DNA of 64,000 nucleotides from Myxococcota bacterium (lineage in GTDB: Bacteria > Myxococcota_C > UBA6777): contig JAKLKB010000004.1 in assembly GCA_023150835.1 (NCBI GenBank), forward strand, positions 1 through 64,000, read 5' to 3'. The position numbers were made by a program, and so were the translations under genes. Shown here piece by piece: positions 1 to 64,000 of this stretch (position 1 is the first letter of the stretch; every line of letters begins with the position of its first letter). The notes beneath the pieces were generated by a model. The model had not been told where the DNA came from. It saw only the letters and a program-made list of their open reading frames with translations, and ran no database searches.

Positions 1-653
1 GAAGGCTTATGTACTGGACCGAGATGGGTATCGCTGCCAATCAGGGCGAAAAGTCGAACACGACAAGGTATTACAAGTGCATCACAAGGTGTATCGCTCA
101 CAGGGCGGGACAGATACGCCCGACAATCTTGTGACAATATGCCGAAAGTGTCACGAGGACTTGCATGCTGGAATGTTTGAACTGAAAGCGAGAAAAAGCA
201 AAACGAAACACGCGACAGAGATGGGGATCGTGAAATCGCAGTTAAAAAAACGTTGGAGGTTTGAAGAGACGTATGGCTACGAGACGAAGTACAAGCGAGA
301 ACAGTGTTTGGGCTTGTCGAAGAGCCATGCCAACGATGCGGTGGCGATCTGCTGCGAAGAAGGAGAAACGGTGAAGTTGGACGAAGTGTTGTACTTGAAG
401 CGGCATGTTTCGGCAGGGGATTACCAACAAACGATGGGCAGACATTCACAAACACGTCTTCCCACAGGAAAACTGTTTGGGCTACGCAAACACGACTTGG
501 TGAGAACAGAAACATACACAGGATGGGTACTTCCGTCAATGTCAAGAAGGCCACCACTCGGCTGGCCGCACGAACCACCACCCTCACAACACAAAGAAAG
601 GGCGGCGCTTCCTCCCCCCTCGCCCATAAGGGGGTCTCCGCGCCTTAAAAACG
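1..653 (+). mobile_element. 3' part of an IS200/IS605-family (IscB/OMEGA) element; left end and omega-RNA would lie upstream of the window
   Basis: Encodes IscB C-terminal motifs. Ends in a GC-rich subterminal hairpin (GGCGC 604-608 / GCGCC 640-644, inner CCCCCT 615-620 / AGGGGG 629-634) followed by TTAAAAACG|ATGA. Composition is more A-rich than downstream DNA. Confidence 0.8.
2..648 (+). pseudogene. iscB: RNA-guided endonuclease IscB, C-terminal part, with internal deletion/frameshift near 529
   Basis: Frame +2 from position 2 reads KAYVLDRDGYRCQ...VHHKVYRSQGGTDTPDNLVTICRKCHEDLH (HNH), then TYGYETK and KSHANDAVAI (RuvC-III) and GKLFGLRKHDLV. The IscB-like tail SVNVKKATTRLAARTTTLT...GVSAP* continues in frame +1 (stop at 648). 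Confidence 0.85.
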
Positions 654-1042
654 ATGACGATGCCCTGCGTTTGTTGACCGCTCGCTATCTCGAACACCAC
701 GGCATCGACGTTTGCGCCTGTACGAACGGACTGGAAGCCTACCGTTGTTTTGTAGACCACGGGCGCTTCGATCTGCTGTTGACGGATATCCTGATGCCTG
801 AGATGGATGGTCTCGATCTCACGCGCTCGGTTCGACAGGTCCGCCCTGCCTTGCCCGTATTGTTTGTTTCAGGATTCACCCCACAACCCCTCCGACTCGA
901 AGACTTTCTTAGCGGCCCAACGATCTTTCTTCCGAAGCCTTACCCGCTCCCCCAACTGCTCGAAAACCTCCACCGTTTGTGGTCGCTCTCTCTCCCAACA
1001 AACACAAGCTGCGACGTAATACGATCTCCGAGTCATCTGTGA
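654..1042 (+). pseudogene. Response-regulator receiver (REC) domain lacking its first beta-strand, interrupted by the IscB element
   Basis: DDDALRLLTARYL...FDLLLTDILMPEMDGLDL...PVLFVSG...FLPKPY: acidic pocket, phospho-Asp, S/T and KP motifs. It begins abruptly at the IS end with no start codon of its own. Confidence 0.8.
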
Positions 1043-1145
1043 TCGAAGGAGAGTGCGTAGACGCCCTGTGCTTGGGCAGCCACAGGGGGCCCCGACATCT
1101 GATCATACAACGAGCGGATTTTTACACGCTTGGTGGGTTTCGTAT
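1019..1145 (+). repeat. Dispersed MITE/REP-like element, family A (copy 1)
   Basis: ATACGATCTCCGAG...GTAGACGCCCTGTGCTTGGGCAGCCACAGGGGGC...GGTTTCGTAT; matches the copies at 12.9, 34.8, 40.9, 47.2 and 51.7 kb. Confidence 0.75.
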
Positions 1146-1512
1146 TCATCCGCAAACCTTGGTTTTTACGTCATTTTTCGGAAAAGAAACGACATTCTCG
1201 CATTGGTTGTGGCAGGTATCTCTCTGCACGAAGCAAGCACATCATGTGAGCCGTTCCCTTCCGCGTTTGCACCCACTTCAAGCCGACGCAGCGGTGGCAA
1301 AGACTGCTCGGAAAAAGCGATGGCGTCTGCTCGTTGCCTGTCGGATCCTTCTGCTCAAACAACGCGCTGTCTTTTTCAGATGGAGGTTCGATCAAAGCGG
1401 TACTTTGTTGTGTTTTGTTGTCTCGTGTTTTTTCCAAAAGACATTCTTCCTGTCGACAAGTCTTTTCTGTAGAAGGGCCTCTGCTTCGGAAACCCCGTAT
1501 GTTCGTGCGATG

Positions 1513-4029
1513 TCAACGGCGTTTTCGACGCCAAGGGCGCTTTTTGTGTTTGGTCGGATGGCGGGGTTTTTTTGCATTGGAGGAGCCAAGCCCAGATGAA
1601 GGGCGTTTGCCTTTGATCCAAACGCGCTGCTTTTGCCAACGCATCATCGGCCTGCCTTGGGCGCTTTCCCAGACCCAAACAGGCCGCTCTTGTTCGTCCC
1701 AGAAACCTCCAGTACGCGGAGGCTTGGGGATTTTTGCAAGAGAGGCTTGCGGCCCCTTCGGTGGGGTATCATGGATCTCTGTTTCGCGTTCTGCCAAACC
1801 GAACCACACCAAGGCCAACCCCAACCACACCACAAAAATCCCTCCCGCACTCACCCAAAACAGCACCGATGCGGGGGATGTAGGAGTTTTGGGTGCTTTG
1901 GGTGTTTTGGGCGAAGAGAGGGGGGCACGCACAGAACGCGAAGCAGAAGAGGGCGGAGCCTCTGGGCTGATGCGTTCGTGCGATCCAAACGCTGTGGTTC
2001 CGGAACTGGCCGACTGTTGGGCAGAAAGAGATGGCGGCGTGCTTTTTGTGGTGATGACAGGGATTTGTTGATCTCCTTGGCGAGACAAGGGGCGGCGTTC
2101 TGGTTTGCGAAACAACGCCTCCAAAGCCGCCTTTCCATCGAGTCGATCGTGTGCTTCGGCTTGTTCGGGAGATTGTGGGAGAAACAACGGTGGACGTGAA
2201 TCGACGGCCTGCGAAGTGCGAACTTCCCACTCATCCTGCGTTGGCTGAACGTCGAAAACAGCGGTGGGTTGGGCAGCAGCAGAACGATCAACCTCGGATG
2301 CTACGACAGAGGAAGAATGGTTCGCAGGAGTCGCGTCAAAGACTTCGCTTGATGGGGCATAGTTCGCAGAAGTCGCGTCAAAGACTTCGCTCGACGGGGC
2401 GGTGGCTGCGCTATCTTTGGCTGTGGTGGTCCACTCAGAAGGTGTGATCACGACATCGGGAGCGGCGAGCGTCGGCGCAAAAGCCAGCGATTCGGTTCCT
2501 TGTGCAGCGTGCGCAGCAGAATTTCCCCACGCAGCGCGTTGTTCTTTGCGCATCGGCGTATCAAGCGGTGGGTCGGTCTCCGAAGAAAGCGCATCCGCAA
2601 AAGGAGAAACAAAGCCTTGCACCACTGTTTTTTGAGAAAGAGGCAGAGCGGTACCTTGTGCAGAAGTCAAGTCTTCCTTGTTGGCATCCGCGTGTTGCGC
2701 ATCAAAAAAGTCTTGTGGATCGACAGGCGGGCGAAAGGCCGCCATCAAGCTGCGTGTGGGGAGTGGGCGCGTTGGGTCTTGGAAAGACAAGTCCTCGGGA
2801 GGAAAGGCGGATTCATCCACCAACGCCGAGAGCACAGGACTCCCCTTCGGTCGGCCCGTCCCAACAAAGCCGCTCCGAGAGGAGGACAAGCGCTCTCCGC
2901 TTTCGGAGGAGTTTTCGCTGCGTTCAGAGGACGCATCAACAGAGGATAACGCTCCTCCTGAACCGCCCTCATGTTCTTGATGTAGGCCATCCGGGCTTTC
3001 TTTGTGTCGAGGGCGCTCCACAAACGACTGATACAACATCGTCCCCACTGCAAAGCCCTCGCGATCCCCGACAGCCGTTGCATCGCCCATCTCGACAAGG
3101 TGCGCGTGGACTTCTTCGCGCAACGCCTCCAACGGATACGACTCAAACCCCGCAGGATCGACACCAAACTCTAGTAACATCGCCAGCGCCAGCGCACGCG
3201 CAAGCTCATCACAACTCGCGTACCGCTGTTCGGGCATCGTCGACAAACAACGCAACAGCACATACTCTAAAAACTCGGATATATCGGGATTTAAAGAGCG
3301 CGGCGAAGGCGGACCCTCGTGCATTTGTTTGTAAAGCACCACTTGACTATCGCCCCGAAAAGGCAGTCTCCCCGTCAACAACAGAAACAGCAACACCCCC
3401 AAGCTGTAGATATCGGCACGTTGATCAACGTGCTTGCTATCCAAAAACTGCTCTGGAGCCATGTACTTGAGCGTCCCAAGCGAGGCCCCTGTGCGCGTCA
3501 ATCCGTCGTCTTGTTCGTCGATCGCTTTGGCGATCCCAAAGTCCGCAACTTTCGGGATCATCCGCAATCCTTCTTCATGCAGCAAGATATTCGACGGCTT
3601 CAGATCGCGGTGGATCAACGAACAGGCGTGCGCGTGCGACATCGCGTCCAAGATCGCCGACATCAAGTGCCAGATCTCCGTCAGTGGGATGCTTTGGCGC
3701 AAGCGCTTCAATAAGTCCCGCAGATCCTCTCCCACGATCCATTCCATCACGATCGCACAAACGGTCCCATCCGAAAATACATCGTAGACTTGGACGATAT
3801 TGGCGTGGTGTAGCCTCCCTTGATAACGGCCCTCATCCTCAAAACGCGCCCGTACTCGGGCCTCTTCCACAAGGTGAGGCAACAAGACCTTGATCGCCAC
3901 CGTTAAGCCTGTCTGCGTATCGTACCCCCGAAACACCCAAGACATCCCGCCTTTGCCCACAAATGCGTCAAGGCGATAACGGCCCCGTAACACCTTTCCG
4001 ACCAGCGCACGCCCTGACAAGATATCCAT
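1513..4029 (-). CDS. Hanks-type Ser/Thr protein kinase with long disordered linker and C-terminal TM segment
   Basis: GKGGMSWV, VAIKVL, HRDLKPSN, DFG, GTLKYMAPE motifs; hydrophobic segment VLFWVSAGGIFVVWLGLALVWFGL. Confidence 0.93.
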   Translation of the reverse strand: MDILSGRALVGKVLRGRYRLDAFVGKGGMSWVFRGYDTQTGLTVAIKVLLPHLVEEARVRARFEDEGRYQGRLHHANIVQVYDVFSDGTVCAIVMEWIVGEDLRDLLKRLRQSIPLTEIWHLMSAILDAMSHAHACSLIHRDLKPSNILLHEEGLRMIPKVADFGIAKAIDEQDDGLTRTGASLGTLKYMAPEQFLDSKHVDQRADIYSLGVLLFLLLTGRLPFRGDSQVVLYKQMHEGPPSPRSLNPDISEFLEYVLLRCLSTMPEQRYASCDELARALALAMLLEFGVDPAGFESYPLEALREEVHAHLVEMGDATAVGDREGFAVGTMLYQSFVERPRHKESPDGLHQEHEGGSGGALSSVDASSERSENSSESGERLSSSRSGFVGTGRPKGSPVLSALVDESAFPPEDLSFQDPTRPLPTRSLMAAFRPPVDPQDFFDAQHADANKEDLTSAQGTALPLSQKTVVQGFVSPFADALSSETDPPLDTPMRKEQRAAWGNSAAHAAQGTESLAFAPTLAAPDVVITPSEWTTTAKDSAATAPSSEVFDATSANYAPSSEVFDATPANHSSSVVASEVDRSAAAQPTAVFDVQPTQDEWEVRTSQAVDSRPPLFLPQSPEQAEAHDRLDGKAALEALFRKPERRPLSRQGDQQIPVITTKSTPPSLSAQQSASSGTTAFGSHERISPEAPPSSASRSVRAPLSSPKTPKAPKTPTSPASVLFWVSAGGIFVVWLGLALVWFGLAERETEIHDTPPKGPQASLAKIPKPPRTGGFWDEQERPVWVWESAQGRPMMRWQKQRVWIKGKRPSSGLGSSNAKKPRHPTKHKKRPWRRKRR

Positions 4030-4151
4030 CCCTCTTCTCCAACCACCGCAGATGCTTTCTCGCGATCCTCGGCCTTCGACGCATTCTTGGCCGCAAGACG
4101 CCCCACATCACGCCGCATAGCAGAGATCTGCCCGTTGGACAAGAGACCGCC

Positions 4152-4481
4152 CTACGACAACAGCGCTGGCAACGAAGGGTCTGATGTTCCGCGCAGATCG
4201 TACTCACCCGATAAAACACGCCGCATCACCGACTCATGCTGCATCTTCAAAAAAATCCGCTTCCCTGCCTCAGAACCCTCTCTCGAAGCTTGCGCGCTTG
4301 GGATACTTTGCAGAAAAGACGCCACCACTTTTTCTTTGGAAGAGATCGTCGACACACAACAGCCCACCTCTAGGCGCGTTCGCACTTCCAAATGACGCCC
4401 TTGGTGCGCCAACGTCGACATCAAGTACGGGCGCCCCCCCTCCTCGATCCTCCACTCTGTACGCTCTCTGTTCTCTGTCAT
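4152..4481 (-). CDS. Small hypothetical protein
   Basis: ORF MTENRERTEWRIEEGG... co-directional with the flanking kinases; protein-like composition; no recognised motif. Confidence 0.45.
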   Translation of the reverse strand: MTENRERTEWRIEEGGRPYLMSTLAHQGRHLEVRTRLEVGCCVSTISSKEKVVASFLQSIPSAQASREGSEAGKRIFLKMQHESVMRRVLSGEYDLRGTSDPSLPALLS

Positions 4482-4621
4482 GTCGCACGCTCTCTTTTTT
4501 TCCCTGCGTTGCCAAACATCAGACCGACGCAGTTTGCCTCTCGTCGACAAAAAGCGCTTCATTCAAAAGATATGCCATGCCCAATTATCGGGCATCTCGA
4601 CAAACGCAACGCCCATTCTGC

Positions 4622-4702
4622 CAACGCAATGGTACAGAAGCGTTAAGCTGAGTATACATTTTCAAGAAGTGACGCTCGATCAACGCAATGGAACAGTTGC
4701 GT
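4622..4702. promoter_or_regulatory. Pair of related palindromic boxes (ACGCAA-N8-TTGCGT), possible transcription-factor operator
   Basis: CAACGCAATGGTACAGAAGCGT (4622-4643) and CAACGCAATGGAACAGTTGCGT (4681-4702) in intergenic DNA, 59 bp apart. Confidence 0.4.
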
Positions 4703-4900
4703 GTCGTTGAAGCAAGAACTCCGAGCAAGATGTTTGAAGAAGCCCTCCCCCTTTGTGCCTGTCCTCTCCCGCCCGCTCGAAAGTATGCTTCGCGATAGAA
4801 CGCGGACCCTCTCGCTGATATCCCCTTCCCTCCGAATCTTCAGACATCCGCAAAAGCCATTTGCCCGCTCCACAGTGCATTTTGCTCGTTCGCTCTTTGA

Positions 4901-7297
4901 TCAATCAAAGACATCGGGCGCAAGGTACACCATCTGTTCTTCCGAACGCTGGGCCTTCCAAGAGATATTGCGGGTGATATGGCCCTTTTTCACGAGGCGG
5001 ATCTGCACCACTTTTCCTTCAGGAACAAGCAGCGGATAGGGCGTCGTCCCCACCAGCTTTTCGTCCAAAAAAACCGACGCTTCCGACGGGTTTGTCTTGA
5101 TCGATAGCCGGTAGAGTTTGCGCAAGACGACGTGCTGTATCTCGGACTTTTTTGCAATCCACGTATAACTGCGCTCCACAAAGCCATCCCGTTTGAGCAC
5201 CACCGCGATCTCTTGGCCTTGCTTGGCTTGCAAGCGCAGCGGTGTCCGCCCTTTTGAGACGCTACCTTCCAACACCTCGGCACCTTGGGGATTGCTGTTT
5301 AAGAGCAGAGAAAACACAAGCTCTTTGGGGGGTTGAGTCGTTCGCCCAAACAGCCACAGGCCAACCAAAACCAACAGCACAAAAGCCCCAGCCAACGCTC
5401 CAAACATCCGCCATTTGCGCCAATCTGAGGCACGGTCACGCGGCGGTGAGGGATCGCCCAGCAGGGCCTCTAAGCGGTCATTGGATTCGCTTGTGGCGTG
5501 TGGGATCTCAGGGCTTGCAAGCTTCAAAAAAGGCGAAGGAGTCGGTGGATCTTCTGGATGCGAGACCTGCCCCAGATTTGTGTGTGATGGGCTGTTCTTT
5601 GCGTGCGATGGGCCTTTTGGGGCAGAAACAGGCGGCTGATTGCGTGATTGCCACGGAGGCATGGGGGTATTGGAGCCATCTTCGGAATAAGCCAACGCAG
5701 GAGAAGAAGCCGCAGGAAACACACCGCTACCCCGACTTAAAGGAGCATTTGGAGAAGATAACGACGGAAAAGGCGGAAGATTCGTAAGAGAAGGCGAAGA
5801 CATCGCCCCCATCGGCGGTAAAGCCCCAATTGCGGGCATCCCCGTTGAAGAGGGCGAGATCCCGCCCGTCGAGGGATTTGCGATCCGAACGGATGGATCG
5901 CTAAACGGGGCAACCACCGAAACGCGAGCCGCAGCAGAAGGCGACGGCAGAGTCACACGCTGCGGCCCCTCTGATGCGGCAGGTGGCGTCGGCGATGGCG
6001 GCGCAAGCACCGATGGAACCCCCGCTTGCTTTTCACCTGCAAAGAAGGGGCTTTTTTCCGAAGATGGCGGAGCCACCGCAGAGGCCGAAGAAGACGGAGC
6101 CACCGCAGAGGCCGAAGAAGACGGAGCCACCGCAGAGGTCGAAGAAGACGGAGCCGTGGTGTTGGAAGGGGGGCTTCCTGCTGCGATGCCGAAAGACAGC
6201 GTGCTTGGTTCAGAAAGCAAAGAAGAAGACGGGAGAGCGGAGGCAGATGACGGAGAAGCGCGTGGGGTTGTGGAAGATGCAGGAAAGGAGGAAGAAAGAT
6301 CGGCAGCAGGGCGACTTTTTTCTGATGCAAATTCGCCGTCTTGTATGGCATTTTGGAGTGCGGCCAAAAAGCTTTGGCCGTCGGGATAGCGATCTTCTCG
6401 ATTTTTGGAAAGCGCCTTCTCAAGGACAGGTTGGAAACGGACGTCTGCGCCCGAGCAGACGATATCGATACGCGGCACACGTTCTTCGAGGTGCGCCATC
6501 GCGGTCGCCATCGGCGATTCTTTCTTAAAGGGCGGAGAGCCCGTGATCATCTGAAACAAGATCACAGCCAGAGAATACAGATCGCAACGGTGATCGATCT
6601 CTTTGCTGCTGCGGATCTGTTCGGGAGACATATACGTCGGTGTACCGAGCGAATGTCCTGTGACAGTGTGACCTTCGTTGACGTTGTCCATCACTTTGGC
6701 GATCCCAAAGTCCACGACTTTTGGGACGATGCCGCGCTCTGTCTCGGCAAGCAGCAAGTTTCCGGGCTTGAGATCGCGGTGGATCACGCGTTGGCTGTGG
6801 GCGTAGTGCATCCCTTCGAGCAACGGCCCGATAATCGGCATAAACAGATCGGGCGTGGTGGGAAAGGTCTGATTGCGCAGCCATTGCGACAACGTCAAGC
6901 CTTCGACCCAATCCATGACAAAGCCCAAAAGGCCCTGCTCTTCGACGAAATCCAACACGCGCACGATATTCGGATGCTGCAAGCTAAACTGGATCTGCGC
7001 TTCCATCCGAAAGCGATATTGCATCACTTCTTCTTTGACAAGATGGCGAAAGATCAGTTTGATGGCGACGGGCCGGTTGAATTGGACGTGCTTGGCTCGA
7101 TACACATAAGCCATTCCCCCCTTCCCAACAGGGTATTCAAGCTGGTACTTGCCGCACAAGATGATCCCGTGAAGCTGTTCGTCATCAAGGTGCGCCAATG
7201 GCGACTCACCCAAAGAAACAGGACGCCCGCAATGGGGACAAGCCTTTGCTGCATCAGAGTGTTCATTGCCACAATCAGGGCAGCGAATCAGCGCCAT
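4901..7297 (-). CDS. Ser/Thr protein kinase with N-terminal zinc ribbon, TM segment and C-terminal PEGA domains
   Basis: Start MALIRCPDCG...CPHCG with GAGGAG RBS. Kinase motifs GKGGMAYV, HRDLKPGN, DFG, GTPTYMSPE; TM segment; two SNPQGAEV/TNPSEASV...GxTP PEGA-like repeats. Confidence 0.93.
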   Translation of the reverse strand: MALIRCPDCGNEHSDAAKACPHCGRPVSLGESPLAHLDDEQLHGIILCGKYQLEYPVGKGGMAYVYRAKHVQFNRPVAIKLIFRHLVKEEVMQYRFRMEAQIQFSLQHPNIVRVLDFVEEQGLLGFVMDWVEGLTLSQWLRNQTFPTTPDLFMPIIGPLLEGMHYAHSQRVIHRDLKPGNLLLAETERGIVPKVVDFGIAKVMDNVNEGHTVTGHSLGTPTYMSPEQIRSSKEIDHRCDLYSLAVILFQMITGSPPFKKESPMATAMAHLEERVPRIDIVCSGADVRFQPVLEKALSKNREDRYPDGQSFLAALQNAIQDGEFASEKSRPAADLSSSFPASSTTPRASPSSASALPSSSLLSEPSTLSFGIAAGSPPSNTTAPSSSTSAVAPSSSASAVAPSSSASAVAPPSSEKSPFFAGEKQAGVPSVLAPPSPTPPAASEGPQRVTLPSPSAAARVSVVAPFSDPSVRIANPSTGGISPSSTGMPAIGALPPMGAMSSPSLTNLPPFPSLSSPNAPLSRGSGVFPAASSPALAYSEDGSNTPMPPWQSRNQPPVSAPKGPSHAKNSPSHTNLGQVSHPEDPPTPSPFLKLASPEIPHATSESNDRLEALLGDPSPPRDRASDWRKWRMFGALAGAFVLLVLVGLWLFGRTTQPPKELVFSLLLNSNPQGAEVLEGSVSKGRTPLRLQAKQGQEIAVVLKRDGFVERSYTWIAKKSEIQHVVLRKLYRLSIKTNPSEASVFLDEKLVGTTPYPLLVPEGKVVQIRLVKKGHITRNISWKAQRSEEQMVYLAPDVFD

Positions 7298-7540
7298 ACT
7301 CGCTCCTCGAAACAGCTTCTCAAGACATCTCTCCGCTCTGGTTTGGCACCTGCGCGCCCACATTTGGCACTCGGACGGGTCTCTCACCCAACAGCTTGAC
7401 CCCATGCCACCAAGATCATCGCCCAACTCGTTGCTCTAGCAAGAAGCCCCCCCCTTGTCAAGCAACCCGCCCTCCCCCTACGATGGGAAGCCTGATCGCC
7501 TTTCCTTGAGAACCTCGGCCCAAACCACGAGAAGACCTCG

Positions 7541-8518
7541 ATGCAAACATACCCCACTCTGCGCCCGCTCGTCTTTTGGCTGGCCTGTTGCTTGACCCCG
7601 CTGCTCGGCTCTGTTGTCCACGCAGACGACGCACGCATCAAGGAGATGAAATACGCTTACAGCGAGGGTTACAATCTCTATCAGCGAAACTCCTTTAAAA
7701 AAGCCATCGCTTATTTCACCCAAGCCCACCGCCTCGCCCCCAACGACGACCGCTATCAACGCTTTCGTGCAGCAGTCGCTTTTTTTCTCGCCCAATGTTA
7801 CGACAAGATCCAACAGCCTCGCATCGCCCGTCGATGGCTGCTGCTCTACCGCAAAAGCAAAGCCGCCGACCCGCGCTTTCGCCAAGAAGCGGATGCCCTC
7901 TGGGAGCGCATCCGCCCTCGCCCCTCCACTCCCCTACGCCCACCCCCTCGCCGCGATATCGCTCTACGCCCACCCCCTCCTGCTCCCAAAGACATCGGCG
8001 AAGAACGCCTCTACGATCTCCCCCCCGGACGCCCTGTGGGCAACTCCCCAAGCCGCGAAGAACTCGAACGCCGCCTCAACAACCCCCTCTACTACAACAC
8101 CACACCGCCCACACCACCGATGCGGATCGCTGCCTACGTCTTCCTCGGCCTCGGTAGTGTCGCTCTTCTTGTGGGTGCCTCCACGCACATCGCCGCTGCC
8201 GCCCAAGACGCCCAAGCCCGAGAACTCTTTGCCAAAGGCTCCCAAGCCTCTGTCTCCGCCGCCGATATCACCGAGCGCCTCCGATCGGCAAGTACCCTCC
8301 AAACCGCAAGCCTTTCCATCTACGGAGCCGCTGTCCTTTTTGCTGCCACAGGTGTCTTGCTGTTTTTTCTCTCCCCAACCGCCCAAACCACCCCATCCAC
8401 CGCCTCTCCTACGCCACCCTCGACCCCAACCACCGTTCCACCTGCCCCAACCACCGCTCCTTCCGTTCCTGCCGCTCCGACAGCCCCCACCAAGGGGTCC
8501 GCTCTCTTTGTTTACTGA
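7541..8518 (+). CDS. Secreted/membrane TPR-containing protein
   Basis: Signal peptide, TPR-like helices (AYSEGYNLY...KAIAYFTQAHRLAP), Pro-rich linker, two C-terminal hydrophobic segments. Confidence 0.75.
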   Translation: MQTYPTLRPLVFWLACCLTPLLGSVVHADDARIKEMKYAYSEGYNLYQRNSFKKAIAYFTQAHRLAPNDDRYQRFRAAVAFFLAQCYDKIQQPRIARRWLLLYRKSKAADPRFRQEADALWERIRPRPSTPLRPPPRRDIALRPPPPAPKDIGEERLYDLPPGRPVGNSPSREELERRLNNPLYYNTTPPTPPMRIAAYVFLGLGSVALLVGASTHIAAAAQDAQARELFAKGSQASVSAADITERLRSASTLQTASLSIYGAAVLFAATGVLLFFLSPTAQTTPSTASPTPPSTPTTVPPAPTTAPSVPAAPTAPTKGSALFVY

Positions 8519-8592
8519 TGCCTACGCAAGACTCCAGTCTCGTGGTGCATGTGTACGCCAACGCCCCCTCTCCTGCGTTCTTTTTCTTTCCG

Positions 8593-8761
8593 CAGAAGTG
8601 ACGCTGTTGAAGAATATTTGTGTGGAGCGCTACCCCACGCCCCGCAAGGGCCTCGGCCCCCTTGGCCCCGATCGGCAGTCGATCCATCGTCCTTCAAATG
8701 AACTGCGCTGCCGCGTGAAAGGCCGCAAACACCGCTTTTTTTGTCAATTGCGCCGTTCCTA
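8593..8761 (+). repeat. MITE-like element family B, decayed copy
   Basis: Core CCCCACGCCCCGCAAGGG...CCCCTTGGCCCCG...AAACACCGCTTTTTTTG, similar to 17712-17868; degenerate termini. Confidence 0.6.
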
Positions 8762-8938
8762 TGCCCATAAACTCTTGCTTACACCAACTCATTTCTTGTG
8801 TTTTCGCTTCGTGGCACATATCCTGAATCATGCGCCCACAACACCTTGCAACCTAGAATCTCCTCTCTATTCAATGAGTTGCACATCAAGTCCTTTCACG
8901 CGGCGAAACCAACGCCTCTCTGACCCTAGGAGCCGATC

Positions 8939-9685
8939 ATGCTTACCAAACGCCTTCTGATCCCACTCGCGGCGCTTTGTCTTTTGACCACCCTCCCGTC
9001 CTTTTCCTTCGCACAACAAAACAACGGAAACGGGGGCTTCCGCGACGATGACTCCCAAAAACAACCCCCTCCACCTCCTGCGGGTTCTCCTCCCCCGCCT
9101 CCCGTAGGCGAGCCACCTCCACCTCCTGCGGGTTCTCCTCCCCCGCCCTCTCACGGCCAACCGCCCGCAGCCTATCCACCGCCCCCACCTCACGGGGGCC
9201 ATGCACCGGTGCCTCGTCGCATTCGTCTTCCGCGACCGATCTTGAACCTCCGCATCGCAGGATACACCGGCCTAAGCGACAACGAATTTTTGAACTTCTA
9301 TGGATTTTCTGCTGAACTCCGCGCTCTTCACCCTCTTGTGGGCGAGATCGGCTTTGAAGCCAATTCGTTTGCGATCTCCGCGTTTGCTCGTCTTGGCGTC
9401 AGCTTTTTCCTCTCTCGCGTCCGCTCCCTTGAAACAGGCGCAGGCCAAGAGATCACCATCAGCGCCTACGGTGGCTACCGCTTTATGCGCATGGAGAGCC
9501 TTGGCATCGATCTCTACCAAGGTATCTCGCTCTATGCAGGCGCTGATTATTACTTCTGGCTCACACGCCACTTTGGTTTCAACTTTCACATCGGCGGAGG
9601 CGGTGGGATGTGGATCTCAAGCACCAACTCCAATCATCCGCTCTTTTTCCCAGAAGTCCGCGTAGCTTTCGGTCTCGCCTTCTAA
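8939..9685 (+). CDS. Secreted protein with Pro-rich N-terminus and probable outer-membrane beta-barrel domain
   Basis: AGGAG RBS, signal peptide ending SFA-Q, PPPPAGSPPPP repeats, alternating beta-strand pattern, C-terminal Phe (GLAF). Confidence 0.75.
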   Translation: MLTKRLLIPLAALCLLTTLPSFSFAQQNNGNGGFRDDDSQKQPPPPPAGSPPPPPVGEPPPPPAGSPPPPSHGQPPAAYPPPPPHGGHAPVPRRIRLPRPILNLRIAGYTGLSDNEFLNFYGFSAELRALHPLVGEIGFEANSFAISAFARLGVSFFLSRVRSLETGAGQEITISAYGGYRFMRMESLGIDLYQGISLYAGADYYFWLTRHFGFNFHIGGGGGMWISSTNSNHPLFFPEVRVAFGLAF

Positions 9686-9910
9686 ATATCCAAACTCCCA
9701 TCAATCGAGGCGAATCACCGTATCACGATCGATCTTTCCCACGTATCGACCTCGCCTTCGATCACCCCAAACGCCCTTGACATCCGCCCCCACGATCCCT
9801 CAAATCAAGACCCACGCTGCCCCTACCCGCGACCCGATGCACCTACAGCATCCGCCTCTTTATCCATCGCTCTGTAGGGCGCTCACAAGCACACACGGAG
9901 AACCATCCGC

Positions 9911-11506
9911 ATGGATTGGAGTCGAGATATCGTTTTGGTGGTGGTCTTTTCCCTTGGACTACAGATCCTTGTTTGGTTGCGACACATCCGACAACGTGCG
10001 ATCTGGTCGTGGTTGGGCAAGGGTGGGTTGTTGTTGATCGCGATTGGTGGGTGCGTATGGAAAGCCCCCTCATGGACCCCGTGGGTCGCAGGTTTGGGAT
10101 GGGGGATCGGGATCGTCCTTCCGCTGCTGATCTTTCGATGGCTCCAAGCGACTGGAACAGCCCACCCACGGCGCGCCCAGATCGTTTCTCATGCAGTACG
10201 CTGGCTTCATCCCTTCGAACCGTGGTGGACCACGCCTTTGATGTGGAAAGCCTACGCGCTCCAAGGCCAAGGCCGCGTCGAAGAAGCCATCCAGATGTGG
10301 TCACAAGTCCCCGCCATGCGCGACGAAGTCGCCGTCTTTGCCGAGATCTTGCGGATGCGCCAAGCCATGCGCTGGCACGAACTCGCCGAGACCCTCCTAC
10401 AAGAGATCTCCTCCTCCGAAAATCCTCCTTTTCCCGTCAAGTTGGCCTACCTCTTGCGCTCTCTCGGTGAAAGTGGCCGATTGACCGAGATGGAACAGAT
10501 CGCCCTACGCTATCAGCCGATGCTACCGAGCCTTGGCGAACAAGTCGATCTCTTTTTGCTCGCGTTTTTCGGACAATTCGAGGCCATCGAAGAACTCATG
10601 CGTGGACAACGCTCTCTCCCGCCCGCTTCACAGGATTACTGGCTTGCGATCGCACTCGCTGCCCAAGGACTCCCCGCAGAAGCCCTCCACTCCTTGGACA
10701 AAGCCGCATCCCACCGCGATATCGAAGAACTTGTCAAGCAGCAGATCGCTTGGCGACGTGAACACATCCACGCCATCCAAATCCCCGCTCCATCCGAACC
10801 CATGAAAGAGCTTCTCCAAGCGATCCATCGCCGACACAGCGAGCGACAACGTTTGAATATCTTTGCCTCGCCTGAAAAAAAGCGCCATCCCCTCATCACA
10901 TACAGTCTTGCGTTTCTTCTCACCCTGATCTTTCTCATGCAAATCGGCATCCTCCCCTCTCCGCGACAAGGCATGCAGCTTCTGCACTGGGGGGCCTTTT
11001 CTCCGCCCTTGTTTTGGGGCGGTGAATACTGGCGGCTGTTGACCTCCAACCTGCTCCACGCCGATGGTGTGCATCTTTCCGTCAATCTCTTTTCGTTGCT
11101 GTTGTTTGGCCCTTTTGCCGAAGGATGGTTGGGTCGATCACGTTATGCCCTCTTGTTCGTTTTTTCGGGCGTGATCGCCAACTTGCTCTTGCTTGCAGCG
11201 ACCGGCTTGGGCTGGATGCCGCCGTATTATCTGCTTGTCGGCGCAAGCAGCGCCATCATGGGGATCTTGGGTGCTGCAACCGCGATCCTTTTGCGAGCAC
11301 ACCGTCGCATCGGCTCCTTGATGGCGCGGCGCAATCTGTTTTTCCTCGCCTCTTTGCTTCTCTTGCAGGCTGTATTCGATTACTTCTCTCCACATACCAG
11401 CGGAGCCGCCCATCTATCGGGCGCTTTCGCTGGATTCTTGCTCGCCACGCTGCTTTTCCCCAACCACCGCCTACAACAGATCCCCCAAACGTCTGTCCCT
11501 TCCTGA
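9911..11506 (+). CDS. Rhomboid-family intramembrane serine protease with N-terminal TM and TPR-like region
   Basis: WRLLTSNLLHADGVHLSVN, catalytic GASS and AHLSG motifs. Confidence 0.9.
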   Translation: MDWSRDIVLVVVFSLGLQILVWLRHIRQRAIWSWLGKGGLLLIAIGGCVWKAPSWTPWVAGLGWGIGIVLPLLIFRWLQATGTAHPRRAQIVSHAVRWLHPFEPWWTTPLMWKAYALQGQGRVEEAIQMWSQVPAMRDEVAVFAEILRMRQAMRWHELAETLLQEISSSENPPFPVKLAYLLRSLGESGRLTEMEQIALRYQPMLPSLGEQVDLFLLAFFGQFEAIEELMRGQRSLPPASQDYWLAIALAAQGLPAEALHSLDKAASHRDIEELVKQQIAWRREHIHAIQIPAPSEPMKELLQAIHRRHSERQRLNIFASPEKKRHPLITYSLAFLLTLIFLMQIGILPSPRQGMQLLHWGAFSPPLFWGGEYWRLLTSNLLHADGVHLSVNLFSLLLFGPFAEGWLGRSRYALLFVFSGVIANLLLLAATGLGWMPPYYLLVGASSAIMGILGAATAILLRAHRRIGSLMARRNLFFLASLLLLQAVFDYFSPHTSGAAHLSGAFAGFLLATLLFPNHRLQQIPQTSVPS

Positions 11507-12400
11507 AACCTCCAAATCCCCTCGCGCTTCTCCCGAAACGACGGGCTTGGGCCGCGAAGTCACTTCATCAAAAGCTTCGTGGTATCCTTCTTGGTTCGTC
11601 CCCATCCAACGATCCCACCAGTTGAAATACAAACTGTAATTCAATTTGCCTTTGTGGTGATGCAAGTTATGGTGCGTCGACGTGTTGAACCATTGGCCGA
11701 TCGGATGGCGTGTAAAGCCTTTGGGATACAGCTCATAACCAAGATGACCAAGCACGTTCATCACCGTCATAAAGATCAAAAAGCCCAATAATGCAAGCGC
11801 ATGGTGTGGTATCAAAAAGGCGATCACGAAGATAATGCCTGCCTCAACGACCGCTTCAAGCGGATGGAAAGAAAAAGCGGCCCACGGCGAAGGGTTGTGC
11901 GACAGATGATGCACCCGATGAAAGTAACGAAACAGCGCCTTGTGATGGATCGCTCGATGGGTCCAATAAAAATAGGTGTCGTGAACCAAGATCATTAGCA
12001 CCATACTCAGCAAAAAATAGCCCCAGCCATAATCACTGATGCGTTCATAACGCAAGGTGTATCCGTACTTTCCAAGCCAAAACACCGCCGCCCCGATCAT
12101 CGAAAAGATCGCAAACGTCGACATCGACCAAAAAAACTCTTGCCTTAACAAGGAGGCTTTTGGAAAACGCTGCTGGATCCGCCGAAAATGCAAGCGTTCC
12201 GCCCACCGCTTCCAAAACAGCCAATACGCCGCCCCCGAAAACACCACATAACGCAAAAAGGTGGCCGCAAAGACCGTCAACATCACGATCCCCGTCAATC
12301 TCCACGAAAAGACGGGCGTTTCAGCAGCCATCCAAGAAAAAGCCAACAGCCTCTCGCCCCCTCCCAATACACCCGTAAAAACGACGTTCTCGCCCAACAT
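11471..12400 (-). CDS. Sterol desaturase / fatty acid hydroxylase superfamily protein
   Basis: His boxes HDTYFYWTHRAIHH, HRVHH, HLGYE, HHNLHH; multiple TM segments; GGAGG RBS before ATG 12400. Confidence 0.9.
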   Translation of the reverse strand: MLGENVVFTGVLGGGERLLAFSWMAAETPVFSWRLTGIVMLTVFAATFLRYVVFSGAAYWLFWKRWAERLHFRRIQQRFPKASLLRQEFFWSMSTFAIFSMIGAAVFWLGKYGYTLRYERISDYGWGYFLLSMVLMILVHDTYFYWTHRAIHHKALFRYFHRVHHLSHNPSPWAAFSFHPLEAVVEAGIIFVIAFLIPHHALALLGFLIFMTVMNVLGHLGYELYPKGFTRHPIGQWFNTSTHHNLHHHKGKLNYSLYFNWWDRWMGTNQEGYHEAFDEVTSRPKPVVSGEARGDLEVSGRDRRLGDLL

Positions 12401-12715
12401 CACAACCTCCTGCGCTCTACGCGCTTCGTTGCATACCACCGATCCACACGCAACAACGCACTTCGTCTTGCGTATCGCCGATCCACACGCAACAACGTGC
12501 GTCTTCTTGCTCCGCCATTTGGATCTAAAACAAGGTTGTGCAGAAAGTGTTGAACGAAAAGCGAGCGCAGTCCCGCTTCTTTAGGGGCGGGTAAGTGAAC
12601 GACACATCTTCCAAGGCCGCTCTTGTTGGGGCATGCCTTTTCCCTAATCCAAGAGTCCACGGAAAACACGGAAAACACGGCGACGGGGTTTCTCTGTGCG
12701 CTCAGACTTTCTGCC

Positions 12716-12917
12716 TGCCTCCCCCTCGCGGCAGCAGCGAGGCTTTGCGAGCGTCGCAGGGAGAGTGGGTGAGGGTGATGACGACCTCTGCCCCTGTCAG
12801 ATTCCCCAGCCCTTTGGGCTTTACAGAGGATGTGTCCGAGTGTTAGTCCCCCATAGCTGCCCAAGAATAGGTCACTTACGCACTCTCCTACGATCACAGA
12901 TCACTCGGATATCGCAT
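12716..12917 (-). repeat. Family A element carrying an internal ~150-bp hairpin module (copy 2)
   Basis: Near-identical to 51737-51897 (CCCCCTCGCGGCAGCAGCGAGGCTTTGCGAGCGTCGCAGG...GGCTTTACAGAGGATGTGTCCGAGTGTTAG). Its terminus supplies the stop codon of the histidine kinase. Confidence 0.75.
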
Positions 12918-14376
12918 CACATCTCCCAGAGATAGACACATGAAGCCCTTGCGGAGAGATCGCGTCGAAACGAAGCGTCAAGCGCAAAAGAAGACAGATC
13001 TCGGAGGTGATCGCAAGACCGAGTCCTTGGCCTGTGGGGTCGCGTTGACGGGCGTCTTCCGCACGCCAATGACGGTCTTGAAGGCTCGGAAGATCCGTGG
13101 GCGGAACCCCCGGCCCATCATCAAGGACTTGGAGCGAAAAATGGTGCGCGTCAGACTCCAACAAGATGGCGATGTGGCCGTGTGATGGGACATAACGGAT
13201 CGCGTTGTGGACGAGATTGGAAAGAGCGCGCTCGTAAAGAAGCGGCTGCCCGAGGACGATCGGACTGCGATCAGGGCAAGCAAACTCCAACGAGATCGCG
13301 TGCTCTTGGGCAAGCGGTCGAAAGCGACCCGCCACACGCGCCACCACCTCGTTGAGTTCACAGCTTCCTTGCGTAAACGGCTGCATCAGTTCGCTTTGAA
13401 GGCGCGCTGCAAAACCAAGATTGTGGGTCAGGTTTTCAAGGTACACCACATCCGCAAGCGCAGCAGGCGTTTCTTCCCGATGCCCTTGCGCCATCCGCTC
13501 AAGATGCAGTTGCAAAGAAGCGATCGGCGTACGCAGATCGTGGGCGATATCCGCGATGTGACGGGAAAGCGCAAGACTTTGTGCTTCGAGCCGCTCCTTG
13601 TCCTCAAGAATCCGCCGATGGGCCGCTTCTAAGCTCTCATGGATCAAGCCTAACTCGTCCAGCGGCGGGCCGCTAAAAGACCACACAGCCTTTGGCTCCC
13701 CCACCTTGCGCGCCAACGCTGCAACCTCTTCGATACGCTGCAACAGCGGACGCACCATCAGAAAATAACCCAACAACAAAGCCAACAACAACCCGCCCAA
13801 AAACACCCACGCGATGCGGATCATCCCCCACATCTGGCGGTTCGGCTCGGGGAGCCAACGCACCATCAACAAGCTGCACGGGCCTTTTTCTGCAAGTCGG
13901 TAAAAGTAGACTCCGCCCCGATGCAACAACAACGAACGACGCCGCAACAGCGTCGGCGACGCAAACGACAAAATCTGCCCGTGCGTGCGCTCGCGCAGCC
14001 AAGCGAGTTCTTTCCTGAATGACGACGCCAACGGTGGCGCTTGCGGATTCACCGAACGAAGCGTCCCGATATCGTACGCATAGATCCGCGCCCCTAGCGG
14101 CGTCGTTAACCCCCAATGCTGCGGCGTTCGCAAGCATCCCAAACCTTCGTGGCGTTCGAGGGCCGTCTGCGCGATGCTCCCAACAATCGAAGCGACTTGT
14201 GCGCTGATCCCTTCGGTGATGAACAAAAAGATCAAACTCACCGAAGCCGCCATGCTGATCGCGATCACAAAAGCGATCCGCCACGCCGCGATCGGACTGC
14301 GCAAAAACGCCCTCCTCAAGCCCGAAAAATCCACCACCGACACCTCACGCACCATCCCGATCGCTTCCTTCTCCAT
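12901..14376 (-). CDS. Sensor histidine kinase (TM-HAMP-HisKA-HATPase)
   Basis: H-box IAHDLRTPI, N-box NLVHNAIRY, DDGPGV, GQGLGLAI; two TM segments. Confidence 0.93.
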   Translation of the reverse strand: MEKEAIGMVREVSVVDFSGLRRAFLRSPIAAWRIAFVIAISMAASVSLIFLFITEGISAQVASIVGSIAQTALERHEGLGCLRTPQHWGLTTPLGARIYAYDIGTLRSVNPQAPPLASSFRKELAWLRERTHGQILSFASPTLLRRRSLLLHRGGVYFYRLAEKGPCSLLMVRWLPEPNRQMWGMIRIAWVFLGGLLLALLLGYFLMVRPLLQRIEEVAALARKVGEPKAVWSFSGPPLDELGLIHESLEAAHRRILEDKERLEAQSLALSRHIADIAHDLRTPIASLQLHLERMAQGHREETPAALADVVYLENLTHNLGFAARLQSELMQPFTQGSCELNEVVARVAGRFRPLAQEHAISLEFACPDRSPIVLGQPLLYERALSNLVHNAIRYVPSHGHIAILLESDAHHFSLQVLDDGPGVPPTDLPSLQDRHWRAEDARQRDPTGQGLGLAITSEICLLLRLTLRFDAISPQGLHVSISGRCDAISE

Positions 14377-15058
14377 CGCTCAATTCCTCTCGCCGAAAAC
14401 GATAACCGATCCCCCACACCGTCTCGATCGCCGAACCCGCCTCCTCGCCAAGCCGCACTCGCAAACGTGCGATGTATCCGTCCACCGTGCGCGGATTCAG
14501 TTCTTCCCCCGGCGTCAACGCACCCTCCGCGATCTGCGATCGAGACACCGCTCGCCCCGAACGTTCGAGCAGATACGCCAACACATTGAACTCATTTCGC
14601 GTCACCACGAGTTCTTCCTCCCCTCGACGCAACGTGCGCGCATCCAGATCCACACAAACTCCTCTCCATCGCAGCAAACGCGCCGGAGCTTCCCTCACGA
14701 TCCGCAGTCGCGCACTCACTCGCGCCAACAACTCCTCCATCCAAAACGGCTTCGCCAAATAATCCGCCGCACCCAACGCAAAACACCGCAACCGTTCATG
14801 CAGTTCCGTCCGCGCCGTCAACACGATCACTGGCACACTTCGCCGCGCTTGCCATTCTTCGAGCAACTCCTCCCCCGAACGCCCCGGCAACATCAAATCC
14901 AACACAATCAAATCAAACTCTTCGCGCTGTACGATCTGCGACGCCCTCTCGCCTTCTTGAACCAGCACCACCTCAAAACCTTCTTCCCGCAATCCTTTGT
15001 AGATACCCTGAGCCAAAGCAGGATCATCCTCAACCAACAAGATCCGATGACGCATCAC
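14345..15058 (-). CDS. OmpR/PhoB-family response regulator
   Basis: ILLVEDD, LDLMLP, GAADYLAKPF, winged-helix tail RTVDGYIARLR...IETVWGIGYRF; overlaps the kinase gene. Confidence 0.95.
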   Translation of the reverse strand: MMRHRILLVEDDPALAQGIYKGLREEGFEVVLVQEGERASQIVQREEFDLIVLDLMLPGRSGEELLEEWQARRSVPVIVLTARTELHERLRCFALGAADYLAKPFWMEELLARVSARLRIVREAPARLLRWRGVCVDLDARTLRRGEEELVVTRNEFNVLAYLLERSGRAVSRSQIAEGALTPGEELNPRTVDGYIARLRVRLGEEAGSAIETVWGIGYRFRREELSDGEGSDRDGA

Positions 15059-15231
15059 ACGCTCCTGTGGGCAACAAAGCTGCCGATCGCTTACTTACCA
15101 ACTCGCCCGTAAAACCCAAGAGCCTCCGCCTTGGGTCGTTTGCTCCTGTCAAGGTTGTTCACAAGCAAACCGTCTTCCGTTATAACCGAAACGCACCTTG
15201 GTTTCTCATCTTTTGGCAAAGGGAGACGGCT

Positions 15232-15771
15232 TTGTTGTCATCGACCCACCCATCGCAACAACACCCCGCCACAACAGAAACCTCTTCTGTTGCGCAACAC
15301 GACCCAAACACCACCCCTCCGCCCCACGAGGACACACAAGAACCCCAACTGTCCGCACCCCAAAGTGGCTGGAACTCCGCCGAACCTGTCTCGCCCTTGA
15401 TATCCTCAGGCGCGCTCCACACTCACACCACCCCCCCCAAAGTCATCCCCCTCACAGAACCCTTGCCCGCCTCACGCCGCGCTTTAATTCGCCACTACGC
15501 CCCCGATCTCATCGGATGGTTCACAGTTGTCGTGTTTTTTTTGCTCCCTTGGCTGCTGCTGTGTGGGATCTCTCTGTGGTCCCTTGGCTCTTGGCGAAGC
15601 GCCATGATCGCCGCACCTCCCCCCTTGCTCGGATGGATCGGCTTTGAATTGTGGTTCCGCTTGATCGGCAACGATCCCCAAGGCTCCCCTCCCGATTTCT
15701 TTGTGACGGTCACTTCTTTAGTCGGACTTTTTCTCTCTTTTCTGCTTTTTTCATTCTTGATGCCCTCTTGA
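15232..15771 (+). CDS. Hypothetical membrane protein
   Basis: GGGAG RBS before TTG 15232; disordered N-terminus followed by three hydrophobic segments. Confidence 0.55.
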   Translation: MLSSTHPSQQHPATTETSSVAQHDPNTTPPPHEDTQEPQLSAPQSGWNSAEPVSPLISSGALHTHTTPPKVIPLTEPLPASRRALIRHYAPDLIGWFTVVVFFLLPWLLLCGISLWSLGSWRSAMIAAPPPLLGWIGFELWFRLIGNDPQGSPPDFFVTVTSLVGLFLSFLLFSFLMPS

Positions 15772-15809
15772 CATGAACCCATGATCACACCCGAAACAAG
15801 GCCAACTCC

Positions 15810-17588
15810 TTGAACAATTTTCTGAAAAAAAATGAATACCGCTTCCTCGGTTTACTGCTTTTCTTCGGGATGCTGGTGCGCATCGCTGCATTGTGGGCTG
15901 CAAGTGCTCTACCTTTTTGGACACACCACCGACTCGACGCGCAGATCTACCACGAAGCGGGATTGCGTATCGCTGCGGGCGATTGGACTCTCGGTCGCGA
16001 AGTCTTCCACATGAGCCCACTCTACAGCTATCTTGTGGGGCTGCTTTATTCGCTATTTGGCAACAACCCTTGGGCCGTCCCACTTTTCCAAACCGCCCTC
16101 GGCGTCTTGATGATCGCGCTGATCTGGGCCACAGCAAGGCTAATTTGGAACAGTTCCGCATGGTCACTGCTCTGTGCTGCGCTATTGGCCTTTTATGGTC
16201 CCGCGATCTTTTATGAAAGCCACACCCTTTCCACGACGTTGGATGGCTTCTTGTGGACGTTGTTGATCTGGCGTCTGTGTTGCGCTGTCGAGACAGGCCC
16301 TCAACCCGAAAATTGGGCGCTCGTTGGCCTATGTTTGGGGCTTTGCGTGCTTTCACGACCCAACGCCTTGTTGTTGCTTCCTTTGTTGTCTATCGGATTA
16401 TTCGCTGAATTTCGCCAGAAAGCATGGAAGCCTTTCTTCGCGTTTGGTCTTGTTGGCCTAATCGTTTTCTCTCCTGCAACATTGCGCAACCGTCTTCTCG
16501 CAGGAGAATGGGTCTGGGTGACAGATAGCGGGGGAATCAATTTTTATATCGGCAACGCAAAGGGCGCAACAGGTACATTCCGACGCCCTCCCGGACTTGA
16601 AGCCGCCGGCCACCCCTCTCAACAATTCACACTATTTCGCCGTGTCGCCGAACAAGCCAGCGGTCGCCAACTCACCGCACGCCAAGTCGACTCCTTTTGG
16701 TATCAAATGACATGGATCGATATCCGCCAAGAACCCTACAGATGGTTGCGACTTCTGCTTAACAAACTTTGGCTGTTTTGGTCCGCAACAGAGCTCTCCA
16801 ATAACCAAGACTACGAATTCACAAGAACCTTTTTAAATCCTGTCTTGGCGGGTCCGTTGGTTCAGTTTGGTTGGTTGTCGCCTTGGTCGATCTTGGGATT
16901 GTTGTTGTTTCTGTGGTGGGGAATGGGCGGAGACATCACCGCTGCAACACAACGCACCCCAAAACAGCGTGTATTTGGGCGATGGCTCGCGCTCGCCACC
17001 CTGACGCTGATCGGATCGATCCTCTTGTTCTTTGTTCTGGCGCGCTACCGACTCGCTGTCTTTTCCTCGTTGCTTTTGTGTGCTGTGGCCGCCTTGCGAG
17101 AAGTCGTCCATCGGCTGCGCGCTGCCTCTTGGAGCCGCGCTGTCGTCCTCGTCGTCGCTGCGCTTTCGCTCTACCCGCTTGTTTACACCGTGTGGCTGGA
17201 ACGCTCTTTTGCGGAAGAATACTTTAAACTAGGCTTTGCTTATCACATCCAAAAGCGCTTTGTCCAAGCTGAACAGAGCTATCTTCGGGCCATACGCTAC
17301 GATGCAAATCATCTTTCTTCGTATAAAAATCTTGCTTACCTCTACGAACATCTCGGACGTAAAGAACAGGCGATCTTCCAATGGAAACAGATCCTCCACC
17401 TCCCCGAAATCCACCACAGCCTCCAACAGCTCGCCCAACAACGCATCCAAGCCCTTCTCGCAGTTCCCCAGCCTCCCCCCTCACCATCGACGACCTTGCG
17501 TCAAACCGCCCCCACACAAACGCACCACACCACACAACCACCGACAACACAACGCCTTCCCTCCTCGCTGCCTACCCGTTCCCCTTGA
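15810..17588 (+). CDS. GT-C fold (PMT/ArnT-like) membrane glycosyltransferase with C-terminal TPR
   Basis: LDAQIYH...SPLYSY, LSRPNALL, GGINFYIGN and RYRL motifs; many TM segments; TPR-like YFKLGFAY...YKNLAYLY. Confidence 0.8.
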   Translation: MNNFLKKNEYRFLGLLLFFGMLVRIAALWAASALPFWTHHRLDAQIYHEAGLRIAAGDWTLGREVFHMSPLYSYLVGLLYSLFGNNPWAVPLFQTALGVLMIALIWATARLIWNSSAWSLLCAALLAFYGPAIFYESHTLSTTLDGFLWTLLIWRLCCAVETGPQPENWALVGLCLGLCVLSRPNALLLLPLLSIGLFAEFRQKAWKPFFAFGLVGLIVFSPATLRNRLLAGEWVWVTDSGGINFYIGNAKGATGTFRRPPGLEAAGHPSQQFTLFRRVAEQASGRQLTARQVDSFWYQMTWIDIRQEPYRWLRLLLNKLWLFWSATELSNNQDYEFTRTFLNPVLAGPLVQFGWLSPWSILGLLLFLWWGMGGDITAATQRTPKQRVFGRWLALATLTLIGSILLFFVLARYRLAVFSSLLLCAVAALREVVHRLRAASWSRAVVLVVAALSLYPLVYTVWLERSFAEEYFKLGFAYHIQKRFVQAEQSYLRAIRYDANHLSSYKNLAYLYEHLGRKEQAIFQWKQILHLPEIHHSLQQLAQQRIQALLAVPQPPPSPSTTLRQTAPTQTHHTTQPPTTQRLPSSLPTRSP

Positions 17589-17711
17589 TCTCTCCCGTCT
17601 AAAAGTTCTGTAACACGCGGCTGCACGCCACGTCCTCTTTGTGTTGCCCAAACAGCAAAGCAACCGACGGTTCGAGCTTTGATGCAAAAAAGTATGCTGT
17701 TTCTTTTCAAA

Positions 17712-17868
17712 TAGGACTTACGCGGCTGAATCGTTTTTGTGGGGTTTCACCCCTAGACTGTCGCCCCTTGACCCCGTGTTGACGAAGCGATCACTGTTTT
17801 TCAAATCAACGACGCTCTCGCTTGAAGTCTCGCGAACACGGCTTTTTTTGGCAACCGCGTAAGTCCTA
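17712..17868 (+). mobile_element. Intact 157-bp MITE (family B) with 14-bp perfect TIRs and 5-bp target-site duplication
   Basis: TAGGACTTACGCGG (17712-17725) ... CCGCGTAAGTCCTA (17855-17868), flanked on both sides by TCAAA (17707-17711, 17869-17873). Confidence 0.85.
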
Positions 17869-17887
17869 TCAAATTTAAGGAGGCAAG

Positions 17888-18775
17888 ATGATTTTATTCT
17901 TTCTCTTTTTTCGATTTCGTGTTTGGAATTTTTTGTGGATCTTGTTTTTCTTCTTGCAGATCCAAGCAGCCCAAGCAGGGCCTTGGTCTCAAGCTTCGGG
18001 CCACTTTTACGTCAAAGCAAGCCAAAACTTTTTGTTTGGCCGCGAAAGCATCGGTCCCACCGGCCAAATCAGCGGCGGCGATTTTTTTGGTGCATCGACA
18101 CAATTGTACGGAGAAATCGGGCTTTTTTATGGCCTACAGGCTCATTTTTTTGTCCCTTACTCCGTTTTTCGTGTGACGCGCAGCCCCCAAGAGTTCTACC
18201 AACTCGATAGCTTTGTAGACGCGATGGCGGGTTTACAGTGGACTCCGCCCTTCTTGCACCAAGCTCTCGGATTCCCCGTCGCTTTGCGTTTGGATACCAA
18301 GATCCCACTCTACGACCAGAAGCCCTTCACCCAAGATCCCGCAACCAAGGACACCTTCACACGTTTTCCGATCCTCGGCGAAGGCCAACTCGACTTCACC
18401 TTGTGGTTAAGCGCGGGTGGCTCGATCCCACGAACGGATCTCTATCTGTTTGCGGAGATCGGTTATCGCTTTCGCAGCGAAGTCTTCGTCGATCAACGGA
18501 TCGCCGCTCTTGGGTTGGACTTTTTAGATAGCTTCGTCTTCCAATTTCAAGCAGGCTACAACCTGTTTCGCCGTGTGCTTTTCATGCTCAACTCCAGCGG
18601 CGTGATCCCTCTCGGCGAAAGCCCCGTCACCAAAGGCTTCGTCGGGATCGGCCTTGGGATCTATATCCCCGTGTGGCGGGGATTGGCTGTCGAACTCAAC
18701 GTCGATCAGATGCTCTGGTTCAAAGCAGCCCCCCCCGTCACCAGCGCCGGGATCGGTATCTCTTACAAGTACTGA
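17888..18775 (+). CDS. Secreted, probable outer-membrane beta-barrel protein
   Basis: AAGGAGG RBS, signal peptide ending AQA-G, amphipathic strands, terminal GIGISYKY. Confidence 0.75.
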   Translation: MILFFLFFRFRVWNFLWILFFFLQIQAAQAGPWSQASGHFYVKASQNFLFGRESIGPTGQISGGDFFGASTQLYGEIGLFYGLQAHFFVPYSVFRVTRSPQEFYQLDSFVDAMAGLQWTPPFLHQALGFPVALRLDTKIPLYDQKPFTQDPATKDTFTRFPILGEGQLDFTLWLSAGGSIPRTDLYLFAEIGYRFRSEVFVDQRIAALGLDFLDSFVFQFQAGYNLFRRVLFMLNSSGVIPLGESPVTKGFVGIGLGIYIPVWRGLAVELNVDQMLWFKAAPPVTSAGIGISYKY

Positions 18776-18798
18776 AAAGACTGATGCGCAAAGACCAA

Positions 18799-18955
18799 CA
18801 GAACGAACGCATCTGGATGGTGTGGTGGGGTTTCACCCCACGCCCCACAAGGGACCGAGGGCCCCTTGACCCCGTGTTCGGCGAAGACGTCATCGTTTTT
18901 CAAACCAACGGCTCTGTCGCTTGAAGTCTCGCGAACACGGCTTTTTTTGGGGCTG
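18799..18955 (+). repeat. MITE-like element family B copy
   Basis: GGGGTTTCACCCC...CCCCTTGACCCCGTGTT...CGCTTGAAGTCTCGCGAACACGGCTTTTTTTGG shared with 17740-17851. Confidence 0.75.
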
Positions 18956-19062
18956 ATCGTCTCTGCCCGAGATCCGAGCATCGAGATTTTTTGATTAGGC
19001 TTCCGTGTGTATTTTTATTTATGGCATCCGTCTTATATGGGCGAAAAAGGAAAAAGTGTACC

Positions 19063-19869
19063 ATGAAACAGAACTTTTTTATGATAAAAAATAGGCGATT
19101 CTTCAAACGACGACGAGGACTCGCGGTTTTGGTCCTTGGCATGGGGATATCGGTGCTGATGGGAGCCAGCGGGGGGCGCTCAGGATGTGTCGGCTACAGC
19201 TTCTCCGAAGGCTGCAAAGAAGGCGAAAGCCGCGCTTGTTTTTCAGGACCTGCCGACAAAAAAGAAGTCGGAGCCTGCAAAAGCGGCCAACAAAAGTGCT
19301 CCGCGAACCAAGTCTGGGGGCCTTGCGAAGGCGAGATCCTGCCGAAGGACAAAGACGCCTGCAACGGAGCCGACGACAACTGCGATGGGATCGTTGCTTC
19401 TCTTCAACAAAAAGAAGTCTGCAATGGTGCCGATGACAACTGCGATGGAAAGATCGACGAAGGCGACACACTTTGTCCATCAGGTCAAGTGTGCCGTGGA
19501 ACACTCGGATGCAAGGGCGAGATCAGCGGCCCAAGCATACTCAAAAAAGGCTCCTTTCAAAGCAGCGCTCATCCCACCCAAGGCGAGGCACAGATCGTCC
19601 AAGAAGGCGACAAGCTTTGGCTGGAATTCAGCGAACGTTTCAAGACCGATCAAGGCCCCGATCTCAAGGTGTATTTGACCACCGACGCGCTTGGTGACGC
19701 CAACAAAGGCAGTTTCTTGTCACTCGGCCCCCTCACCAGCGTCAACGGCAAACAACGCTATGCCCTCACTCTCCCCACAGGCCAATCCATCGACACCTAC
19801 AACGCGATCTCCGTCTGGTGCGAAGCCTTCCGCGTCATCTTTGGTTATGCCCCCCTGCTCAAGCCGTAA
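19063..19869 (+). CDS. Exported Cys-rich repeat protein with C-terminal DM13 domain
   Basis: CNGADDNCDG repeats; DM13-like GSF...HPTQG...GPDLKVYL...LGPL...G.QRY...VWCEAFRVIFGYAPL. Start uncertain (19063 or 19081). Confidence 0.8.
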   Translation: MKQNFFMIKNRRFFKRRRGLAVLVLGMGISVLMGASGGRSGCVGYSFSEGCKEGESRACFSGPADKKEVGACKSGQQKCSANQVWGPCEGEILPKDKDACNGADDNCDGIVASLQQKEVCNGADDNCDGKIDEGDTLCPSGQVCRGTLGCKGEISGPSILKKGSFQSSAHPTQGEAQIVQEGDKLWLEFSERFKTDQGPDLKVYLTTDALGDANKGSFLSLGPLTSVNGKQRYALTLPTGQSIDTYNAISVWCEAFRVIFGYAPLLKP

Positions 19870-19934
19870 ATCACCTCCACCTGACATCGACGTCCCCGTC
19901 AGGCGGACTCGCGCCACCCCTCCCGCAAATGACT

Positions 19935-22043
19935 TCAACGCCTTGCCCTTCTCCAAGGCGTGAACGCATCCTTCTGATCTCGCGGATACACCGAACGTTG
20001 TGTACGCGAACGCCGCAAAGCATCTGCTTCTTGGGAAGAAGAAGTCTGCGGGTTGTGTGGAATACCGCCTCCTCCGATCACAGGGCCATCGATCACCGCG
20101 ATGTTATCTTTCACCATCCAATCGGGCTGCGGCGGTGGTTCTTGAGAATACTCCTCAGGCCACACGGGATCGGGGTTCGGCTCGGGTTCGGGAGTGTACT
20201 CCTCAGGCCACACGGGATCGGGGTTCGGCTCGGGTTCGGGAGCGTACTCGTCTGGCCACACCGGATCGGGGTTCGGCTCGGGTTCGGGAGCGTACTCGTC
20301 TGGCCACACCGGATCGGGGTTCGGCTCGGGTTCGGGAGCATACTCGTCTGGCAACACTGGGTCAGGGATGTGCTTGTCTGGCAACACTGGCTCAGGGTCG
20401 ATCTCTGGGGCGTACTCGTCTGGCAACACTGGTTCAGGATCGGGTCCCGCTTCGGCGGGGGTCGCGCTCTCTTCGGGGCGATTCTCGGTTTTCGGTTCCG
20501 CAACCGGTTCTGGCAGCAGCTCTTTCAGCGGCTCCGTTGATGGTTCTTTCAGCGGCTCTTTCAGCGGCTCCGGGGATGGGTCAGGCTCCGATCCATCCAC
20601 GGGGTTCTCTTCAGGTGGGTGTTCTACAGTCGGTGTTTCGCCGGCATCTTGGACGGGTTCGGATGATTCTTGTGCGACTTCTTCAGGAACACGTTCAGGC
20701 GATATCTCTTTTGGCTTCTCTCGCTCAGGCACGCAGGGATACGGCTGTTTGTTTCTGTCTTCGCAAATAGTGCCGCCCTCGGCTTCGATACATCGATCCC
20801 CTTCTAGGCAACGGCAAGAACAGCCCCCACAATGCGATGGATCGAACCTCTCAACGCACAACTCCTTGCCATCGGGGTCTTTGCAGATCCGTTTGGGTTC
20901 GTTGCAGTTTTGTGTGCATGTTCCACCGGCACAGCCGCTTTTCCCTCCGTCACAAGAAACACCGCAGTTTCCGCAATGAAGAGCGTCTGTGGTGATGTCC
21001 ACGCACGTTCCCCCGCAACATCGCAACGCTTCAAGACCACACTCTCCTGTAGGATTCAAAGGAGAGCAAGGGCACACGACTTTGCCGCTCAACCCAAGGA
21101 CCGTTTCCATACAGCGACCACTGCAACACTTGAGCAGGCCGTTGTTCGGGACTTTTGGATCGTTGGTCGGGCAATCTGCATCACTCACACAATTGCATCC
21201 CTCGTCTGTTTTTCCGTCGCAATCTTCGTCTTTTCCGTTGGGTTTTCCGTCAGGCAGACAGCTTTCCTCCGAAGGCAACACAGATCCCGCGCACTCCTCT
21301 TGCCACGCCCCTCCCTTGCAAACCTGCGTGCCTTCTTGACAATTGCCGATCCCGCGCAAAGCGATCGGGCCTGCGTAACATTTTCTTGTCTCGCCATCCG
21401 AACATGGAGGACAAACGGAGCCTTCGTCGACTTTTCCATCACAGTCGTTGTCGTTGCTGTCACAGATCTCAGGCTGAGGAAGTCGTTGCTCAAAACAGCG
21501 ACTCCATCGATTGTTGGTGTCACAGAACTGCACGCCACTGCGACAGTTTCCAAAGTTTTTCGTCACAGAAGGCCCCGAATAACAAGACCGACTCGCTCCT
21601 TTTTCGAGACATTGGCAGTTATCGGGCTGCTCGACGCCGCTGGGATCGACATAACGGGCTTTGTTGTCGACTTGGCCGTCGCAATCGTTATCGATCCCAT
21701 CGCAGATCTCGACGCTTGGTGTCACTTCGCCAAGGCAAGGCCCCCAGCGACCGTGTTGTTCGCATGTCCGCTGTCCAGCCTTGCAAGGCGTTTGTTTGGC
21801 CGTCTGCGCGGGGGTTCCCGTATAACAAATTTCTGTTGCCCCGCTCTTGCATTCTTGAGCGCTACAAACGCCTTCAAAGCAAAACCGATCGACGCCGCTT
21901 CCCTTGCAATCTTCGGCGGTTTCACAGGCACGACCCGCCCGACCGCATTGGCAATGCGGAACAAAAAGCATGGCCCACACACAAAGACCGATCAACCACC
22001 CTCTTTGACCTTGTATCCGATGTATTCGTTTTTTCTGCATCAC
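19935..22043 (-). CDS. Cys-rich (MopE-like putative metal-binding repeat) surface protein with acidic Pro-rich tandem repeats
   Basis: Signal peptide with HCQC; EICDGIDNDCDGQVD-type repeats; HCGNCGVSC motif; 16-aa PEPEPNPDPVWPDEYA repeats. Confidence 0.82.
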   Translation of the reverse strand: MMQKKRIHRIQGQRGWLIGLCVWAMLFVPHCQCGRAGRACETAEDCKGSGVDRFCFEGVCSAQECKSGATEICYTGTPAQTAKQTPCKAGQRTCEQHGRWGPCLGEVTPSVEICDGIDNDCDGQVDNKARYVDPSGVEQPDNCQCLEKGASRSCYSGPSVTKNFGNCRSGVQFCDTNNRWSRCFEQRLPQPEICDSNDNDCDGKVDEGSVCPPCSDGETRKCYAGPIALRGIGNCQEGTQVCKGGAWQEECAGSVLPSEESCLPDGKPNGKDEDCDGKTDEGCNCVSDADCPTNDPKVPNNGLLKCCSGRCMETVLGLSGKVVCPCSPLNPTGECGLEALRCCGGTCVDITTDALHCGNCGVSCDGGKSGCAGGTCTQNCNEPKRICKDPDGKELCVERFDPSHCGGCSCRCLEGDRCIEAEGGTICEDRNKQPYPCVPEREKPKEISPERVPEEVAQESSEPVQDAGETPTVEHPPEENPVDGSEPDPSPEPLKEPLKEPSTEPLKELLPEPVAEPKTENRPEESATPAEAGPDPEPVLPDEYAPEIDPEPVLPDKHIPDPVLPDEYAPEPEPNPDPVWPDEYAPEPEPNPDPVWPDEYAPEPEPNPDPVWPEEYTPEPEPNPDPVWPEEYSQEPPPQPDWMVKDNIAVIDGPVIGGGGIPHNPQTSSSQEADALRRSRTQRSVYPRDQKDAFTPWRRARR

Positions 22044-22100
22044 TCACCCTCAAGATCACTCAAACAACACAACCTATCGCGGACAGAAAAACAACACCTT

Positions 22101-23819
22101 TCAAAAAAGCATCCGCGCAGATGGATATCGCTTCTTTGCCAGAAAGCGCCACCCAAACACCCACAGGCCCAACAAAAAGCACCACCATACTCCGCTGCGA
22201 TCCGAGAGGTCGGCTCCGCTACAACCGCAGCCCGAAGGCGAGATATCGCGCTCCAAGAACAAGACCCCGCCGTCGCCGCTTTGGTCACCCTCCAGAGACA
22301 CGATCTCCCCGCCATCGGCTGTTTGCTCTTTGGGCGGCTGTTCGGAAACAGGCTCCGAAGAGATATCTTGCACGGGATCTTCTTTTGCGGATTCTGCGGC
22401 ACTCGACTCTTCGTTGCATACGTCGTCCTCGTCGACTTGACCGTTACAGTCGTTGTCGATCTTGTCGCAGCGTTCGGGCTGAGGAGGTGTTTGAGGCTCA
22501 CAGCGCAGCCCTTGTGCATCGCATCGCCACGCCCCTTGTGCGCAAGGCCCCTTGAGCGCGGTCACACAGGCGATCGGCTGTGTGTCATCAGGGATCCGCA
22601 CCACAAACCGCAGCTTTGGGCCAAAGGGGCGTTTGCCATCTCCGACAAGCTGCCACACACTTTCGTACATCCCGGGCTGGACGGGGGCAGAAAAAATTAA
22701 CGAAAAAGTCGTGTCTTGCCCAACAGCCACTTGCGATAAGCTCGCTTGCTGTAAGCTGATCTGCGGATCCAACCCAAAGCGTTCTCCGCTTTGATGGGCC
22801 AAACGCAGCGCCAGACCGGGCCGCGTGACCCCCACGTCCTGCCAAGCGTACGTTCCTGTGTTTTGGACTTTCCAAGAAACACGGATCTGTTGAGCAGGGC
22901 AAGCCAAGAAATTGTCGGGCTGTTCGGATTTTTGCGCATCACTTTGCAAAGACATCGCCGACGCATCGAGCTTTTGCGTCAGATCCAACAAGATCCCGAT
23001 GTGGTTGGCGACTTTACGCTCGCTCGGTTCGTTCGAGGGGCGTTGATTGGCCAGTTTTCCATTGAGGATCATGCCCGAACTTCCGCCCCCATCGAGATTA
23101 AGTGCGTTGTGTGCGCCCAACTCCTGCATCAGCCGAGAAAGTGCCACCAACGTCATCCCCAACACAGGCGTTCGCCGCCCCTCGACCATCACAAGATAAA
23201 GCGCGTTTCCATCAGCGCTCAAACCAGCGGCTGTTCGGGGATGTGCTGTGGTACAAAAAGATCCGCATTGTTGATCTTCTGCGGTGGTGCGGAGCTTTCC
23301 TTGGTTTAAGATCACTAGATTTCCCCCCACAACTTCCGTCCATTCGGCTTTTTTGGCGATGGTTTTTCCCGACAGATCGATCTCACAAACTGCCGTCTTC
23401 CCACACGCAAGAAACGACCAACTGTCGGTATCCGCGCTGCCACTCCATGCGATGCCATCGCCCACAGCAAGTCCGATCGGCTTGAGCGTCCCATCGAAAA
23501 AATCGCCATTGACCGCCGCGACCGCTCCCACGCGCTGCGCAAACGCCCCGGGAGTCAAGCCTTTTTCATCGGGCTTGGTCGCACGCACACGCAACCCCGG
23601 CCATGTCAGATCGACGACCAGCGCGTGGATCTCTTTGGGTTCGCTGGTACTGCGGTGAAGATAGCGGATACCGGGAGCTGCTTGCGTCCACACATCTCCC
23701 GCCCAACCGAACGCTGGACCCATCAGCCATCCTGCCAACAACACCACCACAGCCACACCTCGCTGATGACGCAACAACACGGTGTGCTTTAGAAACCAAG
23801 AGCGGATGTTTTTCTTCAT
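22101..23819 (-). CDS. Phosphodiester glycosidase (NAGPA-like) protein with Ig-like domain, Cys-rich repeat and MYXO-CTERM-like tail
   Basis: AAVNGDFF, HPRTAAG, ALNLDGGGSS; WKVQNTGTYAW...PGMYESVWQL (NBR1-like Ig); GCGCS followed by hydrophobic and basic tail. Confidence 0.85.
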   Translation of the reverse strand: MKKNIRSWFLKHTVLLRHQRGVAVVVLLAGWLMGPAFGWAGDVWTQAAPGIRYLHRSTSEPKEIHALVVDLTWPGLRVRATKPDEKGLTPGAFAQRVGAVAAVNGDFFDGTLKPIGLAVGDGIAWSGSADTDSWSFLACGKTAVCEIDLSGKTIAKKAEWTEVVGGNLVILNQGKLRTTAEDQQCGSFCTTAHPRTAAGLSADGNALYLVMVEGRRTPVLGMTLVALSRLMQELGAHNALNLDGGGSSGMILNGKLANQRPSNEPSERKVANHIGILLDLTQKLDASAMSLQSDAQKSEQPDNFLACPAQQIRVSWKVQNTGTYAWQDVGVTRPGLALRLAHQSGERFGLDPQISLQQASLSQVAVGQDTTFSLIFSAPVQPGMYESVWQLVGDGKRPFGPKLRFVVRIPDDTQPIACVTALKGPCAQGAWRCDAQGLRCEPQTPPQPERCDKIDNDCNGQVDEDDVCNEESSAAESAKEDPVQDISSEPVSEQPPKEQTADGGEIVSLEGDQSGDGGVLFLERDISPSGCGCSGADLSDRSGVWWCFLLGLWVFGWRFLAKKRYPSARMLF

Positions 23820-23871
23820 GCGTAGCCTCGTTCGGAGTATGCTGCGTTTCTTTTGCCAAGGATCGGAGTGT

Positions 23872-26232
23872 ATGCAAGACACCCAAAAAGACAAGGACGA
23901 TGCGGAGATGCAACAAAACGGAAGTGCGATGCGCGGATGGTTTGCCATGACGCTTACTTTGAGCGCTTGGTTGGTGTTTTGGTCGCAACCGATGCTTGCG
24001 CGAGCCTATCTTCCGTCGCTTGGGGGGGCCGCTTCGGTGTGGGCCACCAGCCTCTGTTTGTTTCAAGGGCTGTTGTGTGCGGGATATGTCTATGCTCACG
24101 CCTTACGGGTATGGTTGCCTTTGCGGGTGCAAGCCGCCATCCACCTCGGATTATGGGGCCTCGTGATGGTCGGCGCTGGGCCGCTACACATCCCTGCGGC
24201 TCCTCCCGATGCTGCGTGGTTATGGCTTGCAAGCAGCTTGCTCCAAAGCATCGGACCTGCCTTCTTTTGGCTGAGTGCGACCGCTCCTTTGTTGCAACAT
24301 TGGTTTGCGCATCTTTCGCCTGACACAACGCACCGCGATCCTTATCGCTTGTATGTCGCAAGCAACCTCGGATCGTTTCTCGCGCTGCTGGCTTATCCTT
24401 TGTTGATCGAGCTGTTGTGGACGCTTCAAACGCAATGGCTGGTCTGGCGTGCGACCTTTGCTGCGATGGGGATCTTGATCCTGCGCTGCGCGCTCGCTCT
24501 GCCTGCTTTGCGTATTCTTCCGCAGGCTTCGGGCGAAAAACACCATCCCCTCGGTTGGATCTTCTATGCCGCTGTCCCTTCGGCCCTGTTGGTGAGTATT
24601 ACACAATACATCACAACGGATATCGCGCCTGCGCCGATGTTGTGGGTGCTGCCTCTTGCGATGTTTTTGGCGACCTTCGTGTGGGTCTTTTCCACGCGCC
24701 CGATCCCTTGGGAAGGATGCGAGCGCTGGCAAGCGTGGCTTTTGCTGCCTGTGTTGCTGCTCTGGTTGAGTGAAACACGGATGCCTTGGTGGTTTGAGAT
24801 CCCCTTACACGGTGCGTTGTTTTGGGTCAGCGTGTTGCTGTGCCACGCCACGCTCGCCGCAAAACGACCGTCCGAAGGGCAGTTGACACGCTTTTATAGC
24901 TGGATGGCCTTCGGTGGGATGCTCGGTGGGTTGTTTGCGTCCTTGTTGGCTCCGCTGCTGTTTTCCCAAACATGGGAGATGCCGTTGCTGCTATTGCTTG
25001 CATCCTTCGGTCGCAAAGAGGCGATCCCTGAAAAGACCTCCGAAGAACAAGAAGGACTCGCATCCTTCGGTCACAAAGGTGCCATCGCGCCCACCGCATC
25101 CATCGAAAAGCCGCGACATCGGCCTTTTTTGATCACTCCCTCTGCATCGAGAGCGCCCCGACCGTATCGTCGTTTTCTCTGGTGGTTTTTTGGATGCTTT
25201 GCGCTTTCTCCTTTAGGGTTTTTCTTTGATGAACCGCGCATCGTGTTGCAATGGGCCATCGGCTGTATTTTGCTGTTCTTTGCGCCGCTTGGTGGGCTTT
25301 TGTTTCGTTGGATGGGACGCGCTACTGTCGTCGTGAGCATGGCCTTGTTCTTGGGGGTGGCCGCATGGGCGCTGCGCTCCCCCGGTCTGCTGCACCAAGA
25401 TCGCGGATTCTTCGGCCCGATGCGTGTCATCCAAACACCGACGGGCGATGCCCATCTTTTTCTTCATGGTCGAACGCTTCACGGACTCCAGCGCCGCCGA
25501 CCACAACACCCACCGCCACGCGCACTCCCCAACGCCCCAACGCAACACTTCCATCTCGATCCCTCTCCCACCGCTTACTTTTCACACCAAAGCCCACTCG
25601 GTCAGCTTTTTCAAGCACAACGCACCGCGCCACCGCGCCATCTCTGTATCTTTGGCCTTGGGATCGGAACGCTCGCAGCCTACGGCAGAACAGGCGAAAC
25701 GCTCACCTTTTTTGAGATCGATCCAAAAGTCGCGCAGATCGCCCAAGATACTCGCTTCTTTCGCTATCTCTCCCAAAGCCCCGCAAAGATCAACATCCAT
25801 CTGATCGATGCCCGCGCAGGTGCAAGCTCTCTTGCCGATCACAGCGTCGATATCTTGATCCAAGACGCCTTTAGTTCGGACGCTATCCCGTTCCATCTCC
25901 TCACAGCCGAGGCTTTCGCGCTCTACCTGCGCAAACTCAAACCACACGGCTTGTTGGTCTTCCACATCACCAATCAATTTGTCGACCTCGAACCGATCCT
26001 CGCTGAACACTTCGCAGCAACAGGACTCGACGCTCGCATCCAAGAACACAACCCCCCTCGTCGCGAGCGTTTTTCTTTCCCCTCCCGTTGGGTTGTCGCC
26101 ACTGCCCAACCCGCTCTGCTGCAAACACTATGGAAAGACCTGAGATGGCGGAGGCTGCGCCACTTGCATCGACACCACCGATGGACAGATCAACGCAGTA
26201 GCCTGCTTCCTGCCCTCAAGCGACCGTGGTAA
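23872..26232 (+). CDS. Membrane-fused spermidine-synthase-like SAM-dependent methyltransferase
   Basis: QPMLAR...LGGAASVW, DPYRLYVASNLGS, many TM segments, GLGIGTLA, FEIDP, DAFSSDAIPFHLLT, WTD. Confidence 0.88.
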   Translation: MQDTQKDKDDAEMQQNGSAMRGWFAMTLTLSAWLVFWSQPMLARAYLPSLGGAASVWATSLCLFQGLLCAGYVYAHALRVWLPLRVQAAIHLGLWGLVMVGAGPLHIPAAPPDAAWLWLASSLLQSIGPAFFWLSATAPLLQHWFAHLSPDTTHRDPYRLYVASNLGSFLALLAYPLLIELLWTLQTQWLVWRATFAAMGILILRCALALPALRILPQASGEKHHPLGWIFYAAVPSALLVSITQYITTDIAPAPMLWVLPLAMFLATFVWVFSTRPIPWEGCERWQAWLLLPVLLLWLSETRMPWWFEIPLHGALFWVSVLLCHATLAAKRPSEGQLTRFYSWMAFGGMLGGLFASLLAPLLFSQTWEMPLLLLLASFGRKEAIPEKTSEEQEGLASFGHKGAIAPTASIEKPRHRPFLITPSASRAPRPYRRFLWWFFGCFALSPLGFFFDEPRIVLQWAIGCILLFFAPLGGLLFRWMGRATVVVSMALFLGVAAWALRSPGLLHQDRGFFGPMRVIQTPTGDAHLFLHGRTLHGLQRRRPQHPPPRALPNAPTQHFHLDPSPTAYFSHQSPLGQLFQAQRTAPPRHLCIFGLGIGTLAAYGRTGETLTFFEIDPKVAQIAQDTRFFRYLSQSPAKINIHLIDARAGASSLADHSVDILIQDAFSSDAIPFHLLTAEAFALYLRKLKPHGLLVFHITNQFVDLEPILAEHFAATGLDARIQEHNPPRRERFSFPSRWVVATAQPALLQTLWKDLRWRRLRHLHRHHRWTDQRSSLLPALKRPW

Positions 26233-26308
26233 ACGGTGGTATCTATCATGCACCAAAAGTCTATAAACTAGCAGTAGCCTGCTTCCTGCCCTCAAGCGAC
26301 CTTGGTAA
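26195..26308 (+). repeat. 38-bp direct duplication of the gene 3' end separated by a 38-bp AT-rich spacer
   Basis: GCAGTAGCCTGCTTCCTGCCCTCAAGCGACC(G/T)TGGTAA at 26195-26232 and 26271-26308, one mismatch. Confidence 0.9.
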
Positions 26309-26338
26309 GCCGAAATTCAAATATGGATAGCTATTTTC

Positions 26339-27508
26339 TTAGGCTTTCTGTGACGAGACAGCGGCGTGGGCATAATGAAGCAAGGCTGCGACATAAAAAC
26401 GGGCCGCAGCGAAAAGTTCGGCTGTATCGACGTATTCGTGGATGGTGTGCGCTGTTCCCAAGGCTCCGGGACCGACGATCACACAGCGAGCGCCGCGAGC
26501 AACAAGGATGTTGGCGTCCGAATGACTGCGAAAGATATCGCGTGAAGACGACATACCGACAGAACCAAAGGCCCGCTCGGTTAGCTGCATCAGCGGCTCT
26601 TCGGGAGAAAGCGCGAACCCTGCAAAGCGCATCTTCCATTCGCCCCGCACGCCGAGTTTGGGATGACTCGCCTCAAACGCCGCCAACGTGCGATCTACCC
26701 GCGCACAAAAGGCGTCGACATCGACCTTTGGATGAAGATGAAAGTCCACTTCGGCCCGACAAGTCTCAGGGACCGTAAAGTCGGCATTTTCTCCGACAAG
26801 CTCGCGCAACGTAAAAACCATCCATCGAGCGCTCTCTTCCCATCCATCGGGCGCATCCAACTGATCTAGCTCGCGCACCAGATCCATCATCGTCCAGATC
26901 GCATTGTGCCCATACTCCGGGATCGCCGAATGGACGCGCTCGCCGTTGGTATGCAGCGCAAGCTCGCAGTACCCGTAATGTTGCCACGCCATGCGCATAT
27001 CCGTAGGCTCGCCGATCATCACCATCTCAGGCGATGGTCCCGCGTCGACAAAGGTTTGCGATCCTGTGCCGCCTTCTTCTTCGTCCACCAACATCGCCAA
27101 CAAAAGCCCCGGCCCATCGTCGGGATAACCCGCTTGCTTGAGCACAAGAAAGGCTTCCAACATCGCCGCGACACCGCTTTTCATATCCGCAGAACCCAAA
27201 CCCGCGATCCGATCGGCTGTTTGATGCGCTCGATGATCGTCCATGTGCCGCAAAAAGATCGTATCCACATGGCCCATCAAGCAAAACGCTGGCTCACCCT
27301 TGCCTAGACGCACCAGCAGATTGTAATGCCCGCCCTCCACCGCCTGTCGCCGATACGCCAGTCCATGCGCCTCCAACCACCGCTCCAGATACGCCAAGAT
27401 GCCTTCTTCGCCCCTTGGCGGCGAATAGATATCCACCATCTCCACAAGACGGCGCTCCAAACGCACCCGATCCACCAATGACAACGCCCTTTCTAGCAAA
27501 TCCAACAA
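26339..27508 (-). CDS. M20 family metallopeptidase / ArgE-DapE-like deacylase
   Basis: GHVDT, GLGSADMKSG, DEE, GEPT and AHT motifs; start uncertain. Confidence 0.9.
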   Translation of the reverse strand: MLDLLERALSLVDRVRLERRLVEMVDIYSPPRGEEGILAYLERWLEAHGLAYRRQAVEGGHYNLLVRLGKGEPAFCLMGHVDTIFLRHMDDHRAHQTADRIAGLGSADMKSGVAAMLEAFLVLKQAGYPDDGPGLLLAMLVDEEEGGTGSQTFVDAGPSPEMVMIGEPTDMRMAWQHYGYCELALHTNGERVHSAIPEYGHNAIWTMMDLVRELDQLDAPDGWEESARWMVFTLRELVGENADFTVPETCRAEVDFHLHPKVDVDAFCARVDRTLAAFEASHPKLGVRGEWKMRFAGFALSPEEPLMQLTERAFGSVGMSSSRDIFRSHSDANILVARGARCVIVGPGALGTAHTIHEYVDTAELFAAARFYVAALLHYAHAAVSSQKA

Positions 27509-27513
27509 CCGCT

Positions 27514-28770
27514 CTACCCTTTCTTTTTCTCTTCGCGTGTTTGATCCAAACGACGCGCACGACGCCTTTTTCGCACAGAACGCACTCGCGCTTTGGCGTC
27601 TCCCTTCAACGTCTTCCACAAATACACATGCTTTTGCATCTGTTCAAAGCCCTGACGTTGAAAAAACCGAATACCTCGCACGTTGTGGGCGCTGGTGTCC
27701 ACAATAAACATCCGCACATCTTCTTCTTCCAACATCCGATCTTCGATCGCATCCATCAACTGCTGCCCCACCCCTGCCCGCTGCCAGCCGGGAGCCACCC
27801 CCAACCATGTGACATAGCCGTACGTCCACGCCGTCCCTTTGTCGATCGTCGTCCCCATCACAAAGCCCAACAACTGTTCGTTCGGTCCTTCGGCCACCAA
27901 ACAATAATCTGAGTCCGCATGAAACAATCCCGTCACTTCGTACTCATCCCAAGTCCGGTATAACATCGGATAATTCTCTGAAGTAAACAGTTCTTCCCCA
28001 AGGTGAAACACCGCCGCAAGATCATCGATCTCCATATCACGCACCACCACACGAACGCGCTTTCCTTGGATCTCGTTCGTCGTGACCGAGATAATCGACC
28101 TCTCCAGACTCTCCTCTTCCAATTCACGCACCTGTTGCGGTGTGTGCGATCCGTTCGTCTGTTCGCGGTATTCGAGAGCGTCCTCTAGCGGCTTGCGTTC
28201 TTCCCCCTCTCTTTGATCTTCGTATTGCCCCATAAACGCAGCACCGTGGATCGGAGAGTGCGCGGTGGTATGTGCGCTTTCATGCACACGCGCTTCCAAC
28301 CGATGTTCGGGCAAAAACAATGGATTTCTCGAAGAGCGTTCGCCGCTTGCTCTCTCTGCCTCCTCTTGCTCCATCTCAACGAAAGCATCATACGATTCGT
28401 GTCGTAAAGCAGCCGATTCCGTCAGCCCATCAGGCTCTCCCATCGGCTCGATCGGTGATTCCGAAACAATCAATCGCTTTTTACGCGCCCGAGGCTTCAC
28501 TTCTTTGGTTTCTGCCTTTTTCGAGCCTTCTTCAAGGCTACTTTTTTTGACTTTTTTTACAGTCTTCTCTTCGGATTTTTTTTCCGTTTTTTTCTCGATT
28601 TTTTTTCTGGGCTTTTTTTCGACTTTTTTCTCGGTTTCTTTTTTTGGCTTTTTTTCAGGCTTTTTGTCAACTTTTTTCTCCACCTTTTTTGCTGGACTTT
28701 TTGGGGTGGCTTTCTTTCGTTTTTTCGGCGCATTGTTCGCGTTGCGCGTCGTGCGCTTGCGACCAACCAT
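27514..28770 (-). CDS. GNAT acetyltransferase with Lys-rich (histone-like) N-terminal extension
   Basis: C-terminal GNAT (WLGVAPGWQRAGVGQQL...N..GIRFFQRQGF); N-terminal KKVEKK/KKPEKK repeats; AAGGAG RBS upstream of ATG 28770. Confidence 0.82.
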   Translation of the reverse strand: MVGRKRTTRNANNAPKKRKKATPKSPAKKVEKKVDKKPEKKPKKETEKKVEKKPRKKIEKKTEKKSEEKTVKKVKKSSLEEGSKKAETKEVKPRARKKRLIVSESPIEPMGEPDGLTESAALRHESYDAFVEMEQEEAERASGERSSRNPLFLPEHRLEARVHESAHTTAHSPIHGAAFMGQYEDQREGEERKPLEDALEYREQTNGSHTPQQVRELEEESLERSIISVTTNEIQGKRVRVVVRDMEIDDLAAVFHLGEELFTSENYPMLYRTWDEYEVTGLFHADSDYCLVAEGPNEQLLGFVMGTTIDKGTAWTYGYVTWLGVAPGWQRAGVGQQLMDAIEDRMLEEEDVRMFIVDTSAHNVRGIRFFQRQGFEQMQKHVYLWKTLKGDAKARVRSVRKRRRARRLDQTREEKKKG

Positions 28771-28809
28771 GTTCGTTTCTCCTTGTTTTTGGGGGGGGTC
28801 GATACGGCC

Positions 28810-31416
28810 TCAACCTTTGGCAGGAGCAGAGGCGGCTTTGGGATGGCGAGGACGCCAGAGATAGGCGATATAAGATAACGCCAAAAGATCGGTTAGCAAC
28901 TTCCACTCAAAGATCCAACGCACCCACAGCGCCGAACCAAAGAAGTTCAGCAAGAACAGCAGCGCAGGCCACACCAAGCGTCGATCCAGATGCCCCGCAT
29001 AACCGCCGATGGTCAGCGCATACAACAGCGAAGTGATCGCAAATCCCTCGCGTGCAGGAATCCCCAACAGCAGACACCCCCACGGCAACACAAACAAAGC
29101 GGTCCCTAACCCCCACAGCGACACGATGATCGAACGATTTGCTCGATTTTGTAGCATCGCTTTGCGCGAAGACAACGTCGCAACCGCCGTCCACCCAAAA
29201 AAGAGCCCTCCAAAAAGCACAAACGCCCGCGTATCAAACAAAAACAACGGCCCTTGTCGTCCAAACAAACGCCCTCCGCTCTCGCTAAACAAGAACAAAA
29301 AAGGCGAATAGATCGCTGTCAACAACAGAACCAAAAAACTGCGTAAACGCTGCCCGATCTGGATATCGTGGTCCTGCGCAAAACGCTCCAGATGTTCCCA
29401 TCGTTCGGCCTTTTCTTTGCGCTTTTGACGCAGTCTCAACAGTTCCGTCCGTAAAGCCACCGAAGGACTCTCAAGCTGCGCCATCCACATCGCCGCTGCT
29501 TGTTCGTTTTCTCGCCCGATCTCATAGCGCGCCATTGTTTCCCGAAGATCCGCCAAACCAGATTGTGCTTGTAAGTTTTTGTCCCATGCTTTCAACGCTT
29601 GTTGAAAGCCAAACTGCGCCTCCAAAAACAAGCCGTGTACCCTCATCTCATCGGGCTGTTCTTCGCTTGGCAGTGCAACGATCTCTTGCAACAACGCAAG
29701 CCCGATCTGCGCTTCATCGCACAGCACCAAAGAATGACGGTGTTGCAAAAAGTAGGATAGCGCACGGCGCAATTCTTCGACATTAAGATAGCGTTGTTTG
29801 GGATCTTTTTGTGTCGATTTTTTGCAGATCTCGATCAGTTCGCGGGGAATCTCTTTGGAAAAAGCCAACGGCTCGCAGTCATAAGCGCTCAACAACGCTG
29901 CCTCTACGCTGCCTCTTTTGTGCGGTGGCTCGCCCATCACGATCTCGTACAAGATCGCACCCAATAAAAAGATATCTGTGGCTTGGCTTAATTCGTTTGA
30001 GCGCCCCATCACCATCTCAGGAGCCATGTAAAACGGTGTCCCTACGATATCGTTTTCGGGATCTTCTCCATCAGGCAACAGCACCTTCCCCTCTTTCCAC
30101 TCGATCGCAAGTCCCCAGTCCAAGACATACACTTCACCAAAAGGACCGATCATCACATTCGCGGGCTTGAGATCGCGGTGCAAGATCCCCTTGTTGTGGG
30201 CAAAAGCCACCGCATTACACACCTGCACCAATATCCGCAGGTTCCATTCAAGATGATCGCGCCCGTCCTCCCGACGCAATGGATGCTCAGCATCATTCAT
30301 CAACTGGCTCCATGGAACGCCTTCGATCCGCTTCATCACAAAAAACGGAGACGACCGTTGATCGCAACCCAACACGTGGATCGGCACGATATTCGGATGC
30401 TCCAAACGCCCTGTTATTCGAGCTTCGCGCAACAAAGCAAGCTGGTTCTGTGTGGTCGAGCGTTCGGGCCGCAGCCGCTTGAGCGCCACTTCTCGCTGAA
30501 GCGGTACTTGCAACGCGGCTTCGACGATCGCCATCCCACCGAGCCCGATCTGTGTGCCGATCTGTAGATCGGGCGGCTCCACCCTTGGCAACGTATCATC
30601 GCGCTGCGCGATCACTACACGCGGCAAACTATCGAGCGAAACCGCTGCCTCGTCCGCTTCGGACAACCGACGCTGCAACGCACCACGCGCATTGAAACGC
30701 GCCGTTTCGACATCAAAACCGATCTCCTGCCAATGCGCCCTCAACAAACGTACGGTCTCTTCTGGCACTTTCCGCTTTCGGGCCTCGACCGTTTCAACCC
30801 TCGATACCCGCGTCTTCTCCTCACCGCTCTCAGGCCAATCCCCCACCTCATCGGTCTTTTCGGCTGTTGGTACGTCCGTATCCTTGCGCTCACTGTCCAC
30901 CCAGTCGATCACCTCGTCCGTCTTTTCGGGCGGTGACAACATCGTCTCGTCCCCTTCTTTCTCGGACTCATCCTCCAACTCATCTGCCGAGATATCCGCC
31001 GATACATCTGAGGACATATCCGCCGATACATCCGCCTTTTTAGATGGAGACAACATCGTATCGTCCACATCCTTTTCTAACCAATCCTTCGGCACATCAA
31101 CCTGTTCTATCTCAGATAACATCGTCTTATTCAGATCGTCCTCCGCCCCATCCTTCGGCACATCCGCTTTTTCTGGCGGAGACAACATCGTCTTGTTCAA
31201 GCGATTCTCTAACCAAGCCTCTGACGCATCAGCCTTTTCTGACGGAGACAACATCGTCTTGTTCAAGCTATTCTCCGACCAAACCTCTGACGTATCGGCC
31301 TTTCCTAACGGAGACAACATCGTGTCGTCGAGATCTTTCTCTGACCAAGCCTTTGTCTCGTCGGTGTCTTTCACCACTCGCGCATCTTTTTCTTGCAAAC
31401 CCCTCGTCTTATGCAC
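28810..31416 (-). CDS. Ser/Thr protein kinase with N-terminal 22-aa TMLSP repeats and C-terminal multi-TM region
   Basis: IGLGGMAIV, VALKRL, HRDLKPAN, DWG, GTPFYMAPE; several C-terminal hydrophobic segments; AAGGAG RBS before GTG. Confidence 0.92.
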   Translation of the reverse strand: MHKTRGLQEKDARVVKDTDETKAWSEKDLDDTMLSPLGKADTSEVWSENSLNKTMLSPSEKADASEAWLENRLNKTMLSPPEKADVPKDGAEDDLNKTMLSEIEQVDVPKDWLEKDVDDTMLSPSKKADVSADMSSDVSADISADELEDESEKEGDETMLSPPEKTDEVIDWVDSERKDTDVPTAEKTDEVGDWPESGEEKTRVSRVETVEARKRKVPEETVRLLRAHWQEIGFDVETARFNARGALQRRLSEADEAAVSLDSLPRVVIAQRDDTLPRVEPPDLQIGTQIGLGGMAIVEAALQVPLQREVALKRLRPERSTTQNQLALLREARITGRLEHPNIVPIHVLGCDQRSSPFFVMKRIEGVPWSQLMNDAEHPLRREDGRDHLEWNLRILVQVCNAVAFAHNKGILHRDLKPANVMIGPFGEVYVLDWGLAIEWKEGKVLLPDGEDPENDIVGTPFYMAPEMVMGRSNELSQATDIFLLGAILYEIVMGEPPHKRGSVEAALLSAYDCEPLAFSKEIPRELIEICKKSTQKDPKQRYLNVEELRRALSYFLQHRHSLVLCDEAQIGLALLQEIVALPSEEQPDEMRVHGLFLEAQFGFQQALKAWDKNLQAQSGLADLRETMARYEIGRENEQAAAMWMAQLESPSVALRTELLRLRQKRKEKAERWEHLERFAQDHDIQIGQRLRSFLVLLLTAIYSPFLFLFSESGGRLFGRQGPLFLFDTRAFVLFGGLFFGWTAVATLSSRKAMLQNRANRSIIVSLWGLGTALFVLPWGCLLLGIPAREGFAITSLLYALTIGGYAGHLDRRLVWPALLFLLNFFGSALWVRWIFEWKLLTDLLALSYIAYLWRPRHPKAASAPAKG

Positions 31417-31545
31417 CGAAGACTCCTTCCTTCTGTTCGTTCTTCATAACCCCCATAACGCTGCACCCTCAGAGAGATCAACGCTTCCTCTCTCCGCGCC
31501 TCCGCATCGGCGAAACGCCCGTCTTTCAACGCGCTTCCCCCGCGC

Positions 31546-31752
31546 TCAACGGCACAGATCGTAGCAGCGCTGTACGCACGCATATTCCATATTCCGCCAG
31601 TCTCCTTCTCCCATCTGCCGCTGCGCTTGGCATTGTTCTACACAGCGGTTGACTTGTGCCCGACACGTCGGACTCTGGTGTGTCCGTGTCGAGACGCAAC
31701 CCACCCCACTCCATGCGCACACCCAAAGAATCCACGCCCAACGTCTGCTCAT
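31546..31752 (-). CDS. Small Cys-rich putative lipoprotein
   Basis: AAGGAG RBS; signal peptide ending GVGC; Cys pattern C-x6-C-x3-C...C-x3-C-x3-C. Confidence 0.6.
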   Translation of the reverse strand: MSRRWAWILWVCAWSGVGCVSTRTHQSPTCRAQVNRCVEQCQAQRQMGEGDWRNMEYACVQRCYDLCR

Positions 31753-32103
31753 CCAACGGTCTCCTTCTTACTCCAACGGCGGTATCACCGTGCAAATAAT
31801 TGCACTTGCCCTGCGGCCAAGGTCTTCCCTGCACTTCCCTGTTTTGCTGCGCAGCCTTTCCTTTCTAAACAACGACAGCCTCCTGAGCAAGCGGCGCGTT
31901 TTTGCTCTTGCCTCGCCTTCTCCTCCGATCCGCCTTTTTCTTAAGCACTTTCTCTCTCCAGCATCGTTCGATGAAAACCACACGACCGTTCTAAAAAACA
32001 GCCCCCACAGCTTGACAGCCCAAAACAGATCCCCTAGAAAGCGCTCACGGGTGGATATCTTCCACCCAAGACGGCAGCAAGAAGCAAGCAACGAGAGGGC
32101 GCA

Positions 32104-33162
32104 ATGAGCCAACAGAAACGAGAGCGAAGCGTATGGATCGCCTATGTATCGGCACTGATCATATCGGGAGCGTGGTCAGCGTGGAGTTGTGGCGGCAAGG
32201 TCGAGCTGGGGGCCGAAGTACAGGGACAACGCCTTGATGTGGTGGATATGCACCTGCATCCCGGGGAATGGGACAATATCCCGCCCTCGACACAGACATT
32301 TCTCTCCAGCCGATTTCCTTGGCCGTTGAGTCTTATGTCGCGCCAAGTTGGAGAAAGTACCCTCAGCGCAGAAGGGATCTTGTCGCAAATGGATGCCGCA
32401 GGAGTGCGCGCTGCGATCTTGTTTGCGGTGTATGCGCCCCGAACGGTGGGGATTACCACCAACGAGTATGTGATCCAAGAGATGCGCAAGTCACCACAGC
32501 GGCTGTACGGATTGGCCAGTTTGCGCGTGGATCGCTGGAAAACCGAGAGAGAAACACAGCTCAAAGCCCTTGAAGCGGCGCTCAAAGAACCCGGCATGAT
32601 CGGCATCAAACTGGCCCACGCCCACATGCACTTTCGGATGGATGATCCCCAATACTACGGGATCTACGAGATCGCAGCCCGCTTTGAAAAACCTGTGTAT
32701 CTGCACACAGGCACCAGTCCATTTCCCGGAACCTCCCAAGAACCCGCCTACACCCACCCCGCCTATCTCGAAGACGCCATCAAAAAACATCCGAAAGCGA
32801 TCTTTATTCTCGGACATCTTGGCTACGACTTTGTGAACACAAAGACCGGTGCGTTGGACGAATGTATTCGACTCGCCAAAGCCTACCCCAACGTCTACCT
32901 TGAACCAAGCGCCTTTGGCAGCGCAGGTTCCGATCCAACAGGGGCCAATCTCCCCGACGCCATGAAGAAGATGCGCGACGCAGGGGTTGTCGATCGGATT
33001 ATCTACGGCAGCGATGGACCCCAAAGCCCGGGATTTGTACGCAACTATCTCCAACGCACCCTCAAGGCCATGCAAACCAACAACTACACGCTCGAAGAGA
33101 TACGACAAGTTCTCTCCGAAAACTTCGCACGTGTGTTCAAACTGCCTGCGAGTCAGCCATGA
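32104..33162 (+). CDS. Amidohydrolase-2 family metal-dependent hydrolase, putative lipoprotein
   Basis: DMHLH, GIKL, YLHTG, ILGHLG, YGSDGP motifs; N-terminal AWSC lipobox-like sequence. Confidence 0.88.
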   Translation: MSQQKRERSVWIAYVSALIISGAWSAWSCGGKVELGAEVQGQRLDVVDMHLHPGEWDNIPPSTQTFLSSRFPWPLSLMSRQVGESTLSAEGILSQMDAAGVRAAILFAVYAPRTVGITTNEYVIQEMRKSPQRLYGLASLRVDRWKTERETQLKALEAALKEPGMIGIKLAHAHMHFRMDDPQYYGIYEIAARFEKPVYLHTGTSPFPGTSQEPAYTHPAYLEDAIKKHPKAIFILGHLGYDFVNTKTGALDECIRLAKAYPNVYLEPSAFGSAGSDPTGANLPDAMKKMRDAGVVDRIIYGSDGPQSPGFVRNYLQRTLKAMQTNNYTLEEIRQVLSENFARVFKLPASQP

Positions 33163-34181
33163 CGCGGATATTTTTAGGGCTTGTTGATTTGGGAATGTTT
33201 CGTGGGGCTTTGCCCCACACCCCACAAGGGACCAAAGGCCCCTTGACCCCGTGTCGGCGGGACGAACACAGGTTTTTCAAACAAACGTCTGCTCCGCTTG
33301 AGTGGACCCGAACATGGGGGGGTTTCGTCGCAAGTGTTGCTTCTGTGTGTTTTTACGTTTTCTCTGCGCTGTCTTGGGCAGGGATCTTTTGGTTGTGCTC
33401 GCCCATCGGGTCGCTCTCGGCAGAGTCGCGAAACCCGCCCGCCTTGCGTCCCCATGCTTCGTCTGCTCCGATGCTTCCCCCTACACGGGCCGAACGGACG
33501 GCATCCACCTCATCCACCTCATCCACCTCATCCACCGCTTCCACCGCTTCCACCACACGAACGGCCCCCACCGCGTCGAACGTCTCCGAAGATCTTCGAT
33601 GGGCCGAAAGTGCTGTGTTGGATATCCAAGGAGGGGGCGCAAGGCCGGGTGCATTCGCTTTTTCGCTGCAAGGCGGCTTTCCTTGGCAAGCGCTTCAAGC
33701 CCAAGTGGGTATGGTGGGTCGCCTGAGCGGGATCTTGCTGTATGAAAGTGCGCTGCTTGCGCGCCACCAGATCAGCGCAGGTTTGGGTCTGCGTTATGTC
33801 GATCTTCCCGGCTTTCGGCTTAGTGGGGAGGTGTTTTTGGGGGCGATCGTGCAGACGGGTTCGATCGCTTACAACGCGCCAAGCGGAGAGTTGCGCTTGC
33901 GGATGTCTTGGCGATGGGGACGATTTTTCCCCTATCTTTGGGTCGGGAGTCGCCACGCATTGTTGTTTCAAAGCCGCTCGATCGACAGCAGCCAAGGGCC
34001 AAGACAAGAGATCAGCGTCTCGCATCGATGGAGTCCGATGGCCTCTTTGGGGGTTGCTTATGCGTGGAGTCCTCGGTGGGCGCTGCGGATCGGCGTGGAT
34101 TGGGGATGGGTGGATATGCAATCGATCCCGATCCCGGGGGCGCATCTGGCCTTGATCTATGGATTCGGAGGTGCGCGTTGA
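33159..34181 (+). CDS. Hypothetical outer-membrane protein (true start may lie downstream of the repeat)
   Basis: ATGA overlap with the upstream stop; Ser/Thr-rich linker followed by amphipathic beta strands. Confidence 0.65.
   Translation: MTRIFLGLVDLGMFRGALPHTPQGTKGPLTPCRRDEHRFFKQTSAPLEWTRTWGGFVASVASVCFYVFSALSWAGIFWLCSPIGSLSAESRNPPALRPHASSAPMLPPTRAERTASTSSTSSTSSTASTASTTRTAPTASNVSEDLRWAESAVLDIQGGGARPGAFAFSLQGGFPWQALQAQVGMVGRLSGILLYESALLARHQISAGLGLRYVDLPGFRLSGEVFLGAIVQTGSIAYNAPSGELRLRMSWRWGRFFPYLWVGSRHALLFQSRSIDSSQGPRQEISVSHRWSPMASLGVAYAWSPRWALRIGVDWGWVDMQSIPIPGAHLALIYGFGGAR
33200..33325 (+). repeat. Family B element copy inside the 5' part of ORF 33159-34181
   Basis: GGGGCTTTGCCCCACACCCCACAAGGGACCAAAGGCCCCTTGACCCCGTGTCGGCG...TTTTTCAAAC...CGCTTGA. 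Confidence 0.7.
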
Positions 34182-34636
34182 AACGCTCGTATCTGTCGGG
34201 ATGGTGGTTGTGTTGGGCGGTTTGGTGTTTTGGATGGTTGGGCGCTTGCGAAAATGTCCCTGTGTACGAAGTCGAACTCTCGGGCGAGATCACCACACCA
34301 CAAGGCCCGATCACAAAAGGCACCCTCCATGTCCGTGTGTATCATGCCGAAAGCGGCCAAGGTATCCTCGCTCACCCGCTCGGTGGGCCGATCACCACGT
34401 GGACGTTTCAAAACAAAGGCTCCTTTACCGAGCGCGTGGGCGTCCCCACCCAACAAGGCCGAGGACTCGTCGTCTACGCTTGGCTCGATCAAGACGAAGA
34501 CAACACCCTTTGCGCAACAGGAAGATCCTCCGAACCTTCCGGCATCTTCGAACTCAAAGACTTCCCCAAACACCAGATATCCTTCAAACTCCTGCTCTCC
34601 GCGCTCTGCGCCGGCCCCGAAGCCCTCTATCCCTAA
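34178..34636 (+). CDS. Hypothetical lipoprotein
   Basis: GGAGGT RBS, TTG start overlapping the upstream TGA, lipobox LGAC, YAWLDQDED motif. Confidence 0.7.
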   Translation: MKRSYLSGWWLCWAVWCFGWLGACENVPVYEVELSGEITTPQGPITKGTLHVRVYHAESGQGILAHPLGGPITTWTFQNKGSFTERVGVPTQQGRGLVVYAWLDQDEDNTLCATGRSSEPSGIFELKDFPKHQISFKLLLSALCAGPEALYP

Positions 34637-34659
34637 CCCCCAAACACCGGTACCGCTTG

Positions 34660-34929
34660 CGGGATGGTTTTTGGGGGGTGCCACACCACACCCCGCGAGG
34701 GAACGTTGTCCCCTTGACCCCGACTTGGCGGAACGATCAGAGGTTTTTCAAACAAGCGACTCTGCCGCTTGAAGGGCTGCGAACACGGCTTTTTTTGTCA
34801 ACCGCGTCATACGATATCCAAGAGAAGTGTGCGAAGGGTAGATGTGATCCGCTGTAGACGCCCTATAATTGGGCAGCCACAGGGGGCTGCCCCTACATCG
34901 TTCGATCATAGAACAGGTGGATTTCGTAT
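34660..34929 (+). repeat. Adjacent family B (about 34660-34808) and family A (34809-34929) elements
   Basis: B core CCCCTTGACCCCG...GCGAACACGGCTTTTTTTGTCAACCGCGT directly abuts an A copy bounded by ATACGATATCCA / TGGATTTCGTAT. Confidence 0.8.
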
Positions 34930-34957
34930 CATTCTTACAAACATTCGAGGATATCCG

Positions 34958-36433
34958 ATGTACCGTTTCCAAGTGTTTGTCTTTTCCTTGGTTGCTTGTC
35001 TTGCTTTTTGTACGCGATTGTCCGCTGAATCCGAACCTTCCGCATCTGCACGAGCGGCCTATCTTCGCTGGCAACGGCTGCTCCAACAAGCCGCGAACTC
35101 CCCGAGCGGCACACCCACTCCATCCAATGATACCGCCCGAACCATCGCCGTCTCGGAGATGCAAGCTGCATCCGATATCCCTGCACGTTGGTGGCTGGCG
35201 ATCTTTCGCGACCCGTCCTACCCTTTGCGCCAGATCGCACAACAAACACTCCGTATCTACGGCCTTCGCGCTCTTCCTGCCTTGCAAAGCGCCCTACAAG
35301 ATCCACATCCTCGCGTCCGCCTCGAAGCAGCCAAGCGGCTCGGAGAGATCGGCCTCCAAGCCCGCGCAGCCATCAGCTCTTTCTCGTTGCACAAAGAGCG
35401 CGAACCCGGTGTGCGCGTTGCCATCCTCGAATCCATCGGCAAGATCGCTCCGCAAGATGCCGTTGAGACCCTTGCGCAAGGCTTGGCCGATCCCTATCCA
35501 CGCGCTCGCCTCGCGGCTGCCGCCTCTTTCGGCAAGATCACGCCGGCCTCTCACGCGCTTCCCCACCTTGAAGCATTGTTGCGAGCCTGTCGCGATCCAC
35601 ACCCCGATACGCGCTTTGCTGCCGCCCAAAGCATCGGACTGTTGCGCCTCTCTCCCTCACAAAGTCTGCCGCACCTGCTCGCTTTGCTTCGCGATCCACA
35701 ATGGCGTATCCAAGCCCAAGCCATCGAAGCCATCGGTGCGTATGGCTCTTTCGCAACATCCGCGATCCGCCCCCTGCTCGACCGACTCCGCAACAAAACA
35801 AGTCCATTGCGCTCCCATGCCGCCCTTGCACTCGCTCAGATCGGCCATCCCGCACGCCAAGCCCTCCCGCTGCTTGTCGAAGAACTCACCCAAGACACCA
35901 GCCTCTCCGTCGTGGTCGATCATCTGATCCAGCCGATGATGCGGCCTTTTTTGATCTTCCGCATCGGAAGCCTCGAACAGCCCTTGTTGTTGATGTTCTC
36001 CTTCACCCGCGCCGTCGCCACCTACCAACACACCGCTCTCCCACCATTGCGCAAAAGCTTCCAACGCTCCACAACACCGCCCTTGTGGCTGCTGTTTGCT
36101 GCGGGTCGCCTTGGCCCCCATGCAGCGGCCCTTTTGCCTTACCTCTTGCGCCTCCCCCACAAATCTCCCCTCGCACACCGTTATCTTCGTCTGTTGGTGA
36201 TCTCCCGCATCGCCCCCAAAGACCGAAAAACCCGCAGCCTTTTACAGCGCTCTCTGCGTGCCAACGAACCGCCCTTGCGCATGGCCGCTGCGGTTGCCCT
36301 CCGATCCATCGGATACACCGACGGCCTCGACACCATCCTCCAAGAAGACACCACCATCCGCAATGCCACCGAACGCACCCTGCGGATGATGCGCGAGCTC
36401 CACACCACCCCCTACCTTTGGCGCGATCTCTGA
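34958..36433 (+). CDS. Secreted HEAT/PBS-lyase repeat protein
   Basis: Signal peptide; repeated L.DP.P.VR..AA..LG units. Confidence 0.85.
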   Translation: MYRFQVFVFSLVACLAFCTRLSAESEPSASARAAYLRWQRLLQQAANSPSGTPTPSNDTARTIAVSEMQAASDIPARWWLAIFRDPSYPLRQIAQQTLRIYGLRALPALQSALQDPHPRVRLEAAKRLGEIGLQARAAISSFSLHKEREPGVRVAILESIGKIAPQDAVETLAQGLADPYPRARLAAAASFGKITPASHALPHLEALLRACRDPHPDTRFAAAQSIGLLRLSPSQSLPHLLALLRDPQWRIQAQAIEAIGAYGSFATSAIRPLLDRLRNKTSPLRSHAALALAQIGHPARQALPLLVEELTQDTSLSVVVDHLIQPMMRPFLIFRIGSLEQPLLLMFSFTRAVATYQHTALPPLRKSFQRSTTPPLWLLFAAGRLGPHAAALLPYLLRLPHKSPLAHRYLRLLVISRIAPKDRKTRSLLQRSLRANEPPLRMAAAVALRSIGYTDGLDTILQEDTTIRNATERTLRMMRELHTTPYLWRDL

Positions 36434-36461
36434 GCCTGTTTCGAAAAGCCTTTTTCTGGAT

Positions 36462-38723
36462 CTATTTCAATCCAAGTTCACGATAAAAGGCATCAAAATT
36501 GGGAGCCCGCCCAAGAAAGTTTTGGATCAGCGTGAGGGGTTCGTAGGTGCTTCCGGGTTCGAGGATCCATGTGCGATAGCGGCGTCCCGCGACAGGGTCG
36601 AGGTTTCCGGCCTTTTCAAAGACGGTGTACATATCTTGGGCATAGACCTTGGACCAAAGATAGCCGTAATATCCGGCAGCGTAGCCTGTGAGATGGCCAA
36701 AGCCTGCTGCGGGTCGGATGTTGGGGATGGACTTGACGGGCATAATCGACTGGATGGTTTGATGCCAAAGCGCCGCAGTATCGACGGGTGCAGGTCGTGT
36801 GTGATAAAGCATATCGATGGTGGCAAAGAATAGCTGGCGCGTCCAAAAAAGCCCGCTGATGGCGCGTTTGGAACGGATCATTTGCTCGATGGTGGAATCA
36901 GGGAGGGGCCGTCCTGTGTCGACATGCTTCGAGAGTTTCTTGAGGATGGCGGGTTCCCACACCCAGTTTTCGAGCATCTGAGAGGGGGCTTCCACAAAGT
37001 CGCGTTTGACGCTGGTCCCTGCGATGCTGTTGTAAGGGGCGCGGGTGAGCGTTTGGTGCATGATGTGGCCGAACTCATGAAAGAATGTTTCGACTTCATC
37101 GTGGCTCAACAGAGATTGCTTGCCGGGCAGAGGCTTTTGCCAGTTTCCGACCACGCTCGACACAGGAGTTTGATAGCCACCATCGGGAAGCCGACGCCCG
37201 CCCAAAAAGCCAAAGGCCGCAAAGTGCGTGTATTTTCCGGGGCGAGGGAATAGATCAAGATAAAAGTGAGAGACCAACTGACCTTTTTCGTTGTCATAGA
37301 CGGCGTATAGTCGGACATCAGGATGCCATGCACGAGCAGGTTTGATCTCGGCAAAACGGACGCCGAGCAAGGTTTCGTAGATCGAAAACACCGTCTGGAT
37401 CACATGATCCATCGGGAAATAACGGCGGATGGCTTCATGATCAACCGAATATCGGATCTTTTTGAGCTGATTTGAATAATACCGCCAATCCCAAGGCTCG
37501 ATGCGCTGGGCGGTGGGGATATCTTTTTGTTTGAGCGCAAGCAAAAGCGCGAGTTCCGCGTCCATTTTTTTGCGAAGCTGTGGGCGTAGTTGCTCAAGAA
37601 AATCGAAGACTTGCTTGGGGGTTTTGGCCATGCGTTCTTCGAGGACGTAATGAGCAAAAGTCTTGTAGCCCAAGAGACGGGCAAAACGCTGACGCAGCGC
37701 AAGCATCTGTTCAAGGATCTTGGTGTTGGCTTCGGCTTGGAGATCGAGGCGAGCGATCATGGCGCGTTGACGGGCCGCAGGGACTTGCCCGTTTTGCATC
37801 AAGGCGAGGTAATGGGCGGTCACACGCATGGACATCTGATAACGCCCGTCTTTGCCGCGTTTCATCGTCGCAAGCAAAGCATCCGGCATGCCCTTGAGCT
37901 CGTCGCGTGTAAAAGCCACTTGGGTCTTGTCTTCGCTGAGATTGGACAGAAAGCGCATACTAAGGCGCGAAAGCTGCGCGTTGATCTGAGCGGCCTGTTT
38001 ACTTTTTTCGGGAGGTAGAGCCGCGCCGTTTCGCACAAAAGCCCGTAGATGCTTGCGCATCAGCTGTCGATCGGCTTGCGAAAGCAAGGCAGGATGGGCA
38101 TACAGCGCATCGGCAGCGCGCTTGAGGACTTGGTAGAGATCTGTACGGGCAAAAAGTCGCGATTGAAAAGCGAAGTACTGTTGCAGGCAGCTTTGACAAG
38201 CCTTTCGCTGCGCAGCATCGGGCGAAGCAGATTTCAGGAGGTAGATCGGGCCGATGGCGTCTTCCATCTGGGCAAGGGCCTGTTCAAAGACCAGAAACGT
38301 GGTGTGAAAACTTTCGGTGGTTTGACGGAGGCCACGCGCAGCGAGGCGTTGCATGGCGTCTTGTGTGCGTGCGAGGGTGCGCTGGCAGAGCTCGGCGATC
38401 TGCGCAGGAGCCTGATCGTAGCGCACCGCAGGGTACGGGATCTGGGTGGGGAGAGCCGCAGGAGACTGGGCGATCTGTGCGATAGGATGGGCGGTAGGAG
38501 AGATCGTGCGTGGTTTTTCAGGAGAGGCGGTAGGAGAGGTCGTGCGTGGTTTTTCAGGAGAGGCGGTAGGAGAGGTCGTGCGTGGTTTTTCAGGAGAGGC
38601 GGTCGGCGTCGTGGGCCGTGTGGTGGGTGGATTCGCCACGACAGCAAGCGGAGAAAGCAACAGGGCTGTAATCAACAAGCCGATACAGCGAGAAAAAGAG
38701 CGGGGGTTGTCAAAACGGTGCAT
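36462..38723 (-). CDS. M3 family oligopeptidase (thimet oligopeptidase-like), exported
   Basis: FYLDLFPRPGKY, TFFHEFGHIMH (HExxH), DFVEAPSQMLENW, GYAAGYYGYLWS; signal peptide and 12-aa SPTASPEKPRTT repeats. Confidence 0.93.
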   Translation of the reverse strand: MHRFDNPRSFSRCIGLLITALLLSPLAVVANPPTTRPTTPTASPEKPRTTSPTASPEKPRTTSPTASPEKPRTISPTAHPIAQIAQSPAALPTQIPYPAVRYDQAPAQIAELCQRTLARTQDAMQRLAARGLRQTTESFHTTFLVFEQALAQMEDAIGPIYLLKSASPDAAQRKACQSCLQQYFAFQSRLFARTDLYQVLKRAADALYAHPALLSQADRQLMRKHLRAFVRNGAALPPEKSKQAAQINAQLSRLSMRFLSNLSEDKTQVAFTRDELKGMPDALLATMKRGKDGRYQMSMRVTAHYLALMQNGQVPAARQRAMIARLDLQAEANTKILEQMLALRQRFARLLGYKTFAHYVLEERMAKTPKQVFDFLEQLRPQLRKKMDAELALLLALKQKDIPTAQRIEPWDWRYYSNQLKKIRYSVDHEAIRRYFPMDHVIQTVFSIYETLLGVRFAEIKPARAWHPDVRLYAVYDNEKGQLVSHFYLDLFPRPGKYTHFAAFGFLGGRRLPDGGYQTPVSSVVGNWQKPLPGKQSLLSHDEVETFFHEFGHIMHQTLTRAPYNSIAGTSVKRDFVEAPSQMLENWVWEPAILKKLSKHVDTGRPLPDSTIEQMIRSKRAISGLFWTRQLFFATIDMLYHTRPAPVDTAALWHQTIQSIMPVKSIPNIRPAAGFGHLTGYAAGYYGYLWSKVYAQDMYTVFEKAGNLDPVAGRRYRTWILEPGSTYEPLTLIQNFLGRAPNFDAFYRELGLK

Positions 38724-38812
38724 CGTCGATCCTCGATAGGGTTAGGGGGGGCAACAAGCGGCCCGAGCATAACCAAGCAAGGGATCGAGAGCAACAGGGG
38801 CAGAGCTTTTTT

Positions 38813-40237
38813 TCACCAAGCCGGCATACAAGTTTTGCCGTCTTGGGTGAGCATCTTGAGAGCGTCTTGTGGGGTTTGGGCCGTAAAATCGGCAAGAACA
38901 AGATTGTACGCGCCTTGGTTGCTGGCGACGCAAGCAGCCATGCGCTTTGCGTCGGGTGCAAGGGCAAAACTATCGTAAGAGAGTCCTTGCCCGGGCGGAG
39001 GGAGAAGGGGTACAAACTTGCCGTCTTGAAGCGTGACACCGACGATACCTTCGCCGCGAGTATCGGGCTGTCCGTCGTTGTTGGTGTCCCAGCCCGTGGT
39101 GGCTTTGAACAAGATCGCCGAGCCATCGACCGCAAAGATCGGCGTGGCGAGGGCGATCTCGATATCTTGGCTGTTGGCGATCAACTCGTCGCCGTTGCCT
39201 TGTGGGGGAGCGTTGTAACCAAAAAGGCCGCCGTTTCCGCTGGTACAGACGCTATGGACCGCTGCGAGGCGACCTGATACGGGGTGGATGCCGGTGTAGC
39301 CGACGATCTGGCAAGGGGCGGAGGTGGTGTGGATTTGCAGCATACCGCCGTCTGCTGAAACACTCGCGGGGCGGGTCCCTCCGCCGATCTGCCCTTGGTT
39401 TGTAAAGAATTGACCAAAGCTGGTCCAGATCATCTTTCCATCGCCCGACCATTGGGGTTGCGTGAGTTGGAAGCGCAGTCCTTCGAGTTGGCATTGGCCG
39501 ATCGCGGTATTGCAAGCCCGAGGCAACACGCAATCTTTGTTGACGACGCAAGGACCGCCCGTATTGGAGACAGGGATCGGCTGGCTGAGGCGGATCACTT
39601 GGTTGCCGTCGACGCTGATCTTCCAGACGCTTGGGATCTTGACGCCTTGGGTGATCTCGTCGGTTTGTGGCTTATAAAACGCCACCATCGCGATCCACTT
39701 GCGGTCTGGAGACAGCGCAAGCAAGGGGTTTTCTGCTCCACTACCTTCCAAAGCGGGCAATAGGCGCTCTTGCTTGGTTTGGGTGTCGTAGATATATAGC
39801 TTTCCAACGAAACGCTCGCTGTATCGGACAAAAACAAAGCTCGTCGCTGGCAAGGGTATGATCGGCGGGGGATTGTTGTCGGGCTGTGTTTCGGGCTGCT
39901 TTTCGGGATTTGTCGTACCATCGGGATTTGTCGTACCATCGGGATTTGTCGTACCATCGGGATTTGTCGTACCATCGGGATTTGTCGTACCATCTGGGTT
40001 TGTCGTACCGTCTGGGTTTGTCGTACCATCGGGATTTGTGTTTTCTTGGGGGGCTGCGTCTGCGGTGGTTTCAGCGACGGTCTCATTTGCGGCAGGTGGT
40101 GTCCCGCAAGCCGCAAACATCGCCGAGGCAAAGGCGATCAGAGAAACAACCAAAACAGCGCGAGCCATCTTCGACAAGCACAAAGGAAAAGAGAAAAACA
40201 TCGCAGGTCGTTTTGAATGAGGCGGATTCGTCAACAT
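38813..40237 (-). CDS. TolB/PD40-like beta-propeller lipoprotein with NPDGTT repeat linker
   Basis: AAGGAG RBS; lipobox FAAC; 18-bp NPDGTT repeats; LSPDRKWIA, WSGDGK and APDAKR propeller motifs; terminal PAW. Confidence 0.8.
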   Translation of the reverse strand: MLTNPPHSKRPAMFFSFPLCLSKMARAVLVVSLIAFASAMFAACGTPPAANETVAETTADAAPQENTNPDGTTNPDGTTNPDGTTNPDGTTNPDGTTNPDGTTNPDGTTNPEKQPETQPDNNPPPIIPLPATSFVFVRYSERFVGKLYIYDTQTKQERLLPALEGSGAENPLLALSPDRKWIAMVAFYKPQTDEITQGVKIPSVWKISVDGNQVIRLSQPIPVSNTGGPCVVNKDCVLPRACNTAIGQCQLEGLRFQLTQPQWSGDGKMIWTSFGQFFTNQGQIGGGTRPASVSADGGMLQIHTTSAPCQIVGYTGIHPVSGRLAAVHSVCTSGNGGLFGYNAPPQGNGDELIANSQDIEIALATPIFAVDGSAILFKATTGWDTNNDGQPDTRGEGIVGVTLQDGKFVPLLPPPGQGLSYDSFALAPDAKRMAACVASNQGAYNLVLADFTAQTPQDALKMLTQDGKTCMPAW

Positions 40238-40865
40238 GACAAAGACTCCTTGGGGTGGAAGAAGTAGAAGCCCGATGCGCAGAGGATGTTGTGATCTTTT
40301 GGAGAGGGCCACGCCAACATAGCGCAAACGGTTCGCAAAAAGCAAGGCGGATGGCCGCGACAGCAAAGAACAGGCCACCGCTTCCCCAAACACCCACCGC
40401 TCCGATCTCGCAAAGCAAACCACGCCCCCAACAGTCGCCCACACACGCAAGATGTCCAAAAGACAGACAGAGCGGTGCCCAACGATTGGACAGTCGGATG
40501 TGGGATGCTCGAACAAAACAACCCGCAACAAGGCATCCTTGTTTCTAACCTATCAGCCCAAAATTGTCCTCGATATATTTCAGCTTGTTATGTATGTTCT
40601 TGTAATCTATCGCGTTCCAATCTGCTGGATCTTTCTTAGGATGCGCTCCGCTCCAAGTCACCCCAAAAGCGGTGTGTTCTAGAACACGGCATACAAGGCC
40701 CCATCGAGGTCAAATCCCGCCTATTCGTGAACGTCCAAGCGAGAGCTTCGTTTGTGGAAAACACCGATTCGCCTCGCCAAGAAAAGAAATGGCGTTCAGG
40801 CTGGGCGATCCGAGGTTTCCACCTTAACCTTGCGCCTATACCCCACAAAACCATCCAACTGCGTC

Positions 40866-40980
40866 GTACGAAATCCGCTCGTTGTGTGATCGTAAAAATG
40901 TAGGGGCAGACAGGTGTGGCTGCCCAAGAATCGGGCGTCTACGAATGATGCTTTGTGTACACATCACCCGGACATCGTAT
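40866..40980 (-). repeat. Family A element copy
   Basis: Reverse complement reads ATACGATGTCCGGGTGATG...GTAGACGCCCGATTCTTGGGCAGCCACACCTGTCTGCCCCTAC...GCGGATTTCGTA. Confidence 0.8.
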
Positions 40981-40991
40981 AAGTCCTACGA

Positions 40992-42629
40992 TTATTTCAA
41001 AAACAGGCAGGGTTGTTCGTCGGTGGTTCCGTTGTTGTTATCATCTTTTTGGTTATTGCAGATCTCGACGGCTTTGCAAGAGGCGGAAGGTTGGCCGTTT
41101 TCGCAAGTATAAGAGCCAAGGATCTTTCCGTTCGGAGAATCCAGCAAGCAAAAGGCATCGACTTTGCCGTCGGGGACGACGTTATCGATCAATCCGTCGC
41201 AGTCGTCGTCTTTGCCGTTGCAGATCTCGGTAAAGGCTTCACAAGTTTCTAGGCCGGTGCCTTTGCAGGCGATCTCTCCGCAGAAGCGGCGAAGACCAAA
41301 AGAGGTGCCATCGACTTCGACACGTTTTTCGCTGTCTTTGTCGCTGCATCCGATGCGAAGGGAGTAATCGGCCTGTGTTCCGGGGAAGTTGTCGATGAAT
41401 CCGTCACAGTCATCATCTTTTCGATTGCATCCTGCGATGGATTCGGCGCGTTGGATATCCCATTGGTCTTTGGCGAAGTCTTCGCCCTTTTCGTTGTACT
41501 TACACGAAGACCACACCAAGACAGCGTCTCGTTTCTCGCAGCGCTGGTAGATCTTGGAACAGCCTTGGTTTGGTTTTTTGGGGATCACACGCAGCGCACA
41601 TTCGCGGATTTGATTTTCCACGCAATCTCCGCATGGATGGGAAGAAGAATCCAGCCCTCCTTCGGCGGTGCATCGGGAGTCGCCTTTGTCGTTGGCGGGT
41701 GTGGTGTCCGTGATGGGTTCTTTCGAGAAGGCTCCGGCCTTTTGCCGAATACAATTTCTCTCGATAGCCACATCGTCGATCTGGCCGTCGCAATCGCCAT
41801 CAAGGCCGCTGCATGGGTTATTTGTCGGCAGGCGAAAGCCTTTGCAAGCGCCCCAAACTCCTTTTTGCGCGGTGTTGCTTTCGGGATCGGGCTCGCAGGC
41901 TTGGATGCCTTGCATACAAAAGGTATAAGGATTTTTCTCATCCAATGGCGTGGTGCTTGGGGTCGCGTCGTTTCGTGACCCGGGATAACAGTAACGAACG
42001 GTCCCGACAGGCCCACAAGGACATTCTTTTGCGGGAGGATCGGGGAGACCGTCGCAATCTTCGTCGGTGCGGGCGCAGCGTTTGAGTTCGTCTTTGATGG
42101 CGCGGACGGTATCGAGAGCAACGGGCGTGATGGCTCCTGTACACGGACTCAGCCCTGCGCCGTTTAAGATGGAGCGGCGTTGCCCAAGGCGACAGTTTCC
42201 TTTGAGGGGCTCTTTGGGCGGATCGGTTGGGTAGCAGGCATGAAGATCTCGAAAAGGATAAGGCTTTCCCGCGCCATCGAGCAGGACCTGCACACAACGC
42301 TTCACAAGACAAGAGTACGGTCCTTTGCGTTGTTCGGCGCGCTCACAACGCGAAGGTTCAAGGCAAAAAACATTTTCTGGATCGACGTTCTCAGGCGTAC
42401 AACTCGGACTGAAGGGGAGATTCGAGGCTTGTGGATGGTTTGCTTTGGCGTCGATCTCGCAAACACGCGGCTGAGCGGCCAGACAGTGCAGCGTGGAGAC
42501 GCCAAGAAGTGCAGAGAAAAACAAGAACAGCCGTCCACGAAGTCGTTGATTCGGGTGGTGGGGGCTGTTCTGCGTTGCAAAAGGGTTCGTGTGTGTTTGT
42601 TTGGACGGGGTGTTGGTGTGGGCGGGCAT
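40992..42629 (-). CDS. Cys-rich repeat (CNGKDDDCDG) exported protein
   Basis: Multiple C..xD.DCDG.xD repeats; hydrophobic signal ending TLHC. Confidence 0.8.
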   Translation of the reverse strand: MPAHTNTPSKQTHTNPFATQNSPHHPNQRLRGRLFLFFSALLGVSTLHCLAAQPRVCEIDAKANHPQASNLPFSPSCTPENVDPENVFCLEPSRCERAEQRKGPYSCLVKRCVQVLLDGAGKPYPFRDLHACYPTDPPKEPLKGNCRLGQRRSILNGAGLSPCTGAITPVALDTVRAIKDELKRCARTDEDCDGLPDPPAKECPCGPVGTVRYCYPGSRNDATPSTTPLDEKNPYTFCMQGIQACEPDPESNTAQKGVWGACKGFRLPTNNPCSGLDGDCDGQIDDVAIERNCIRQKAGAFSKEPITDTTPANDKGDSRCTAEGGLDSSSHPCGDCVENQIRECALRVIPKKPNQGCSKIYQRCEKRDAVLVWSSCKYNEKGEDFAKDQWDIQRAESIAGCNRKDDDCDGFIDNFPGTQADYSLRIGCSDKDSEKRVEVDGTSFGLRRFCGEIACKGTGLETCEAFTEICNGKDDDCDGLIDNVVPDGKVDAFCLLDSPNGKILGSYTCENGQPSASCKAVEICNNQKDDNNNGTTDEQPCLFLK

Positions 42630-42687
42630 GGTCTCGTCGCTTATCCTAGCGTTGCGGTGCGTTTGGCGAGTATTTCGGACAAAGAGA

Positions 42688-43722
42688 TTAGGGCGAAGTG
42701 ACGGGAGAAAGCAACAGCGTGGGCGCGTTTGGGCCGATGCGACCGAGCGGAAAAGAATCGGTGGGTGCAAGAGTCGACAAGCCGGGCAGAGGCCGCAAGG
42801 TTTCGGATCGGGAACTTTGGGAGAGCGCGTGTCCGATGGCGGCAGCGCCGAGGACGACGACTCCCACAGCGGCTGCGATCACACCCACCGTCAAGAGGGT
42901 CGAAGCCGTATTGAATTCGTTGTTGTATTGTTCGTCTGTGATCGTCTTTGCGGTTTTGGGATCGGAAAGGATGCCGTTGAGTCGGCCTTGTTCGAGCGGG
43001 GCATAGATGATCATGGGGATCGCCGCAGCAAGCACGATCCCACCGACCACATAACCCGCGATCACGAACGGAGGGGTTTGATTCGCGATCACCACATTTT
43101 TTTCAAGGATATTGATCTTGTCTGCGCTGACGTTGACGGTTTTTCCGAGGTCGGGCTTGATCTCGACAGATTGGACTTTTTTGTTGTTGGGAGGAAACAA
43201 CACCTCAACCGTATAGAGTCCCGGGCGTACGGACTCGCTGAACTGTCCAAGAGCTTGGCGGCTGTACTCAACGCCTGTGACAGTGATACGGGCCTCTTCG
43301 TTGCCTGTCAAAACAGCAAGTGGAGCCGCTTTGATCTTGCGCAAAAGCTGATCGGCGAGATTGCGGTTGCTTTCGCAGCGCCCCGAAGCTTTGCACGTAC
43401 CCGAGCGAAAAGACTCCATCAAGAGATCGGCTGCACGGTTTTGAAGGGCTGCTTTGGAGGCTTGATGGGCCGGTTGTTCGGCGGCTTTGGCATAACAGAT
43501 GGCCCCGTTTCGCAGATAGCGATCTTCGAGCAAGTCGCGGAAGTCGTCGCGTTTGCGGGTGCGCAACGTCCCAAGGAGTTTTTTATAACAATCACCCGCT
43601 TGAAGGAAATCGCTCGATTTGTAGTGTTTTTGACAAGCCGCTTCTTCGCCTTGTGCGTGTGCAGAAAAAGGCCCGCACAACCAACACAGCCACAACACCA
43701 GCACAAGATAAGCCCGAAACAT
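42688..43722 (-). CDS. Exported TPR/PEGA-like protein with C-terminal TM segments
   Basis: Signal peptide ending AHA-Q, helical N-terminus, PEGA-like VRPGLYTVEV, two C-terminal hydrophobic segments. Confidence 0.7.
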   Translation of the reverse strand: MFRAYLVLVLWLCWLCGPFSAHAQGEEAACQKHYKSSDFLQAGDCYKKLLGTLRTRKRDDFRDLLEDRYLRNGAICYAKAAEQPAHQASKAALQNRAADLLMESFRSGTCKASGRCESNRNLADQLLRKIKAAPLAVLTGNEEARITVTGVEYSRQALGQFSESVRPGLYTVEVLFPPNNKKVQSVEIKPDLGKTVNVSADKINILEKNVVIANQTPPFVIAGYVVGGIVLAAAIPMIIYAPLEQGRLNGILSDPKTAKTITDEQYNNEFNTASTLLTVGVIAAAVGVVVLGAAAIGHALSQSSRSETLRPLPGLSTLAPTDSFPLGRIGPNAPTLLLSPVTSP

Positions 43723-43767
43723 CGGCAAAAAGCGAACGAACAACGTAGGTAAAACCATCAACAAATC

Positions 43768-43931
43768 GGAGCGACGCAGTAGCCCAAAAAAGCCGTGTTC
43801 GCGCTGTTTCAAGCAAGAGAGTCGTCTGTGTAAAAAACGATGATCTCTTTGCCGATACGGGGTCAAGAGGGCTTCGCCCTCTCGTGGGGTGTTGGGCAAT
43901 GCCCCGCAAAACCTTCCAACTGCGTCACTCC
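43768..43931 (-). repeat. Family B element copy with its own imperfect TIRs
   Basis: GGAGCGACGCAGT (43768-43780) / ACTGCGTCACTCC (43919-43931); internal core matches the other B copies. Confidence 0.75.
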
Positions 43932-44120
43932 CAAAGAAAGAAGAAAAAGTAGTGTTGGCAAACGAACGGTAATCCATGATGCGATCCGTCAGAGATGTGA
44001 GGGTTGGCTGCCGTGTGAGTGATGATGGCGACAAGAGATGCGGCGTATAGAGGGAAGTGTAGAGCACAGAAGAAAAAACGCAAGAGGCGTTGGATGCGAG
44101 AGATGGACTCGAAAAAGGCG

Positions 44121-45203
44121 CTAGGCGTGAGGGATTTGATAGAAGCGAGCGGCATTTTGAAAGAAGAGTGCGTGTAAAGTCTCGGCAGGGAGGTTCATCG
44201 CGAGGAGGTGGCGGATCTCGCGATCCCATGCGTAGGGGATATTGGGAAAATCGGTGCCGTAAAGGAGGCGATCAGGCCGTCGATTCAACATCGAAATAGG
44301 CGGAGCGACAGGGAAGTAATCGGCGAGAACCATCGTCGTATCGAGCCACAGGTGATCGAATCGTTCGAGTAGATCGGCGTACCCATCGAACTCGTCCACG
44401 CCAAGATGTGGGACGCAAAGCTGAAGTGTCGGATAATCGAGAAGAACACGCTCGATACGGCTGACATGGCAAAGAAGATGTGGATCACACGGATACGCGG
44501 GACTTTTGGGTTCTCGGCCCGCGTGCATAATCAACGGTTGGTTGTGTTTAACACACGTTTCATAAATCACGTGCATCTCGGGTGCATCGGGAGAAAAGCA
44601 CTGCACATGGCAATGCAGCTTCACCCCGCGCAACCCCAGCGCAAAGGCTTCTTCAAGGATCAGACTTGCGTTCGGTTCGCCCGGCAACACCGTTGCAACG
44701 CAAGTCAAGCGAGGTTCCTGTTGGCAAAGGCTCGCCATATATTGATTCATCCACGCCGCAAGGCCGGGCTTATGGGCATAATGGAGCGCAACGAGATGAT
44801 GCACCCCCCGCGACAACAAAAACTCGATGACTTGGGGGCTATGAAGCGGATAGCGGATCGGCCAACCGTGACGCCCAAACCACCGCCATAGCGCCTCAAA
44901 GATCCGATCAGGAAACAAGTGGACGTGCGCATCGATCACAGGCGGCAGATCGGAGGGTAGCGCACGACCTTCGGGATCTTCAAGGCCGAGCATTGGATGT
45001 GTCAACAGGTCACGAGCAGAAGACGCCATACAGCGCACACAAGCCGCGATATCCCGATGCCCTAGTCCGCTCGCTTCCTCGGCCTCCAAAAAGGCTTGGA
45101 TGATGTCGTTGAGGTCTTTCGTTGCAGGAAGCCGCTTTGGAGAAGGCAACAGAAGCGGCGTGGAAGGTTCGATCAATGGGGTCAATTGAGCGTGCATCAT
45201 CAA
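44121..45203 (-). CDS. Amidohydrolase-2 family protein
   Basis: IDAHVH, GVKLH, IMHAG, VPHLG, YGTDFP motifs. Confidence 0.88.
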   Translation of the reverse strand: MMMHAQLTPLIEPSTPLLLPSPKRLPATKDLNDIIQAFLEAEEASGLGHRDIAACVRCMASSARDLLTHPMLGLEDPEGRALPSDLPPVIDAHVHLFPDRIFEALWRWFGRHGWPIRYPLHSPQVIEFLLSRGVHHLVALHYAHKPGLAAWMNQYMASLCQQEPRLTCVATVLPGEPNASLILEEAFALGLRGVKLHCHVQCFSPDAPEMHVIYETCVKHNQPLIMHAGREPKSPAYPCDPHLLCHVSRIERVLLDYPTLQLCVPHLGVDEFDGYADLLERFDHLWLDTTMVLADYFPVAPPISMLNRRPDRLLYGTDFPNIPYAWDREIRHLLAMNLPAETLHALFFQNAARFYQIPHA

Positions 45204-45235
45204 AAAAACTCTTCGAATTGGATAGAATAGAACCT

Positions 45236-45480
45236 ATACAAAATCTGCCCATTCGTTCGAGACCCCCGTGTATCGGGACATCGAGCAGCGAACGGATACG
45301 CTCACACAACAACAGATGTTTGCCTTTTTACGTACAAACGTGTTGTCTTTCCGACAGCACAGACGAAGTGTCCAAGTGTTCGCCACAGGGGGCTGCCCAG
45401 AAACAGGACCGCAACAGCAAACCGTACCGACAACATGGCTGCTTGAAACAGCGAGTACACGGGTTTTTTTGCCGACGGCG
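45236..45480. repeat. Degenerate family A remnant (minus strand) plus family B tail
   Basis: ATACAAAATCTGCCC (A end), CCACAGGGGGCTGCCCAGAAACAGG, and GCTTGAAACAGCGAGTACACGGGTTTTTTTG (B tail). Confidence 0.5.
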
Positions 45481-45503
45481 TTGGCTTGGTTGAAGTGCTT
45501 TGC

Positions 45504-46409
45504 TTATTTTGGGGTGACGCGACGGTGGTTTTTGCTGCGGATGAGGGTCTTTGTTGCGAGTTTTCCGCGTTGAAATCGTGCGACGCCCTCAAAATGAATG
45601 GTGCTTGTGGCGATGTTATCGAGAAAAGGCGAGCGCCCGTCGACAGCGCCGCTACCTTTGCTGCTGAGGATGATCTGACCTTTGACTTGTTCGTAGCGTG
45701 GGAAAGCGATCAACGGAATCAGCAGATCCATCTGCAACGTTGCGCGCAAAGGCGCAGAGTCGGCCTGTATCGCCAGCAATTTGCCTTCTGCACGAATGCC
45801 CTTGATGTCGATGGTTTGGCGGGGAAAGGGTACTTGCTGCAACAAAGCATCTGTGGGGATCTTCCAGATCCCTCCGATGGGAAGGGGCATTTGCGGAAAA
45901 AGCCGACGCTGCGAACGCCGCGAAAGACTGCGACGGACGTAGTTGCGATCCCGAGCCGAAAGAGGCCGTTGATCTTGCGTTGCGATGGTGACATCACGGC
46001 CTCGCACTCCTTTGAGGATCAGCGTGCGCCCGACCAATCCGCAACTCCAAGGAAGCGCACGTTGGCGGTTGCCTCGCACGATCAAGTAATGCGCTGCACA
46101 ACGACGATACACCCGCATCCGTTCGCTGATCCGACCTTCTTGGACAGCAAGGACTTTTTCTTCGTAGACGGCCTCGTTTTGCATTTGACGCCGCTGGATC
46201 ACCTTTCCTTCGGCGGTACTCGTGATCATGCTTTGGTCCTCTTTCACACGCACGACGTAGGCGTCGCCCTTGCGGGGTTGATAGTGATAGAGGCGATAGT
46301 TTGTGGCCGAAAATGCGGCGGTTGAGGCAGGTCGGGAAGCAGGAGGCTCCGCCCACGCCACCGCAACAGAACAAAAAACAATCGGGAACAAGAAAAGCGA
46401 TCTCGTCAT
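45504..46409 (-). CDS. Hypothetical exported basic protein
   Basis: Signal peptide ending AWA-E; long ORF; no recognised motif. Confidence 0.7.
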   Translation of the reverse strand: MTRSLFLFPIVFCSVAVAWAEPPASRPASTAAFSATNYRLYHYQPRKGDAYVVRVKEDQSMITSTAEGKVIQRRQMQNEAVYEEKVLAVQEGRISERMRVYRRCAAHYLIVRGNRQRALPWSCGLVGRTLILKGVRGRDVTIATQDQRPLSARDRNYVRRSLSRRSQRRLFPQMPLPIGGIWKIPTDALLQQVPFPRQTIDIKGIRAEGKLLAIQADSAPLRATLQMDLLIPLIAFPRYEQVKGQIILSSKGSGAVDGRSPFLDNIATSTIHFEGVARFQRGKLATKTLIRSKNHRRVTPK

Positions 46410-46624
46410 AAAAAACCATCAATGATTTGGGGTGGATGACTGGCGCATCAAAGATGCGGCGGCGTCAACGTACGCGCAGATCTTGCGCTGCGTCAAGGGT
46501 GCGAGTGATGCTGTGGACTCGTTGCCTTGATCTAGGACAACCGCACAGGCTTGCTATCTTCGCGAAGTGGGTTAGGTTCTTTGTACTGTCTGATGACTGA
46601 AAAAGAAGAAAAAAGGAGCGCACG

Positions 46625-47200
46625 ATGAAAACGTTGTTACCCAAAATCCTCATCCTGATCGGGATTTTAATTCTTGTGTTGTTGGGTCGTTCGTGTATGG
46701 TGGGTTATTTCCCGGGTCGCTCAGAAGTCAAACCGCCCGAGACGCAAACCACCGCAGGCAAAACAGCAGAAGAAGCGCCCACAGTACTGCCGCGCCCTCT
46801 GTTGCACTTGACCCAGATCAGCATCGAAGAAGTCGAGATCTTGATCAACGCGGATCCCGAGTACCGCAAAAAATTAAAAGAAGAACTTACCGCTTTCTTC
46901 GGTCAAGTCGGTGTTTTGGAGCTCAAAACCACCGAAGAAAAAATGAAAGATCAATCCGTTGTCATCGTGTTGCGCGTCGAAGTTCAGCAAGAAGGCAAGG
47001 TCTTGAAAACGCCCCAGATCGAAAAAAAGACCGATGGAGCGCTTGAAGCCGCCATCCGACTGCGTGATGTGATGACCAAGTTCCGCGCAAGCACCGTCCC
47101 CAAGACCTACGTCGAGGCCCGCATCACCTATCGCGCCAAGATATTGCCCCCGACGCATCAAAAACCCGCGAACACAGGCACTTACCAAGTAGCTCCCTGA
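46625..47200 (+). CDS. Hypothetical membrane-anchored protein, tandem paralog 1
   Basis: AAGGAG RBS; N-terminal hydrophobic segment then GRSC; near-identical core to 47423-48004. Confidence 0.8.
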   Translation: MKTLLPKILILIGILILVLLGRSCMVGYFPGRSEVKPPETQTTAGKTAEEAPTVLPRPLLHLTQISIEEVEILINADPEYRKKLKEELTAFFGQVGVLELKTTEEKMKDQSVVIVLRVEVQQEGKVLKTPQIEKKTDGALEAAIRLRDVMTKFRASTVPKTYVEARITYRAKILPPTHQKPANTGTYQVAP

Positions 47201-47224
47201 ACCTCGCTTCGACAGATAAACCTT

Positions 47225-47339
47225 AGACGATATCCGAGTGATGTATCCACAAAGGAGAGTACGTAGACGCCCGATTGTTGGGCAGCCACACCTGTCTGCC
47301 CCGACCTCTTTACGATAACGCTACGGGCGGATTTCGTGT
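47225..47339 (+). repeat. Family A element copy between the tandem paralogs
   Basis: AGACGATATCCGAGTGATG...GTAGACGCCCGATTGTTGGGCAGCCACACCTGTCTGCCCCGAC...GGGCGGATTTCGTGT. Confidence 0.8.
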
Positions 47340-47422
47340 GGCTCCTTCGCGTTTAAACACCAGACTTCAACAAATATGCAAGGCACTTCGCCCAAAGCAT
47401 CCAATACATTGGAGATTTGAAA

Positions 47423-48004
47423 GTGAAAACATGGATTCCAAGACTCTTGATCTTCGTTGGCGCGGTGGGCCTCGCCTTGGCAGGCCGTGCTTGTATGGTC
47501 GGCTACTTCCCAGAAGGCCCCCAAAACCAAACCCCACAGATCACGCCCCAAGCAGGCAAAACGGCGGAAGAAGCGCCCACAGAACTGCCGCGTCCTTTGT
47601 TACATCTGAGCCAGATCAGCATCGAAGAAGTCGAGATATTGATCAACGCAGATCCCGAATACCGCAAGAAATTAAAAGAAGAACTCACCGCTTTCTTCGG
47701 TCAAATCGGCGTTTTGGAGCTCAAAACTACCGAAGAAAAAATGAAAGATCAACCCGTCGCCATCGTGTTGCGCGTCGAAGTCCAACAAGAAGGCAAAGTC
47801 CTCAAACTCCCACAGATCGAGAAAAAGACCGACGGAGCGCTTGAAGCCGCCATCCGACTGCGCGACACCACCCTGAAGTTTCGCGCAAGCACCGTCCCCA
47901 AAACCTACGTCGAAGCCCGCGTCACCTACCGCGCCAAGATCATCTCTCCCCTCCTGCAAAAACCCACCCGCACAGGTGGCTTCCAAGTGGTCCCCCTGAA
48001 ATAA
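47423..48004 (+). CDS. Hypothetical membrane-anchored protein, tandem paralog 2
   Basis: GGAG RBS plus GTG gives MKTWIP, matching paralog 1 MKTLLP; shared ISIEEVEILINADPEYRKKLKEELTAFFG. Confidence 0.8.
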   Translation: MKTWIPRLLIFVGAVGLALAGRACMVGYFPEGPQNQTPQITPQAGKTAEEAPTELPRPLLHLSQISIEEVEILINADPEYRKKLKEELTAFFGQIGVLELKTTEEKMKDQPVAIVLRVEVQQEGKVLKLPQIEKKTDGALEAAIRLRDTTLKFRASTVPKTYVEARVTYRAKIISPLLQKPTRTGGFQVVPLK

Positions 48005-48180
48005 TCTTCCGCCATCTTCCGCCATCTTCCGCCATCTTCCGCCATCTTCCGCCATCTTCCGCCATCTTCCGCCATCTTCCGCTATCTTCCGCTATCTTCC
48101 GCCATCTTCCGCCATCTTCCGCCATCTTCCGCCATCTTCCGCCATCTTCCGCCATCTTCCGCTATCTTCCGCTATCTTCT
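48004..48180 (+). repeat. 10-bp tandem repeat (ATCTTCCGCY) x17 plus a partial unit
   Basis: Directly visible; T variants at units 8-9 and 16-17. Confidence 0.97.
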
Positions 48181-48315
48181 GTCGGTGGTGAACTTTTCTT
48201 TTGAGAACATCGTTGCACGAACAGATCGATTGTGTTAGAGAATGCAGCCTTGTCGCGCCCGTGGACGGGGATCGATGGGTGCATGAGGCGACGAAAAAGA
48301 CCGAAGGAGAAGAGC

Positions 48316-50004
48316 ATGAGCCACCACGAAGCCGCCGAAAGCGATGTTTCACATTTTATTCGGGATATCATCCGAGAAGATCTCGCCACAGGAAAACACA
48401 CGCGCATCGCGACGCGTTTTCCGCCAGAACCCAACGGCTATCTGCACATCGGTCACGCCAAGTCGATCTGCTTAAACTTTGGGATGGCGCTCGAATTTGG
48501 TGGGACTTGCAACTTGCGGATGGATGACACCAATCCAACCAAAGAAAATGTCGAATACGTCGAATCGATCCAACGTGATGTGCGTTGGTTGGGCTTTGAT
48601 TGGGGAGATCGTCTATTTTTTGCTTCGGATTATTTCGGTAAGCTGTACAACTACGCCGAAGATCTGATCCGTATGGGCAAGGCTTATGTTTGCAGTTTGA
48701 GCGCAGAAGAGATCCGAGAGTATCGCGGAACCCTGACAGAGCCGGGAAAAAACAGCCCTTATCGCGACCGCTCTGTCGAAGAAAACTTGGATCTGTTTCG
48801 TCGGATGCGTGCGGGAGAATTTGAAGACGGTTCGATGGTATTGCGGGCCAAGATCGATATGGCTTCTTCCAACATCACGATGCGCGATCCGACGCTTTAT
48901 CGCATCCGTCGCGCCCACCACCACCGCACAGGGGATGCGTGGTGTATGTATCCGATGTATGACTTTGCGCACGGTTTGTCCGATGCGTTGGAGGGGATCA
49001 CGCATTCGCTTTGCACGCTGGAGTTTGAAAACAACCGCCCGCTCTATGATTGGTTTGTGAGCCAAGTCGAGGTTCCTTCTCGCCCACGCCAAATCGAATT
49101 TGCACGACTGGAGCTAACGTACACGGTGATGAGCAAGCGCAAGCTGTTGCGTTTGGTCGAAGAAGGCTTGGTCTCGGGATGGGATGATCCGCGTATGCCG
49201 ACGATCGCAGGGATGCGTCGACGTGGCTTTACGCCCGCTTCGCTGCGCAACTTTAGCGAACGCATCGGTGTCGCCAAGCGCAACAGCACCGTCGATGTCG
49301 CGATGCTTGAACACGCTTTGCGCGAAGACTTGAACGCCACAACTCCCCGTGTGATGGCTGTTTTGGATCCGATCCGTGTGGTGATCGAAAACTACCCCGA
49401 AGGTCAATTCGAAGAACTGGAGGCCCCGTATCACCCCGAAGATCCCGCGATGGGTTCGCGCAAAGTCCCCTTTTCCCGAGAACTCTATATCGAGCGTGAA
49501 GACTTCATGGAAGACCCACCAAAGAAGTTTTTCCGCCTCGCACCCGGGCGCGAAGTCCGCTTGCGTTATGCCTACTACATCACCTGCAAAGAAGTGGTCA
49601 AAGATGCAGAGGGCCGAATCATCGAGCTGATCTGCACCTATGATCCCGCCTCACGCGGTGGAACAGCGGACGGTCGAAAAGTCAAGGCCACCTTGCATTG
49701 GGTTTCTGCGCCTCACGCCATCCCCGCAGAAGTTCGCCTGTACGACCGCCTCTTTACAGTTCCTGATCCCGAAGGCGACAAAGACAAAGATTTCACCGCC
49801 TTCTTGAATCCCGAATCCTTGAAGACCATCGTCGGCTACGTTGAACCCGCCCTGTCCAACGCTGCCCCCGAATATCGCGTCCAGTTCGAACGGATCGGCT
49901 ATTTTGTGGCAGACCAACTCGACACGCGCCCGAACAAACCTGTCTTTAACCGCATCATCGGTTTGCGCGATACGTGGGCCAAAGTCGCCTCCAAAGAAGA
50001 ATAG
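48316..50004 (+). CDS. glnS: Glutamine--tRNA ligase
   Basis: [18 protein letters not shown] (HIGH), [48 protein letters not shown]. Confidence 0.97.
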
Positions 50005-50213
50005 CCCGCCCTGCCCCATCGATCCTCTTTCCATCTACATCGAAAAAAGCCTAAACTACCGAACCCATCAAGCGAGTTTGCTTTTCGTTCAAGGTGGGGG
50101 GTTGCCAACAGGCCGACGTTCGGCGATATCCTTGAACCCGTCCATCGAGAGAAAAAACAGCATCCACGACCATACATCGTACTCAAACAAAGAACATTTG
50201 GGAGGCTTTTCTG

Positions 50214-51605
50214 ATGAAGTTGCAAGTCTATAAGCAAGGAAAGCTGGTGTCTTTTCAAGGAACCAACACACTCGTTGTCAAAAGCTCCAAAGGCTTTGGT
50301 TGGGGTTGCGCGGGGTGGGTCGCCGCTTGGTTTGTGCCCAGTTTTCTTCAATTCCCTCCTTGGTTGGGAGGGCTTTTTTTCGTTGGGTTGGTCTTTTTTG
50401 CGGTTCGACATCTCATCTCTACAGGCAACCAAGCCTCGCTGCCGATCGTCGAGCACTTGGAACTCGACACCACCGAGCATTTGTTGAGCATCGAAGCGGC
50501 AGTCGGCGAAGACAAACAAGTCTGGGATCTGCCGACGTCTTCTCTTCGCAACGTCCAAATACGCACCTTGGGCTTGGCCACAGGACTGTATGTGGAGTTG
50601 TCGCCAAGCCTCGATCTTGCGTTCGAGATGACTCTTGGGTTTGAAGATTTTGCGGGCATCGAGCCGCTTTCCGTGTACTGCCACATCCAAGGGATCCGAG
50701 AGACCTCCGATCTCGAACACTTCGCCAGTTCGTTGAGCGCGATGCTCGGTTTGAAGATCTTGTTGCTGATGGAGCGTGGGCAAAAAGAAGCCCGATTCTT
50801 TATGGCCAAAGAATATCCCGGAGATCTCGATCCCCTCGAACGGCTCGATAGCATCGAATATCCAAAATGGATCACCGATCGCCTCCTCGGCCTCGAAGAA
50901 ACCCCCTCCTCGATCCAAGAAAACGCCGAATCCGAAGAAGCTTCTTTCTTTGAATCCATCGACGAAAAAGAACAGAAAGAACTCCTTTCCGAAACCAAAA
51001 CCAGAAAACCTCGCAGACTCAGCCCCGCCCAAGACTCGACCCTGCCCTTCCCCGCTCCTCTTGTCCAAGCCGCACCACCTGCGGCCCCCACCCTCTCTTA
51101 CCAACTCCCACCCAAACAAACACCGCCCAGTCCCACAGCCGACACGCCACACCACCTACAAACATCGCCGCCTTCGCCACAAACATCACAATCTTCGCCA
51201 CAAACATCGCAGTCTTCGCCACAAACACCGCACCCTCGCGCCAAACAGTCAAAGCCTACGACCCAAGCAGCACAGCCTTCGACCAAGCCAGCACGAACTT
51301 TGAGCAGACCAGCGCAACCTTCGGCCCTTCCGCAGTCACCCTCAATGGCTCCGCAAGAAGAAGCCTTCCGCCCACCCGCTCCACAGGCATCTCCGATGGC
51401 TCCGCAAGAAGAAGCCTTCCATCCGTCTTCGCCACCCGCTGAGACGTTCTCCCCCACCGCTGCATACGACACTTCGATCAAGGAGTTGCCTTGGTTGACA
51501 GGCGAAAGCAAAGGTCATTGGCCCGAATGGTCGAGTTTTTCATCGTCTCAACAATCCAAACCTGCCCTCTCTTGGCCCACATGGGAAAGTCAAGATCCGA
51601 AATAG
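50214..51605 (+). CDS. Hypothetical membrane protein with Pro/Ser/Gln-rich disordered C-terminus
   Basis: GGAGG RBS; two N-terminal TM segments; low-complexity tail. Confidence 0.7.
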   Translation: MKLQVYKQGKLVSFQGTNTLVVKSSKGFGWGCAGWVAAWFVPSFLQFPPWLGGLFFVGLVFFAVRHLISTGNQASLPIVEHLELDTTEHLLSIEAAVGEDKQVWDLPTSSLRNVQIRTLGLATGLYVELSPSLDLAFEMTLGFEDFAGIEPLSVYCHIQGIRETSDLEHFASSLSAMLGLKILLLMERGQKEARFFMAKEYPGDLDPLERLDSIEYPKWITDRLLGLEETPSSIQENAESEEASFFESIDEKEQKELLSETKTRKPRRLSPAQDSTLPFPAPLVQAAPPAAPTLSYQLPPKQTPPSPTADTPHHLQTSPPSPQTSQSSPQTSQSSPQTPHPRAKQSKPTTQAAQPSTKPARTLSRPAQPSALPQSPSMAPQEEAFRPPAPQASPMAPQEEAFHPSSPPAETFSPTAAYDTSIKELPWLTGESKGHWPEWSSFSSSQQSKPALSWPTWESQDPK

Positions 51606-51683
51606 CCGAAACCACGACCTCCATCCAAAACAAAGGCCACAAGCTACAACGAAATCCACAAGCTACAACGAGATCCGCAAGTG

Positions 51684-51950
51684 ATACGAAATCTGCCCGT
51701 AGTGTGCGCCAACATAGGTGCAGCCCCCCATAGTGCCTTCCTCCCCCTCGCGGCAGCAGCGAGGCTTTGCGAGCGTCGCAGGGGGCTGGGGGGTGAGGGT
51801 GATACGACAAGACCCCCCTGTCAGATTCCCCCGCTGGATGGGCTTTACAGAGGATGTGTCCGAGTGTTAGCCCCCCCTTTCTGCCCAAGAACAGGGCGTC
51901 TACAGCAGATCTCATCCTCCCTTCGTGTATACTTCTCTCGGATATCGCAT
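51684..51950 (-). repeat. Full-length family A element with nested ~150-bp module
   Basis: Ends ATACGAAATCTGCCC (51684) and GGATATCGCAT (51950); internal module shared with 12716-12870. Confidence 0.8.
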
Positions 51951-51998
51951 CGCAACGAAGCCCACATGCCAAAACAAAAGCAACAAGCCGCGTTGCCT

Positions 51999-52331
51999 TT
52001 AACGAAGTTGCTCCGCTTTCGGATAAGACTCTCCGAGAAAGTCTGCGATCTGACAAGCCAAAGAGAAAGCCACCAACGGACGTTGCGCGATGGGAACGAG
52101 ATAATGGACACGGATCTGGATGCGCCCTGTGCGCGGGACCAAGACCACTTGGTGATGCGAACGAGGGTCTTCGTACACCAACAGCCACGTCTCACGGGTT
52201 TGATCCACAAACCCCGCGTGCAGCAAGCAACGACCGATCCACGAGCAGCTTTCTTCGGACTCACGGGGATGTTCGGGGACACAGCGCCACAATAAAAACT
52301 GCACGCAGCTTGGGTCGCGTTGGATCTGCAT
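51999..52331 (-). CDS. Small hypothetical protein, last gene of the ParA/Roadblock/V4R cluster
   Basis: GAGG upstream of ATG 52331; MQIQRDPSCVQF...HQVVLVPRTGRIQIRVHY; co-directional, about 90 bp after the V4R gene. Confidence 0.6.
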   Translation of the reverse strand: MQIQRDPSCVQFLLWRCVPEHPRESEESCSWIGRCLLHAGFVDQTRETWLLVYEDPRSHHQVVLVPRTGRIQIRVHYLVPIAQRPLVAFSLACQIADFLGESYPKAEQLR

Positions 52332-52420
52332 GGTGAGTACACAACCTCGATATCTCGTCGGGCACCATGTACAAAAAACCCGTGATTGCGGTATTTCAAG
52401 CGACAAAGTCGTTGGCAACG

Positions 52421-53695
52421 CTACTTTCGGATGCGCTCGACGGCGACTTCGCAGTAGTCGTCGCCTTTGGAGACACAATGCGTTTCTTGGAAGCGCCATT
52501 GTGGGTCGCTGTGGAAAAGCGAGCGATAAAAGGCTTGATCAAACGTTGGTTTTTCGCGCCAAGGAACGCGGTGTGCGAGTTGGACGGCTGCGAGTGTGCC
52601 GCCTTGGTGGAGATAGCAACGGCCCGAAGAAGCGAGGCCATGGCGTGTGACGTGGTAGGTGCTTTCGTAGGTTCCGGGGGTGCGGAGGACAAAGTGTTTG
52701 TCTGGCGCAAAGTCTTGGATGGTCCATTGACCAAACCCAAGAGCTCGACCGATCGCACAGCAGCCGATCAAGATCTCCAACGGATCACCTGTCGGCGCAC
52801 CGACCAAGCCCTCCCATTCGGGTGAACGCAAGATCCCGCCAAAGGTATTGAAGCCGCATTGATGGCCCGCTTCGACAAGAAGCCCCTGCATCACATCAAA
52901 GGATTGGGGAGCGGTGCGTTCGATGTTGTAGAGTGCGTTGTAAGAGATCCCGTTGTAATAAGACGCCAGATGAAGGGTCACGAAAACACCGAAACCTTGG
53001 ACCAATCCGCGTTCGTCGCTGTTGATGGTACCAAGAAAGCTCCGTAGCCCCGTTGTGATGGCGCGGATCTGCTCTTCGTGCTTTCCCGAAAAGCTATCCC
53101 CGAGAAGACGCTGCGTTTCGCGCTTTCCGACAGGCCGAGACGGAGGCATCGGTTGTTTGGCCCCTTCGATCTGAAAGCGGCATTGCGGCGCGCCAAGGCT
53201 GACGCATGTTTCTTCCGCAACATCCAGCGTTCCCATCGGCAGATCAAAGGCGATCTCAGTTGCAGCCACCGCGCACCCCGCCGCAACCGCATCCGCCGTA
53301 TGGCGACGACGGACTTTTTCGCCATATTTTTCTTTCCACGTATAACCGTAATGGAGAAAGTCGCCCGTCGCTAAACCGCCCTGCGCTTGGGTATGCAAGC
53401 GAAGGTTTCCGTGCCCCATCGCGGCAAAGATCAGTTCAGCGACTTTGAGTTTTTCGGCGGGCGTATCTGCCCCTGAGCGCGGGACAAGTTGAGCGAGATA
53501 ATGGTAAAAAGCCTCGTGGGCTGTGCGCGTGCGAAGTGCCATCCCTTCGCGTGTGCCAAGCGCGTCGTCGATGGTTTGATCGAGCCACAAGTTGTAATGG
53601 TGGCAGTGATAGACAACAGGCGTGTCGGCAAAAAAAGCGAACGCATGTTCGGGGAGAACAGAGAAGAGTTCTTCTTTCTTAATTTGTACGGTCAT
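52421..53695 (-). CDS. Tandem V4R (4-vinyl reductase/H-NOX/Bet3-like fold) domain protein
   Basis: Two repeats, each with a GxG motif (AMGHGNL, ALGFGQW) and a terminal E-x-x-C-x3-G-x3-C (EETCVSLGAPQCRF, ETHCVSKGDDYCEV); N-terminal HCHHYN. Confidence 0.78.
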   Translation of the reverse strand: MTVQIKKEELFSVLPEHAFAFFADTPVVYHCHHYNLWLDQTIDDALGTREGMALRTRTAHEAFYHYLAQLVPRSGADTPAEKLKVAELIFAAMGHGNLRLHTQAQGGLATGDFLHYGYTWKEKYGEKVRRRHTADAVAAGCAVAATEIAFDLPMGTLDVAEETCVSLGAPQCRFQIEGAKQPMPPSRPVGKRETQRLLGDSFSGKHEEQIRAITTGLRSFLGTINSDERGLVQGFGVFVTLHLASYYNGISYNALYNIERTAPQSFDVMQGLLVEAGHQCGFNTFGGILRSPEWEGLVGAPTGDPLEILIGCCAIGRALGFGQWTIQDFAPDKHFVLRTPGTYESTYHVTRHGLASSGRCYLHQGGTLAAVQLAHRVPWREKPTFDQAFYRSLFHSDPQWRFQETHCVSKGDDYCEVAVERIRK

Positions 53696-53735
53696 GAGCT
53701 TACCTTTGTCAGTCCAGTCTGGGCATCGTGTAAGA

Positions 53736-54335
53736 TTAAACGTTGAGTTGATCAATACCGAGGATGTCACAGACCGCTTCTTCGACCTTGGCAAGCGCCT
53801 GTGGGCTGAGCGAAGCGGGAGCTTCGAGATGTTCCATGGGGATGCCTGTGCGCAAAGCAAGACGCATCATCGAGGCATGTGGATCGGGGGCATAACGCTG
53901 TAAGAATTCGAGGATGCGTGCGGCCCGAGGGCTTTGCTCTGCCTCGCCGTCTACACTCGTTTCTTGGAAGCCTTCGAGTTGAAGTTGAAGTGTTTCGCCG
54001 ATGCGCCGCCCAAACAGACGCGCCATCCCGATCGGAAGGCTGGACTCAAAAGCAAAAACAAGCAAGAAATCTTCGCGTAGTTCGCGCAAAAGCAACAGGC
54101 GATCGCTGGATTCAACGGTGATCTGGAGTTCCGAAGACCACGACCCCATCAGACGGAGCGCATCACGGTGGTTGCGCACAAGCTCGCCAAACATCGCGGC
54201 AAGTTCTTCGGAGGCTTCTTGGAGGACAGGAAGGACATAAGAATCAAAGAGCAAGCAGTCAGGCATCGTGATCACAAAAAGGCCTTGGAGCGCGGGGACG
54301 CCTTCGGCTGCTGCGGGAAGATTGAGGATCTGCAT
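53736..54335 (-). CDS. Roadblock/LC7 (MglB-like) domain protein with small C-terminal helical domain
   Basis: AAGGAG RBS; GLFVITMPDCLLF...EELAAMFGELV...QITVESSDRLLLLREL..DFLLVFAF...IGMARL pattern of the Roadblock fold. Confidence 0.75.
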   Translation of the reverse strand: MQILNLPAAAEGVPALQGLFVITMPDCLLFDSYVLPVLQEASEELAAMFGELVRNHRDALRLMGSWSSELQITVESSDRLLLLRELREDFLLVFAFESSLPIGMARLFGRRIGETLQLQLEGFQETSVDGEAEQSPRAARILEFLQRYAPDPHASMMRLALRTGIPMEHLEAPASLSPQALAKVEEAVCDILGIDQLNV

Positions 54336-54351
54336 CCGTACACTCTCCTTG

Positions 54352-55437
54352 TTAAGCGAAACGGGCGATGGTGTCTTGCAAAGCACCGAGAAAAGGGCAA
54401 AGCGTGATATCTTCGATGGGATCGGGCCGAACAACGCCAAGAGTCATCGGCCCAAGCGGTGTAGTCAACCAAAACAGGCTCAGCGCAAAGTTCGGATCAA
54501 TTTGTAAGCACAGCGAACGCACCGCGAGATGTGCTTGATGTTGTATCGGAAAAGCGGCTGCGATCGATCGGATCTGTGCGTAAAGCATCGGAGCCCAAAG
54601 CAACGCTTCTTCGGGGGCATCGGCTTGTGCCAAAGGGAGTCCTTGTTCGTCGCACAAAAAGGCCATACAAGCCCCTGTGGAAGGCAGCAACCACTCGACA
54701 AAACGCAAGAGAGCCTTCGGCAGATCTTCACTTTCAAGGAATATCGGAGCGTTGCGCTGCGGTGCGGGAGGAGGCATCCAAAGCGGTGCGATCGGAGCAA
54801 GTGGCAAACGCCGAGACACAAAGATATCGTCCTCAACTTGGAGGTTCCAGCGGATCTCGTCAGGTTCGATCGCTTCGAGATCTTCGGCTAGATCGCTGAG
54901 ATAGCCAACAGGTTGGAGCGGTTTGGGTTGTAAGGCGTCAAGGGAGGCAGGTTGCACAACAGCATGGTGCGGTTGATAGGGGGGTGGGGTCTGCTTGATC
55001 TGGCGAAACGGCGCATAATGCGAAGCGATCGATTGCGCACGTTCGAGGGCTTCTTGTTGTTTGTGTTGTTGTATCTTGCTTGAGGAAACAGCCGAAACAG
55101 CGCGGGATGGGGTTTGTGTAGAGAGAGAAACCAAGGAAGCTGCTTGACTGTCGGAAGGCAAGGCAAACGAGAGATCTTCTTGCGAATCAAACGATTCAGC
55201 AGAAACGACCGAAGCGGGCGGAGAATCGGGGAAGCGAGAAGAAAAAGGCGGTGCATAAGACAACACAGGAGGGGCCTGTGTTGTGCGTGTGCGCGTGGGG
55301 GGGTCGGCCTCTTGGAGCAGTTCTTCTTGTACGGGGAGTTGATACAAAGCCTGTTGTGGTCGAGGAGGCGGGACGATCTGCTCAAAAAGAGCGTCAAGGC
55401 GGCTTTGTTCGATCCAGAGGAGTTGAGATTTGATCAT
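54352..55437 (-). CDS. Protein with disordered N-terminus and C-terminal Roadblock-like domain
   Basis: GGAG RBS; C-terminal AFLCDEQGLPLA then helix, three strands and helix; Pro/Ser/Gln-rich N-terminal part. Confidence 0.62.
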   Translation of the reverse strand: MIKSQLLWIEQSRLDALFEQIVPPPRPQQALYQLPVQEELLQEADPPTRTRTTQAPPVLSYAPPFSSRFPDSPPASVVSAESFDSQEDLSFALPSDSQAASLVSLSTQTPSRAVSAVSSSKIQQHKQQEALERAQSIASHYAPFRQIKQTPPPYQPHHAVVQPASLDALQPKPLQPVGYLSDLAEDLEAIEPDEIRWNLQVEDDIFVSRRLPLAPIAPLWMPPPAPQRNAPIFLESEDLPKALLRFVEWLLPSTGACMAFLCDEQGLPLAQADAPEEALLWAPMLYAQIRSIAAAFPIQHQAHLAVRSLCLQIDPNFALSLFWLTTPLGPMTLGVVRPDPIEDITLCPFLGALQDTIARFA

Positions 55438-55463
55438 CGCGAGATCTCCGACACAAGAGCGTT

Positions 55464-56270
55464 TCAATCCACCAAAGGCATACGCTCGCCGTCATAAGCG
55501 TGTTCCAACAGCGAAAGGCGTTCTTCGAGTTCGATGGCGAGTTGCTCAAAAAGCAAAGCAAGCGGCTGAAAGCCCGAGGGCATCAAGCCAAGCGGCGATC
55601 CGACCGCGCTGGCTTCGAGAAAAGCCTGATCGCGTGGGATCAGCGTACGAAACAGAGATTGCGCGGGGAAGCGCTGACGGATCTCATACAGCGCCGCCGA
55701 AGAGATCGCGCTTTCAGCTTGCCACATTGTGACGATCAATCCGGTCAATGCGAGAGGATAATTTTCGGAGCGCAGCCATTGGATCTGTTCGAGCAGTTGA
55801 GGAAAACAACGCAACGCGAGCGGTTCCGCTTGGAGCGGGGCGACCACATGAGAGCTTACCCGCAACGCAGCGAGAGTCAGTTCGTTTAATCCGGCGGGTG
55901 TGTCGAGCAAACAGAGATCATACTCGTCGCGAGCTTGTTCGAGGACTTGTAGCAGCGCTTGTTGTTGGACGATCACACTACGCCAAAGCGCGGAGTTTTG
56001 CCTTGGCAACATCCCGACAGGCAACAGATGCAAACCCGCTTGGCGCGTGACGATACGTGCTCGATCAAGCGGATGGTTGTGCAAGGTCATGCCCACCAAC
56101 CCCGAAGCGCGCTGGAGCTTGGCAGAAAGCGACGCCCCCAACGAGCCTTGGGCATCCATTTCGATCAACAAAGTACGCCATCCTCGGCGTGCGAACGAAA
56201 AGGCGAGATTGAGGGCAAGAGTCGTTTTGCCATCACCACCTTTTGGACTTGCTACAGCCAACGCTCTCAA
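55464..56270 (-). CDS. ParA/MinD/Soj-family ATPase
   Basis: Deviant Walker A KGGDGKTT, LLIEMDAQGSL, YDLCLLDTPAG, PLQAEPLA, IPRD..F.EA...G.P; GAGGAAGG RBS before TTG 56270. Confidence 0.9.
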   Translation of the reverse strand: MRALAVASPKGGDGKTTLALNLAFSFARRGWRTLLIEMDAQGSLGASLSAKLQRASGLVGMTLHNHPLDRARIVTRQAGLHLLPVGMLPRQNSALWRSVIVQQQALLQVLEQARDEYDLCLLDTPAGLNELTLAALRVSSHVVAPLQAEPLALRCFPQLLEQIQWLRSENYPLALTGLIVTMWQAESAISSAALYEIRQRFPAQSLFRTLIPRDQAFLEASAVGSPLGLMPSGFQPLALLFEQLAIELEERLSLLEHAYDGERMPLVD

Positions 56271-56339
56271 ATTTTCCTTCCTCTTCTGCTTGGCGAATGA
56301 AAGACCAACCAAAGATCACAAAACAGTGGTCAATCGGAC

Positions 56340-58775
56340 TTAATCGGTAGGGATGCGTTTTCGCAGCCGTTCGACGTTGTAGAGGGTGCGTGGATCGTCT
56401 GGGCGCAGGAGCAAACATTCTTGGAAGAGCTGTAAGGCTTCTTTGTATTGACGCCGCAGGTAGGTCGTCATCGCTTGTCGGAACATCTCTTCAAAGACGT
56501 CTTCTTCGGCGGCTTGAGAAGGTGGTGTTGCAAGGGGTCCACGAAGCTCAGTGGCTTGGCCGATCGAAGGATGGCTTTCGGAGGTCGAGTTTTGCGCGAC
56601 GGGAGGTTCGTGGACTTGGATCTGTACGCTGGAGGAATAGGCTTCGAGGCTGGCGGGGGTAAAGTTTTCTTGGATGGAAGAAGAAGCAGGAGAGGAGATG
56701 GCGGGAGCGGAATCACGGGAAGTGGAGCCTTGGAGATGATGGAGCGTTTGATCCAAGATCGCCGAGAGTGTTGCTTGGGAGATATCCTGTTGTTCGTTTC
56801 CTCCGATGATATCGAGGATCTCGTTGATCATGGAGGCGGGATCTTCTTGCGTGGTTTCGCGTTCGTCACCGTTGAAAAAAGCGAGGCTCGCACGAAGTTC
56901 TGCCGTTAATCGCTCAGCCGCTTGAGAGATGGTCTGATCAGAGATCAGCATCTTCTCAGGTTTTTTTTCGGAAGATAGAGCAAAAGGAGGGGGAGGCGGG
57001 GGAGGCGGCGCAGGAATGAACGGAGAGGACGAAGCAGGGTCAGATTCAGCGACAGAAAGGATCGGAAACTGGCCTGTGAGGGCTTCCGAAGCAAACGTAT
57101 CGTCTCTGGAGTCACTCACAGGCGGAGGCGGGAGTTTTCCTTTTTCGGACTCGTTTGAAGGAGGGAGATCCTTGCGCAAAGCCGAATCAAGGGCACGAAC
57201 GAGGGCTTCGAGCTTTTTTTGGTTTTCGTCTGAGAGAGGCTGTACTGTTTGGGCAGCGGCGAGTTTTGATTGAGAACGGCTTGCACGCCACGAAGCCGAA
57301 GATGGCGCACTTTCAAGAACAGGGGTGAGTCGTTGTTGAGAGTCGTGACGTGAAGGGGCCGCAGCAAGGCGTTGTTGGGAGTCGTGACGTGAAGGGGCCG
57401 CAGCAAGGCGTTGTTGGGAGTCGTGACGTGAAGGGGCCGCAGCAAGGCGTTGTTGGGAGTCGTGACGTGAAGACGAAGGAACAGCGATACCCCGAGAAGC
57501 AGAAGAAGCAGGACGAGCCAAAGGATTTGCTGCGCGAGAAAGCGGCGATGTCGGGAGATTGTTTTTGGCGCTAGAAGGTTTGGCTTGGTGAGCAAGAGCC
57601 ATCGCCAACGCACGCGCAAGCATCTCGTCGGCCTCTTCGGGGGAGGGCATCGTTGCAGCAGAGTTCGTCGGAGTGGTAGAGTTCGTCGTTGCAGCAGAGG
57701 GCATCGGTGCGGAAAAGGGCGTCGGTGCGGCAGAGGGCGTCGGTGCGGCAGAGGGCGTCGGTGCAGCAGGCGATGCAGGTGTAGGGAGTGAACTCGCGCT
57801 GTTTTCTGCGAGTGGATCTCGGGCAGCGGTGGGAAGAATGGCCGTTCGAGGCGAAGAAAGCGGCTCCGACAGAGGAACGAGAGGTTCAGGAGAAGGCACA
57901 GAGAGGACGTCGCGAGAAAAGGGGGGTTGTGTTGTAGGGCGAGAGGTCAAAGAGGGCGAAGGCTGGGTCACGGTCTGCAAGATGGAGGAAGAGGAAGAGA
58001 GAGGCGGCTGAGTAGGCGGTCTATAGGGGGATTCAGCGAGTGAGGATTCGGGTGATTGAGTAGACGAGGCGTCAGAAAATGGCTTAGGTGCGAAAGAAGG
58101 GCGAAGCTCGGCCTCGGAAAATGCGGGAGGAAGTTCGGAGAGAGGGGATATGTGCGTTTTTTTGGGCTGCAAAGCCTGCATGGATGGGAGTTCGGACGGA
58201 GCAAGACGAGTGGGTCCGATCACCGTGGCCCCTTCTTCGTCGAGAGGCGAGACACTCGCCAGCCACTCCGCAGCGGAACGAGAAAGATGAGAAGGAGCCT
58301 TATGTGGGCTCAAAAAGTCGCTGACTTGGCCTCCTTCGGGGGTATCATCGTACTCCATCGGGAGTTCGAGTTCAGAGGCTTGCCAAGAAGCCCCCACTTC
58401 ACGGAGTCCCTTGGTTCGGACGTCTTCAAGGGGCATTACAGGTGGAGGCGTACGCGGGTGAGGATAAGGTGAACGCGGCGCTCCGCCTCGGTAATCGAGA
58501 GGCGGTCGCCGAGCGGGTTCTTCTTCCTGCCAAGGGGGCGAGGACAACGGCTCCTGCCAACGCTCCTCGCTGAGGGGAGGCTTGGGCGGCAACGCATCGA
58601 TGTGTGCAGAAGAACCAAGCTGCTGAAAATAGGCGCGTGCGTGGGGGTTTTCAGGATCGAGTTGAATCACCATCCCCCAGTAATAGAGGGCCTTTTGTTG
58701 CTCTCCTCGGCTTGCAAAGAAGCGTGCTTGGTGGATGTAAGCATCGATTTGGAGTTCTCGCGTTGATCGGCTCAA
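56340..58775 (-). CDS. Large scaffold-like protein: N-terminal TPR, long Pro/Ser-rich disordered region, C-terminal TPR
   Basis: KALYYWGMVIQLDPENPHARAY and YKEALQLFQECLLLRPDDPRTLYN; internal SRHDSQQRLAAAP x4 and APTPSA repeats. Confidence 0.75.
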   Translation of the reverse strand: MSRSTRELQIDAYIHQARFFASRGEQQKALYYWGMVIQLDPENPHARAYFQQLGSSAHIDALPPKPPLSEERWQEPLSSPPWQEEEPARRPPLDYRGGAPRSPYPHPRTPPPVMPLEDVRTKGLREVGASWQASELELPMEYDDTPEGGQVSDFLSPHKAPSHLSRSAAEWLASVSPLDEEGATVIGPTRLAPSELPSMQALQPKKTHISPLSELPPAFSEAELRPSFAPKPFSDASSTQSPESSLAESPYRPPTQPPLSSSSSILQTVTQPSPSLTSRPTTQPPFSRDVLSVPSPEPLVPLSEPLSSPRTAILPTAARDPLAENSASSLPTPASPAAPTPSAAPTPSAAPTPFSAPMPSAATTNSTTPTNSAATMPSPEEADEMLARALAMALAHQAKPSSAKNNLPTSPLSRAANPLARPASSASRGIAVPSSSRHDSQQRLAAAPSRHDSQQRLAAAPSRHDSQQRLAAAPSRHDSQQRLTPVLESAPSSASWRASRSQSKLAAAQTVQPLSDENQKKLEALVRALDSALRKDLPPSNESEKGKLPPPPVSDSRDDTFASEALTGQFPILSVAESDPASSSPFIPAPPPPPPPPFALSSEKKPEKMLISDQTISQAAERLTAELRASLAFFNGDERETTQEDPASMINEILDIIGGNEQQDISQATLSAILDQTLHHLQGSTSRDSAPAISSPASSSIQENFTPASLEAYSSSVQIQVHEPPVAQNSTSESHPSIGQATELRGPLATPPSQAAEEDVFEEMFRQAMTTYLRRQYKEALQLFQECLLLRPDDPRTLYNVERLRKRIPTD

Positions 58776-59030
58776 GACTGATACCCGCTAACAGCGTTGT
58801 GTGGCGACATGCGCGTTTGTGTTGTGACGACCGAAGTTGTGTAGCCCATCGAAGTATCGCGGCCAATGTCTCGGGGCATCCTACCCTGTCTTGCGCGGGC
58901 TTGCAAGCCTTCACAATTCCCTTACCGAAGGGCAAAACAAGCCGAACGACGCTGGCAGATCTACCCGCTCGATCTCAGAATGCGGTTCCATTTTTGAAAG
59001 GACGGCAGAAGAAAACAAGGAAAGAAAGCC

Positions 59031-59717
59031 TCACAACCAACGCGCAAGAGCCTGTCGCAGGCGCTCTTCGGCTTGTTGATCGATGGGTTCCCCGTGTGCC
59101 ATGATCACCCGCGAAAACGCCCAGCCAAAGAGCTCTTTGCAGCTTTTCCCAAACGCTGCTTTGTCTTTGATCTGCATGGAAAACAAAGGACTCACCTTAA
59201 AGCGCTTGTAGGTTCCGAGCAAACGAAACATCAGATGACCCATCCATCCGTGGATCTCTTGGAGATGAAACACCAGATCGGTGGTGATCAACGATTCGGT
59301 CTTTGGATGATAAAACACCGTTTCATGGAATTGCGGCATCCCACCCATACACAGATGCTCGATCTGATCTCCCCAAGGGGTCTGCAAAGCGTTGTCCCAC
59401 ACACGATCGATGCGCAAGTCTGGGCGTTTTTTGGCGAGTCCTTGGGGCGCAAAGACGAGGGCTTGAGGATAGCGTTTTTGGGCGGTTCCCAAAAACAAGT
59501 GATGAAAAAGATTGGGCGAAACAAGGTACTTGACTTCGCCGATCGCGGCCAGTTCGGCAGCAAGCGCATCATCGATCTCGACGGGAGAATGGAGCCACAG
59601 TCCGCCGTCCGACAAGCGCAGCACAGTCATCCGCATCGGCAAGAACAGGCCGGGCATCATACGGATCTCACTTTCCACAAACCACAAACCGGGTATCCAT
59701 GAACGCAAACGCTTCAT
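59031..59717 (-). CDS. DUF4336-like (metallo-beta-lactamase-related) protein
   Basis: RMTVLRLSDGGLWLHSPV, SPNLFHHLF, ETVFYH...TDL, IMAHG. Confidence 0.8.
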   Translation of the reverse strand: MKRLRSWIPGLWFVESEIRMMPGLFLPMRMTVLRLSDGGLWLHSPVEIDDALAAELAAIGEVKYLVSPNLFHHLFLGTAQKRYPQALVFAPQGLAKKRPDLRIDRVWDNALQTPWGDQIEHLCMGGMPQFHETVFYHPKTESLITTDLVFHLQEIHGWMGHLMFRLLGTYKRFKVSPLFSMQIKDKAAFGKSCKELFGWAFSRVIMAHGEPIDQQAEERLRQALARWL

Positions 59718-59787
59718 TTTCGGGGCTTCCTTTGTACAAAGGGCAACAATTCCATGCGCAAACAAGCGCAGGGATCGAGATATTCGG

Positions 59788-61065
59788 TCAATCCAAAAAA
59801 AGTGCAGGGGCTGTTTGAAGCAAGATCAAGGCATGACGGGCATGAGCGGCATCTGCGATCAGATCGATCACATAACGCCGACTTTGTGGATTCAGGTCTT
59901 TCATCCGCAAAAGCCGTTCTTTTTGAAAGAAGCCCAAGCGGTCAAGGATCAACACGCTGATGCAAAGCAGTTGCAAGGCTTGACGGATATCGCGCTTGTT
60001 CGAGGGCGTCAGCGGGATCTGCTTTCGGTGGTAGGCTTCCACGACCGTTTTGAGCCAATGTGAGGTAAAGCGGATCTGTTGCATCAAGATCAAAAAGCGC
60101 TGGCCGAGGTTTTGTTTGGATACCTCAAACAGACGCTGATACAACACGCTTTCACCACGCAATCGATAAAACATCAGTTCGATCTGGGCCTCTGTAAAAC
60201 GCTGTAGCTTTTTGCTTTTGCGCAACAAAGGATGATCGAGCCAAGCAAGCGCAGCCCGCATCAAATAAAATCCACCGTAGATCTCTTTGTAAATAAACTG
60301 ATTGCGTAGCTTGGTTTTGGGGATCTCTTTGGCCCCTTGGGTATGGAGGGTTCGCAAGAAAAGAGTCTGTTTGTCAAGGTACAAAAAAAGCCGCCACATC
60401 GTACGAAAGAGGTTGACTTGTTGCTCTTGGGCATTGTGCCAGTGCCACAAGTTTTCGGGAGTATGGCGGCGCATCGCGATCAACAGCCAAGACAGATGCG
60501 CCAACGCGGCTCCTTCGGCTTGGTGCGGAAACTGATACAACGCGCTGTTGAAGATATCGCGCAGCGTGATCGATTGACCTTGAAACGGAAACTTCCGATC
60601 CAACGGGACATTCAGTTGCGTGATCATCTGCAAAAACAGGTGGGGGTGGGCTTCGACGTACTGGCTTTTCGGGCCTTTCGGAAAACCGAGCAAGCTCAGC
60701 TTTCCCACCTGCTTGTGTTGCAGGTTCTGACTCACCAAAACATCCAACACAAGGCGATTGTCTGCAAGGCGCGCATCCGGTCCGAGCGCAAGCAGCGCAT
60801 GGGCCAACAACCACGGATGATTGGGGTCCAACGCAAAGTCTTGAACATGAATGCCGAGAAGTTGGCTGACTTGCAAAACAAGGCGCTGTATCGCCATGTT
60901 GCGCTGTTGGATGCGCACAGGGTCGGGGCTTTTGGAGGGTAATGTCGCCGCAGGTACAAGCAACACAGGGCGAGAACTGGGCGGCGCTGCATCGGCCCAT
61001 ACAGGATACATCAAACACAATCCAAGCCACCCACAACGGTACCGACCAAACCAACCAAACAACAT
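59788..61065 (-). CDS. Hypothetical exported protein
   Basis: GGAG RBS; signal peptide ending ADA-A; helical globular region (PWLLAHALLALG, EAHPHLFL). Confidence 0.7.
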   Translation of the reverse strand: MLFGWFGRYRCGWLGLCLMYPVWADAAPPSSRPVLLVPAATLPSKSPDPVRIQQRNMAIQRLVLQVSQLLGIHVQDFALDPNHPWLLAHALLALGPDARLADNRLVLDVLVSQNLQHKQVGKLSLLGFPKGPKSQYVEAHPHLFLQMITQLNVPLDRKFPFQGQSITLRDIFNSALYQFPHQAEGAALAHLSWLLIAMRRHTPENLWHWHNAQEQQVNLFRTMWRLFLYLDKQTLFLRTLHTQGAKEIPKTKLRNQFIYKEIYGGFYLMRAALAWLDHPLLRKSKKLQRFTEAQIELMFYRLRGESVLYQRLFEVSKQNLGQRFLILMQQIRFTSHWLKTVVEAYHRKQIPLTPSNKRDIRQALQLLCISVLILDRLGFFQKERLLRMKDLNPQSRRYVIDLIADAAHARHALILLQTAPALFLD

Positions 61066-61285
61066 GGGTCTCTCCAACTTCTTGAGTACGCGGGCGTCTC
61101 GAAAAAAGCGCACACACCGCAGCGATGTAATCATGCGCAAGCAGGCGTGAACGCGACAACTTGCGCGCAGAGGTTACGCATGAAAGCCATCTTCCGCAAG
61201 CATCCTCGTTTGGCAAACCGAACCGTACCTACGCACCCTCGTCCTTTGCCCAACACAAGACGCCTCTCACCAAGAACAACGCATT

Positions 61286-61912
61286 GTGTGGGCGTTGATC
61301 CATCTTTCCAAAACTCCGAACTGTTGGCCCGAAAGAAATAGGCTCTTGTGCGCGATGCAGCCCTACTTGGGCAAAGAGGCCAACGTATGGGAGGCAGCTC
61401 TCGCTCTGCTCGCCGAAACCAACGAAGCACCGCAAAAAGATCACGTTGCCGAGATCCTGCACCACAACCCGGTCGATCCGACCCAAGCATGGGTCTGTTT
61501 TGCGCTGTGGTTTGTAAGGCCCCAAAGCGCCGAAGCTTCGTGGTTTGTGGCCCTGCTTTTCCACAAAGACGCCGCGATCCAACGCCAAGCCGTAGATATC
61601 TTTTCCACTCATCCAAGGCACCTGTGGTTGCCTGTCCTCGAACAATGGATCATCTGGGCGCGTCACCACAGCGAAAAAAAAGCCCTTCACGATCGGACGA
61701 TAACCTCCGTTGTGCCGCTCAATGCGCAACAAAACGAGGCGTTCAAGCACGATCCGCCTACGTTGCTCCCGCCTACATCCTTCGATTTTTCCGTCGCAAC
61801 GATCCGACGCGTTGCACGGATCTTGCGCAGGATGCGCGTGCAATGCTCCCTGCTTGATATCCCCCTTCAACGCGCTCAAGACGAGATGGACCAAGCCCTC
61901 TTTTCCGACTGA
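61286..61912 (+). CDS. Hypothetical helical protein (start uncertain)
   Basis: 208-aa ORF co-directional with the downstream sulfatase; frame stays open upstream to 61184 without an earlier canonical start. Confidence 0.5.
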   Translation: MWALIHLSKTPNCWPERNRLLCAMQPYLGKEANVWEAALALLAETNEAPQKDHVAEILHHNPVDPTQAWVCFALWFVRPQSAEASWFVALLFHKDAAIQRQAVDIFSTHPRHLWLPVLEQWIIWARHHSEKKALHDRTITSVVPLNAQQNEAFKHDPPTLLPPTSFDFSVATIRRVARILRRMRVQCSLLDIPLQRAQDEMDQALFSD

Positions 61913-62022
61913 TCCGCAACGAATACAGCATTTTTTTATTTCATCCTCTTGTCATTTCCTTGCAGCGTAGGCCATACATCAAGAATTTGCTTGGTTGCCG
62001 AAGCATGGAGAGAGAGGTAAGG

Positions 62023-64000
62023 ATGCTGTTTTCCCGTCGATCTTGGTTGCCCGTATTGCTATGGCTAGGGCCTGTGTTTGTCTTTGCGGGCGGACTCAAG
62101 GTGTGGAAGTTGCTGCGTGTGGATGATGCTGCTCATCTGTTGGTTCTTTTTGAAGGCTTGCGTTGGGATATCGTCTTCTTTCTTTTGCTTTCGCTGACTT
62201 TTCTTGTGTTGCTCGAAGAGATGGCTCGTTGGCGCGGCTACCTGCTGTTCTTGTTGGCCGTCTTGTCGCAGTGTTTGATGCTGCTTGCGGGTACAGAACA
62301 CGGCTTCTTTATGATCACAGGCACTCCGGGGGATTGGTTCTTGTTGCAGTACGGGATGCGCAGTCTGGCCGATCCTGCAACCGTTCAAGTCTTTATCAAC
62401 CAAGCCAAAGGGCCGCGTATCCTCTTGTTGCTCTTGCCACCGATGTTTCTGTTCTTGCCGATATGGTGGATGCGGCGACCCAAGATCGCAGCGTGGTTAC
62501 ACGCAACGGTTCACAAAGACACGCAACATCCAAGTTGGTTCTTTTGTCTGAGCCTCACTATCGGCCTTGCTTGTGCGACGTTGCCCGAACAACAGTTGCG
62601 CGGTGATCTTCAAACGCTCTCTCAAAATCTCTACGTCCGCATCGTTGGGGGGATGTTTGAGTATCTGTTCCAAGAAGAACCTGACATCGACCCTGTGGGT
62701 TCAAAAAGCCCGCTGTTCCAAGGCGAGCGCTTGCGCCTCTTTCCCACCGCCCGCACCCAAAAGAAAAATGTCGTCTTTGTCCTTCTCGAATCCCAACGCG
62801 CCCGCTCCCTCACCCCCTACAGATCCCTCGTTCCAAGGCATCCCTACGAACCCAAGCTCGAAACCACCCCTTTCCTCGCTTCCATCGCCAAAGAAAGCTG
62901 GCTCGCAGAACATCTTTCCGCCATCGTCCCCCACACCTCCAAAGCTCTTGTCCCGATCTTGTGCGGAATCTACCCAAAAATAAACGTCGATATCGATGAA
63001 GGAGAACGCAACGGCATCCCCTCACGCTGTCTCCCTACCCTTTTGAAACAAGTCGGCTATCGTAGCGCTTTTTTCCAATCTGCAACCAACCTTTTTGAAA
63101 ATCGCGCACAGATGGTCGCCAATATGGGCTTTGATATCTTGCGCGGCCACGAAGATCTCGACGAACGCGGCTTTGCCAAAACCAACTACTTTGGTTATGA
63201 AGATCGCATCATGCTTCAACCCAGCCTTCGTTGGATCGACCAAAACCGCCAGCGCCCTTTTCTGATGACCTATCTGCTGTTGGTTTCACACCACACTTAC
63301 ACGACTCCCCCCCGATTTCGTAAAAAACACTATACGAATAGCCGCGATCCTGAACTAAACGATTATTATAATTCACTTTTTTATGTCGATGAATTCTTGC
63401 GCGATTTATTCGATGGATTCAAAAAGCGCGGTATGCTCAAAGATACGGTCTTTGTTTTTGTGGGCGATCACGGCGAAGCCTTCGGCGAGCATGGCCGCCG
63501 TCAACACGACAACATCCTGTGGGAAGAGGGGATCCGCATCCCTGCGTGGATCTACGCGCCAAGCCTGATCACACGGCCCAAACAGATCCAAGGGCGCCGA
63601 AGTCAGATCGACCTTGTGCCGACTGTACTGGACTTGCTTGGGCTAGAAGTTCGCGACGGAAAGCTGCCCGGGTTTAGTCTCGCCAAGCCCGTCGAGGCAT
63701 CACGTCCGATCTTCCACAGTTGTTGGTATGAGCATCAGTGTATGGCCTTGCGCGAGGGGGATTACAAATACATCTACCACTACAAGCATCGGCCTTGGGA
63801 GGTGTACGATATCTCCAAAGATCCGCTCGAACAAAGAAATCTGTTTTTTCAAAAAGGCTTTGATCGCAATCCTTTAGAAGAGATCGAGAAACGCCTCTTG
63901 CGTTGGAAAGCCGAAGTCAACCGCATCTACCAAAAAGCCGACAAAGCACGCATCGTTCGTGTTGTTTCGCCGACCATGCCGCGTTTTCAAAAAGCCGTGG
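62023..64000 (+). CDS. LTA synthase / sulfatase-family membrane protein (runs off the window end)
   Basis: Manual translation: N-terminal TM segments, then KNVVFVLLESQRA, TTPFL, PHTSKAL, SHHTY, YVDEFL, FVGDHGEAFGEH, SQIDLVPTVLDLLG. Absent from the ORF track because there is no stop in the window. Confidence 0.88.
   Translation, partial: MLFSRRSWLPVLLWLGPVFVFAGGLKVWKLLRVDDAAHLLVLFEGLRWDIVFFLLLSLTFLVLLEEMARWRGYLLFLLAVLSQCLMLLAGTEHGFFMITGTPGDWFLLQYGMRSLADPATVQVFINQAKGPRILLLLLPPMFLFLPIWWMRRPKIAAWLHATVHKDTQHPSWFFCLSLTIGLACATLPEQQLRGDLQTLSQNLYVRIVGGMFEYLFQEEPDIDPVGSKSPLFQGERLRLFPTARTQKKNVVFVLLESQRARSLTPYRSLVPRHPYEPKLETTPFLASIAKESWLAEHLSAIVPHTSKALVPILCGIYPKINVDIDEGERNGIPSRCLPTLLKQVGYRSAFFQSATNLFENRAQMVANMGFDILRGHEDLDERGFAKTNYFGYEDRIMLQPSLRWIDQNRQRPFLMTYLLLVSHHTYTTPPRFRKKHYTNSRDPELNDYYNSLFYVDEFLRDLFDGFKKRGMLKDTVFVFVGDHGEAFGEHGRRQHDNILWEEGIRIPAWIYAPSLITRPKQIQGRRSQIDLVPTVLDLLGLEVRDGKLPGFSLAKPVEASRPIFHSCWYEHQCMALREGDYKYIYHYKHRPWEVYDISKDPLEQRNLFFQKGFDRNPLEEIEKRLLRWKAEVNRIYQKADKARIVRVVSPTMPRFQKAV

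What the first reader, a model, noticed from the sequence alone, without database searches (positions are those of the whole stretch)
51999..58775. Candidate undescribed positioning/signalling module: TPR-IDR scaffold + ParA ATPase + two Roadblock proteins + tandem V4R protein, with no small GTPase
Seen: six co-directional genes with gaps of about 15-90 bp. They encode a TPR-(long disordered linker)-TPR protein, a ParA/MinD ATPase (KGGDGKTT), an IDR-Roadblock-like protein, a Roadblock/MglB-like protein, a duplicated V4R protein and a small protein. No parB, minE or chemotaxis genes are nearby. Established: Roadblock proteins regulate small Ras-like GTPases (MglB-MglA polarity in Myxococcus, actinobacterial conservons). 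Orphan ParA/MinD ATPases position cargo with partner activators (PomXYZ, McdAB, ParC/PpfA). V4R belongs to the small-ligand-binding H-NOX/V4R/Bet3 fold group. Inference: a ParA ATPase may take the NTPase slot normally filled by an MglA-like GTPase, the Roadblock pair acting as its regulator, V4R as ligand sensor and the IDR-TPR protein as landmark scaffold. I do not know of a characterised system with this combination.
Basis: partly seen in the sequence, partly recalled or inferred. Interest (0 to 1): 0.82.

Follow-up and report, generated by a model that had tools for sequence, protein, structure and literature searches.

The report
ParA–Roadblock–V4R operon without a GTPase
A conserved six-gene operon of uncultured myxobacteria and acidobacteria joins a ParA-type ATPase to two Roadblock-fold proteins and a double V4R sensor protein with no small GTPase, so Roadblock proteins may here serve a different kind of nucleotide switch; nobody has tested its function.

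Summary
Six co-directional minus-strand genes lie at 51999-58775 with gaps of 16-89 bp: a TPR-IDR-TPR protein, a ParA/MinD ATPase, an IDR-Roadblock protein (Rbl1), a Roadblock-plus-helical-domain protein (Rbl2), a tandem V4R protein and a 110-aa protein.

- **Folds:** AlphaFold2 models of both candidates (pLDDT 85.5 and 90.9) match MglB/Roadblock/LAMTOR structures first.
- **Conservation:** ParA, Rbl1, Rbl2, V4R and the small gene keep this order in 55 of 62 fully assessable loci, from 74 MAG loci labelled mostly Myxococcota and Acidobacteriota.
- **No GTPase:** no MglA-like gene was found in any locus. Canonical mglA-mglB lies elsewhere in this genome.

New points:
- Rbl1 starts with a conserved ~20-residue motif that a controlled complex prediction places on ParA (ipSAE 0.71, best control 0.01).
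- The first gene is modular: TPR, PATAN, receiver or Ser/Thr kinase in front of a constant C-terminal TPR hairpin.

The "landmark scaffold" reading is therefore weak. I read the cassette as an uncharacterised, signal-responsive ParA switch with Roadblock partners. One sentence of an October 2026 preprint notes ParA displacing MglA beside MglB.

The parts
56340..58775 (-). Gene 1: 811-aa protein. One TPR-like hairpin at the N-terminus, about 650 aa of Pro/Ser/Ala-rich disordered sequence with tandem repeats, and a conserved C-terminal TPR hairpin (consensus AYLRRD..A..LFE.C..LRP.D.RV.HNLERLR).
   Evidence: ORF. Sub-threshold TPR hits at both ends. Tandem repeats at 57331-57472 and 57643-57769. 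The C-terminal hairpin is kept in homologous loci. The N-terminal part varies: TPR 31, DUF4388 14, Pkinase 2 and Response_reg 2 of 56 proteins.
55464..56312 (-). Gene 2: ParA/MinD-family ATPase, 282 aa, with the deviant Walker A motif SPKGGDGKTT.
   Evidence: Pfam AAA_31 3.9e-26 and CbiA 6.6e-16, both above cut-off. No NCBIfam equivalog reaches its cut-off. K24, G25, G26, G28, T30, T31, D53 and D137 are invariant and K29 is >=90% conserved in 58 sequences. Walker A is S[QP]KGGVGKTT in 52 of the 62 motifs tallied.
54352..55437 (-). Gene 3 (Rbl1): 361 aa. An N-terminal short motif, a disordered linker and a C-terminal Roadblock domain.
   Evidence: ORF. Alignment with paralogues. No Pfam or NCBIfam hit.
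55363..55437 (-). Rbl1 residues 1-25: a conserved N-terminal motif, M-x(1-5)-S-[LA]-[FSY]-[WL]-[IP]-[DE]-x3-L-x2-L-L. It is the predicted ParA-binding peptide.
   Evidence: The motif was taken into alignment A4 for 47 of 50 loci examined. Complex prediction with a ParA dimer plus ATP gave ipSAE 0.71 against a best control of 0.01, with peptide residues 4-25 at the interface.
54355..54774 (-). Rbl1 residues 222-361: Roadblock/MglB-fold domain.
   Evidence: AlphaFold2 on a 55-sequence alignment gave pLDDT 90.9 and pTM 0.83. The top Foldseek PDB hits are MglB, 3t1s and 1j3w, at E about 2e-5.
53736..54335 (-). Gene 4 (Rbl2): 199 aa. A Roadblock domain (about residues 1-125, invariant MPDCLL) plus a helical C-terminal domain (about 137-199, RYAPDPHA motif) of unknown family.
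   Evidence: 23 homologues, 7 of them named Roadblock/LC7/MglB by JGI. In the profile search of PDB the 8 best of 11 hits are MglB (E 0.004-0.17). AlphaFold2 pLDDT 85.5. The top Foldseek hits are Roadblock, MglB and LAMTOR (TM normalised to target 0.73-0.80). The C-domain gives only weak HTH-like hints. In other genomes it also matches on its own.
52421..53695 (-). Gene 5: tandem V4R protein, 424 aa, with an invariant H30-C31-H33 cluster (H32 >=90% conserved) and invariant C164, C172 and C280.
   Evidence: PF02830 in 45 of 69 orthologues. The N-half gives a weak match to the V4R protein MJ1460, 2osd, at E 0.077. The halves align to each other by hhalign at E 2.1e-4, probability 46%. Atlas features of residues 1-190 point to V4R clusters. 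Invariant residues are listed.
51999..52331 (-). Gene 6: 110-aa protein of unknown family, with conserved C..L.WRC and GH....VP.TGRVQIRVHY motifs.
   Evidence: 41-sequence alignment. Found downstream of V4R in 67 of 70 assessable loci. No Pfam, PDB or Atlas relative was found.
58776..59030 (-). The 255-bp gap upstream of gene 1, the only place for an operon promoter. No sigma-70-like site was found on this strand.
   Evidence: ORF map. The promoter scan found no more than chance.

Best explanation
The six genes form one conserved cassette. It encodes an ATP-driven switch or positioning module of the ParA/MinD type, and its partner proteins are Roadblock-fold proteins rather than ParB/MinE-type partners.

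Shown:
- ParA has all catalytic residues.
- Both middle proteins have Roadblock folds.
- The fifth protein is a duplicated V4R protein with an invariant His/Cys cluster.
- The order ParA-Rbl1-Rbl2-V4R-small is kept across phyla.
- No small GTPase belongs to the cassette.

Predicted by a controlled model: the conserved N-terminal ~20 residues of Rbl1 dock on ParA, as the N-terminal peptides of ParA/MinD partner proteins do.

Inferred:
- Behind a flexible linker, the Roadblock domain of Rbl1 pairs with that of Rbl2, because Roadblock domains work as dimers.
- This pair is the cargo or regulator that the ParA ATP cycle moves or gates.
- The V4R protein senses a small ligand or metal and acts on the Roadblock pair.
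- The first gene's constant C-terminal TPR hairpin plugs a lineage-specific input into the module. That input is TPR, PATAN, receiver or Ser/Thr kinase.
- The output is unknown. Because PATAN and MglB-type proteins are associated with motility and polarity, I guess a polarity or positioning signal.
For: - ParA family and catalytic residues.
- Roadblock folds.
- V4R.
- Conservation among loci found through Rbl2: ParA in 60 of 65, Rbl1 Roadblock domain in 65 of 69, V4R in 72 of 72, small protein in 67 of 70, and all in order in 55 of 62 assessable loci. The same order holds in 6 of 6 further, more divergent loci and in 5 of 5 loci of the window's own phylum.
- No other widely shared neighbour. 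In an all-against-all comparison of 3702 ORFs from 73 loci, the next most common flanking family is a Ser/Thr kinase, in 14 loci.
- No MglA.
- Rbl1 N-terminal motif.
- ParA-peptide model: ipSAE 0.71 (runs 0.64, 0.74, 0.71) against a best control of 0.01. That mark was reached by 58 of 80 solved complexes and 2 of 110 mismatched pairs. The runs share at least 49% of contacts and the partner's pLDDT is at least 53.
- Modular first gene.
- Paralogous copies in one genome carry different inputs. G005 has 3 copies and G001 has 2, and one copy in each carries a kinase.
- Contigs from RNA libraries bridge all five gene junctions.
Against: - Nothing is measured: no binding, ATPase or localisation data exist.
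- The complex pass may reflect likeness to solved ParA/MinD-peptide complexes. My own alignments and a riding ATP lie outside the tool's calibration.
- The Rbl1-Rbl2 pairing was not modelled, and their profiles are not detectably related (hhalign probability 4%).
- ParA is missing next to the core in 5 of 65 assessable loci, so Rbl2-V4R can exist without a neighbouring ParA.
- The TPR hairpin was detected in only 1 of 6 divergent loci.
- The RNA-library contigs cover the flanking genes at similar depth and come from one sample, so transcription is not shown.
- The output and the V4R ligand are guesses.
Confidence: 0.55

Rival explanations
1. MglB-like mechanism. The Rbl1/Rbl2 Roadblock dimer binds ParA directly through its Roadblock platform. 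It acts as an ATPase-activating or exchange factor, exactly as MglB acts on MglA. ParA is then a pure on/off switch and not a positioning ATPase.
For: - Both proteins have MglB-like folds, and MglB structures are the best sequence-profile hits of Rbl2.
- ParA sits where mglA would sit, and no GTPase is present.
- A preprint makes the same inference for some ParA clades (passages read).
Against: - The only contact tested and supported is the N-terminal peptide, not the Roadblock domain. The Roadblock-platform contact was not modelled.
- ParA belongs to the SIMIBI class and has a different surface from Ras-like MglA (established classification, restated in the preprint).
- Neither protein reaches the Pfam Robl_LC7 model.
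Confidence: 0.2
2. The Roadblock pair serves an unlinked small GTPase, for example the genome's MglA or another Ras-like protein. ParA only positions this regulator in the cell. The cassette would then be an accessory of a known GTPase polarity system.
For: - The genome has canonical mglA-mglB on another contig and further Robl_LC7 genes.
- Orphan MglB homologues are common: 328 of 749 in a census, none characterised by 2014 (PMC4316618, passages read).
- PATAN domains, found in 14 of 56 first-gene products, are reported near mglA and mglB genes (same paper).
Against: - No GTPase co-occurs in any of the loci examined.
- The cassette occurs in several copies per genome with their own ParA.
- The distribution of MglA was not compared with that of the cassette.
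Confidence: 0.12
3. Anti-phage or conflict system of the ParA-plus-V4R kind proposed in the 2026 preprint. V4R would sense an infection signal, and ParA would act as effector or switch.
For: The preprint describes predicted immune systems in which ParA is fused or linked to V4R or to profilin/longin-like domains (passages read).
Against: - No effector domain (nuclease, TIR, pore former or similar) appears in any of the six proteins.
- PADLOC gives only a P-loop-limited hit and a weak hit inside the IDR.
- The proteins are 40-55% identical across phyla rather than fast-evolving.
- The inputs are classical signalling domains.
- The neighbours in the window are housekeeping genes.
- The preprint's immune ParA clade ConB2 has Arg in place of the Walker A Lys. 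Here Lys is kept in >=90% of sequences.
Confidence: 0.05
4. Cofactor or metal-centre maturation. The His/Cys-rich V4R protein is a metalloprotein or enzyme, and ParA is its assembly NTPase, as other SIMIBI NTPases are. The Roadblock proteins would act as adaptors.
For: - Invariant H30, C31, H33, C164, C172 and C280 in the V4R protein.
- Zn-binding Cys sites are known in V4R and TRAPPC3 proteins (PMC10933270, passages read).
- The preprint notes ParA clades linked to metal-cluster biogenesis.
Against: - No metalloenzyme client or cofactor-biosynthesis gene is a conserved neighbour.
- Two Roadblock proteins and receiver, kinase or PATAN inputs fit signalling better.
- A structural Zn site is a normal feature of V4R domains.
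Confidence: 0.05

Closest known systems
MglA-MglB polarity module (with MglC, RomR/RomX and RomY) of Myxococcus xanthus and Thermus thermophilus
   Same: Roadblock-fold proteins are encoded beside a P-loop NTPase. MglB structures are the best fold and profile matches for both Roadblock proteins. Two different Roadblock proteins work together, as MglB does with MglC (PMC7949163, search listing only). PATAN-domain proteins are associated (PMC4316618, passages read).
   Different: The NTPase is a ParA/MinD ATPase of the SIMIBI class, not a Ras-like GTPase. Neither Roadblock protein reaches the Pfam Robl_LC7 model. A tandem V4R protein and a 110-aa protein are fixed members. The predicted ParA contact is an N-terminal peptide. 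The true mglA-mglB pair lies elsewhere in the genome.
ParA/MinD systems with dedicated ATPase-activating partners, such as PomXYZ of M. xanthus, as well as ParABS, MinDE and McdAB
   Same: An orphan ParA-family ATPase with intact catalytic residues. Its neighbouring partner has a short conserved N-terminal motif followed by disordered sequence, and that motif is predicted to bind ParA. PomX is described as a ParA/MinD ATPase-activating protein (PMC7993993, title and start of abstract from the search listing). That it acts through an N-terminal peptide is recalled, not read here.
   Different: The partner's body is a Roadblock domain, paired with a second Roadblock protein and a V4R sensor. No ParB, MinE, PomX/Y or McdB homologue is present. 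The cargo is unknown. Whether this ParA binds DNA or membrane was not tested.
'ParA domains displace MglA in MglA-MglB-centred systems' (bioRxiv 10.64898/2026.10.19.760177, Fig. 2B panel 16)
   Same: It makes the same core inference, that a ParA-family NTPase sits beside MglB-like proteins in place of MglA and acts as a switch (passages read).
   Different: It is one sentence plus a figure panel that I could not see, and the supplements are closed. The text read does not link V4R, TPR/PATAN or the small protein to this MglA-displacement context. The preprint assigns its cases to clade PriB1. This ParA shows the PriB1-type Gln after DxD but the PriB2-type Ser at the start of Walker A. I therefore cannot tell whether it is the same cassette.
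Eukaryotic TRAPP and Ragulator platforms, and Asgard Roadblock/TRAPPC3 proteins
   Same: A V4R/Bet3-fold protein is combined with Roadblock/longin-type platform proteins that regulate an NTPase. V4R is structurally related to TRAPPC3 (PMC10933270, passages read). Longin and Roadblock domains are described as platforms for GTPases (PMC3747258, start of abstract from the search listing).
   Different: There is no Rab or Rag GTPase. The platform proteins are Roadblock rather than longin. Contact between V4R and the Roadblock proteins is not shown. In the Asgard archaeon studied, such genes are generally not in operons with GTPases.
Actinobacterial conservon (CvnA-D)
   Same: A multi-gene signalling cassette with a Roadblock protein and a P-loop NTPase, often in several copies per genome (PMC4316618, passages read).
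   Different: No histidine kinase, DUF742 protein or GTPase was found in the cassette. The NTPase is ParA.

Membership tests
ParA/MinD (deviant Walker A) ATPases | Deviant Walker A KGGxGK[ST] with the signature lysine, plus the A' and Walker B aspartates | tested here: met
   SPKGGDGKTT in the window. K24, G25, G26, G28, T30, T31, D53 and D137 are invariant and K29 is >=90% conserved in 58 sequences.
ParA/MinD (deviant Walker A) ATPases | Match to the family's profile models above the curated cut-off | tested here: met
   AAA_31 92.5 bits (cut-off 27) and CbiA 58.9 bits (cut-off 25.4). No NCBIfam equivalog (ParA, MinD, BcsQ and others) reaches its cut-off, so the subfamily is unnamed.
ParA/MinD (deviant Walker A) ATPases | A partner protein that binds or activates through a short peptide | tested here: inconclusive
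   The model supports binding of Rbl1 residues 4-25 to ParA: ipSAE 0.71 against a best control of 0.01, a mark reached by 58 of 80 solved and 2 of 110 mismatched pairs, with contact agreement >=49% and partner pLDDT >=53. This is a prediction only.
ParA/MinD (deviant Walker A) ATPases | ATP-dependent dimerisation and binding to the nucleoid or membrane | not testable with these tools
   Needs biochemistry or imaging.
MglA-MglB module | MglB-type Roadblock fold | tested here: met
   The top Foldseek hits of both models are MglB, Roadblock and LAMTOR. The Rbl2 profile hits MglB chains at E 0.004-0.17.
MglA-MglB module | Match to Pfam Robl_LC7 (PF03259) | tested here: not met
   No hit for Rbl1 or Rbl2. 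The whole-genome PF03259 scan lists other contigs only, not the window's contig C87.
MglA-MglB module | A cognate Ras-like MglA GTPase encoded nearby (within four genes, as PMC4316618 defines coupling) | tested here: not met
   No MglA hit in 74 loci at E <= 1e-3 or in 6 more. The best in the window and 5 related loci is E 0.039. No PF00071 hit on the cassette contigs.
V4R domain proteins | Match to PF02830 and the C-terminal E-x2-C-x3-G-x3-C-x-[FV]-type motif | tested here: met
   The window copy scores 29.9 bits, just under the cut-off of 31. 45 of 69 orthologues match at E <= 0.01, best 1.4e-11. The motif stands at the end of both halves. The N-half gives a weak match to MJ1460.
V4R domain proteins | Small-ligand or metal binding | not testable with these tools
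   Only the invariant His and Cys residues are seen.
TRAPP-like complexes | Bet3-family subunits with longin subunits acting on a Rab GTPase | tested here: not met
   No GTPase is present. The platform proteins match Roadblock chains. V4R-Roadblock contact was not tested.
Conservon (CvnABCD) | Histidine kinase, Roadblock protein, DUF742 protein and GTPase | tested here: not met
   The Pfam scan of the six proteins shows none of HK, DUF742 or GTPase.
ParA-based immune systems (2026 preprint) | A linked effector domain, rapid divergence and, for clade ConB2, Arg in place of the Walker A Lys | tested here: not met
   No effector domain. No PADLOC system hit. Lys is kept. Identity across phyla is 40-55%.

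The most novel reading that the evidence does not exclude
The Roadblock pair and the tandem V4R (Bet3-fold) protein form one platform, a bacterial counterpart of the longin/Roadblock-plus-Bet3 architecture of TRAPP and Ragulator. This platform regulates whichever nucleotide switch is attached to it, here a SIMIBI ATPase instead of a Ras-like GTPase. If so, the Roadblock-V4R partnership is older than eukaryotic trafficking GEFs and does not depend on the NTPase class. Unchecked notes of this scan report Roadblock-V4R pairs with KaiC in archaea and with MglA elsewhere. A small ligand sensed by V4R would then set the state of a ParA-driven polarity or positioning system.
Probability: 0.15. Interest if true: 0.85.

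Novelty: new variant of a known kind. Interest (0 to 1): 0.6.

Why it matters
Roadblock/MglB proteins are known as regulators of small Ras-like GTPases, from bacterial polarity to Ragulator. ParA/MinD ATPases are known to work with ParB-, MinE- or PomX-type partners. This cassette joins the two worlds.

It is conserved, and it occurs in about one in thirteen sampled genomes of a myxobacterial class: 31 of 401, counting the centre genome that was chosen because it has the cassette. It also occurs in genomes labelled Acidobacteriota.

If the predicted peptide contact is real, the cassette gives a concrete and testable case of a Roadblock protein coupled to a SIMIBI ATPase. It would also give a first function for some of the many orphan MglB homologues (328 of 749 in the 2014 census). 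Finally, it would be a bacterial setting in which to study how V4R/Bet3-fold and Roadblock-fold proteins cooperate.

Tried and rejected
- **Direct family scans.** Pfam and NCBIfam name neither Roadblock protein nor the small protein.
- **PDB profile searches.** They gave nothing significant for the Rbl1 Roadblock domain or the small protein. The Atlas search for the small protein scored <= 0.76, which is only a lead.
- **Rbl1 against Rbl2.** hhalign of the two profiles was not significant (probability 4%), so a recent duplication is not supported.
- **Rbl2 C-terminal domain.** Only weak hits (LPD22 E 0.0016; IclR and MarR HTH E about 0.2). It is left unassigned.
- **Promoters and terminators.** The scan found no more than chance: 1 promoter-like site against 2.3 expected, and 12 terminator-like sites against 8.9.
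- **Expression.** Contigs of four RNA-library runs (one sample, one study) cover the operon and bridge all junctions. They cover the flanks alike, and such libraries can hold DNA, so transcription and co-transcription are not shown.
- **ParA-less loci.** ORF listings are swamped by high-GC shadow ORFs and did not show what replaces ParA.
- **Placing ParA in PriB1 or PriB2.** The two motifs named in the preprint give a mixed result.
- **Defence reading.** Rejected; see the rival explanations.
- **Earlier notes of this scan.** Look-ups by place and by sequence returned nothing.

Full report
**1. What is in the sequence**

The region 51999-58775 holds six genes on the minus strand:
- a TPR/IDR protein (56340-58775, 811 aa);
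- a ParA/MinD ATPase (55464-56312, 282 aa);
- a protein with a long disordered stretch, here called Rbl1 (54352-55437, 361 aa);
- a 199-aa protein, Rbl2 (53736-54335);
- a 424-aa protein (52421-53695);
- a 110-aa protein (51999-52331).

The gaps are 27, 26, 16, 40 and 89 bp. The mechanical ORF list gives 166 aa for the last gene, but its orthologues start at the Met that gives 110 aa.

Upstream lies a 255-bp gap and then a DUF4336 gene. Downstream, a convergent gene ends at 51605. The other neighbours scanned are housekeeping types: Glu/Gln-tRNA synthetase, sulfatase, amidohydrolase and M3 peptidase.

**2. The individual proteins**

*ParA.* It is clear-cut: AAA_31 at 3.9e-26 and CbiA at 6.6e-16, both above cut-off. 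No NCBIfam equivalog reaches its cut-off, so it is an unnamed ParA branch. In an alignment of 58 cassette ParAs the Walker A signature Lys and Gly residues, D53 and D137 are invariant, and the P-loop Lys is >=90% conserved. Walker A reads S[QP]KGGVGKTT in 52 of the 62 motifs tallied. Most members should hydrolyse ATP.

*Rbl2.*
- It has 23 homologues in the large protein collection, 7 of them named 'Roadblock/LC7/MglB' by JGI.
- Its profile finds MglB chains as the 8 best of 11 PDB hits, at E 0.004-0.17.
- The AlphaFold2 model (23-sequence alignment, pLDDT 85.5) shows the alpha-beta-beta-alpha-beta-beta-beta-alpha Roadblock order, followed by a linker and four helices.
- Foldseek against PDB returns Asgard Roadblock, Streptomyces Roadblock/LC7, MglB, MglC and LAMTOR chains, with probability 1.00 and TM normalised to the target of 0.63-0.80.
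- The C-terminal helical domain (about residues 137-199, RYAPDPHA motif) has no family. There are only weak HTH-like hints.

*Rbl1.*
- The last 140 residues were modelled with 55 sequences: the window, a hand-picked 52 of the loci that have the domain, and two paralogues. The model has pLDDT 90.9 and pTM 0.83.
- Its best Foldseek hits are MglB (3t1s, 1j3w), followed by Roadblock, Rag C-terminal domains and LAMTOR.
- Sequence profiles alone do not see this, and Rbl1 and Rbl2 are not detectably related to each other.

*V4R protein.*
- In the window copy it matches PF02830 at its C-terminal end at 29.9 bits, just below the cut-off. 45 of 69 orthologues match at E <= 0.01.
- The N-half aligns weakly to the V4R protein MJ1460 (E 0.077). 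Its language-model features point to V4R clusters.
- The two halves align to each other in register (hhalign E 2.1e-4, probability 46%).
- Each half ends in the Cys-containing V4R motif. H30, C31, H33, C164, C172 and C280 are invariant.

*Small protein.* It is conserved (C..L.WRC and TGRVQIRVHY motifs) and has no detectable relatives.

*TPR protein.* In this copy it has one sub-threshold TPR hairpin at each end. Between them lie about 650 residues of low-complexity sequence with tandem repeats.

**3. Conservation**

*The window's own phylum.* The window's genome (G000, 7.56 Mb, 93% complete) belongs to a GTDB phylum with only 6 genomes held, and 4 of the 6 have Rbl2. Two of them have several copies: G005 has 3 and G001 has 2. 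In all 5 fetched loci the order is first gene-ParA-Rbl1-Rbl2-V4R.

*Genome-wide scan.* A pattern scan of one genome per species found 74 loci. All 74 record titles are MAGs. Most are labelled Polyangiaceae, Kofleriaceae, Sandaracinaceae, Nannocystaceae or other Myxococcota. About ten are labelled Acidobacteriota or Thermoanaerobaculia, and single ones Bdellovibrionales and Methyloprofundus. MAG labels can be wrong.

*Counts with profile HMMs of my alignments, conditional on Rbl2, counting only loci with enough flanking DNA:*
- ParA upstream in 60 of 65;
- the Rbl1 Roadblock domain in 65 of 69;
- V4R downstream in 72 of 72;
- the small gene in 67 of 70;
- all in order in 55 of 62.

*Variants.* ParA is missing in L046, L049, L057, L096 and L101. 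In six loci, mostly with acidobacterial labels, the TPR-hairpin gene lies after the small gene instead of first.

*Other neighbours.* An all-against-all comparison of 3702 ORFs of at least 110 aa from 73 loci found no other widely shared neighbour. After the cassette genes and ORFs overlapping them on the opposite strand, the commonest family is a Ser/Thr kinase, in 14 loci, and then an unknown protein, in 10.

*Prevalence.* In a sample of 401 genomes of the class of one carrier, 31 have an Rbl2 match at E <= 1e-10. That count includes the centre genome, which was chosen because it has the cassette. Six loci taken from that sample, including weak or split matches and two on multi-megabase contigs, all show ParA-Rbl1-Rbl2-V4R-small. 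The TPR hairpin was detected in only one of them.

**4. No small GTPase**

- The genome's own MglA (195 aa) and MglB (156 aa) lie together on another contig.
- With these as queries there is no hit at E <= 1e-3 in the 74 loci or in the six extra loci. The window and five related loci give nothing better than E 0.039.
- A Pfam Ras scan of four genomes of the phylum hits other contigs only.
- The clustering in section 3 would also have shown any conserved GTPase gene.

**5. New features bearing on mechanism**

(a) *Rbl1 N-terminal motif.* Rbl1 begins with a conserved motif, M-x(1-5)-S-[LA]-[FSY]-[WL]-[IP]-[DE]-x3-L-x2-L-L, directly at the N-terminus. A Pro/Ala-rich linker of variable length follows.
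- The motif was taken into the alignment for 47 of 50 loci examined. Of the other three, two show it without an upstream Met and one has a variant.
- A short conserved N-terminal peptide on a disordered tether is how partner proteins of ParA/MinD ATPases commonly engage them. This rests on general knowledge of ParB, MinE and PomX. For PomX I saw only the listing of PMC7993993.
- The result was ipSAE 0.71 (runs 0.64, 0.74, 0.71) against 0.01 for the best of three controls.
- That mark was reached by 58 of 80 solved complexes and 2 of 110 mismatched pairs. The runs share at least 49% of contacts and the partner's pLDDT is at least 53.
- The interface covers peptide residues 4-25 and ParA residues 164-191, 206-219 and 265 of one copy.
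- The tool warns that its counts hold only roughly with own alignments and a riding ligand, and that a pass can reflect likeness to solved complexes.

(b) *Modular first gene.* I scanned 56 proteins that end in the conserved hairpin. I left out two 5'-truncated rows, one 28-aa fragment, one near-duplicate and two minus-strand hits. Of the 56, TPR_2 matches 31, DUF4388 (PATAN) 14, a protein kinase domain 2 and a receiver domain 2. The median length is 312 aa, against 811 aa here, so the long IDR is a local elaboration. The constant part is the C-terminal hairpin.

(c) *Rbl2 C-terminal domain.* It also matches on its own in other genomes.

**6. Reading**

The best-supported view is a signal-responsive ParA module whose partner is a Roadblock protein.
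- Shown: the families and folds, the conserved order, and the absence of a GTPase.
- Predicted: the contact between ParA and the Rbl1 peptide.
- Inferred: an Rbl1-Rbl2 Roadblock heterodimer, V4R as ligand or metal sensor acting on it, the first gene as a swappable input or adaptor, and a polarity or positioning output.

The output guess rests on reported gene-context links of PATAN and MglB-type proteins (PMC4316618, passages read).

The rivals are:
- an MglB-like platform mechanism;
- service to an unlinked GTPase;
- a defence system of the kind proposed in the 2026 preprint;
- metal-centre maturation.

The defence reading fits poorly. There is no effector and no PADLOC system hit, the Walker A Lys is kept, divergence is slow, the inputs are classical signalling domains and the neighbours are housekeeping genes.

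**7. Literature**

Four full-text searches found no paper that describes a ParA-Roadblock-V4R operon.

[quoted passage not shown] 2B). The figure and supplements were not visible to me, and they may show this very cassette.

The other sources I used:
- PMC4316618 (passages read) counts 328 orphan MglB homologues and says that none had been characterised.
- PMC10933270 (passages read) documents the structural kinship of V4R and TRAPPC3. It also says that in the Asgard strain studied such genes are generally not in operons with GTPases.

Two earlier notes of this scan describe the same kind of operon in other genomes. Others report Roadblock-V4R pairs with KaiC or MglA. These are unchecked AI notes and I use them only as leads.

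**8. Expression**

Near-identical DNA is held by 20 of 24 listed runs from 7 studies, among them the possible source sample. These are mostly activated-sludge and wastewater metagenomes.

Contigs from four RNA-library runs (one sample, one study) bridge every gene junction. Examples are 53455-56246, 51754-54270 and 55351-56830. The flanks are covered at similar depth, so this does not show transcription.

**9. Verdict**

The cassette is a new variant of known kinds, combining a ParA/MinD partner system with Roadblock NTPase regulators. It is conserved and uncharacterised, and its core idea has been touched on in one sentence of a recent preprint. Interest 0.6.

Noticed in passing
window 51734-51783 (intergenic, between the convergent ends of the small gene and the gene ending at 51605): A dispersed repeat of about 50 bp. 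The 86-base query around it matches 31 other places in the genome, many at 98-100% identity over 50 bases. In RNA-library contigs it shows a depth spike (about 50-150 against about 10-20) with many loose ends. It looks like a REP/MITE-like element.
   Followed up: partly
window 57331-57472 and 57643-57769: Tandem DNA repeats inside the disordered part of the first gene. One has a 39-bp unit x 3.6 copies at 99% identity and encodes SRHDSQQRLAAAP four times. The other has an 18-bp unit x 7.1 copies. The near-perfect 39-bp array suggests recent expansion.
   Followed up: no
L035 (G005:C108) 6695-8518 and L085 (G001:C17) 6715-8619: In paralogous copies of the cassette the first gene encodes a Ser/Thr protein kinase domain (Pkinase 3.5e-54 and 6.4e-44) in front of the conserved TPR hairpin. 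The ParAs of these two copies have odd Walker A motifs, KGGVGRTT and KGGSGSTT, which lack the P-loop Lys.
   Followed up: partly
L010 (G005:C66) about 7832-8619: The ParA of this cassette copy matches in two tblastn pieces (7832-8032 and 8041-8619), and the longest ORF there starts only at 8008. The gene may be frameshifted or decaying.
   Followed up: no
L049 6858-10004: One open frame of about 1040 aa ends in the Rbl1 Roadblock domain, and no ParA gene was detected upstream. This may be a fused or rearranged variant, or a high-GC artefact of ORF calling.
   Followed up: no
window 50214-51605 (+): A 463-aa protein without a Pfam match. It has N-terminal hydrophobic segments and a long Pro/Ser/Gln/Thr-rich repetitive C-terminal half (SPQTSQS repeats). 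It is convergent with the cassette.
   Followed up: no
L058 4696-5565, and the equivalent gaps in L062, L068 and L078: In Sandaracinaceae-type and related loci an extra gene lies between the TPR-hairpin gene and parA. In L058 it has a weak DUF4388/PATAN match (E 8e-4).
   Followed up: no
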